In this document: positions 1 through 64,000 of the stretch, in pieces | How the letters are laid out: the number at the start of each line of letters is the position of its first letter | Numbering within the stretch: the first letter of the stretch is position 1 | DNA from: Podarcis filfolensis | Lineage: Eukaryota | NCBI GenBank assembly: GCA_964270895.1 | Contig: OZ185442.1 | DNA: 64,000 nt | Strand: one strand, 5' to 3' | The notes under the pieces: model-generated | Seen by the model: the letters and a program-made list of their open reading frames with translations, nothing else | Databases searched by the model: none | What the model was told of the DNA's origin: nothing | Position numbers and translations under genes: made by a program

Positions 1-2684
1 AATACAAATATACAGTACAAATTGATTTATTTAAAACAGGTACAAAAAAAGCACAACAAAATAGATTATCCTCCTTAGATTGGTAATGCTTCATTAAAGA
101 TCAGGTAGGAGAAAAGGGGCTGGGCACTCGGCTAGTCCTAAGGCTTTAGAGATACGATGCAGTGGGTTTCGGAGTGAAGATGACTGGTGTTGGTTGCAGG
201 GCTGCTACACACTTGCCCCTTGCCAGCTGCATACAGGAAGGTGACCCACCCCAACTAAGGTGCTATGCAAGGGATTGAAGGGTGGCAGGCTGACTCTGTT
301 TGCTGTCTTCCTCAGTGCATCTTGAGATATAGCAAAGGAACTTTCTCTGCAACAAGCCACTGGGTCAGGCCATCGCTCAGTGTTTCTGGGCAGAGGTGGG
401 ACTTAATATAAGCGGATGTTTGCTCTTGCAGGCCAGGGCTACAGAAACAGCTGGCAAGAAGGGACGGGAAACCTTTTAGCTGGAAAGGGTATCTGGTTGG
501 TGCCCTTCTGAAAAGCAGGACCCCAGTTCATCACCCCCTAGTTTGGCACCCCACACTGAAACGTGTCTCTTTTAGCAGCCCCCATCCTACCCCATGGAAT
601 GGCCAAATGGACACAGCTGTGCAGCTGCCAGTCCCACAGTATTGCATATTAGGAGCCCTTCCCAAATATTTACTAGGGCTTGGAAAGGGGTCGTGCTGTA
701 GTGTCACAAGAGAGAAATAGCTTATTGCTCTAGGAAGCTGGTTCTCCCAACCCTCCAGCGGCCCCAGATGGAGTAGTGCCCAAAGACACTTCCATATTTT
801 GCAGCTCTATTCCTAACTCGGTCCTGGGCCCTAAAGGCTGTGCAGCAAGCTATCCTGAAACAGCACTGGACCAGGGTGGCAGTAGTGTTGGGCAGTCCAG
901 ATGAACTGAGGGGAACTGACCCTCAATAGCCATGGAGGGCCAGAGTTGGTGCCAATGAAAGAGGTGGCCAATCAGGCTCTTCAGCTGTGATGCTGTGCAA
1001 GTGATCCATCTCCCATGAAGCCCTGGGAGTAGAAGGGCACTCTGCCCTAATGCCATGAAGCAGACACCTCCTCCCTGGTGGCAGGGGAGCTGAAGGACAA
1101 AGGAGAAACCTAGGCCAGCATTTACATGGAAATGAGTGTTGGTCTAGTAAGCACACAATCCAGGGGAGCCCAAGAGCAAGGAAGGAAGGCAGAGGGTGGT
1201 TTGCGGGGAAACCTGGCTCGGAATAGTGCAAAGTGCCGGGCCTTCCAGAGGAGAACAGCAAAGTCTTCCACCTTTCATATAGAGAGGGCTTGGAGTGGAT
1301 GAGGTGTCTGGTCAGACAAGAAAGCAGTTCCCGTTGTGAGCCAGGAATGCCTGTAGGCAATGGCCTAAAAGCAACAACTGTAGACAAAACATCCAAGGGA
1401 AACAAGCCAAGGCTGCCCATTTGGAGCAGTGGGAGGAGCTTCCTGGCTGCTATTCTGGAGTGGGACTTGGATGGCACTGATGCAGAGTCACGGCTATGAT
1501 TCAGAGCCCTAGAGCTCACCCCTGCCGAGTTGAGGGCACCGGTGCAGGAGAGGGTACTCAGCCAGCGTCTTGAACCCAAGCAGTTCTACAGCTTTCTCGG
1601 CTCAAAAACTGTTAACTACTTGCACATTTTATCTTCTTTCATTCTGTTTGAGTCACCAGTGCACACAGAAGAGCAATTTTCATCTTTATCAGAAGAACCT
1701 GAATACATTTTTCTAATATCCAAAGAAATCTTACACATGTAGTGGGGGCCATTCAAGCTGGTTACAGTGGCCAGAATGCCCCCTCTCCAAATTCTCAATA
1801 GGAAATGCTTTAATCACCCCAAGGAAAAGCAGGAGTGTCTGTATGTGCACTAGCATGCTCTTATATACAAACTGCCTTGCACTTTTCAAAGGAGCTGGCT
1901 GTAACTTGAGGCATCCACCACTGTGACAAGCCTTAGTCAGCCCAGGCCATTCAGACCTGGCTTAGCTGTGAACATCTAAGGCATCTGCAACAGAAGTGGA
2001 TGCAGCCTTTCTAGAAGATGGAGGTGGGGACTTAAGAGCAGGATGGAGATAGCTGAAGAAGCCAGAGCTAGAACATCCTCTCACACGTACACCTACACCA
2101 TTCCCACCTATGGGATTCGAGTTCTACCTGGCTGCAGAGCTGTGAGGCAACACATTGCCAGGTTTGCAATTTAACAGACCATTAACCATTTCCTTTCAAT
2201 CTAACACATGTGAGGAAATTGCATACAAATACTACCTCCCTGAGGAGAAATCCAGGCTCCCTTGACTCGGCGCCTGGAGAGGGGCTGCTGGGAGGCCCAG
2301 ACAAAAATCCTTAACTTGGGACCCAAGCAGAAGAAACCTGGCAAACTCCCTCACTGCTCCCTTGCCCTGGTAAAAGCACCCTCCTGCTATGTGTGAACAA
2401 GTGTCCAATAAAGTGCTTGAGTGAGGTGGTGGGGGATGTTGAGCCCTTGCTCCTCTCCTCACAGAAGCAGCGCAGTCACTGCTTCCTTCAGAGTCTCCCC
2501 TTGGCTGACCCCAATCTACCCTACCCAGGCTCAGACCTCCCCTACAGGGGGTGGAGAGAAGGAGCCTCTGTCAGTGGAATGATTCTAGGCACACAACTGG
2601 GGAAAGGGCCGAGCATCTCAGCAGTGGCCTAACTGGAAGGAACCCAGTTAAGCGTGGCACACAAGTTCGCCCACCACTGGGGCT
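1..2684 (-). other. ATXN1L: ATXN1L 3' UTR with polyA signal AATAAA at 26-31 (minus)
   Basis: Non-coding sequence after the stop. TTTATT at 26-31 on + is followed by a U-rich tail at the window start. Confidence 0.65.
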
Positions 2685-4670
2685 TCACTTCCCTGCATTT
2701 GAACGGCCCTCAATGGACAACTTGACCTCCTGGGGAATGAATGAAGGGCGGAGGAGTGGTGGCCGGGGCTCCTCCCCAGACCTTTGGAAGCTGGGGCCTG
2801 CCCAACCATGCAGAGAAACAGGATCATGGTGGGTGGATTCCTGGGGGGAGCCCACTGCCACCCCACCCTTCTCCAATGGGTTTTTCTGCAGCTCCTGGAG
2901 ACTCTCCCCACCCCGCCCAGGTCTCTCTCGGGTAGCACTCTGGGGGCTTGCCTGGGGCACAAGCCTCCCATTCAGACTCTGTAAACTGATGGAGATGCAA
3001 ACATCTCCCACCTGCAGCCTGTGGCAGGAGAGTGAGAAGAGCCGATTCGTTCTCTCTGGACTGCATGAGGACCAGCCCTGTCCATACACAAAGAAAGGGT
3101 GCTCAGGGGGCACATCAATGCTCACTTTGCTCTGCTGCTCCCCCACCACAAAATGCAGTGTGACGAAACCCTGCCAGGGACTCTCTTGGATGTCCACCAC
3201 AGTGCTGGAGTCAATCTTGAGGCCACCACTCACCTCTGCACTGCGCACAAAGTCCTGGGTCTGCAGGTCCTCCACCCTCTTTAGCTCTCCTGTGGCCAGC
3301 TGGATGATGGCTCCTTTCATGAAGTGGGAGGGTAAGTGGCTCTGGGAATGGGCACATTCCGTGTCAGGTAGTCCCTCATGGGCTGTTCCCTCAGGACTTG
3401 CACCTCCCAGGCCATCCTGAGCCCCAGGATGGAGGGACCCTGAGACTGGCCGACCATTGGCCATTGTAATGCCTTTCAGTATTTGCCGATGGCGGAGCTG
3501 CTCCTCAGGGGACTTTGCCGACAGTCTCCGAAAGTGGCTTTTCTCAGAAGTAGCAGCCACCACAAGTTCCACTGGGTTCCTCATTGACTCTGCCTTCTGC
3601 TCAGGGGGATTACGATGGGAAAGGTTTAGAGGGCTCAAACCATCCTTCTGCTGAGCAGAACAAACAGGGTAGTCCTGGGAAGCAAGCACTCCAACCACCC
3701 TCTGCACCTCCAGGTCTGTATCTGGGGTGCTGCGCTGAGACGGCACAGAGATCTCTGTTCTCAAAATCTGACTGCTTGTCAAGAAGGTACCTTCAGTGCT
3801 GCACTCTACCGTTGTCCTTGGCCACTGCCCTTCAGCCTCACTTTCCTTCGCCCCTACGGCAGACCTTTGCACCCCATTTGCTGTGACTTTAGGATCTAGC
3901 TGATTCTCCTGCAGAGACTGCTCAGTGTTTGGGCCAGCAACAGAAGCTTCAAATGATGAATAGCCTGCTGGCAGACGGGACATCTGATAATAGACTGGAA
4001 TTCGGCCCTGTGTAACATCCAGTGGCTGACCTCCAACATGGGGCTGCAGAGAGCCTGAAGGCAAAACTGAGGCACTGGTCTTGCCAAAGCTGTGGGCTGC
4101 CTGTGGAGAAGGAGCAGAGTCTTCAGCCAGGAGAGGTGCATAGGGCACAAAGTGTGGGATATGAGAGGCAGCAAGGCTGGCTGAAGAGGACAGAAGGTGG
4201 CTGGGCAGGAAGCCAGGAGGCACAGCGGCGGCATAGGGTACAGAGTAGTGTGATCCCACAAACTGCAAGGGAGCAGGAGGAAGTTGAGTGTAATGGATAG
4301 GCGAGTAGGGGATACCAGGGTGCGGGATCAGCTGCGAGGTCATACTGAAGGCTGGAGGCAGCGGGCTGACATTCACCACGGGTGAGAAGGTGGCCGGGGG
4401 CATCGCCACTTTGTACAATAAGCCGTACTGGTCCACGGTAAGACTGGTCACTGTGTCGGAGCTGCCACCAGCCTCCGTGTAACGTGAAGGTGCCTGGCTC
4501 TGCCTGCCTGTTGCTGAGCCCCGGGACCATTCCACAGAGGTCTCGCTGCCGCCACCGCCCACCAGACCCGACTCAGCCGCCCGCCCTGGCTCTTCGTTGT
4601 TGGCAGCCACCGGCAGGTCGCGCTTCTTGGGGGGGAGGAATTCCTGGCCCCGCTCCTGAGCCGCTCTCAT
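2685..4670 (-). CDS. ATXN1L: Ataxin-1-like protein, single coding exon, 661 aa
   Basis: The ORF-track frame 2685..4733 opens at a TTG. The first ATG (4670) gives MRAAQERGQEFLPPKKRDLP, matching the ATXN1/ATXN1L N-terminus. The AXH domain (HFMKGAIIQLATGELKRVEDLQTQDF...HPFFVYGQGWSSC) and the C-terminus FIPQEVKLSIEGRSNAGK are present. Confidence 0.97.
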   Translation of the reverse strand: MRAAQERGQEFLPPKKRDLPVAANNEEPGRAAESGLVGGGGSETSVEWSRGSATGRQSQAPSRYTEAGGSSDTVTSLTVDQYGLLYKVAMPPATFSPVVNVSPLPPAFSMTSQLIPHPGIPYSPIHYTQLPPAPLQFVGSHYSVPYAAAVPPGFLPSHLLSSSASLAASHIPHFVPYAPLLAEDSAPSPQAAHSFGKTSASVLPSGSLQPHVGGQPLDVTQGRIPVYYQMSRLPAGYSSFEASVAGPNTEQSLQENQLDPKVTANGVQRSAVGAKESEAEGQWPRTTVECSTEGTFLTSSQILRTEISVPSQRSTPDTDLEVQRVVGVLASQDYPVCSAQQKDGLSPLNLSHRNPPEQKAESMRNPVELVVAATSEKSHFRRLSAKSPEEQLRHRQILKGITMANGRPVSGSLHPGAQDGLGGASPEGTAHEGLPDTECAHSQSHLPSHFMKGAIIQLATGELKRVEDLQTQDFVRSAEVSGGLKIDSSTVVDIQESPWQGFVTLHFVVGEQQSKVSIDVPPEHPFFVYGQGWSSCSPERTNRLFSLSCHRLQVGDVCISISLQSLNGRLVPQASPQSATRERPGRGGESLQELQKNPLEKGGVAVGSPQESTHHDPVSLHGWAGPSFQRSGEEPRPPLLRPSFIPQEVKLSIEGRSNAGK

Positions 4671-4862
4671 GGCGCTCGCTTCGGGAAGCTGCAAGGTGGG
4701 CTGCTGCTGTCGCCTCCTCCTCCTCCTCCTCAAGGGGGTCTCCGGGCGGGATCACCTGCAAAGACACAGAGAAGAGCACAGGGGTCAGCCGGGTGGGGGG
4801 GGGCAGGCGGGCGGCTTCCGCCCGGCGGGGGGAAGGGAGCCCCGGACACTCCTGTCGCTTAC

Positions 4863-4990
4863 CCGCCGCCACCGCCGCCGCCTCCACGGCTGAGTGCCAT
4901 CCCTCTGCCCGCCGACTCCGCAGCCACCCCGGGCCTGACCCCGCCCTCTTTCTTCTCCGCCGCCGCCGCTGCCGCCGCCTTGCACGGCGC
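4863..4990 (-). other. ATXN1L: ATXN1L 5' non-coding exon, followed by a 107-nt intron at 4756-4862
   Basis: Minus-strand donor CGGG|GTAAGC (4862) and acceptor TCTTTGCAG|GTGATC (4756) lie in a CpG island. The upstream boundary is approximate. Confidence 0.7.
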
Positions 4991-5200
4991 GCCGGAACTG
5001 CCGAGGCTCATGACGTTAGGACGGCGCGCGCACAGCGCACAGCGATGACGTGATCGCCGCCTGCGGTTGCCATAACGACAGCCGAGGAAGCGGCGGCGGC
5101 ATCGCTATAGCGACAAACGCACCTGCCCTTCCCCTCTGCACGTGACGTCGCGCCCCGGCATCCCCGCGAGCTCTACTCCGTCGAGCCATAACTGGTCTAC
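4990..5200 (-). promoter_or_regulatory. ATXN1L CpG-island promoter with RFX X-box-like and CRE/E-box motifs
   Basis: GTTGCCATAACGAC 5066-5079, ATCGCTATAGCGAC 5101-5114, TGACGTGA 5046-5053, and a CACGTGACGT composite near 5140. Confidence 0.6.
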
Positions 5201-5954
5201 CTGTAGGGTTGTTGTAAGGACTGCTGAGGTCTGGCTTGAGAAATAATAAGCGATGCTTGTGCACTTGAAGCGGTCTCTCCACTGTGTGGTGTGCGTCTTT
5301 ATTAAGATGATGAAGCCGCCAGCCTCGTGCCTTTGCGGCAGGAAAACCGAAGCACCCCCACCGGGTTTGCTGGTATCAAACTGGGATTGGAAAGGAACGA
5401 GTAAGCTGGCGCTGCTTCTCGGCTGGCTATTCCAGGCCTTAAACCAGGAAGATGCGTAAATTATGGCCACAGTCAAATTCACGCTAAGCAAATCAAGGAA
5501 GGGGAAGCAGAGAGGAGAGACCTTTAATAGGAGCCTCACGCTATCCTGGCAAGGAACCGGTCTCTGTGTGGGTAGGCAGCCAGTAAGTGTTTCCAAAACC
5601 GCAAAGAGCCAGGCCGCTTCAGTCACAGACTCTGCACGGCACGAGTTCCTTTTACAAGGGCAACAATTCTCGAAGCACTTTCCAACCTTCAAGCATAAAA
5701 GTGGCCTTGGCCTTTTACTGGCCAGGACAGGAACAGCTTGCTGGTGCTATGTAGATGGGATGGGATAGAGCTGTCACTCGATGTTGAGTTGATTAATTAT
5801 TTTTCCTTTGTGTCTGTGAGAAAGAGAGGAATGCTCTCAGTGGGGCTTCTGTCGCCCATCGATTTGCAACTAAAAAAAAAAAAGCCGCTGTCTGGCGAGA
5901 TCCTAGGAAGAGCTCTGCTTGTCCGTTAGATCAAACTAAGTGGAGGAGGGAAGG

Positions 5955-6134
5955 GAAGGGCTGCATGTGCTTTTGCGTGCAGACTGGACCAGACTTAAAC
6001 TCCTGGCAGGCACTTTCAGGTAGGCCAGAGTGAGGAATCCTGCCTAAAACTGTGAAAAGCTGTTGACCGCTAGTGTAAGCAATACTGAGCTAGGTGGACC
6101 AAGAGACTGACTCAATTTAAGACCGCTTCCTACA
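5955..6134 (+). mobile_element. tRNA-derived SINE (about 190 bp, Squam2-like family), diverged
   Basis: Aligns by eye with the copies at 10692, 54051 and 58298 (CAGGTAGG..., ACTGAGCTAG.TGGACCA..., GCTTCCTA). Confidence 0.65.
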
Positions 6135-6599
6135 GTTTCCCCATCTGTTTCCCAGCGATTAGCCAGATGCCCTAATGGAAGGCAGAAGTAGTGCAAAAAG
6201 CCGCCGACGTTGACTATCGGAGATAACGATTGAAGTGACCAATATATATTCCGTGGCGAGGCTTTCTAGCCCCCAAACCTTAATACTAGCCGCGGAACTG
6301 TAGAGCCCTAAGAGAGGCCAGAGCTGAAATGGATGTATCGGCCACATTAGCGAAAACTGCTTCACGCAAATCAGAGGAGGTTGAGCCGGGAGGCTCTCCA
6401 CGTTCAAACAAGGCGCTTGCCAGCAAGCTTCTTCGTCTCTCTGCGGCCTCAGAAACGGGACACTTGGAGCTCCGTGCAAAGCCTGCAGTCCTGTGTATGT
6501 CCAAAGCACTGGGATATATTTCCGAGTAAACTTGCTTAAGATTGAGCTTGCTAGGAAAGCACGTGCTCTGTACGGATTTGGCCCCGCTACTGTCAGGCT

Positions 6600-7141
6600 A
6601 GCCCCCGGCAATTCGCAATTGGCGAAGACGCTTCAGTCGCCCTGACAGCTGGTTTTTTCCTCGAAGGACGGGCAGGCGCTTCGCTTCTTGGGCTGTGGGC
6701 AAGTTCCGTATCCAGAACGGAACTTTAAAGTTCGCTAAAACGACCCGGCCGGACGCATGTCGTGAACACAGCCGCAGCGGTGACTAGGCAGGCGTCTGAC
6801 GTCATCACTACCTGCCACGGCGCAGTCTCACCGCTAATCGTGTGACACCGCTACAGATACTTCCGCGGAGGAAACGAGTTCTGGGGCCAGTTACCGCGGT
6901 TCCAAGCGCCGAGCATTCTGTCTGGCCACGAAACGCGCCGGCCGGCGGCGACGGAGGACGCAGCAACGTTAATGAATGCAGCAGGCTATCGCCGCGCCGT
7001 GCTCTGAGAGAGGGCAGTCAGTGAGTCCCGGTCTCCAGATTCCTCCGCCTGCGGTATCGGTGCTGAGGCCGCGCCGCCGCCATTTTGGATGCCAGGCTCT
7101 AGCTACTGCCGCCGCCGCCTTCGCCGTAGGGATCCGGCCCG
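6600..7141 (+). promoter_or_regulatory. AP1G1: AP1G1 CpG-island promoter and non-coding exon 1 (donor after 7141)
   Basis: Full CRE TGACGTCA 6797-6804, YY1-type CCGCCATTTT near 7076-7086, and donor CCCG|GTGAGT at 7141/7142. Confidence 0.7.
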
Positions 7142-10100
7142 GTGAGTGCCGCGCGGGGAGAGAGGAGGGGCGCTGCCAGGCAGGGTAGGTATTGCTGCTG
7201 CTGCTTCTACTTCGGCAGTAGGATCCTAGGCCCGCCGCCGCTGCCCGGGGCAAGGCCCAGCCGCCGCCTCCCGCCCCGCCTCCCGGGACTGACTGAGCCT
7301 TGGCCGCCGAGGGCCCGGCCGCTTTCCAGTCGGTGGGTGGGTCGGCTGGCTAAGGGGAGAGGCGCCGGCTCCTAGAGCAAGAAGGGAGCGCGCTGCCGTG
7401 TTCCGCGAGGGTTGCTGCCGTCTGACTTGCCAGCTGGCTCGTGAGGCCTGGCGGGGCTGCTGCCCCTGCCGGAGCGGCCCTTCACCCTCCCGGGCAGGAG
7501 GTGGCTGTTTCTCCGTCCGCTTCCCTTCTCCGCGCCGCCGAGCAAAGGCCAGCCTAGGCGGTGCTCCTTAGCCCATGACTTCCCTCCCGCTATTCGAGGC
7601 GTTTTTCTCTTCGCCCGGCCAGTTCTGTCTCTGTTGTCGGCGGAAGTGCCTGTGGCCTCTTCTGTTATAGACGAGGAGAGTCTTCTCCGCGCGCCGCGCC
7701 GGAGTTCACCCCCGTACAGCTCGCCCGGGCTTCCGACGATCGGATCGGCTCCTATCCGAGGCCTGAAGAAAGAGACTCGCCTCGTCCCTTGACAGGCCTT
7801 GTGAGCAAGGGGCTTAGGAACACCTCGTCGGGGAGAGAGACTGAGAGTCACTCCCGATTACGGCAGGGTCGACACTAGGAAAAGGCTCAGGGCTGTTGGA
7901 TGTGGATTCCAACGCTTTGCAAAGAATGCCTGTTCAGTGAGCGCTGGGGAAAGGAAAGGCCAAGACCACGGGTGGGTGCGGGGAAGTGAGAGGGCAGTCC
8001 AGCCAGCTGGCTCACCTGTCAACTTGACCTGAAGAAGCCATTGCAGTTCCCTTTTTTTGCCCTCCTGTCGAGAGGGAAATATTTGTTTATTTAACCAAAG
8101 TTTTATTCCATTTCATTGTAAGAATTTCTAAGGGTCTTACAAATGAGATAAGCTGCTTTCCTGCTGAGGTTAATGATTGTGAAGGAGTTATCTAGCAGTA
8201 CTCTTGTAGATGAGTAACAGTTGGAAGAGGATTACTCAACATCCGCAGACCTTCTGAAACTTAACTTTATTTTAATATGGATATTCCTGCCCATATCCTT
8301 AGTTGCTTCAGCTTGATTGCCCAGTTTTCTGTCCCCTAGACTGGAACTCCTTGCAAGAAACCCTTTGTGACAATCTCTTTCTCTTCTCTTCAAACACTTC
8401 CTCAAAACACATTTTCACTTTGAAGCCTGTTGTTTAATGCCTTTGGTTTCACCTTCATTGTTGCAACATGGAGTATTTGCTCACATTTCTCCTTCATCTG
8501 CCATTTAAAATTTAGAAACTGTAAGCTCATATTGATGTGATTCTCTGCAAAGCATCATGTGGAATGATGGTGCTACCTTATAACTAATGATTAACAGAAC
8601 CTGTCTGACAGAGGGCCTCTCTTTTATAAAATGTCTAACTAGTGTATGCTGAAAATCCTCTGTGTCTCTTGAAAGAAATTGTGACAATTGGGCAGAATTG
8701 TTACATTGACTAAGTTTGGTGTAGTTCAGAGATATATCATGAGATGGAAGATTTGCTTTTAAATAGTATTGCAGATGGAGTATGCTTGTCTTTTGTCTGA
8801 ATACAGTGGTCTTTACCTTTGTTGAATTTCTGTTGGCTATGGGCAAGTGTCCAAAATTAGCCAGGTGCATTTTGCACCTGACTATTGACTACTCGCAACC
8901 ATGAGTTATATTTTATCTGCACAATCAGAATGAATTTCAGGAACCAAAATGCTTTTACTGTGCAGCCTGAGCAGGAGCAACGTTAGTTAATTATTGTAGT
9001 TTCACTTCACTTACCCCACCCCACTGACCTTGTCACAGTTGTGAAGAACATTCCTAAGTTATGAATGGTCAGTGTCACCATTAAGAAAAAGATGTAGGAA
9101 TAGGCCAATATGTATGTTGACTGTCCCTGCATCAAGTGACTTTTCTTCTTTAAGTTCTCAAAGTTCTTAACCTAGTTCAAGGTAGTCATCTGAACTAGCC
9201 AGGTGTTTCACTGATAATCAATCACAATTAGTCCATCATTTGAAAAATAAGACTTTAGAGCCATCTTACCCTGAAATGGCAACTAGATATTCCGTTTTGG
9301 TGACTAACCTTGGTTTAAGGAGCCCTTTGGCACCTAACTTACATATCATAGTTTCTAACACTGCTGTGAGCTTATTCTGGATGTTTTTGCATTGGTAGTA
9401 CACTTTCTTTCCAGCAGTATGGTTGCACTGTCACTGTTTTTGTTAACAATGTCTGGCTGTTAATTCAGGGTGTACCTGCATTGAGGTGGTGAATTGCGTT
9501 CTGTGTCTCTCCTCCCAAACATAGTTAATAAACTTTACTTTGTGTGTTGGCTTGTATGTTGACCATCTTATGGCAGAGTTGGATTTTAGGAGTAGTTGCA
9601 GGTATTTTTGAACCAAAGACCTGTTTTTTGTTTTTTCTTCAGCTTGGGCATCTTCTGAGAGTTTTTTTGGGACCTGCAATCAGAAACTGTTTGTAATCTG
9701 AACAATGCTGTCTTGAGACCTCTTGCTGCCTGAGGTAGATCTCAAATTTCTGTTCTGTAGGGCTAACCCTGTACCATTCAAACAGCAGTACAGCCTCCGT
9801 CTAGCTTTGGTCACCTCCATTATGCTGCCTGAAGTGTGCTGCTTCATCCTGCTATGTATCAGGGCCCACCCTAATTGTGAAAGTTCCGTTAAGAGTGTTG
9901 CTACTTTGAAAGAGTTCTTATATTTGGTTTATCTTGTGACTCATACCTTGGAGTACCTGAAGAGAGGTGGGGTCAACTTTAGTATAGCAAGATGAGCTTT
10001 AGGACAGCCTTGCATGTAACAACTCACCTGGTAGTCATAGGCAACAAGAAATTCCATCCTGGTGAGTGAATGCCACATTAGACAGATAGCTATCAGAGCA

Positions 10101-10691
10101 GTTCTTACTAAACATCTGTTTACCAGAGATTATTTTTAAAATGTTATAGACTTAATAAAGGCGCTTGTGGTATGTTGGCTACTCTGGAAGGTTGTGATTC
10201 ACTAAGAAGCTCTTCCAAAGCGTCTTAGTAGAAGTTAGATCATGAGTACTTCTGGATCCTAGAAGCAGCCTGAGAGCCTCCTTCTTAACTGGGAGCTTTG
10301 GATGGAAACTCAAGCTGGCTCATGAAACATGGAAGGAGCTGGCTCACTGTGGGTCGTGTGCTTGCTCTGATCCACCAGGATCCTCCTGTGTAATTATGGC
10401 AACAGCTTCCTTTCCTAAGGAATCCACACAGATTTGGCAGTAAGTGGGTTGGAAGGCACGAGATGGAACAAGACTCTCTAGCAAGCATGGGTCTACCCTG
10501 GTTAGCACTTGGGAAAAGGGAAATAATTCTGCTTCTCTGTCGCCAGAAGATCAGACCTGGAAGTCTGGTCAGTCTCCATTATCCTGCAACACCTGCAGTT
10601 TGTGCTGTGGTTTATTTTCCATAAACCACCTTGGATACTCTGTGGAGGGACATAAATCATCTAATAACATGCATGAAGGAATAATGGCATG

Positions 10692-10882
10692 GGGAAGGAA
10701 TTCGGCTCAGTAGTGGAGCACCAGCTTTGCAAGTAGAAGGTGCCAAGGTCAATCTCCAGGTAGGGCTGGGAGAGACCCCCTACCTGAAAGCCTGGAGAAC
10801 AACAGCTAGTCAGTGTGGACCGTTCTGAGCTTGATGGACCAGTGGTCTGACACAAACAGAAGGCAACTTACTATGTCCCTAT
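10692..10882 (+). mobile_element. tRNA-derived SINE (Squam2-like)
   Basis: tRNA-like head GGCTCAGTAGTGGAGCA, shared body, and tail AGGCAACTTACTATGTCCCT. Confidence 0.75.
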
Positions 10883-13208
10883 GTTGGTGGCAAATGTAAA
10901 TTGTGGAATGAAAGAATATATAACCGTAAATATTCCCTTAATGAGAAGCCTCCAGTTTGGAGACTGGTGGCTATAGAGAGCTCTGATGAGATCTCTCTGC
11001 CTGAACAGAGTCCTCTGCTTTCAACCAGCACATGGACCCATCTGTGAAGGGAGGCTGCAGACTTCTTGTCGACTTCATATTGTGTTGCGGGGGGGGGGGC
11101 AGTGTTAGAGGAGTGTCTTGGGAAGCATGTTTGTTCTCAGTAGCAGAAAGGGAGGCTTTTGAAGAAGGAGAATCATTTTTGCATGTTGATTTGGAAGCAA
11201 AGTCCAGAAATATAGTTAATAGAATGAGGTTGTTTGGATAAATGTAAACTCACCCAGTAAACAGGACCGGGATAGGGGAACTATTTCTGCTAGCAGGAAT
11301 GAAAACAGCCATTTGATCCCAAGAATGGGCTTGAGAGCACATTATTAGAGTTCAAGAAAACTTGACCTAGAGTCAGTCCCTACCTGGATGGTTTGGAACT
11401 CCATGGAATCAGTTCATCTGTAGGTGACTGCCTGCTTGCTGCAGATGCTGCTGAAGGGAAGCCCTGCTCTGGGCTCCACCTATGGCATGTGGACATATGC
11501 GGTTAGGCTTTCTTGGTGATGGTAGAGGCTCCCTGGTTATGAGACTCTTCTCCATGGACTCAGCCGATGGCCTCCTTTTTCTCTTCAGGCAACAGGTCAG
11601 AACAGTATGGCTTGAGCCATGCATTTTTCAGATGTTTTTCCTCTGTGTGTGCCTTGGATTTTTATATTGCTACTGCATTAGAGTGAGTTGTGCTGTTTTA
11701 TTGTTATTAGGATTTATGATGGTGGTTCAGTGGTTTGAACATTTTGTTTTGGGATGGAAAAGTGGGAAATCAATGTTAAAGGGGGAAAATTAATGCTGAA
11801 GTTTTTAAATAATAATAATGCCCCACCCATCCAGCTGGGTGCTTAAAAAAACATAAGATGTCAAGCATAAAAAAACTTCCTGATACAGGACTGTCTTCAT
11901 AAGTGAAAGGTTCATCAGAGACCATGTCTTTCACCCAACTGCTGACTACAGTCTCCTTGACAGGTAGGACTGTTCAGCCTACCAAAGAGATGCAGTTCAG
12001 AATACCTTGGAAGATGGTGGCCATCCAGCTTCTGTTTTAAAACCTTCTGGGGCTGGTGTGTGTAGTAATAGGTGTCCTCCATCCATCTGCAAGAGGTTGT
12101 ACTAGGATGATTTGTGAGGTCCCCTTCCAGCTCTGTAGCTAGCAGCAGCAGCATGACCTGAAAGGCATGTGTCCTTCTTTTGTTTCTCCTACTTGACAGC
12201 CACCTTCTTTTGAAGGTGGATGTGAGGAGGCCCTTACAAAATCAGCTTGGGAAACCAATGGGCTGGCACAAGTGGATTTCACAAGCAATAAGAGAGAACT
12301 TGCAGTGGTTTCTGTAGCTTGTTGAACATCTAACCACATTTTGTAGTTTTTATGAAATGCATCAGTCAAAAATGTAGGCATCTACAGATGCTGAGTGCTC
12401 AGTCTAGAGCTGCGTAGTTTAGAATTTCTGTCCGTTATTTATTGCACAACCCTTAACAAGTGTAATCTCTGAATGGATTGGTGTAGTCACAGTTTGAATG
12501 CTCAACTAAGAGAGCCACAGCCCACTGTAATGTGACTTGTACTGATGAAGCACCTTTAGAAGAGGCCTTGAGTTGGGCTACCTAGCTTCTTCCCACGGTT
12601 TTAAATAATAGCATAGACTTTCCCTGGGTTTCATCGTTTGGGCTCAGTGGCTACCTGTTGGGCCTGCAAGTGCATTTGGAATCAGCTCTGGGTTCGGTCA
12701 CATGTGAGAAGCAGCAGCAGTGCTGGTGTCCATTGAATGTTGGGCTCAGTTTTTAGTCAACCACTGGGCTGGGAGTATACTGGAAGTAGTCTGCTTAAGG
12801 CTGTACTGGGAAAGTGGGGGAGGGGATGTCCCACCCTTCTGGAACTGTCCCACTCAGGCTCTGCTGTCCTTGCTTTGAAAAGGCCTGAGAAACAGCCATA
12901 CTGAAGAGCCTGAAAGGGGCAGAGCTGTCTGGACGAAAAGGACTTGAATGAAACCCTGATTTGTATCAATCAGGTACTCAGGAGTAAGATGTCACTTCGG
13001 CATGAAAATTGTCTTCACAATGTTAATGACGCTTTCTTGCTCATGTTCAGCTGGGCTAATTGAAACTTAGATTTGCGTGTTTGACTGGTCTAAAAATGTG
13101 GTCACTCTGTAAGTATTATTACATCATGATGACAGTAAACTTAGATATGATTTACTGTGTATGAGATGTATTTACAGACACATGCATTTTATATTCCAAA
13201 GAACAATA

Positions 13209-13454
13209 CAGTCGTACCTTGGTTCTCGAACAGAATCCGTTCCGGAAGTCCGTTTGACTTCCAAAAATGTTCAAAAACCAAGGTACAGCTTCTGATTGGC
13301 TGCAGGAGCTTCCTGCACTCAATTGGAAGCTGTGTAAGCCGCATTGGATGTTTGGCTTCCAAAAAAGTTTGTAAATTGGAACACTTCTGTATTTGCGGTG
13401 TTCGGGAGCCAAAACATTCGAGTCACAAAGCATTTGAGAACCAAGGTACAACTG
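13209..13454. mobile_element. Tc1/mariner (Tigger-like) MITE
   Basis: TIRs CAGTCGTACCTTGGTTCTC / GAGAACCAAGGTACAACTG, flanked by TA duplications. Confidence 0.85.
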
Positions 13455-14371
13455 TACAATATCATAATGACCATTCTCATTCATAAAAGTAATGTACGTA
13501 TTAGTATTATGCAGTAGTGTATGCTGGGCCTTGAAAATAATACTTTTTCCTCCTAACTTGTGGATAATTTATTTCAGTTTGTTTGGCAGATAAACAGACC
13601 AGGGTAGCAGAGAGTGACCCATGCATTGGGGCCAAAGGCTGCTTTGAAATATAATGGGAGTTTCCTTTATTTGAAAAGCAAATCCAGAGTGAAGTAGAAT
13701 ATTTGGGTTTGAGCCAGAGGTGTTCCTGTGGTTTGCTAGATCCTGTAAATAAGCCTTCACCTTGGGGCCGGCAGATTCAGATTCTTCTATGGCTGCATAA
13801 TTTGGTTTGCTTCAACCTCAGGTTTGTTTTCATAAGCAGGGCTTAATCCAAGGCTCAGGAAGGTTGTGCAGGGTCGCTGATTAATCTAGGACTTTTGCCT
13901 TATTTGGGGATGGCAGAAGGAGGGAGGAGGCTCCTATCTGTGCTAGTATGCAAATTTAGGCAGAAATTCCTGGTGATTAGGGACAGCCACAGGAAGAAAG
14001 AAACCTGCCATGAGAGGTGAGCTGTGTGTGTTGTAAAGAGCACATGCAGTCAGTTTATCACCAGCCTTAGTCTGCCACCCATTCCGCCATGCAGTAGTGG
14101 AGACAGAGCTGCAGCGAATACATCATTACATACCTTGGCAACAGAGCCATATCTCTTTCCTTACTACAGATATCTTAAGCCACTTGGCAGGGAAAACAGA
14201 CTTTTTGAGGCTGAAGTATTCTGGAGTCCCAGCTGTGGCAGAGACGGCTGACTTGGGATAAACACCTTGGATTGAACCATAGCGAGTTCTGTCAGTATAA
14301 CCAATGCCAGCTAGGAGACCCTACCAGCCTCTCTCTACAGTTTCTCATGGGGTACTGTTTTAAAGACTTAA

Positions 14372-29852
<15,481 letters not shown>

Positions 29853-30835
29853 GCTCTGGCCCCACCCTCCTCACCCCACCTGGTTGGCCGAAGGAACGCT
29901 GGGCAGAGCGCTGTGACTCCAGAAATCCCCCCACTTGCACCATGGCCAGGGGAGCTGACGAGAGCAGCGGCTGCTGCAGAGCAGGAGGACTGGCCTTGCT
30001 CACCTTGATGAAGCATATCTCTTAAGACACTTGCTGGCTCGCTCTCTCTTCTCTCCTCTCCTGGCTGCTGAGCCACACTTGCCACAGAAGCCACGTTCCC
30101 CTTGTTTTGGAAGGGGGGGAGGGGAGGTGCACTGTGGCATGTGCGACTGTTTCTCCCCACCTGCCATCTTCTCTCCTCCGGTGGGCGTGGGCGAGTGAGT
30201 GAAGCGAGTTTTGTTTCGGCTCCTTGCTAGCCGGGTTACCACCTTCAGGCACTTTTCATCCAGAGTTCATGTTGGAAATGTATTCCAAGGATGCTGGTGA
30301 CCCTTTCTGCTTGGAGTTCCCTGACGTGGGGGGCCTTTTCTACGCTTGACTGCACACCCCGAGGGCAGTGGCTTGAGTCTGAGAAGGGGATGGATAGGTG
30401 GACCTGCTGTTCTGGACAGAAGCTCTGCTTTGGAGGATTCAGTGGTGGAGGCAGCAACGTCAAGCCCTCTTTGGCCAGTGCCTCCCTCTCAGAAAGCATC
30501 ATGATGGACGAGACTGGCTGCTCCTTCCAGCAAGTCGCTCTTCAGCGTGCCCCCACCCCAAATCTTGGAACTCCTCTTGTCTGATCCTTGGCTGTCAGCT
30601 GTGGTAGGTGGGTAGAAAGGAAATGTGTGTTGCTTAAAGATGGAAAGGGGGGGCACCATTTGCCTGCAGAAAGACTCATCTCAAGACTCCACTGCAAAGC
30701 TGCTTTCCCACCTCAGCCCTTTTCATTTCCTGAGTCTGTCAGAATCCTGGATTCCATTTGAATTCGTTCTCCTCCTGGGACGTTTGTGTTGTATCTGTAA
30801 TATTGGCACTGAAAATAAAGACCATGCGGTTTAAT
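29853..30835 (+). other. AP1G1: AP1G1 3' UTR to polyA signal AATAAA 30814-30819
   Basis: AATAAA preceded by U/GU-rich sequence. A longer UTR isoform cannot be excluded. Confidence 0.55.
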
Positions 30836-31313
30836 GAGACCTTTCCTGCTTTTAGTAGCTGGTTTTGCAGCTCCTTGCATAGATGTTGAGCAGAGGACAT
30901 TCCTGTTTTTGAAGGCCAAGATTCCAAAGTATGACAACTCCCTAAGAGAGATGTTTTCAGGGCAGAAGTCAGTGGGTTAGGGGGGCATGTGTAGGATTCC
31001 AGGAGCAGCAAAGAACGGGGAAACACTTTAGAGTTCCCATCTATGATTGGCTAAAGTTCCTAAAGCTCATTGCCAGCCTGTTTGCCTTACAGAAACAGAA
31101 GGTGTGTCTGCACCCGCTGTTGGGTTGCGTGATGGGAGAGGGGGAGCCAGGCAGAAGCACTTCAAGAGCCACAGGAAGTCCTCTAGACATACACTATCCT
31201 AGCAAATGATTCGCTGCTGAGGTCCTGTTGACTGGAGCTGTGGTCAGCTGCCTCTCTCATCTACCCCCCAGTGAGACTTGATGTGTGTCCAGCTGGCAGT
31301 GCTGCTTTCATGA

Positions 31314-31415
31314 AGGACAGGATGAAATTGAGGCAGTGGGGAATGGGGCTTTGTGCTCTCACAGAGGACAGGATGAAATCAGGGCAGTGGGGAATGGGAT
31401 TCTTGTGATTCTCCA
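31314..31415. repeat. Two-copy 51-bp tandem duplication
   Basis: AGGACAGGATGAAAT..GGCAGTGGGGAATGGG starts at 31314 and at 31365. Confidence 0.85.
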
Positions 31416-31970
31416 GCGGACAATTATTATGCAAAGCTCACCAGCTGGATTGCTGGAGGTGGAGCTTGTGGAGTCCAAACAAGATTCCGAAGAAGTCTGC
31501 TCTTCATCACCACAGCAAAAAGAGCCTTGGGGATCCCCGAAGACTAAGAAATGTATTTGGTTTGAGCTTCCTCTTCCTCATAGGATGAGCAGAGTTGGTA
31601 GTATGGCAAGACGCAGATGGCAGCACCGAGGACTCTTTTCCTGTTGCAATCTGAACCTGTAAGATGATGGCTTCTGTCACCTCCCTTACCTCCCCCCCCA
31701 CACAACTAATGATGGCAGGTCAGACAGCTGGGAGTTGGGGGTTGGCAAGTCCTTTCGTCTTGAACAAACAAGTATCCCTTCAGGGGACACAGAGTTGAAG
31801 TAAGGTCACCTTTCCTTGCAAGGAGCTCAAAGTAGTACTGAAGGGTGTCGCCCCCCCAATATCCTCAGAGCAACTCTGAAGGAAAGGATAAGACTTTGGA
31901 GTGACTGTCCAAAGTTAAGTCATGGTTGTAGTGGAGATTTCAGCCCAGATTCTAGTCCAACCCTTTAACC

Positions 31971-32470
31971 CATAGGTTTTCAACTTTTGTGGGTCTACGG
32001 CTCCTTTGACCAACTACATTCTTTCTGTGGCACCCCTGTGGGGCTCAGAAGCCCAATTATGTCACCCCTTGCCTGCAGAGCTGGCAGCCTCTCACCCTTT
32101 TTTTGAACACCCTCCCTTATGGAGTGCTCCCTCAGCCTCCTCTCCTCCCCCCTCTCCTTGGGAGTCCTCTGGGCAGCTGCAGCTACCACCCCTGGTCTCT
32201 GAGCTGCCCCCCTCCGCCCCAAAAAGAAGTCCTGCCTCACCCTGCCCCACAAGGGCCTGGGAAGCACCCCCTAGCTAGCCCCAGAGGCAGCATTCACCTG
32301 GGGAGCTGCTGCAACAAACAGCTGTGCAAGGCCCTGGGAGGCAGAGACGCAAGAGGGCATCAGAGGAGGGAGGGAAGGAAAGAGGCACAAAGGCCAGTGT
32401 TGCCCACGGCACCCCTTGCCATCATTCAAGGCACCCCAGGGTGCCACAGCACACTGGTTGAAAACCACTG
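31971..32470. mobile_element. Non-autonomous hAT (Charlie-like) element, 500 bp
   Basis: TIRs CATAGGTTTTCAAC / GTTGAAAACCACTG with a perfect 8-bp TSD CTTTAACC (31963-31970, 32471-32478). Confidence 0.85.
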
Positions 32471-33614
32471 CTTTAACCACTCCACCATCTCCTTCCCTTG
32501 TAAGAGGCAGCCAGGAGCTCTGATGACTGTGCTGGAAATGAGATATGACCCACCTGTGAACTCTACAGCTGCCTTTATCATGGGCTACGCTGTCTGAAGC
32601 AATTGAACCTGTGGCCATCTAGGTGTTGAGGATGATGGGAGCTGGGAGTTGAGCATCCCCGCCCCTCAACTGAAGGATCTTTTTACACAGTGGCCCATCT
32701 TCCTCTCCCTCCATTTCCCACACTGGAAGAAGGTCCAGACTTATTGTGAAGGGAGAGCCTATGTGGGATAACTTAACTATGTTGCTCTTTTGTTAACACA
32801 GGCTGGTACCTAAACCCCAGTCTAACTTGAGGTGTTGCACGTTGAGTATAGGATACCTCTATGCCTGCAGGAGGCAGGGTACAAATAGGCTGAAAAACAC
32901 AATTCTTACAATAATTGTGCTTTCTGGCCCTTAAAGTAGGTATAGCAGAGGGTGGCAGTCCTACTGGGTTGGGTATTGCTCAAAAAATTGTCACATTAAA
33001 GCAATGGCCTTCCAGATGTTGCTGTACTAGAATCATCATTCTTGACCATTTAGCATGTTGCGTGGGGCTGATGGGCGAACTACATGTGGAGGGCCCCTGT
33101 TTCCCAGCTCTTTCTTCAAAGGTTTCTCAAATCTCGCCTTCTGAGGGGTGGGCATGGGACTAAGCTACAGAAAAAGTTTTATTGGACAAATGTTTTTGGA
33201 TATGCAGAATTTCCCTTTGGGGACCACAGTAACTGCCAGGCTTTGGGAGACAGCCTTCTATGAGCTGTTGAGAGAATGTTGGTGTAATGTGTCATAAAAG
33301 CTCTAGAGTTTCAAGGAAGAGAGTACTAAATGCTCAGTTAAATAGGACCTCAGGGAACATAGGTGTTCCAAGGTGTTGCAGTTCTTCTGTGTGTATTGCT
33401 GGAAATGCAGTTAAATGCACCCCTTGGAAGTGAGCTGGCTTTTGCTTGGAGAATGAGTTCCCTCTTCCGCCTCATCACTGCACATCACTGTCAGGTGTTT
33501 TTTGTGTGGGGGGGGGGGGGAGATGTTTCTCTACATTGAGGCGGTAAAATGCAGCAAACCCAAAACAAGGAAGTCCAAGATCTCTAGTGTCTTTTGACAT
33601 ACGCATTTAAAGTG

Positions 33615-34259
33615 AATTACCAAGGTAGCGATTTTATTGTTGTACAAAAGTATAATATTCCATAATGAAAACAATTTGAAACAAGACTGCACAGAACATC
33701 TAGTAGAAGCATTTGCCTTCAAGGCAAATGTGTAACTTCCTCATCAAGAAAGCAGCTCAATGAGGTGAATGGAAGAAGGAATGAAAAACGTTTTCTCTGG
33801 CATTGTAAGAAGGGGTGGGTGGAAAAAGACACAGATTTTGCTTTCTATAAGAGGACTGGAGTTTTTTCTGGGGGTACCAACAAGATGGCACTTTGCCCCA
33901 AGGCATATATTGAAAGTCTGGTCAACGGTCTCAATCTAAAGGCATGATCTGAAAGGAAAAAGGAATGCGGAGGGAAGAAAGCAAGTGCTGGTTGGTGATG
34001 GGACCAAGTTGGTCTTCTTGCCATTACAGGTGACGTTCTATATTAAAGAGGAGCAGAGAGTAGTCTTGTTAGACTTTGCATCAGTATGTATGATGGGAAA
34101 GAAATGGGAGCTTGGAGAATGTTTACAAAACACTGAAAGTAGGGTTTAGACAGAAAGTGATCACTGCCACCACTGTACATGGTTCAAAGGCACTGCTTAG
34201 CTTGGCTTAATAGGCTGCTCCATCCTTCTCTCCCTTCAACTCAGGCAGCAGAGGCCAAG
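33615..34259 (-). other. MARVELD3: MARVELD3 3' UTR, polyA signal at 33633-33638 (minus)
   Basis: TTTATT on + at 33633-33638, about 620 nt after the stop. Confidence 0.55.
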
Positions 34260-36182
34260 TTAGGGCTCACAGCTGTGTGATGATGGTTTTGCTTGGAGGG
34301 TCCGGACAATCTTGAAGCCACGGACAGCCAACACAACGGCAACAGCGAAGGCCACAATGGCTGCCCCAGCAAAGAAGCCCACAGCGATCTCTGCTCCATG
34401 CAAACTGCAGCCAAAGCCCCTGTAGCCTTTGCTCTGGTAGAGGTTCTCTCGCTCTTTGCACAGAGAGGAGGCATAGATCTCGTGAAGGCGATGGTAGTAG
34501 AAGTACAAAGCTGGCACAAGACCAATTGCAATGGCCACATCCAGAATGGCCTCCGCTATCAGCCACGCTGGGCAATGCCAGGGCACTCGGAAGAGACTAG
34601 CCACAATTTGGAAGCAGGCAAAGGCCATCAGTGCCCCTCCAACTGCCATGGCCACCTGGGCCGGTGGCACCTTGAGTTGGTGGAACTGGGCATCCAACTG
34701 CTGTGCCTTCTCCCCGTCAGCTCCACTGAGGCCACTGTAGGCCCCGCCGTATTGGTAGTAGTAAATGCTCCCCAGACTGAAAAGACCAGTGTAGCCACCT
34801 GTCGAATTGTAGGAGACTGAGCTGCAGATGACAATCAGCATGCAGAGGAGGAGCTGGAGCTGTTGGCAGCAGGCTAAGAAGAAGCAAGGGCAGAGGGGTG
34901 CTGTTAGTGCCATTTCTCTAGTGCTGTGGGGCCCTCAGCCTGTGTGGAAGATGGAGCACTTGGCCCCTCCAGGTCCACTCATAGAGGTCAGCTTTGTGGG
35001 TAGATTGGATCCCAAATCTTACTGGGGTTAAGGGAGCATATCTGAGCAGGCAGCGACTATCCTTCCTTCCCTGTTTCTACCAGGGCATCTTCTGCCCCAA
35101 TGCCACATTGAAAGACTTTTCATTCCTGGGGTAGTGACCTCAGAGCTCCCCTCATGTTTCACCCTTAGTTTAAGGCCAGGGATAGGGAACCCCAGGCATC
35201 AAATATGGTTTCCTGGGTTCCTCTACATGGCTTTTGGGACTTCCCCAGGCCATGCCCCATGCAAGCCTCACCTCACGCCCCTGCAGTGTTTTACCTGCTG
35301 CAAGAATGCCCCCTTGAATTCTGATAATTTATCTTGCTCCCCTGGTGGAGACACGGGGAGAAAGGGATGTGTGAATAAATTAACATTTGTTGCCCCACCC
35401 ACACTGGCCATATGGCCCCTGTAAAGTTGACTAGAATGGAATATGGCCTTTGGGCTGAAAAAGTTTATTCACCCCTCTTTTCGGCCGGGAGGAAACTGGG
35501 GTGACCTGGCAGCCTCGTGGGTGCCACCCCACTCCCTGGAGGGAGCTTGTGCTGACCACAGATGCCTGAGGATTGACGGCTGAGCAGCACTCACTCACTG
35601 CACCCCTTGCCAGCAAGTTGTGGGGCCACAGGCCTGCCCCTCGCGACTTTTGGGCAGCCTGCGAAGAGGGGGTGGCAGCGTCTGGCTGGCAAGCACCCCG
35701 TCCCCGTGAGGCAACAGCCCTTTTGCCCGCCCCATCTGGGGAAGCTGCCAGTGGCTTCGCCCACACCGAGCTTACCAGCGGGCAGCGCCGGGGGAGGAGG
35801 AGGAACTACAAACACAACCCCCCCATCGCAGCCCGAGCGCCTCATTCCACGAGGGGAAGGGGGCGTGTCGTCGACATCGTACCGCCCTGACCCACCCTAT
35901 CGCGGGCCAGTAGGGACATCTAACCCGGTCCGGGCCCTCACCTCTGGCCGTGCACAGGGCGCGACATAGCGGTTTGTCCAGAAGGCCGCCTCCGCCTCGG
36001 GCCTCGGCAGGGAGGTCCAAAGAGGCCAGTATGGTGCCTCGGGAGGGAGGGGGGCGGTGGTGCTGGTGCTGGTGCTGCTGCTGCTGCAGCCACGGCCACG
36101 GCTGCTCTCCTACCGCCACCACCGCCGGCCGGTCCTGACCCCAGTCCCGCGGCTTCCCGGGTCTCCTCCCGGCGTCCGCCAT
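34260..36182 (-). CDS. MARVELD3: MARVEL domain-containing protein 3 (tight junction), 284 aa
   Basis: Exons 36182-35942 (MADAGRR...LCRALCTAR, donor AGAG|GTGAGG) and 34873-34260 (acceptor TTAG|CCTGCTGC) join as R-A-C-C-Q. The MARVEL domain includes [27 protein letters not shown] and [13 protein letters not shown]. The start codon is less certain than the rest. Confidence 0.9.
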
Positions 36183-36199
36183 GGCTCGTAGCCTGGTGG

Positions 36200-36310
36200 C
36201 GCGCAGGGAGGTCTGGGTGGGGCGTCCCAGGTGAGCGCGGCGGCGGCGCCTTATGGGCGGCGATTGGCCGGGGTTGGTGTAGGTTGGAAGCAGGTGTCCA
36301 TGTCGCCTAG
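36200..36310 (-). promoter_or_regulatory. MARVELD3 core promoter: CCAAT, TATA-like CATAAG, two CACCTG E-boxes
   Basis: ATTGG 36263-36267, CTTATG near 36250-36255, CAGGTG 36228-36233 and 36291-36296, all within a CpG island. Confidence 0.5.
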
Positions 36311-38509
36311 GAGCCGCCGCCCGACAGAGGGGGCTCGTCGCTGCCGGCGCTTGCCGAGGGGCGCTTCTCCAGCAGCCGTCGAGGAAGTCAGGGCGGGTCT
36401 GAAAAGGCCCAAGGCAGTCCCTGGACAAACCGCTATTGCTGCCCGTCCAGGCCCGATGTTCGGTGGTCCTGGTGGCCGCTGGCCTTCCTGGTCCCACCAC
36501 AAGATGGCTTTTTTTCGGATGGAGCGGGAAAAGTTGTCCAAGGGCTCCAGGGCTTCTCCGCCTTAGGTGCGCCCCTCCCTCCACCCCCCGACTCGGCTGC
36601 TCGCCCATTGCCCCACTAAGCAGCGGTCTCTTGGCACTCTTGGCCATACCTGACTCTGGTAACAATCCAGGATTAGAGGGAAAGGAGAGAATTGGAGGTC
36701 CTTCTCAGCACCCTGATGATGGCACTGCCCTTTGCAGCCTTGGATGGTCTCCCTCACTGGCTTTGTGTTGAGCATCAGGGGGTGCAGAAATGGACCCGGT
36801 GCAGCCCTTCCTCATTCTTGTGGGACTGCACAGAAACCACAGGACAGGAAGGAATAGAACCACTGCCACCCAGTACTTGTCCATCCATGGCTCACCCTCT
36901 GCACATCCAGTTGAGCAGGACTAGAGAAGGAGCCTAAGCCCATGGGAAGGGCGAGGCTGCTGCCAGCTAAAGTAGAGGCTAGATGATCCTCACTCATTCA
37001 CCTGTTCAGCTAAAAGCAGGAGGCAGGGATGAGGAACCTACAGCCCATCACAAAATCCCTGTCACCATCAGCCATGCTGGCCAGAGAAGGCTGATAGGAA
37101 CTGGAGTCCATATTGACACTAGAGAAGCCCAGCAGATGGATCAGGCCAAGGTGAGCCCCTCTAGCCCAGCATCCTGTTTCCAACAATGACCAGTCAGACA
37201 CCACTGAGAGTCCCACAAGCAGGATCAGGATATTGCCCACCCACAGCAGCTCAGATTTGGCCTCTGGACATGGAGGCTTAATTCAGTGCTCATGGGTAGT
37301 TGCAGTTGCTAGACTTCTTCTCCTCCATGACTTCATTTATGACCCTGTTTAAGCTGTCTGTCTGCAAAAAAATGCAATTACTTTTGGTACCTTCATTATT
37401 TTGAGCATGGAACAATTACTCATTTGCTCTACCCAAAAGTAACAAGGGGAAGGGATTTGCTTTCTCTCTGTCTGCTCTTACACAAACATAACCCGCTAAT
37501 CTGGGCAATATAACTGTGTCCCATGATTTCAGAAGCTGATTTCAGAAAAAGTTACAGTCTTTGTATCCCAGGGGTTCTCACCAAATGCAGCTGGGCCAAA
37601 CCCTAGAAAGCAACTGAAGCTCATCCAAGGAGGAGACCTTTTCTGCGTTCTCTCCTCCACCTGGCTGCCACCTTCACCACCTTCCTCCTCTGCTTTCCAG
37701 CCGGAATTTCAACAAGGCTCTCCTGAGAGATTCTCAGCCCCAGGTACCTCTATCTTGGCTGAAGGCACCTTGTTTCTCAAGGGTAGGCAAGAGCAGAGAG
37801 CATTGTGCCACTATGGCTTGATGGGAGGAACCTTTCACTTACTGTCTTCTTTATATTTCAAGTGGTTGTCATGCCAAAGGCCTGCCTCCTCTCCATGGCC
37901 TGAAGTTCCATGATGCCTTCATGGTGAGGGTGAGGCAAGCATGGGCTCAGGTGTGTGTGAGTTGGCCATTGGTATCTGGGTTCTGAGGGCTTTGGGGAAA
38001 TGCTAACCTAGTGGCCAGCCAGTGCTTCTGCCTCCCACCCCCCCACTGCATTTTTCTAGCCAGATGGTATCACTTCAGGTGAAGCTGGCGAGATTTGGCT
38101 CTGATACACTTCTCCCTTAGCTCTGAATCCTTCATTGAATTATTTTGATGAAGGAGGAAGAGGGGTTCTTTTGCATTTGGGTACTGGCATTTTATGGAGG
38201 CCTCCTCCATAGCAATTTGTGGTCACTGATTCAGCATCTTAAGAAATGCTCTCTGTATTTCTGCTCAGGGGCATTTTGTCCATCTAGGTATCTCTTGGAG
38301 ACTTGTGGGACTGAAGTACTTTAAGCAGCATTTCTAGAGGCAGAACTTCTGCTTTGCACAATGAGAAGGTCCAAGTGGAATGGTGGAGGCTGCTCCATTA
38401 GGGTGAATGGAGTGCAACCCTACCAACCTCACTCTGCCCTTAGCCATCCCCACCTGGACTTGTGGGTGGGTGGGAAATATGGGGCTTTAACCGTTTTGTC
38501 CCCTGTATA

Positions 38510-38656
38510 CAGTGGCGTAGCGTGGGGGGTGCAGGGGGGGCCGGCCTCACTGGGCTCAACATCTGGGGGTTAGGGTTAGGGGGTGCAAATCCACGGGTTA
38601 GGGGGCGCAAATTACTTGCCTTGCCCCGGGTGCTTACAACCCATGCTACGCCACTG
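38510..38656. mobile_element. hAT MITE, 147 bp
   Basis: TIRs CAGTGGCGTAGC / GCTACGCCACTG with a perfect 8-bp TSD CCTGTATA (38502-38509, 38657-38664). Confidence 0.9.
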
Positions 38657-39959
38657 CCTGTATAGACTTGATTAAGATGGTGTATTTGCATACACACATG
38701 CTCAAGCCAGCAGTATGCATTCCTGTGTTTGGGTAGGGGAACTTCCAAGGCCCAAATCCAAATTGGAACCATAGCAGGGAGCAGACAGATAAAGCTGCTC
38801 TACCCTGACACCATGGTCATGTTTTGGATTGGGGCACCCAGCCTGGCAACGTGTAGAAAACAAACAAAAAAAACTCCTTCATTTAAGAGCACAGATTCTG
38901 TGATAAAATAATTACCGGTATCCTGTTGGAACACCATCACCACCCCACTCCCCTACAGATGTGTACATTGCTAGCTGGCATTGGTGTATTGATTACCATC
39001 TTGGTTGCAAAATGTACTCTGACTGCTAGAAAATTAAGAGCCAGAAAAAAAGGAGGGGGCTGTGTGTGAATGGGATGTGCTTTTGCTCTGTTATGTTTGT
39101 AGTGTATAGGCACTAGCTTATATGGAGGGTACATGTCCCCTTTGCTTCTGAGAGAAGTTGTACTTAAATTAAGCACGAGGTGTTTTTATGCAATACTGTA
39201 TGTTAAGAAACCTGCATTTTCACATGTATTCTATATTACCATTTTTGTATTGAATTGTGGTGGCCTATGGCTTTGAACAAGAAAGAGATACTTTAGTTGG
39301 ACCCTCAGGGCAGCCTGGAGCCAAAGTTATGAGTCACGTGCTCTGGACAAACAAAGCTGTGTTGTCCCTCCCTCTGGGCCTTGCTAGGGATTGCTGCTGG
39401 GATTTTCCATGAAACTGTAAGAGGGAAGGTGGAAACCGGTATAACCAAAGCACAGGGTATTTTGCGGTTATCAGGATCTGAAAAGACAAAGCCAGAACGA
39501 ACTTGTGTGCCACATAGATGGCATCCTTGCATCTGATTTTAGGAAGTGGGAGGAGACTGGGCAGCAGTGCCACGTGGCAAGGATGTTAGGACGTATTTGT
39601 AGCAATGTCATTGTGGGAAGCTCCCTGCAAGATTTGCTGTTCCAAACTTGAATGATACTGAAGCATAAAACAAACATGATTTGTGCAACTCCTGCTCAGA
39701 CTGAACTCTCTGGGAAGTGTTGGCTGCCCTTGGTCTCCATTCTCAGCTGGTGTCCCCCATGTTCATTCCTCCAGGCTGCCACTTAACAGACACATTCCCA
39801 TTTCCTATCATTACATCTTCCATAACTCTTTATGAAATAAAATATTCTCTTGCCTCTTCCCATCTCTGCCAACATTGTCACAAAATGTCATTAGTGCATT
39901 GTGCATGGGAATGGGGGTGTCTAGTATTTTATCTGAAACTGCTTGACTTCAGTGTTTGA

Positions 39960-40220
39960 TTACACAACCTCTGGAGATACTTTTGTTCATTCTGTGGGTT
40001 CTTAAGATACATTAGTTCTCGCTGGTTGTAACAAGCAGCATTTTCAGCCACCGTGAATGGGATGTTTTGCTTTAACATTATTTCCTGTAGGCTCAGCAAA
40101 ATCATTAAAACATCAGCAAACATGTTTATAGCAGAATGCTCTCCTCATTAGTCATGGTTCCTTTCACTTTAGTGTCCTTTCATATGAAGTTGGCTGACTC
40201 TTTCAGTGGCAAGCAGGTGA
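39960..40220 (+). pseudogene. Possible class-C GPCR (V2R-like) transmembrane remnant
   Basis: LVMVPFTLVSFHMKLADSFSGK resembles the V2R motif LAIVSFTVAFLARKLPDSFNEAK. Upstream FCSFCGF..L*QAAF..LSKII resembles the V2R TM2-3 region. Stops and frameshifts are present. Confidence 0.3.
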
Positions 40221-41041
40221 AGGGAGGGCAGCAGTCAGCCTGTTTAAAGGGCATCTTCTTAGATTTCCATGACCTGCCCTACTGTGAGGTGGGGTCAGTA
40301 AGGTGCATGTGCATGAAAGGGGCAGTAAGCCTGCCAATCGTACCATGGAACTGGGGTGGAGAGAGAGAGACTTAATTTATCTCTACAGACACTATAAACC
40401 TAATGGGGGAACAAGAGCTGTTGGGAGTGTTTATGCTTAGAGTCCTTCTGCCTTATGCCCTGCCTGCACATACATACAAATAAATTGGTTATCCCAAAGA
40501 CACCACAAGCCTTCACACAACAGCTTTCATTCCAAAGAAACCAAACCCATGGTATGTATTGGGACTCCTGAAACTTTACCGCGTGGAGATTGGGTTGCAC
40601 ATAACAACACTTCCTAGAATCTGCAGAACTTTCTGAAATTCCACAAGTTTTGATTTTGAGATAGGCAATTGGCACAATGTTATTGTAACAACATCAGCTT
40701 CCTTTGAGTCCATCAGCTTCTATCATATTTTTCTATCTTTTTAATGTATTTATTTATTGGTATTGGTATTGGTATTATAAGGTTGCAGGGCAAGTAAGGA
40801 AGGCACAAAAATAATGGTTGGTATTTGATGCTAGTTCCACTCTGAGCAGACCCACTGAAGCTAATGGTCATAACTAACTTAAATTCATTCAAGGTGATGG
40901 AAGGTCATGTGAGGAAGACCTGCTTGGTAGTGGCTATCAAGTTCAGGAACACACTTCCTGGGAATTCAGCTACCACCAACATCACCCCAACTTCTTTCAT
41001 CTGCTTTGCATGTAGAATGTCCCAGGTTCAATCCCTTATAG

Positions 41042-41177
41042 CAGGCTTCCTCAACCTTGGCCCTCCAGATGTTTTGAGAATATAATTCGCATCTTCTCTG
41101 ACCACTGGTCCTGCTAGCTAGGGATCATGGGGGTTGTAGGCCAAAAACATCTGGAGGGCCGAGGTTGAGGAAGCCTG
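41042..41177. mobile_element. Palindromic hAT MITE, 136 bp, inserted in a SINE
   Basis: TIRs CAGGCTTCCTCAACCT / AGGTTGAGGAAGCCTG with an 8-bp TSD CCTTATAG / CCTTACAG. Confidence 0.88.
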
Positions 41178-41189
41178 CCTTACAGCATC

Positions 41190-41819
41190 GACTCAGGAGA
41201 GTATACATGCAGAACTGCAAAAAATGCTAAAGATCTCTTTCAATAAAAAACCAGAGGCCTACCTCCTGGGAATAACAGATTTGGATATTCCACAAAAGAG
41301 GAAGGGTATCTTTTTATATGCGATGACGGCAGCAAGAGTTTTGATCGCAGCAAAATGGAAGAGTAATGAAATCCCCTCTATACAAGATTGGATCCAAAAG
41401 CTGACAGAATATGCCGAATTAGATGGTTTATCAGAAAAAATAAAGAATAAATCAAAACAGGAATTTGTTTCAAAATGGGAGGTTTTCAAAGAAAATCTGA
41501 AAAATAAATATAGTAGTTTAAATTCTGTTGCAGCATTCGAGGAACTTCAGTAATAGTTGCAAGGTAGATATAAGAAATTAGATTTATTGAGAATAAGTTT
41601 AATTATGATAAAAGTGTGTATTGGCAATAAGTAATATGAATTTGAAATATGGAATAGACGGGAGGTTGGGTCTTTAGTGTTAAGACCAATAGATGTTTTA
41701 TTGTTTGCTAAGAAAATTATGTGTCTATGGTTATTTTTGTAATTTGTGTGTAATTTGGTATTTGTGTTTTTTTTTCTTTTTTCTTGTTGTATAAATAAAA
41801 AACTTTATTTAAAAAAAAG
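41190..41819 (+). mobile_element. 5'-truncated L1/Tx1-like LINE with polyA tail
   Basis: ORF2 C-terminus (KKPEAYLLG...AARVLIAAKWK), AT-rich 3' UTR, AATAAA and A-tail. 21-bp TSD GGAAGCCTGCCTTACAGCATC at 41169-41189 and 41820-41840. Confidence 0.9.
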
Positions 41820-43116
41820 GGAAGCCTGCCTTACAGCATCACCAGGTAGGGGTAGGAGAGAACCTCCCTTCCTGAAACTTGGTGAGCCATTGCTGCCAGT
41901 AGCTGCAGGCACTATTGCGCTAGATAGACCAATGGTCTGACTCTCAGGCAGCTTCCCATGTTCCAATGACGAGTGAAAATATTTCTCTTTCATTGGGTAC
42001 TTGCTTAGAACACCTGTTTCATTTTGTTCTCCTTTCTGTGATTTTTGCTGGTGTTTATACTGCTCTAGCATTAGGTATTCCCTTTTTTTTTTTTTGTATT
42101 TGTTTGCTCCCCCAGACTTACCATTTTTGGTGCTGAAATAGCAGCGGATGCTTCTTCTAATACCCAAATGTTTGACTGCAGTCCTGTAAGATGGTTGCTG
42201 GTGCTTGGGAAGGGGAACAGGTACAAACGACAAGGCTTTCAGCTGCAGCAATACAGAAGGATCCCTGTTGCTGGTTCTTTCAAATCATGGCACTTTGCTT
42301 TTTCCAGCAGCCTCTTGAACTGCCTGAATGTTCCTTTGCAGTTTGGCATCCAGTGAAATGCCGCGTCATGAGCCAATAACTCTTTCTGTGCTGTTGTGAT
42401 TGCTGTTGTCATGTCTGGAATAAACTTTGCTAGATCCTGGCCATTCCTAGAAATCTTTGTACATCAACCTTATTCTTTGGACCAGGCATTCCAATGCTGG
42501 CTTTGATTTTAGTTGCATCAGGTATTAGGCCATCTTTGGTTAACCTATGTCCTCAACATTTACCAGTAATTTCTGACATGGCAAATCTGCACTTTTCATT
42601 CTGTTTCAGGTTCCTCTCCCAATACCTGTCTGGAATTGGCTTCAGGCATTCTTGCTGATGTTTACCTACTATGATGTTGTCAGTTCAACATATGACGCCA
42701 TCATACAGGGGGCCTCTTCAGTCATTACCATTAAGTGGCTCTTGAAAACATTTCTTGTTTTGTTTGGCCTTTTATTGACTTTCCATGTGAGTTAGTAATG
42801 TAGTTGCTGCTGCTTTACTGTATTTAGTGGTGACTGGTTTAAACTAAATGCTCCTTTTAAAATATTTTATTGTTTGCTAGCTTTTGTAAAGTTAATGTGT
42901 AAATGTATTAAAATAAATAAAATGGCAACTGGATCAGCCTTTGGTACCTATATGGAGCTGAAGCGATACCAAATGGTAATTAAGAGAAAATTAATCACTA
43001 ATGATCCAAATGTCCTAAATGGGAAGCATGAGAGGCAGATCCTGCAAGAAGGAAGTTTCTGATTAGTAGCCTTGAAGAGCTGCAATGACACTTGGCTGTT
43101 CTGCAATCAACAGCAT

Positions 43117-43366
43117 GAGCCAGTGTGGTGTAGTGGTTAAGAGCAGTAGACTCGTAATCTGGTGAACTGGGTTTGCAGCTCCGCTGCTCCACATGCAGCT
43201 GCTGGGTGATCTTGGGCTAGTCACACTTCTTTGAAGTCTCTCAGCCCCACTCACCTCACAGAGTGTTTGTTGTGGGGGAGGAAGGGAAAGGAGAACGTTA
43301 GCCGTTTTGAGACTCCTTCGGGTAGTGATAAAGCGGGATATCAAATCCAAACTCTTCTTCTTCTTC
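43117..43366 (+). mobile_element. tRNA/CORE-type SINE with (CTT)n tail (Squam3-like)
   Basis: A-box GTGGTGTAGTGGTTAAGAGC, CORE-like GCTGCTGGGTGATCTTGGGCTAGTCAC, and tail CTCTTCTTCTTCTTC. Confidence 0.8.
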
Positions 43367-43974
43367 CTGCAATTGCATACCGTGAGAGGAAATTTCCACC
43401 AACTAGCCATTCCTAAACTTGAAAAAAGAAGAAAGGAAATATGGACAATCTAATATGAGGGTGGTCCATTCTGACAGAGGATCTGTATTCTAGTTTCGGG
43501 GGTGCTGGTGGTTCTCTGCCTTCAAAGTTTTGGGAGATAGGTCAGTCAAGGAATTGATGGGCAAAACTTTCAGAAGCGGTCCTTTAACCATGATAATGAC
43601 ACCCAGTAGTTGTCCTGGTTTTTGCATAAAGTTCTTAGGGAAATATTTTGGCTATGTGGGGAACAAGCCTCTGAAATGCAGATGGTTTTAATGAGGATCC
43701 AGATACACCATCCACATTAGAAACAATTTCCAGCCAGTGGAAACTCACTATGGACTGTTATATGGAGCAGAGCAGAGTTACAGTTATGTAAACTGGGGAG
43801 AAGGAATCCAAGCAAGAGTCACAGGGACCACAGCAGAAAGGAAGAGTCCAGAACGAAGTTCAGTGGAGCACCACCCTCCCCGCTCCCTGCCAACAGCCTG
43901 TGAGTTTCTGAGGAAAGTACACATCAATCTGAAATCTCTGTTGTGACATGGGAAATTTGTGTTTTCAAAATTAT

Positions 43975-45488
43975 ATATATATATATTTTTAAAGATATTT
44001 ATTAGAGTTTTACAAAAAACAAAGATTTACAGAATAAAAGAAAAACCAAGAAAAAGAAAAATTTAAAAATACATAAAGAAGAAAAAATAGAAAAATACAA
44101 AAAACAAATCCCTTTTTTGATGTTTTTAAGCTCATTTGCTTGTTTCCTTGACCTCCTCACACCTCCCCTTTTTGCATTCCCATTTACATAATCAATTCAG
44201 CAAATCCTTACCCTCTATCATTTATCTTAGCTCTATATCCTAACATATTATGACTCTATCTTTTCATCCATTTATCAATTCATTTTTGCATATTCTTATT
44301 AACTTTTGTTGCTGAATACCACTTATTGCCAATCCGAACATAATTTTAACATTCATTAATTTTACAATATTTCTGAAGATAGTCTTTAAATTTCTTCCAG
44401 TCTTCCTCCACCACCTCTTCTCCCAAGTCTCGGATTCTGCCAGTCATTTCCGCCAATTGCATATAGTCCATCATCTTCATCTGCCACTCTTCCAGGGTGG
44501 GTAGATCTTGTGTCTTCCAATACTTTGCAATAAGTATTCTTGCTGCTGTTGTTGCATACATAAAGAAAGTTCTGTCCTTCTTTGGCACCAATTGGCCGAC
44601 AATGCCCAGAAGGAAGGCCTCTGGTTTCTTCAGGAAGGTATATTTAAATACCTTTTTCATTTCATTATAGATCATTTCCCAGAAAGCCTTAATTCTTGGG
44701 CACGTCCACCAAAGGTGAAAGAATGTACCTTCAGTTTCTTTACATTTCCAACATTTATTATCGGGCAAATGATATATTTTTGCAAGCTTGACTGGGGTCA
44801 TGTACCACCTGTATATCATTTTCATAATATTCTCTCTTAAGGCATTACATGCTGTAAATTTCATACCTGTGGTCCACAACTGTTCCCAGTCAGCAAACAT
44901 GATGTTATGACCGATATCCTGTGCCCATTTAATCATTGCAGATTTAACCGTTTCATCCTGCGTATTCCATTTTAACAGCAAGTTATACATTCTTGAAAGT
45001 ATCTTAGTTTTGGGATCTAACAGTTCTGTTTCCAATTTTGATTTTCCCACCTGGAAGCCAATTTTTTTGTCCAAATTATAGGCCTCTCTTATTTGATAAT
45101 AATGAAGCCAATCTCGCACTTTATCTTTTAATTTCTCAAAACTCTGCAATTTCAATTTGTCTCCTTCTTGTTCCAATATTTCCCAATATTTCGGCCATTT
45201 GGCCTCCATATTGAGCTTTTTTTGAGCCTTCGCTTCCATTGGTGACAACCACCTTGGGGTTTTGTTTTCCAATAAGTCTTTGTATCTTATCCAGACATTG
45301 AACAATGCTTTCCTGACAATATGGTTTTTAAATGCTTTATGTGCTTTAACCTTGTCGTACCACAAATATGCATGCCACCCAAAAACATTATTGAAACCTT
45401 CCAAATCCAAAATGTCTGTGTTCTCAAGAAGCAGCCAGTCTTTCAACCAGCAGAATGCTGCTGATTCATAGTAAAGTTTAAGGTCCGG
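43975..45488 (-). mobile_element. 5'-truncated L1/Tx1-like LINE with uninterrupted ORF2 C-terminal 381 codons
   Basis: ORF 44346-45491 contains PDLKLYY, the zinc knuckle CWKCKETEGTFFHLWWTC and KPEAFLLG. The 3' UTR carries AATAAA (43998-44003, minus) and a (TA)n tail. Confidence 0.9.
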
Positions 45489-45850
45489 CACACAGTGTGC
45501 CTAATTCAAGGAATGTGTTTAGCTGCACCCAAGCAACCGGCTGTGCGGTTTTATCCCTGACTATGTGGAATACAATTGTTTTTGCTATGCTATGTGGAGC
45601 CGGAGGAGTGGCTGGGAACCTGAGGTGGTTGGTGCCTGCCCTGTTCCTGGCAATTGCGTAAGAATGACACCTGAAAAAGTGGGTGACATATGTGAAAAGA
45701 CGCCCCTTGAAGTCATCCGAGAGCCTTCCTGTTGTTTGCTTGGCACCTGGCTGTTCCAAGGCCATGGAGGTGAAGAGGGCAGAGGCCGCTACACAACCAT
45801 GCCATGCAAGAGGCCATGCAAGAGGATGAGAATGTGAAGTCACTAACCAA
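45487..45850. promoter_or_regulatory. Candidate glucocorticoid-responsive enhancer of TAT
   Basis: Perfect palindrome GGCACA-cag-TGTGCC 45487-45501, C/EBP-type ATTGCGTAAG 45653-45662, and FOXA-type TGTTTGC near 45733-45740. The cluster is about 2.9 kb upstream of the inferred TAT TSS. Confidence 0.5.
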
Positions 45851-48269
45851 ACATTGGTGATGAAATTAGCCAATATTGACTTGGCTTCAAAGGAGGGGGG
45901 GGCGGGAGGGGGGGGTGAAAGCTCTCCACAAATGGGAGAAAGTGGTTCCTGCTGCCTTCCTTTCCCCTCCCTTCCCATTGCACAATGGCTTGCTGCGGAG
46001 AGTCTCATAACACAAGTCATGGTAACCTTCCCCACCCATCAAGGCACGGAGTTCATTGTCCTCCATGGGGGGCCCTGTGCAGATCTTTGGTGCTGGATAG
46101 AAATAAGGTCTCTTACTGGTGCAGCTTGACGGCAGATAGAGGAGGGAGTTAAATCCAGCTAAAAGAGAGTGAAACCCAAGCACTGCAAAGGGGAGAGAGG
46201 AATGGGGGACCACCACCCCCCGCCCTAGTCTATGAAGTGGCATCTCTTGATAAACAAAAGGCTGGAGAGGCTGCTGTTGGGTCTGCAAGCAGGAACCTCC
46301 CTAGAGCCAGTCCTCATGTTTGGGGAGGAAGGAGGCGATGGAGGCAAACCCCCAGAAAGTGAACGAAACAGCCAGAGGATGCTGTGGTGGCTGAAAGCCT
46401 GATGGGGAGGGCGGAATTCCCCAAGGTAGGCCTTGCAAAGAGCCCCTTAGACTGCAGCCCATTTGCCTCTTCAAGAGCAGAGAGGCAGCACGAGCCACAC
46501 CCACTTGCCCAACTTCTGCTTCCTGCAGCAGCATCACCAGGGCCCCTGCCAAGCTGTAGGTGCCTCCCTGGCAGGCAGAAGGGGAAGGGGAGAGTTCGTG
46601 GATGCTGCTGGCTGTGCTGTACGTAAAAAAAAAAAAAAACTCCGAGGATGGAGGAGACTGGATGGAGCCTGGGTAGGAAGGTGCCAGAGAGTCTGCTGCT
46701 AGCTTTGCACTTCTGGGGCCGAAGGAAAGGGGAGCATCTGGGATGGGTTACTGGAAGAGCTGCTGATGCATTCTGTGTGCATTGCGGGGAATCTTTCTCC
46801 CACGGTGCTAAATAGACCCCTCACCATTCTCTGTGCTCTGTCTAGGGATTCCTCCCCACAAAAGAGGTTTCAGGTGGTGTTGCCCCCATAGCATGCCTGT
46901 CGCCCAGCCTTTCTGAGGGGAGCACTTTCTGGAGGCTTCTTGGGCAGCACCTGTGAGGTCCAAAATGTTTAGCAGTCCTCCCTCCCACCTGCAGACTGCC
47001 AGCCTTACGTAACTCAGGCTATCAGTTGATGCAAAGTTGAACCAAAGGGCTCCTGTCGACTGAACCTTGCAAGGTGACATGCAGAGTCATTGCTTGCATC
47101 AACTGGGAGGGAGGGAGGGAGGCTTGCCAGGCACATTATGGTGGGGGAGAAATGTCTCAAGGCCAGCTTCGCTCTGCTGCAGCTACAGCCTGCAGAACTG
47201 GGCAGATCTTGGCACCAGCAACGCTTCAGGGCAGGCAATGGGGAAAGGAGTCACAGAGCCTGACGCTTGAGGGTGAGCCTGATGGGCCCCAAGAATTGGC
47301 CTTGAGGGACAGGTGTTGACCTGGCACTGCCAGTCATCCTGTTCTCTGTCCTCAGTGTTGTTCTGGCTGTGGAAGAGACCTTGTGCCACTTGCAAAGCTG
47401 GGAGGGGGGCTCCTTGGCACAGAAACACTATTGGTGCCAGCTAGAGAAGGCAAAGCCTGTAATTATGGGTGCCTTGCAATGCCAGCGACTATACCTTGAC
47501 CAGCTATACTGACTGGTGGGCATTGTTTCCTCATGGGTGCTTTCTGAGCCAGGCTGTTCAGAAGCTACCAATTTCTTTCTCTCCCTCTAGGCCTGAGGTA
47601 GATACACATCCGCTAGCTGCTTAAGCTAGCTCTCCACCACTCCTCCAGCAATGAGATCTGCCTCTTTGCTGGAGATTAATGGGGTCCTCGCCAGGCAGGT
47701 ACCCTTTGATCTTCAGCTGCTGGGGGTGTGGTGGGGCTGGCTGCCTGTGGTTGGAGGAGGACGGTAGGACTGTTGTTGCTATCGGGACACCTCCTCTTCG
47801 CTTGCTTGCGTGCGTGGATGTGGGTGGGGGGGAACATTTGGGACTCATTAGTGCTTTGCAACGTGGAGCTGGAGATGATGGGATGAATGCAGCTGATTGC
47901 ATCAGGCCAAGACTGCCAGGCTAAGCCTTGGACCACTGAGGCACTGAGGAAATTAACACACCCCTCTCCACTGTGGGCACCCAGCCTCTGCAGGCCCAGT
48001 ATTCTCCAGCAATGAGGTTTGCAATCTGGCTGCCCCTGGTACTGGAGGGGTGGCATACTCACCTGATCTGCCAAGGCCAGACTGGGAGGGGCCCTACCCC
48101 AATTTTGTGCTCGCACTTCACAAACAGGATCAGGGAGCCGTGGGGGTGTAGATGGCAGTCGAAGGGTTAACATGCAGGCAGTGTTTGCTCCAGATGTTTG
48201 GAGCTAGACTATTACTGAGCTGGTGTGTCTGTGTGTCCTGATGGGGGGGGGGGGGAGTGCGGCCCTCCC

Positions 48270-48500
48270 TATCAGCCAATCATTAAAGGTCTCCAAGCTG
48301 ACACCCAGTTCTTGGCTGGGAATCTGCAATGGGGCCCTGTTGTGCTCCTGCCCGCCTATCCCACATAAAAGGGCCCAGGGAAGGCTCTGATCTCCCCATT
48401 CAGCAGCTCCAGAGCAGGCAGAGCGGCCTGCCAGGTTCATCAGAGGTGCCTCGTTCGCTCACCTTTGCCACCACACAAAGCTGCAGCTGCTGCCACATAG
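48270..48500 (+). promoter_or_regulatory. TAT: TAT core promoter and non-coding exon 1 (about 48395-48500)
   Basis: CCAAT 48276-48280, TATA-like CATAAAA 48364-48370, and donor ATAG|GTAAGA at 48500/48501. Mammalian TAT also has a non-coding exon 1. Confidence 0.6.
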
Positions 48501-49559
48501 GTAAGAGGCTCCTTGAGGTGCCACCTGTAAGCCTGACGGGGTCTGAGCTGGTTTCCACGGTCCCTGGGATGGAGTCCTCTGCGGGGAACAAGCACCGCAT
48601 GAAGGGCTGCAACAAAGTGGCGGAGGCAGAACTCAGGTGCTTTTCCTGGGACACCCCTGTCCCAGCATGTACACCCTCCGGAGACTAGGAGTGACCTGAG
48701 CAGACACAACAGAGAACCTGGAGGTGGACAATTGCAAAGGGACTGACCTGGCCTCTTGGGCCAGCGGAGGCTCTGGAACAAGGAACCAAGGAATTCTGGC
48801 GTCTGTGGAGAGTGGTTTTGACGTCTGTGTAGTTTGTTCCAAGAGGAGCCAGGACTTGAGGTGGCTCAGGGCGGAGGGTGCAGGCTGGCTTTATATTGGG
48901 AGGCAGGTGGCACCACACCTGCAATCAAATTTACTGCCATATTATGATTATTGTCTTATTCTGGGAGTACAGAGAGGAAATGACTTTTCAGCCAGTGTGA
49001 AGAGGTTCCTTGGGCTTTTGCAGCTGGCACTGGAGACTTCTTAGTTGTGCCCCTGGCTCTCATGTGCCCTTCTTGCCCAGGGAGCCACCAGCTGCCTCTC
49101 GCTCGCCTTGCTGCTTCCTTTGCCACATCCCACCAGCTTTGCCTTCTCAGCTCTCTCCAGCTGTGCCAGATTCTTTGGAGCGAGACAGGGGACAGAGGGA
49201 GGGAAGGGGGCAATGCAAGTCATAATCCTCCCAAGGCAAGTGCAGGGCCCCTTCCCTTCTCTCTCTCCTGGTCCAATGTTTGCTGGGTTTCCCCTCAGTG
49301 TTTTACAACAACAGTGGCTGACTCAGCCCTTGGATTTTGCCCATAAGATCCCTTGGTGGTGATACTCAGGTTCTGGTGACACTGTTTGGGCTTCTCAAAT
49401 GGCATTTGAAATTCCTGACAAATTATTCCCTTTTGTTCTTAAATCCGTTTCTATAATTAATCAATTTGACTTTTTAAAAAATACCGTAATCATGGCTTAA
49501 AGACAAACAGCCTAAAACACTTTACAAGATTTTTCATAGTAGACCAAAATTCATTTATA

Positions 49560-49785
49560 CAGTGGTACCTCAGGTTAAGTACTTAATTCATTCCGGAGGT
49601 CCGTTCTTAACCTGAAACTGTTCTTAACCTGAAGCACTACTTTAGCTAATGGGGCCTCCTGCTGCCGCCGCGCTGCTGGACCCTGATTTCTGTTCTCATC
49701 CTGAAGCAAAGTTCTTAACCTGAAGCACTATTTCTGGGTTAGCGGAGTCTGTAACCTGAAGCATATGTAACCCAAGGTACCACTG
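49560..49785. mobile_element. Tc1/mariner (Tigger-like) MITE
   Basis: TIRs CAGTGGTACCT / AGGTACCACTG, TA duplications, and internal TTAACCTGAA repeats. Confidence 0.88.
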
Positions 49786-50009
49786 TACACCCCTTTTTGA
49801 GTTCTAACAGTGCTTCAACAATACTCTCGCACTCATCCTAGCAGCAACCTTGAAAGGTAGGTCGGGAGAGAATGGCTTCCCTGAGGTCACCCAGTGAGTT
49901 TATACTGGAGATGAACTCCAAAGTGAAGAATGGGGGTGTCCTCCACCTCCAGCACTTAGGCACAACTAGATAAGTATGTTTTGAAAGAGAACTCGGTCAA
50001 AGCCTGCCC

Positions 50010-50010
<1 letters not shown>

Positions 50011-50041
<31 letters not shown>
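50011..50041. repeat. (AC)n microsatellite
   Basis: Direct reading. Confidence 0.95.
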
Positions 50042-50043
<2 letters not shown>

Positions 50044-50541
50044 GGTGTCTTGTCATTCATATGCCAAGTACATACTGTCCCTACCACTGTGGGAAGGAGG
50101 GCACAGAGGGAAAGCACATTTCCCTCATCCAAGTTGGCCTCTGGCCCAACTGCAGTTCTTGCCCCACTCCCCACACATCTCCACCCCCTTTTACCGGCTT
50201 CCCTGCTGTGAGGCTTGATCAGGGTCCTGCTAGGGGGATGTGGCAGCTGACTTGGCTCCTCCTGAACTAAGAGCTGCCTGCTCAGGACTGGTGCTTCCAC
50301 CCATGGGTGTAGCCAGGATTTTTGTTGGGGAGGGGCAGAATTGACATGATTGGTCAGTTAAGTATTTCTATTGTTTTACTTGATCTGGGGGGGCAGCTCC
50401 CCCCACCGTCGCCCCTTGGCTGCGCCCATGTCTCCACCCAATTCTGCCATGGCAGTGGCCTTGAGCAGACAGCAGCCTTGAAGAGAGGATTGTGTAATCA
50501 GGGATGCCGGCCCACCTGCTCTTTACACTTCCTTTCCAGAG

Positions 50542-53500
50542 ATGGAATCCTACCTGATCCACGTGAATGGCAAGACGTCCCCGCCCTCCATCCTCGATGT
50601 CCATGTCAGCCTCAATGGCGGGAAGGGCCCTTCTCCGGGCAAGGGGAAAAACCGCAAGGCCCACTGGGCCGTCAGGGCTTCCGAAATGTCCAAGAGGACC
50701 TTCAACCCCATCCGAGCCATTGTGGACAGCATGAAGGTGGAGCCCAACCACCAGAAGCCCCTGATCTCTCTGTCCATAGGTAAGCAGGTGGGCTATGGAG
50801 GGACCATGAGGTGGGGGCTCCTGCCAATGCCCCACCCTCAACTGACATGGATTCCCCTCATGTTTCCCCACAGGGGACCCAACTGTGTTTGGGAACCTCC
50901 CAACAGATGATGAGGTCATCCAAGCGATGAAGGAGGCCCTGGATTCTGGGCAGTATAATGGCTATGCCCCCTCAGTAGGTAAGTCCTGGGAGACGCTTTC
51001 AATGTATGCAGCCCCTATTTTGCTTTTGCTGCAAAAGTCTAACATGCCAACTCTTCTGGGAATCCTCTACACAGGTTACTTGTCTTGCCGGGAGGTGGTC
51101 GCAGGCTACTACACCTGCCCAGAAGCCCCCTTGGAAGCCCAGGTAACTGACTGCTGCATGCATTGCCATCTGACCTTGATGCTTGATGTTGCGAAAATTA
51201 GCTTTTGCAAACCCTGGCCAGCACCTCCGCAACTCACTGTACTGGAACTGGAGCTTGCCCAGAAAGGATCCTGGGCCTGGAATCTTTATTAGGAACCCAG
51301 GAAGCTGCTTTATACTGAGTCAGACAACTGGTCCACCTAACTTGGTATTGTCCACACTGACAGGCAACATCGTCTCTCCAGGGTTTCAGGCAGGGAGTCT
51401 CTCCCAGCCTAAGTTGATGCCAATGGGGATTTAACCTGGGACCTTCTGTATGCTAGCAGAGACCCACCCCCTTCATTCCAGCCTCCTGGCCAGGAATTTC
51501 GAGAAAGAGCCAGTGAAGAAACCTTTCCCTCCCACCTCCCTCCCCTCCTGTGCTTCTTCTGGGCTAGTCTTTCCTAGTGGTTGCTACCCGCCAGGCTCAC
51601 GGCTGCCTGCTCTGCTCCCTCTTCCTTTGCAGGATGTGATCCTGACAAGCGGCTGCAGTCAGGCCATTGAGCTGGCCCTGGCTGTGTTGGCCAACCCTGG
51701 GCAGAACATCCTGGTGCCACGGCCTGGTTTCTCCCTCTACAAAACCCTGGCTCTGTCCCTGGGCATCGAGGTCAAATTCTACAACCTCTTGGTAAGCTGG
51801 GGCAGGAGGTGGCGCAGCATACCCTCCCCACTGCCTGCAGAGAGGCATGGCACAAGCAGGAAGACAAGCAGGAGCTCCCTTGCAGGGCTCTGCCTGCCTC
51901 TCCACAGAGCTCAGGTATAAAGAAGGGCTGCCTGTGGACCCGGGTTCAAGGCCTGGGGACCTGTTCTCCATCTCCCCTTCTTTGGACTGGGCCCAAACCC
52001 AGGCTGGGAGGTGTTGCAGGGCTCTTGGAAGAGAAAAGGGAGGTCAGTATCCTGACCAGTTGACAGTTGCTCCAGCCGCCATCCCTTTTCACCTGCCCAG
52101 GACCTCTGGCCCACCCTGACCCCAGCAGGAAGCCTGGTCCATGGGCACCAGGCTGAGGTCCTGAAGTGGGGGCATTCCTCACCTCTTCCTCCTTTTTCTT
52201 CTCCCTGCAGCCAGAGAAATCGTGGGAAATTGACCTCAAGCAAATGGAGTCGCTGGTGGATGACAAGACAGCTTGCTTGATTGTGAACAACCCATCTAAC
52301 CCCTGTGGCTCCGTTTTCAGCAAAAGCCACCTCCAGAAGATCCTGGCAGGTGAGGATCCCTCTGTGTGTGTGTGTGTGTTTCTATCCCAGGCCTTGCTCT
52401 GGGGAAGAAACAAGAATCAGAGGGCTGACTAGATTTCTTTCTGTCTGTCTGTCTTTTCCTGCTCAGTTGCCTCCAGGCAGTGTGTCCCCATCTTGGCCGA
52501 TGAGATCTATGCTGACATGGTGAGTGAAGCAAAAGCACCCCTGGCCCCTCGGAAGGCCAAGCACAGCAGCTGGAACCCTTCTTCCCAGGAGAAGCCCCCT
52601 CCCACCTTCTGACACATGGCTGGGAAAGCAGGGAGTGGGGTGGGTCTGCCTGAGGTGGCTTGGTCTTCTTCCCAATCACAGCCAGCTGCACTAGCATCCC
52701 CCTTACCTGCTTTACACGCCCATTAGGTATTTCCATCACTACTTACTCTGGTATTCCTCCTTCTGCACTCCCTCCCCCCCACTAGGTGTTTGAAGACTGC
52801 AAATACGAGTCCCTTGCAAAGCTCAGCACCAACGTGCCTATCCTCTCATGTGGAGGCCTCGCCAAGCGGTGGCTGGTGCCTGGCTGGAGAATGGGCTGGA
52901 TTCTCATACATGATCGCAGGGAGATCTTTGGGAAGGAGGTAAGTTAGCAGAACTCGGTGCTGCCCTGACTTTCTGCACCCGGTCCAGGAGCTGGTGCGAT
53001 GGAGGAAAAGAGTTCATGCCCCTCACCACTTCACAGCCACCCTCTGAGCCTGATTCATGTAGTCTTTGTGCCCCAAGGCCCACTGTCTGTGCTAGGATGT
53101 CAAGGAGGCAGTGTCCCCTGCCTCCTGGGTCTGGTCAGTGAAAGACTGCCCCAGATGCCCCCTACTCCAAATGGGCTCTGAACAGGAACAAGTTGGTTTG
53201 AGTAGCAGCTGCTTCTTGAGAGGGCCAGGAGATCCCTCTCCCACTTCCTGTGCCCTCTACACCAGTGCGAGTTCTGCACAGGTTCCCTCCATTGTACCCA
53301 TGGTAGGATGCAGACTCTCTTTCCCACCTTCCCAGCTCTGCCTTTGGTTTGGGGGCACACTCAGCCACAAGAGGGCTCTCGGTGTGACTGCGGAACAGGT
53401 TGGGCGATTTCACTCTCTTAGATCAACTTGGGGATCAGGTAGTGCCCCTCCCTACTGAGCTCTCTCCCTCCCCTGTGCATCTTTCAGATTAGAGATGGCC

Positions 53501-56008
53501 TCTTGAGGCTGAGCCAGAGGATCCTGGGCCCCTGCACAGTTGTCCAGGGAGCTCTCAGCCGCATCCTTCGCCAGACATCCCCGGAATTCTACCACAACAC
53601 CCTCAGCTTTCTCAAGGTACATCCCTTCTCTTTGAAAGGAAAGGGAGAAAATAAATAGGAACAACACACGCATAAGTAAAAGCAGGACTAGACCAAAAGA
53701 GCTATTAAAAACAGAGTGCTCAAGCTTCACAAAGCCCCTCTTGCTTATCTCTCCCAACTCCTTGGAGGGCAACAGGGATGCTCCCCAGCCCATAAACACC
53801 ACTTGGGTGGTGGGAGTGGACAATGTGACTCCTCTCACCCTGGGGAGCTGCACTGGCCTGGAGGGGGCAAGGAGGTGCTCAGCACAGCACCCACAGCCCC
53901 TCCCTGTTTTGCCCTTTGGAACTGATTGGTTCATTTAATAATCCAGCTTGGCATGAATTGGTCAGTGAAACTGTTGCAGTTAAAATAATGTGCATATTAA
54001 TGAAATCTCTGCATAGATTCCTTTTTGAGATTCCATTGATATGCTAGTTCGGAAGGATGGACCTCAGCTCAATGGTAGAGCAATCTGCTTTGCACGCAGA
54101 AAGTCTGAGGTTCTACATCTCCAGGCAGAGCTTGGTGAGACTCTCTCTCTAAAACCCTGCAGGGCTGCTGCCTGTCAGTGCAGGCAATACTCAGCTGGAT
54201 GGGCCAATGGTACAAGGCAGTTTCCTATGCTCCTGTGAATGTTAGGCGTCCCTATTTTATATTTATCCAATGTAGTAATATATACTCTGAACTATTCCCC
54301 ACCACATAGCACATCAGAGCCAAACACTGTGTCAAAAGCTTTGCTCTTTTCAGCACTGGGAAGACCCAATATTCATGGCAGTGAGCATGGAAAGAAATGA
54401 CAGCTGCGGGATGGGGGGGCACTCTGGAATGCACACACCAGGAGCACTGGGAAAATAACACAGTGCAAGTGTGGACACAGCTGGCAAGCAGGTCACTTTT
54501 TTGTGGTCCCATCAGTTCCCAGGGTGGGCAGGTTTTAATTCATCAACAATGTGCCCTTTTAAGCCTTTATCCATGGTGAACGTGTTGGGTGGTCCCAGTG
54601 GGGACCTGGGATGCTTGTGCCTGCAATCTGACCTGACTCCTCCTCCTTCCCTTTGCAGTCCAATGCTGACCTCTGCTATGATGCCCTTTCCACTGTCTGC
54701 GGCTTGCAGCCTGTCCGGCCGTCGGGGGCCATGTACCTCATGGTGAGTGGCTCCCTGTCACTTGCAGAGCTTTGACCCTGAGATGGGCAAATGCCAGGCA
54801 GATCATCCCTAACTCTGTGTTTCCTCCTCTTCCTTGCTGCAGGTGGGCATTCAGATGGAACACTTTCCAGAGTTTGAGAATGATGTGGAGTTCACAGAGA
54901 GGCTCATTGCTGAGCAGTCCGTCTTCTGTCTGCCGGCCACGGTGAGCATCTTTATTTGCAAGAGAGTTATGGGAGGCCCTGGGAGTTACTGGAGCCCCGG
55001 GAGCTGTACTTGGCAGAGAAGAGGTACTTGGCTCGGCTCCACTTTCCTTGGGCCTCTGCTGCTCAGCTGGCCCCCACCTGCCTTTCCTCTCCTTTAGCTA
55101 GTCTTTCTTCTAGATGCTTGTGATTCGCAAGGCACTCCCACCATGCATGGCATGAGGGGACATTGCTTGCATTTCACAATCTCAGTGCCAGCTGGTTCAG
55201 CGCCCACACCCCTGGCTGCTGAACAATGGCACCTTGTGAGGTGCCGTGAGGCTCTCTTCCCCAGATCCCCAGCCGCTTGCTCCCTCCTGCTACGTGGGCC
55301 TTGGAGAATGGCCATTGCACTTGCCGGCAGCACCATTCCTTGAGACAAGCCTGCTGGATCAGGCCAATTGCCCATCTGGTCCTGCATCCTGTTCTCACAG
55401 TGGCTGACCAGAAGTCTGTGAGAAACTGACAAGCTGGTTTCTCAGCACTCCTTGTGTGGAACAACAAGCAAGGCAGAGACCCACCACAGGTGCTGTCACC
55501 ACGTTGCTTGCCCTCGGTCGACTCTACACTGACTAGCAGCAGCTCTCCCAAATCTCGCTTGGAGAGAGTGTCCCCTTGGCCAGACTGTTCCATTGGGAAA
55601 GGCAGGGAGATCAGCCAGGAATATTCTGCATGCAAAGCAGGAGGTGTTGACCCTCCCCTTAACATGCCCACCCCAAACTCCTTCACATTTATCCTACCCG
55701 GTCTTGGTGTCAGAGTCTGGTTTGTGCAGGATTTCCAAGGCACCAGAGATGGTCCTTCGAGGCTCCCGCGCCACTCCTTAGGGAGTCAGCCTTGTAAAGG
55801 ATCCACATGGTGGCTCCTGGCCCCTGATGCCATCTCAATGGTCCTCTTCTGCTTCTTCTGACAGTGTTTTGAGTACCCCAACTTCTTCCGTGTGGTGATC
55901 ACAGTGCCCGAGGAGATGATGGTGGAGGCCTGTCGGCGCATTCAGCAATTCTGCGAGAGGCACTACGAAGGCGGCGAAGGATCCCAGGACCTGGAATGTG
56001 ACAAGTAG
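50542..56008 (+). CDS. TAT: Tyrosine aminotransferase, 456 aa
   Basis: Coding exons 50542-50779, 50874-50978, 51075-51142, 51633-51791, 52211-52349, 52467-52519, 52786-52938, 53488-53616, 54659-54742, 54843-54941, 55865-56008. The PLP-lysine motif [18 protein letters not shown] is present, and the protein ends LECDK*. PolyA signal AATAAA at 56502-56507. Confidence 0.97.
54051..54234 (+). mobile_element. tRNA-derived SINE (Squam2-like) in TAT intron
   Basis: Head CTCAGCTCAATGGTAGAGCAATCTGCTTTGCACGCAGAA and tail AGGCAGTTTCCTATGCTCCT. Confidence 0.8.
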
Positions 56009-56893
56009 CTGAGGGTCCCTGCCTGCCCACCCGCCCTCCTGCCTGCCTGCCTCCACTCCTCCTGCAGGGAGTTGGGCTCACAGGGCCTGTGCCTCGCCAG
56101 CCCCTGTCCACTGGCTCAACACCACTTCTGTGTGCCACAGCCTCTGAAGCCCCCGCACAACCATGACACTTGCCTGGAAGTAGATCCCCACAGAGACACT
56201 CCTCCCCTGCAGGCCCCCTCCTGCCTGTGCCCAGGGCAGCCAAAGAACTCCAGCAGGCGCTGCTGGCACTGGGTGCTCCTGGCAGCCTCTGCAGTGGTGT
56301 GGTGTTGCTGGAGCCTCCCAGATGCCCTTGAGAAAGACCTGCCAGCACCCCAAGGCAGGGCCCTCCCAACCTGTCCTTCTGCAGAGACCGTGCTGAGTCC
56401 TGGGCTGGCACAGGCCACCGTGGGCACCCGTCTCCCCCTTTCCCCCACCCATGTCCTCCTGTGCCTGTTTGACGTTCATAAGTTATTATACCTTTTGTAT
56501 GAATAAATGCATGAAAAATACCTGGCCTTGTGACAAGATCTGGCTTTCTTTCCTCTGTGTGTCAAACTCTCTTCCAGCAGCAGCAGCCACTGCTGCAAGC
56601 AAAGCAAAGGCCAGGGGAAGACTCAGGGAGGCCTGGGCACTGCAAGAGTTCCTGGGACTCCTGGCCTGATATGGAGTCCCAGCAGGAGTGACACCTGCTT
56701 CTCGCTTTTCCATTTCGGCCAAGGGCAGTGTGGAAGGAAGAAGGGAGGAGGCCCCAGAGACATACCCATCTCCTCTTCTGAGTGTCCTTCACACCTTCAG
56801 ACCTATAATCTGCAATGTGGTTTAATAATAATTTCCTCTTCCCAGAAAACTCTGAGAACTGTGGCTCTGTGAAGGGAATAGGTGTCATCTAGC

Positions 56894-57219
56894 CAGGGGT
56901 GGAGGAAGGGGGGCAGTGGGGGCGGGGCACCCCAGGTGTCACCACTGAGGGGGGGCGTAACAAAATGCCAGGCAGCACTCACCGCAGGGCCTGCAGTGCG
57001 CCCGAGCCACGCGTCTCTCCTGAGAAAATGCCCCAAATGGTCCGCCCGCTGCCTCCCCCTCAGCTGTAGGGCAGCTGAGTGGGAGGAGGCAGGCAGAGTC
57101 CTCGGAGGCCCCGCAAAGCATCCTGCCCCAGCTGCCCTGCCCCGCGGGGGGCTGGCCCTGCCCCTGGGCGCAGGGCATGCGTGCCGCCCCAGGCGCCTGA
57201 TCGGCTTGCTTCGCCGCTG
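56894..57219. mobile_element. GC-rich non-autonomous hAT-like element, diverged
   Basis: Imperfect TIRs CAGGGGTGGAGGAAGG / GCTTGCTTCGCCGCTG and a 6/8 TSD CATCTAGC / CACCTAAC. There is a sharp GC step at both ends. Confidence 0.5.
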
Positions 57220-58297
57220 CACCTAACAAGTCTCAATACCCTTAACAAACTAGATTGTTTCCTGGAAGCCACGACTTTAAATTGGCATGATACTACTTTT
57301 AATATATAGGAGCAGATGAGAAGTACAGTGTACAACAAGATATACCAGCACTGAGCAGTTAAAATAAACAAAGGTAGTGCCAGAAAGGCAAATAAAAAGT
57401 CATTCACCAGGTGTCAAGAGTTTCCTGAGGGAGAGCAGTCCCATTTCAGGGATCCACATATCCTGAAAGGTCCTTTCCTGGCCATCTGTACTTCACTCCA
57501 AAATGAGGAGGTGCTTTGGGGCAGCACAGCTGTTGGTAGCCCTTTACTGCAGTAGTATTAGCCCTGCAACCTAGCATGGCCAGGTTCGCCTCTCTGAAGA
57601 TGGAGATATTATTATGGGAAAGTTCATCTAAAGCAGAATGCGAACTGGTCTAGTGTAATCATTTTCTCGGTGAACTGGGACTGCAATGGCAAAAAAAAGG
57701 AGGTTGGGTGGAATCTCTTGTGTTGACTGAGCACCCGTTTCCAGCAGTGAACAGCCTAATTGAGCAGGACTTAATCTCCACTCACCAGCTGATTCAGGAA
57801 ATGGTTTGCACTGCAACTTCCTGCTAAAACAGAGGCCTCCCCCCTGCCCTGTTTTAGCAAAAGTTTCTATGCAAACTTGCATAGGATGCCTTGCTAAAAC
57901 TATGGCAAACCCCTCTTTTTTAGCAGGCAGTTCTGAGACACACCTATTCCTGAATCAGGAAAGGGTGTGCATCAGAATCTCATACTGAAACGCATGGATT
58001 TTTAAACTATCATTTTAGCAGGGGATCTATAGTTACGCCTGCTAGGATGAGGAAAGAAACCATCCCCTTTGGAAGCACTTTGCCATCCTGATTTTGGGAC
58101 TTCAAAGTACCTTGCACATGACTTTGTTGTGCCATCATGTGATTGACAAGTTGGTGCTCCCACCCCACCAAATTTGGCCTGTGAGGCTGATCTGGATAAG
58201 GATCTAGCCCATGGAGTCACAAAGGTTCCCCTTCCTCCTGCTAATAAAAAGGTTAAGGGATCTTTGCATTTCCCCCTCTCTCATTTGTTTGACAGTG

Positions 58298-58493
58298 ACA
58301 TAGGAAGCTGCCTTGTGCACAGTGTCTAGCTCAGTTGTCTACACCGACTGAGTGTGGCTCTCCAGGGTTTCAAAACGAGGACATTCCTGGCCATACCTGG
58401 CGATGCTGCTGGGGAAGGTGTGTTGTTTTTGAATGTGGCACAGCTTCTGCATGCCAAGCAGCTGCTCTGCCACAGAGCTACAGTCTTTCCCCC
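58298..58493 (-). mobile_element. tRNA-derived SINE (Squam2-like), antisense
   Basis: The reverse complement matches the copies at 10692 and 54051. Confidence 0.75.
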
Positions 58494-58689
58494 TAAGAGA
58501 AACTTCCTGTTTAAAAGACGACAATATTCTTACAAAAGGTCGTATTTTACTGACAGCTGTAAACACTGAGTCAGTTTATAACTCTTTATGTGCTTTTTTA
58601 ATATGTTGACGTATTTTATTCAGGGGCTCTGGTGGCACTCCCTGGCAAATAACATATAACTCGGCTCCATCAAACATTAGCAGGAATCT

Positions 58690-59743
58690 CTCTTAAGCCC
58701 TGGCACAGGACCTTCCCACCGGCTTGGCACAGAGGCTGCTCTTCTCCTGCTTCTTCCAGCACTGCAAAGCAGCCCAGTGCAATCGCACTGCGTTCCTCTC
58801 CATTCCAACATTTCTGGCTCTCTAGAGTCATTTCTGGGCTGTTCTTCTGCCTCTCCTGGCCCTTTGATGGCAAGATAAAATTCCTGGGTAAACAGCCAAG
58901 GGCCTTTGTATATCCTGTCTGGTGCTGGGTGAGATGAGGGCTGATTTGGGCCAGAGGGAAGAGCCCTGCCCTGGTAGGCAACCTCCTTGGGATGCAGCAG
59001 TGGCGTACCACATGTTGCCAGCGCTTGGGGCAAGGCAAGAATGACTCCTAACCTCATTGTGGGCATCACAATGGAGGCAACAAGTGGACTTCATTTGCTG
59101 TGCACCTATGGTGGCCGCTCCTTGCAGAGGTCGTTGGATGGTAGCCACGTTTGCCCTCTCAGCTCAGCGAGGTCTGGTGGGCGTGGTGGCTGGCGCTCCT
59201 TGGCAGGCTTGGTGGCGTCCCAGCAGTGCTGGAGCCACAGCTGCAGCAGGTCTAGGAGGAGGGTGGAGGAGAGCAGGCTGAGGTGCCAAGCACAGCCCTT
59301 CTCCATCCGCCGCCTCTTGGTCATGCAGCGTGAGGACGAGCACCGGTGGGTTCCAGGCGAACGGGTGGCTCTCCTCTCTGCATTCCCACTGCAGGGTACA
59401 TGCCTTGTCCAAAAGTACATGCTGGGAGGAAGACCCCAGGGAAGGACAGGTGCAGACTGGAAAAAGTCTGAGCTCCCTCTGGTGGGAGGGGGTTGGTGAC
59501 CCTTTGCCAGCTGCAAGGAGATGGAGGCCTGGGCGTGGCTCACCTCCTCACAGGTCTGGAAGGTGGCAGCCACACAGCCTTGGCAAGGAAGCCTGTTGTA
59601 GGGGAGCTGGGCTGCTCCCCCTCAGAATTCTGCGCCCGGGGCCATGGCCACCGTCGCCCCCCACATGATGCCACTGGGATGCACTGAGATTCTGGTTTCA
59701 CTTGAGGGCATCAGGAAGGGGAGCACTGTGGAAGCTTTTCCAT
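58690..59743 (-). pseudogene. CHST4: Probable decayed CHST4-type sulfotransferase gene
   Basis: Syntenic position and orientation (convergent with TAT) and a span close to the roughly 1.1-kb single-exon CDS. Collinear frameshifted fragments VFL, QWE, MEKGC, KGPGE-x16-WR and LG..EEQ resemble recalled CHST4/CHST6 motifs. There is no intact ORF. Confidence 0.45.
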
Positions 59744-60120
59744 TGTTATGTACTGAGCTGAATCCTAGAACAATAGGATCCAGAATACAGCAGTCTGATT
59801 GGTCCACAGGAGCCACCCAATCCAGCTCCAGGTGGAAGTGAATCAGCAACGTGATTGGCCTGCAGGATCAGCTAATCAGGCTCCTGGATGAAGTGAATCA
59901 GCAACCTGATTGACCTGCAGGAGCAGCCAATCAGGCTTCTGGAGGAGGTGAATCCGCAACCTGATTGGCCTACAGGAGCAACCTGGAATCAGCCAATCAC
60001 ACGGGGCCCATTGTGTAAATAATGTATATATAGCTAGACGTTTTGGGGAAAGTTTCATTCATTGCTACTATGAGCTGAATAAAGAGCATGAAATTCACAC
60101 TCGACTCCGAGTATATTTCA
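59744..60120 (+). mobile_element. Solo LTR, 377 bp
   Basis: Starts TGT and ends TCA. Flanks are TCCAT / TCCAC (5 bp, 1 mismatch). It contains internal tandem CCAAT-containing repeats, a TATA-like TATATATAG near 60025, and AATAAA near 60078. Confidence 0.75.
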
Positions 60121-60249
60121 TCCACCATCCATGAACTTGCCCAGAGAAGCTTACCCTTACGGACAGCTCTCCCCCAAGCAGCAGCCGTTGAAGATTTCAT
60201 TCATTCTCCTCCCACAAATTTGCTTGTATTTGGGTCCCTAGCTTTGCAC

Positions 60250-63200
60250 TAATCTTTTTTTCTGTCATTTGATCCAAGAAGTTAATCTCCCTGTACATTG
60301 TGTTCACAAAGCCAGTAATGTAAGATAATCCGTTTCGCAAATATCACAGTTAGAGGAGGAATTTTGTCAAGCATCAGGACTGGAAGAAAACCATTGGGTC
60401 ATTTTGTCCAACGCCCCACCATGAGCTCACCCAACTGTGAGCTCGTCCACACTACAGCTTGCTCCACCGCTTACCCCTACGGAAACCTGTTCTTTACCAC
60501 TGAATCAGAGCAAATGGCAACTGGGTTTATTCAGGTTGATGTTTGCCCCGATTCAGTTCCAAAACAGTGGGTTTTCACAGGGAAAGCAGCAGGCCAAATA
60601 GAAAAATAGTCAGACCTGTGCCTAGAAAGCACGGGCCTAGTGGAAAACCTAGGCCAAGGGTGGGAAGTGTATACAAAAGCATGGGAGAACTTGGATACCT
60701 CTGTTCTTCCAGACTTCTGTTTTTGGAAACATAGATCCCAGGATCCAGTAATTAATCTGGCTGCTCTGCGACTCACCAAGCTGACCACTACCAGGGCCCT
60801 GACATGGCTCAATTGGCTAACTGATTGGGAAGGCTCTGGGAATTTTACCTATATCTCCCTGCAGGGAAATAGTATGGTGCATTATATTCTGATACCCACT
60901 AATTTGATGCCCTACGTGGCTGAGTTTTACATAGGTGATCCTATGCTCAGTGACCATCTCCCTCTATGTTGCAAACTTGTCTTTCCATTGAGGAAGTCAG
61001 AACAGTTAATTAATCCATCCCCCCAGGAACCAAGTCTCCAGCAGGATACGAGTTAACGAGCATACACTATCTCTTTTCCACAGCTTGGTGAATTCTGACC
61101 ATGTGATTCATTTGTTTTCAGTAGAGAAAGGTGAACTTTCCTCTGTTGTTGGAGTCACTCGGTTTGAGGAATTTATTGACACTCTAACAACTGAACTGTC
61201 TCATTTACACTTGCACAGGCCACCTAAGAAGAGGGGGATTGACGATTGGACTGACAAAGAAATCATAGCAATTAAAACCGAGGTCAGGAGAATCTATAGA
61301 GAGTTCAGAGAGACAGGCAGCTCTCGATTGCCTGACATTTACTTCTCCAGATCTCGACAACTTAGGGAAACTATCCAGCTCAGCCAGATAAGATATAGTC
61401 AGGCATGTTGGGATACACTACTCTCAACCATCCTAAAGAAAGATTATAAGAAATTTTGGAAGGCTGTAGCAGACTCCCCACAGATACAGGATGATTCGCT
61501 GGCGTTGATTCCATCATTGTCATGGGTAAAGCATTTTAATGCGGTTTTTCTTCGATGACTGTATTCCACCTGATAGTCAGGACCATGCCAATTTTACTTT
61601 CGTGGATGAGTGGGCCCCTGTCTCCATCACCAAAGTTATAACGTTAATTGACCAGATGAAAGCAGGAAAGGCTGCTGGCCCTGATGCTATTCCATCTGAA
61701 TTGATCAAAGCCAAGCCAGAGTGGTGGCCTCTGATACTAGTGGAACTATTCACTATGATAGATAGATCTGGTATCATACCTAACTCATGGCAGCAATCTA
61801 TAATTATCCCAATCTTTAAAAAAGGTGACAAAAAGCTGACATCAAATTATTGGCCAATAAGTCTACTGTCAAACATTGGGGAATTGTATGCCAAACATCT
61901 GTTAAATAAACTAACTACTTGGTTGATGAGAATAACATCATAGGTCCAGAGCAGGCAGGGTTCAGGCCAGGGAAATCTATTTTACGCAACTGTTTGGTGT
62001 TATCTTATTTAGCCACTAAGTACAAGCGACTTCATAAAGAATGTCTTTATGTGGCCTTCCTTGATATCAAGGCTGCTTTTGACACTGTCAACAGGGGGCT
62101 GTTATGGTCCAAATTGGAAACAATGGGCCTGGAACCTAGATTACTTTACTTGATCAAAAAGCTTAACACAAAGAACACCTGTCGTATAAGAACAACACCA
62201 GGGAATGTAATGACAGATCGTGTCGTTATAAACAGAGGTGTAAAGGGCTGTGTACTCGCTCCCTCTCTTTTTAATCTTTTTCTTAAGGACCTCGCTTCTT
62301 TACTAAAACAGGTGGATGCCCACAGCCCAAAACTCAATGCATCAAGCATTCCCATCCTTCTATACGCAGATGATATGATTTTGCTTTTACGGACAAGAAT
62401 TGGGCTAAAACATTTGTAAAATTACTGTATTGACTATCTGTCCAGAATGAAATTGTGCATGAACTTTGATTAAGGCAAAATAATGGTTTTGGGGAATTCA
62501 CACATATAGCTGGGTATTTAGTGGAAAACACATCCAGCAGGTATTCGAATTCAACTACCTGGGAATCACATTCCATAATGGGCTACTATGGTCCTCGCAC
62601 CGTGCAACGGCAGTGAATGCCAGTAAGATGTCTATGCAGGCCATAATGCGTTTCTTTATAACAAGAGGTAATTCACATATCCCTTCTGCCCTCAAGGTCT
62701 TCAGCGCCAAAGTTATAGCTCAATTGCTCTACGGCATTCCAGTCTGGCAGCCAGGGTAGAACGAGTGCAGGCAGCTTTCCTTTTTAAGAATTTTGCCGTC
62801 CCACATTGTGTAGCCTTTGCAGCCTTGTGTCTAGAGGGAGGTCAACACAAGGTAGAGACCATAGCTGGGCGAGATTTCTTACATGCTGGTTAAACATCTG
62901 CCTCACAACAGATAAAGATCCTCTCCTTAGTGAAGTTTTGCTAGATCCCTTTCTTTCCCTAGGGCTACAACGGGCTACCTTTAACATAAAGCCTAGGGCT
63001 ACCTTTAACATAAAGGTACAGCAACTTGGGCTGTCAGTGGAATTTTGCAATCGATGTCCCCACCATCTGCCAGGGCTATAATAAAGACTAGGTTGTGGGA
63101 CATTGAACTCCAGGAACTAACAGCAGCAGCAGAGAAAACATGCTCCCCTCTTAACTTTCAACTTTCTTGGGCACATGAAATTAACCACAATTATCTTGAA

Positions 63201-63683
63201 TTTTTGCTTAATCCTCAAGAAAGAAGAGCATTTTTGCTGGCCAGGTTTAATTCAAATCCTTCAAACCTCCTATAAGGAAGGTTCTCGAGAATGGTGGAAG
63301 GAGAAAGAATTTGCCCATGTGAAGACCATCAGGTGGAAACTCTTACACATATGGTTCTTAAATGTAAACTATATGTTGATCTCCGCCAGCAGTTCCTAAA
63401 TCAACTCTGCATCCCCAAATGGAAACCAGAGTTAGAGGTCATATATTTTCTATTTTTGGGGAATAATCAGGAGCTCACCAAGTTAGTGGCTAAATATCTT
63501 TATCTGGTTTTTGTTGTCGAAACACACTGCAGACGTCTGATCTCCCTGGAGACATGTAATGTTAGACTGCTCTGCCTCTTTCATCTGACAAATGTTTTGT
63601 GTCACTGGGAAGGCGGTAATTCTGTACTAATTTGCTATGGATGTTTGTATGTGATGCCAATAAAAGGTTTGATGATGATGATG
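60250..63683 (+). mobile_element. Degraded non-LTR retrotransposon (APE endonuclease + RT + C-terminal Cys/His), possibly RTE-X-like
   Basis: EN fragments FTYISLQGNS..HY and SDHLPL. RT fragments EQAGFRPGKS, FLDIKAAFDTV and LLYADD. C-terminal CPC..ETLTHMVLKC. It ends AATAAA then (TGA)n. Many stops and frameshifts; the 5' boundary is uncertain. Confidence 0.85.
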
Positions 63684-64000
63684 AAAACCTATTGGACACA
63701 CCTTTTAGGCACAGGACAAACAAAGTGTGGGCAAATCCTTAGGCAATGCGGATGCCTGTCCTACATCAGTAGCCACCAGCCGGATGGCTGAACAAGAACA
63801 AAAGCCCAAGTGCGGGGAGGAAGCCTCAGCCTCTGTGCTTGGCAGTAGAAGGAGCCCGGCCCTTCCTGCCCATCCATCACTGCCCATTCAGTTACCCCTG
63901 GGCTCTCAACCTCCTGGAGCAGGCCTGGCTGCTTTTCAGTCTCCCAGCAGAAGGTTACTGTTGGACGGAGACTGATGTCTTAGCAGGAAGGGTTTGGTTT

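Follow-up and report, generated by a model that had tools for sequence, protein, structure and literature searches.

An empty PHLPP2 slot between AP1G1 and MARVELD3 in Podarcis filfolensis and five other squamates

The position between AP1G1 and MARVELD3 where PHLPP2 is expected is empty in the lizard Podarcis filfolensis, and the loci compared here indicate that it was very probably emptied by an old gene loss, with removal of the whole locus, before the crown squamate lineages diverged. The window (the whole 64-kb stretch of contig OZ185442.1 that was analysed) retains both flanking genes. Loss of PHLPP2 in squamates is real, ordinary and already published in 2025 (PMC12002173), for the identical gene and clade. 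However, that study relied on presence/absence profiling, the word "synteny" being absent from its main text, whereas the present analysis adds locus-level synteny for six squamate families, set against three outgroups, with intact flanks and no relics.

The window contains four genes, ATXN1L (minus strand), AP1G1 (plus), MARVELD3 (minus) and TAT (plus). Their identity, order and orientation had been proposed in a preliminary description made from the sequence, and Pfam, PDB matches and translation bear them out. The features that define the locus are as follows.

2688-4751, minus strand: ATXN1L, single-exon open reading frame (stop-to-stop frame, with the CDS inside); Pfam AXH 7e-40 and ATXN-1_C 1e-16
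14372-29852, plus strand: AP1G1 coding region; Adaptin_N, gamma1-adaptin appendage match, last-exon translation and AP1G1 orthologues at five squamate loci
14372-14749, plus strand: open reading frame holding the first coding exon of AP1G1; Pfam Adaptin_N
within 28731-28991 and 29247-29393, plus strand: AP1G1 ear-domain exons; PDB gamma1-adaptin appendage, 1.5e-28 for 28731-28991
29853-30950, plus strand: AP1G1 3'UTR; AATAAA at 30814-30819, conserved to about 30930-30950
30836-33632, no strand: spacer at the expected PHLPP2 position; without PHLPP-like coding sequence, patchwise collinear with the Rhineura spacer
33633-34262, minus strand: MARVELD3 3'UTR; minus-strand AATAAA (TTTATT at 33633-33638), 73% identity with Rhineura across 33307-34887
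34263-34835, minus strand: MARVELD3 last coding exon (MARVEL domain); 99.5% identity to Podarcis muralis MARVELD3
about 35943-36182, minus strand: MARVELD3 first coding exon (N-terminal region); tblastn with query P0001, 80% over 80 aa
inside open reading frames 50846-51289 and 52157-52429, plus strand: TAT exons (part of the gene); Aminotran_1_2 in 52157-52429

The last exon of AP1G1 translates to ...NNFPTQSWQ*, with its stop codon at 29850-29852, and the AATAAA at 30814 is the only PAS hexamer in 29881-31200. The last coding exon of MARVELD3 scores 29.5 bits against Pfam MARVEL, below the 32.8-bit gathering cutoff. On the other side of MARVELD3, its upstream neighbour is TAT, as it is in chicken, Elgaria, Tiliqua and crocodile.

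The stop codons of AP1G1 and MARVELD3 are 4,407 bp apart. The distance between their polyA signals (30814 and 33638), first put at about 2.8 kb, is 2,813 bp. Nothing in this interval resembles PHLPP2. Between AP1G1 and MARVELD3 we found none of the RA/PH, LRR and PP2C exons by which the gene would be recognised in the window. A Pfam search of the four longest open reading frames of the spacer gave no match, nor did an Rfam search of 29800-34300. We then considered the whole 64 kb: tblastn returned no match with the 3' exons of chicken and crocodile PHLPP2, and none with full-length teleost PHLPP2 or with gecko, turtle and bird PHLPP1. A blastn search for a PHLPP relic in the spacer found none. 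Identical tblastn queries do match the loci of chicken and crocodile, where E-values reach 0. With Pfam, tblastn and working controls in agreement, the earlier claims that PHLPP2 is absent from this slot and that no PH, LRR or PP2C exon is present both hold, and the second extends to any detectable coding remnant across the 64 kb.

We compared the window with MARVELD3 and its 10-kb flanks from other annotated chromosome-scale NCBI assemblies. In all five other squamates, a convergent AP1G1 directly follows MARVELD3, at 6.2 kb in Rhineura floridana, 4.5 kb in Elgaria multicarinata, 3.2 kb in Tiliqua scincoides, 4.9 kb in Eublepharis macularius and 3.6 kb in Pogona vitticeps. With the window, this covers Lacertidae, Amphisbaenia, Anguimorpha, Scincoidea, Gekkota and Iguania; snakes and the tuatara are outside the set, and the searches for MARVELD3 proteins yielded none from a snake, an anole or the tuatara. 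Thus, in six squamate families, the order and orientation of the flanks are kept and the spacer is contracted to 3.2-6.2 kb. About 1 kb of the AP1G1 3'UTR is conserved at 68-83% identity in all six families. The spacer beyond this 3'UTR can be aligned only between the lacertid and the amphisbaenian, where it is collinear from end to end as short blocks between matching 3'UTRs, with 81% identity for the AP1G1 3'UTR and 73% for the MARVELD3 3'UTR and last exon.

The Podarcis spacer contains a transposable element.

31963-32478, no strand: non-autonomous hAT-type element with its flanking target-site duplication; element proper 31971-32470 (500 bp), recognised by terminal inverted repeats and target-site duplication

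The 500-bp length given for a hAT element in the spacer was exact. Indeed, the element is bounded by a perfect 8-bp target-site duplication, CTTTAACC, at 31963-31970 and 32471-32478, and its terminal inverted repeats, CATAGGTTTTCAAC and CAGTGGTTTTCAAC, match at 12 of 14 positions and start with CA(G/T). Judged from these two features of the sequence, it is classed as a non-autonomous MITE of the hAT superfamily. Its ends presumably resemble the MER5-type Charlie ends. In Rhineura the blocks that flank the MITE site are only 34 bp apart, and the site is therefore empty in that species. The lacertid line would have gained the MITE after the loss of PHLPP2.

The slot is filled outside squamates. 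In chicken the order is TAT-MARVELD3-PHLPP2, with a convergent PHLPP2 of 1445 aa (RA_3/LRR/PP2C) located 5.5 kb downstream of MARVELD3. PHLPP2 is likewise convergent to MARVELD3 in Crocodylus porosus (1312 aa, 4.1 kb downstream) and in Emys orbicularis (1300 aa, 9.9 kb downstream), where the last 32 residues were found at the edge of the fetched locus. The human 16q22 order, TAT-MARVELD3-PHLPP2-AP1G1-ATXN1L, is the same as in these three outgroups. Since PHLPP2 occupies the slot in chicken, crocodile and Emys, the adjacency of AP1G1 and MARVELD3 in squamates is derived. Between outgroups and squamates the MARVELD3 coding exon alone aligns, and nothing is left of the PHLPP2 3'UTR or of the former intergenic DNA. 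The loss had been described as lineage-specific. This stands as far as a loss on a branch is concerned, the slot being filled in outgroups, but its range is all sampled Squamata and not one lizard.

How was the locus emptied? In the amniote ancestor, PHLPP2 would have followed AP1G1, in convergent orientation to MARVELD3. This locus, tens of kb long, would then have disappeared completely before the living squamate lineages split. A single segmental deletion, or a small number of them, is the most likely cause, and the gene may already have been inactive by then. Only 3-6 kb would have remained between the 3' ends of AP1G1 and MARVELD3, with both genes and their 3'UTRs intact and the paralogue PHLPP1 retained, and the spacer would have evolved neutrally since the deletion. 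We infer a single ancestral event, by deletion and not by slow erosion. Parsimony also favours one breakpoint shared across squamates, as an inference, because homology of the spacer is shown only for lacertid versus amphisbaenian.

The mechanistic variant, inactivation followed by many small deletions that occurred independently in different squamate lines, appears unlikely but deserves some weight. The variable length of the spacers (3.2 to 6.2 kb) would fit such a process, as would the restriction of the alignment to the lacertid and amphisbaenian spacers. However, every detectable exon is gone in all six families, the spacers have at most a tenth of the length of a typical PHLPP2 locus, and an independent full loss ending at a similar size in each line is less parsimonious than one ancestral deletion.

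A different possibility is that a rearrangement carried PHLPP2 out of the slot and that squamates still have the gene at another locus. We consider this improbable. Our comparison concerns fetched loci and not whole squamate genomes, which leaves room for such a move, and PHLPP2 is missing from a published list of 53 genes that are unannotated in all 30 RefSeq squamates (PMC13005343, BMC Biol 2026). This omission could equally mean that some squamate has an annotated gene of the name PHLPP2 or that the gene did not pass the filter of that screen, which required an intact Chelonia mydas copy (PMC13005343). Against relocation, gnathostome-wide presence/absence (phylogenomic) profiling led to the report that Squamata lost PHLPP2, as did caecilians and, on two occasions, turtles (PMC12002173; PNAS 2025, Fig. 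7E text). Given the Chelonia mydas requirement and the reported turtle losses, PHLPP2 was plausibly filtered out of the list of 53. Moreover, the flanks are not rearranged, ATXN1L-AP1G1-MARVELD3-TAT being intact and collinear in every squamate seen, and the literature on PHLPP2 that mentions lizard or snake does not describe such a gene in any squamate. A protein cluster atlas returned only generic PP2C clusters. A separate search of cluster representatives gave no full-length tetrapod PHLPP2; PHLPP1 and PHLPP2 seem to be merged at 50% clustering. We thus prefer loss over relocation because PMC12002173 reports it squamate-wide, our own synteny data being those of the fetched loci.

That PHLPP2 is present here but was dropped by an assembly collapse or misjoin, an alternative raised in the preliminary description, has nothing in its favour but the short distance itself. 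The window holds no run of N, five further squamates, each assembled in a different project, have the identical junction, and the Podarcis spacer runs collinear with the Rhineura one, including the empty MITE site. With a junction shared by six projects and a collinear spacer, a collapse is not credible and we exclude it; on this indirect evidence from sequence comparison, the window appears correctly assembled at the AP1G1-MARVELD3 junction. As for an old reptile order with AP1G1 beside MARVELD3 and a later insertion of PHLPP2 in other lineages, this can be dismissed, since the gene lies in the slot in identical orientation in chicken, crocodile and Emys, in agreement with the human order, and the lack of a PHLPP2 exon in the 10-kb MARVELD3 flanks of Dermochelys and platypus is uninformative because Emys PHLPP2 begins only at 9.9 kb.

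The loss of PHLPP2 has a close counterpart in IL34. The two genes share one ancestral chromosome block, at human 16q22 and on chicken chr11. Squamate genes, among them IL34 between SF3B3 and MTSS2, have been described as lost through segmental deletions that left the flanks conserved (PMC13005343). The two cases are alike in their conserved flanks, in a contraction confined to squamates, in the presence of the gene in outgroups and in the lack of any remnant. They differ in that PHLPP2 is outside the 53-gene list and in that its junction is described here from assemblies. It is possible, though we give it somewhat less than even weight, that PHLPP2 is a further squamate-wide clean segmental deletion that was missed by the catalogue of PMC13005343 through the green sea turtle filter. 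If true, this would hint at clustered deletions on the IL34-PHLPP2 block in stem squamates.

PHLPP2 has long been regarded as an AKT/PKC phosphatase and a tumour suppressor, and Squamata is an order of about 11,000 species. The preliminary description adopted the AKT/PKC phosphatase framing, which is now disputed and looks dated because PHLPP2 is argued to be a pseudophosphatase without activity on Akt (PMC12002173). The same study points out that PHLPP2 was lost although AKT and PKC were retained. Life without PHLPP2 across an entire order fits this recent view of a dispensable pseudophosphatase, a point already in print, and the clean excision, the intact flanks and the retained PHLPP1 contribute supporting detail only. 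If the loss is as we propose, squamates, turtles (twice) and caecilians would be natural knock-outs in which to find a non-catalytic role of PHLPP2.

The paralogue PHLPP1 is present in squamates: a homology search from reedfish PHLPP1 recovered it, e.g., in Eublepharis, Liasis, Hemicordylus and Heteronotia. The two proteins share the RA-PH-LRR-PP2C architecture but are encoded at different loci, and nothing PHLPP1-like lies in the window. In the last exon, identity to chicken PHLPP2 is about 50% for PHLPP1 and about 55% for teleost PHLPP2 (tblastn). It is plausible that the retained PHLPP1 acts as a back-up for the lost PHLPP2.

Some minor observations concern the spacers themselves. In mammals MARVELD3 has a second, alternative MARVEL exon; a tblastn search of the spacer for an exon of this mammalian type did not find one. 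A crocodile intronic open reading frame matched the Elgaria spacer (tblastn, 3e-6); it has no counterpart in chicken and was attributed to a shared repeat rather than to an exon of PHLPP2. In the Podarcis spacer, a repeat search detected a short duplication.

31303-31398, no strand: two tandem copies with 51-bp spacing; 45 nt aligned, 84% identical

No PHLPP2 exon was found in the 10 kb downstream of MARVELD3 in either Dermochelys (15771-25770 of the fetched locus) or platypus (22890-32889 of its locus). The Dermochelys result could correspond to one of the two PHLPP2 losses reported in turtles (PMC12002173), or it could merely reflect a longer spacer in this species. PHLPP2 is absent from the 53-gene catalogue of squamate losses, whose outgroup filter retains genes that are intact in Chelonia mydas (PMC13005343), and this filter may conceal genes that have been lost in turtles as well.

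Within the window, the spacer that separates AP1G1 from MARVELD3 contains a transposable element:
31963-32478, hAT-type MITE of 500 bp, with a perfect 8-bp target site duplication, CTTTAACC
When this spacer was compared with that of Rhineura, the insertion site was found to be unoccupied in the latter, and the MITE insertion is therefore younger than the lacertid-amphisbaenian split. The spacer also carries a tandem unit present twice with a 51-bp spacing (31303-31398; 45 nt aligned, 84% identical).

Over about 1 kb (29853-30950), the AP1G1 3′UTR is 68-83% conserved among six squamate families (the window together with Rhineura, Elgaria, Tiliqua, Eublepharis and Pogona). This conservation, far higher than that of the adjoining spacer, suggests that the 3′UTR is under regulatory constraint.

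Compared with mammalian MARVELD3, the lizard gene (34263-36182) has a single MARVEL-domain exon, for which the matching entries are mostly named isoform X2; a second, alternative MARVEL exon was sought in the window and not found. Named MARVELD3 protein matches came from many other squamates but none from a snake, an anole or the tuatara, a gap that could be due to a length filter, to divergence or to absence. Elsewhere in the window, a series of long ORFs at about 61010-63788 (plus strand) resembles the region of a LINE that encodes the reverse transcriptase.
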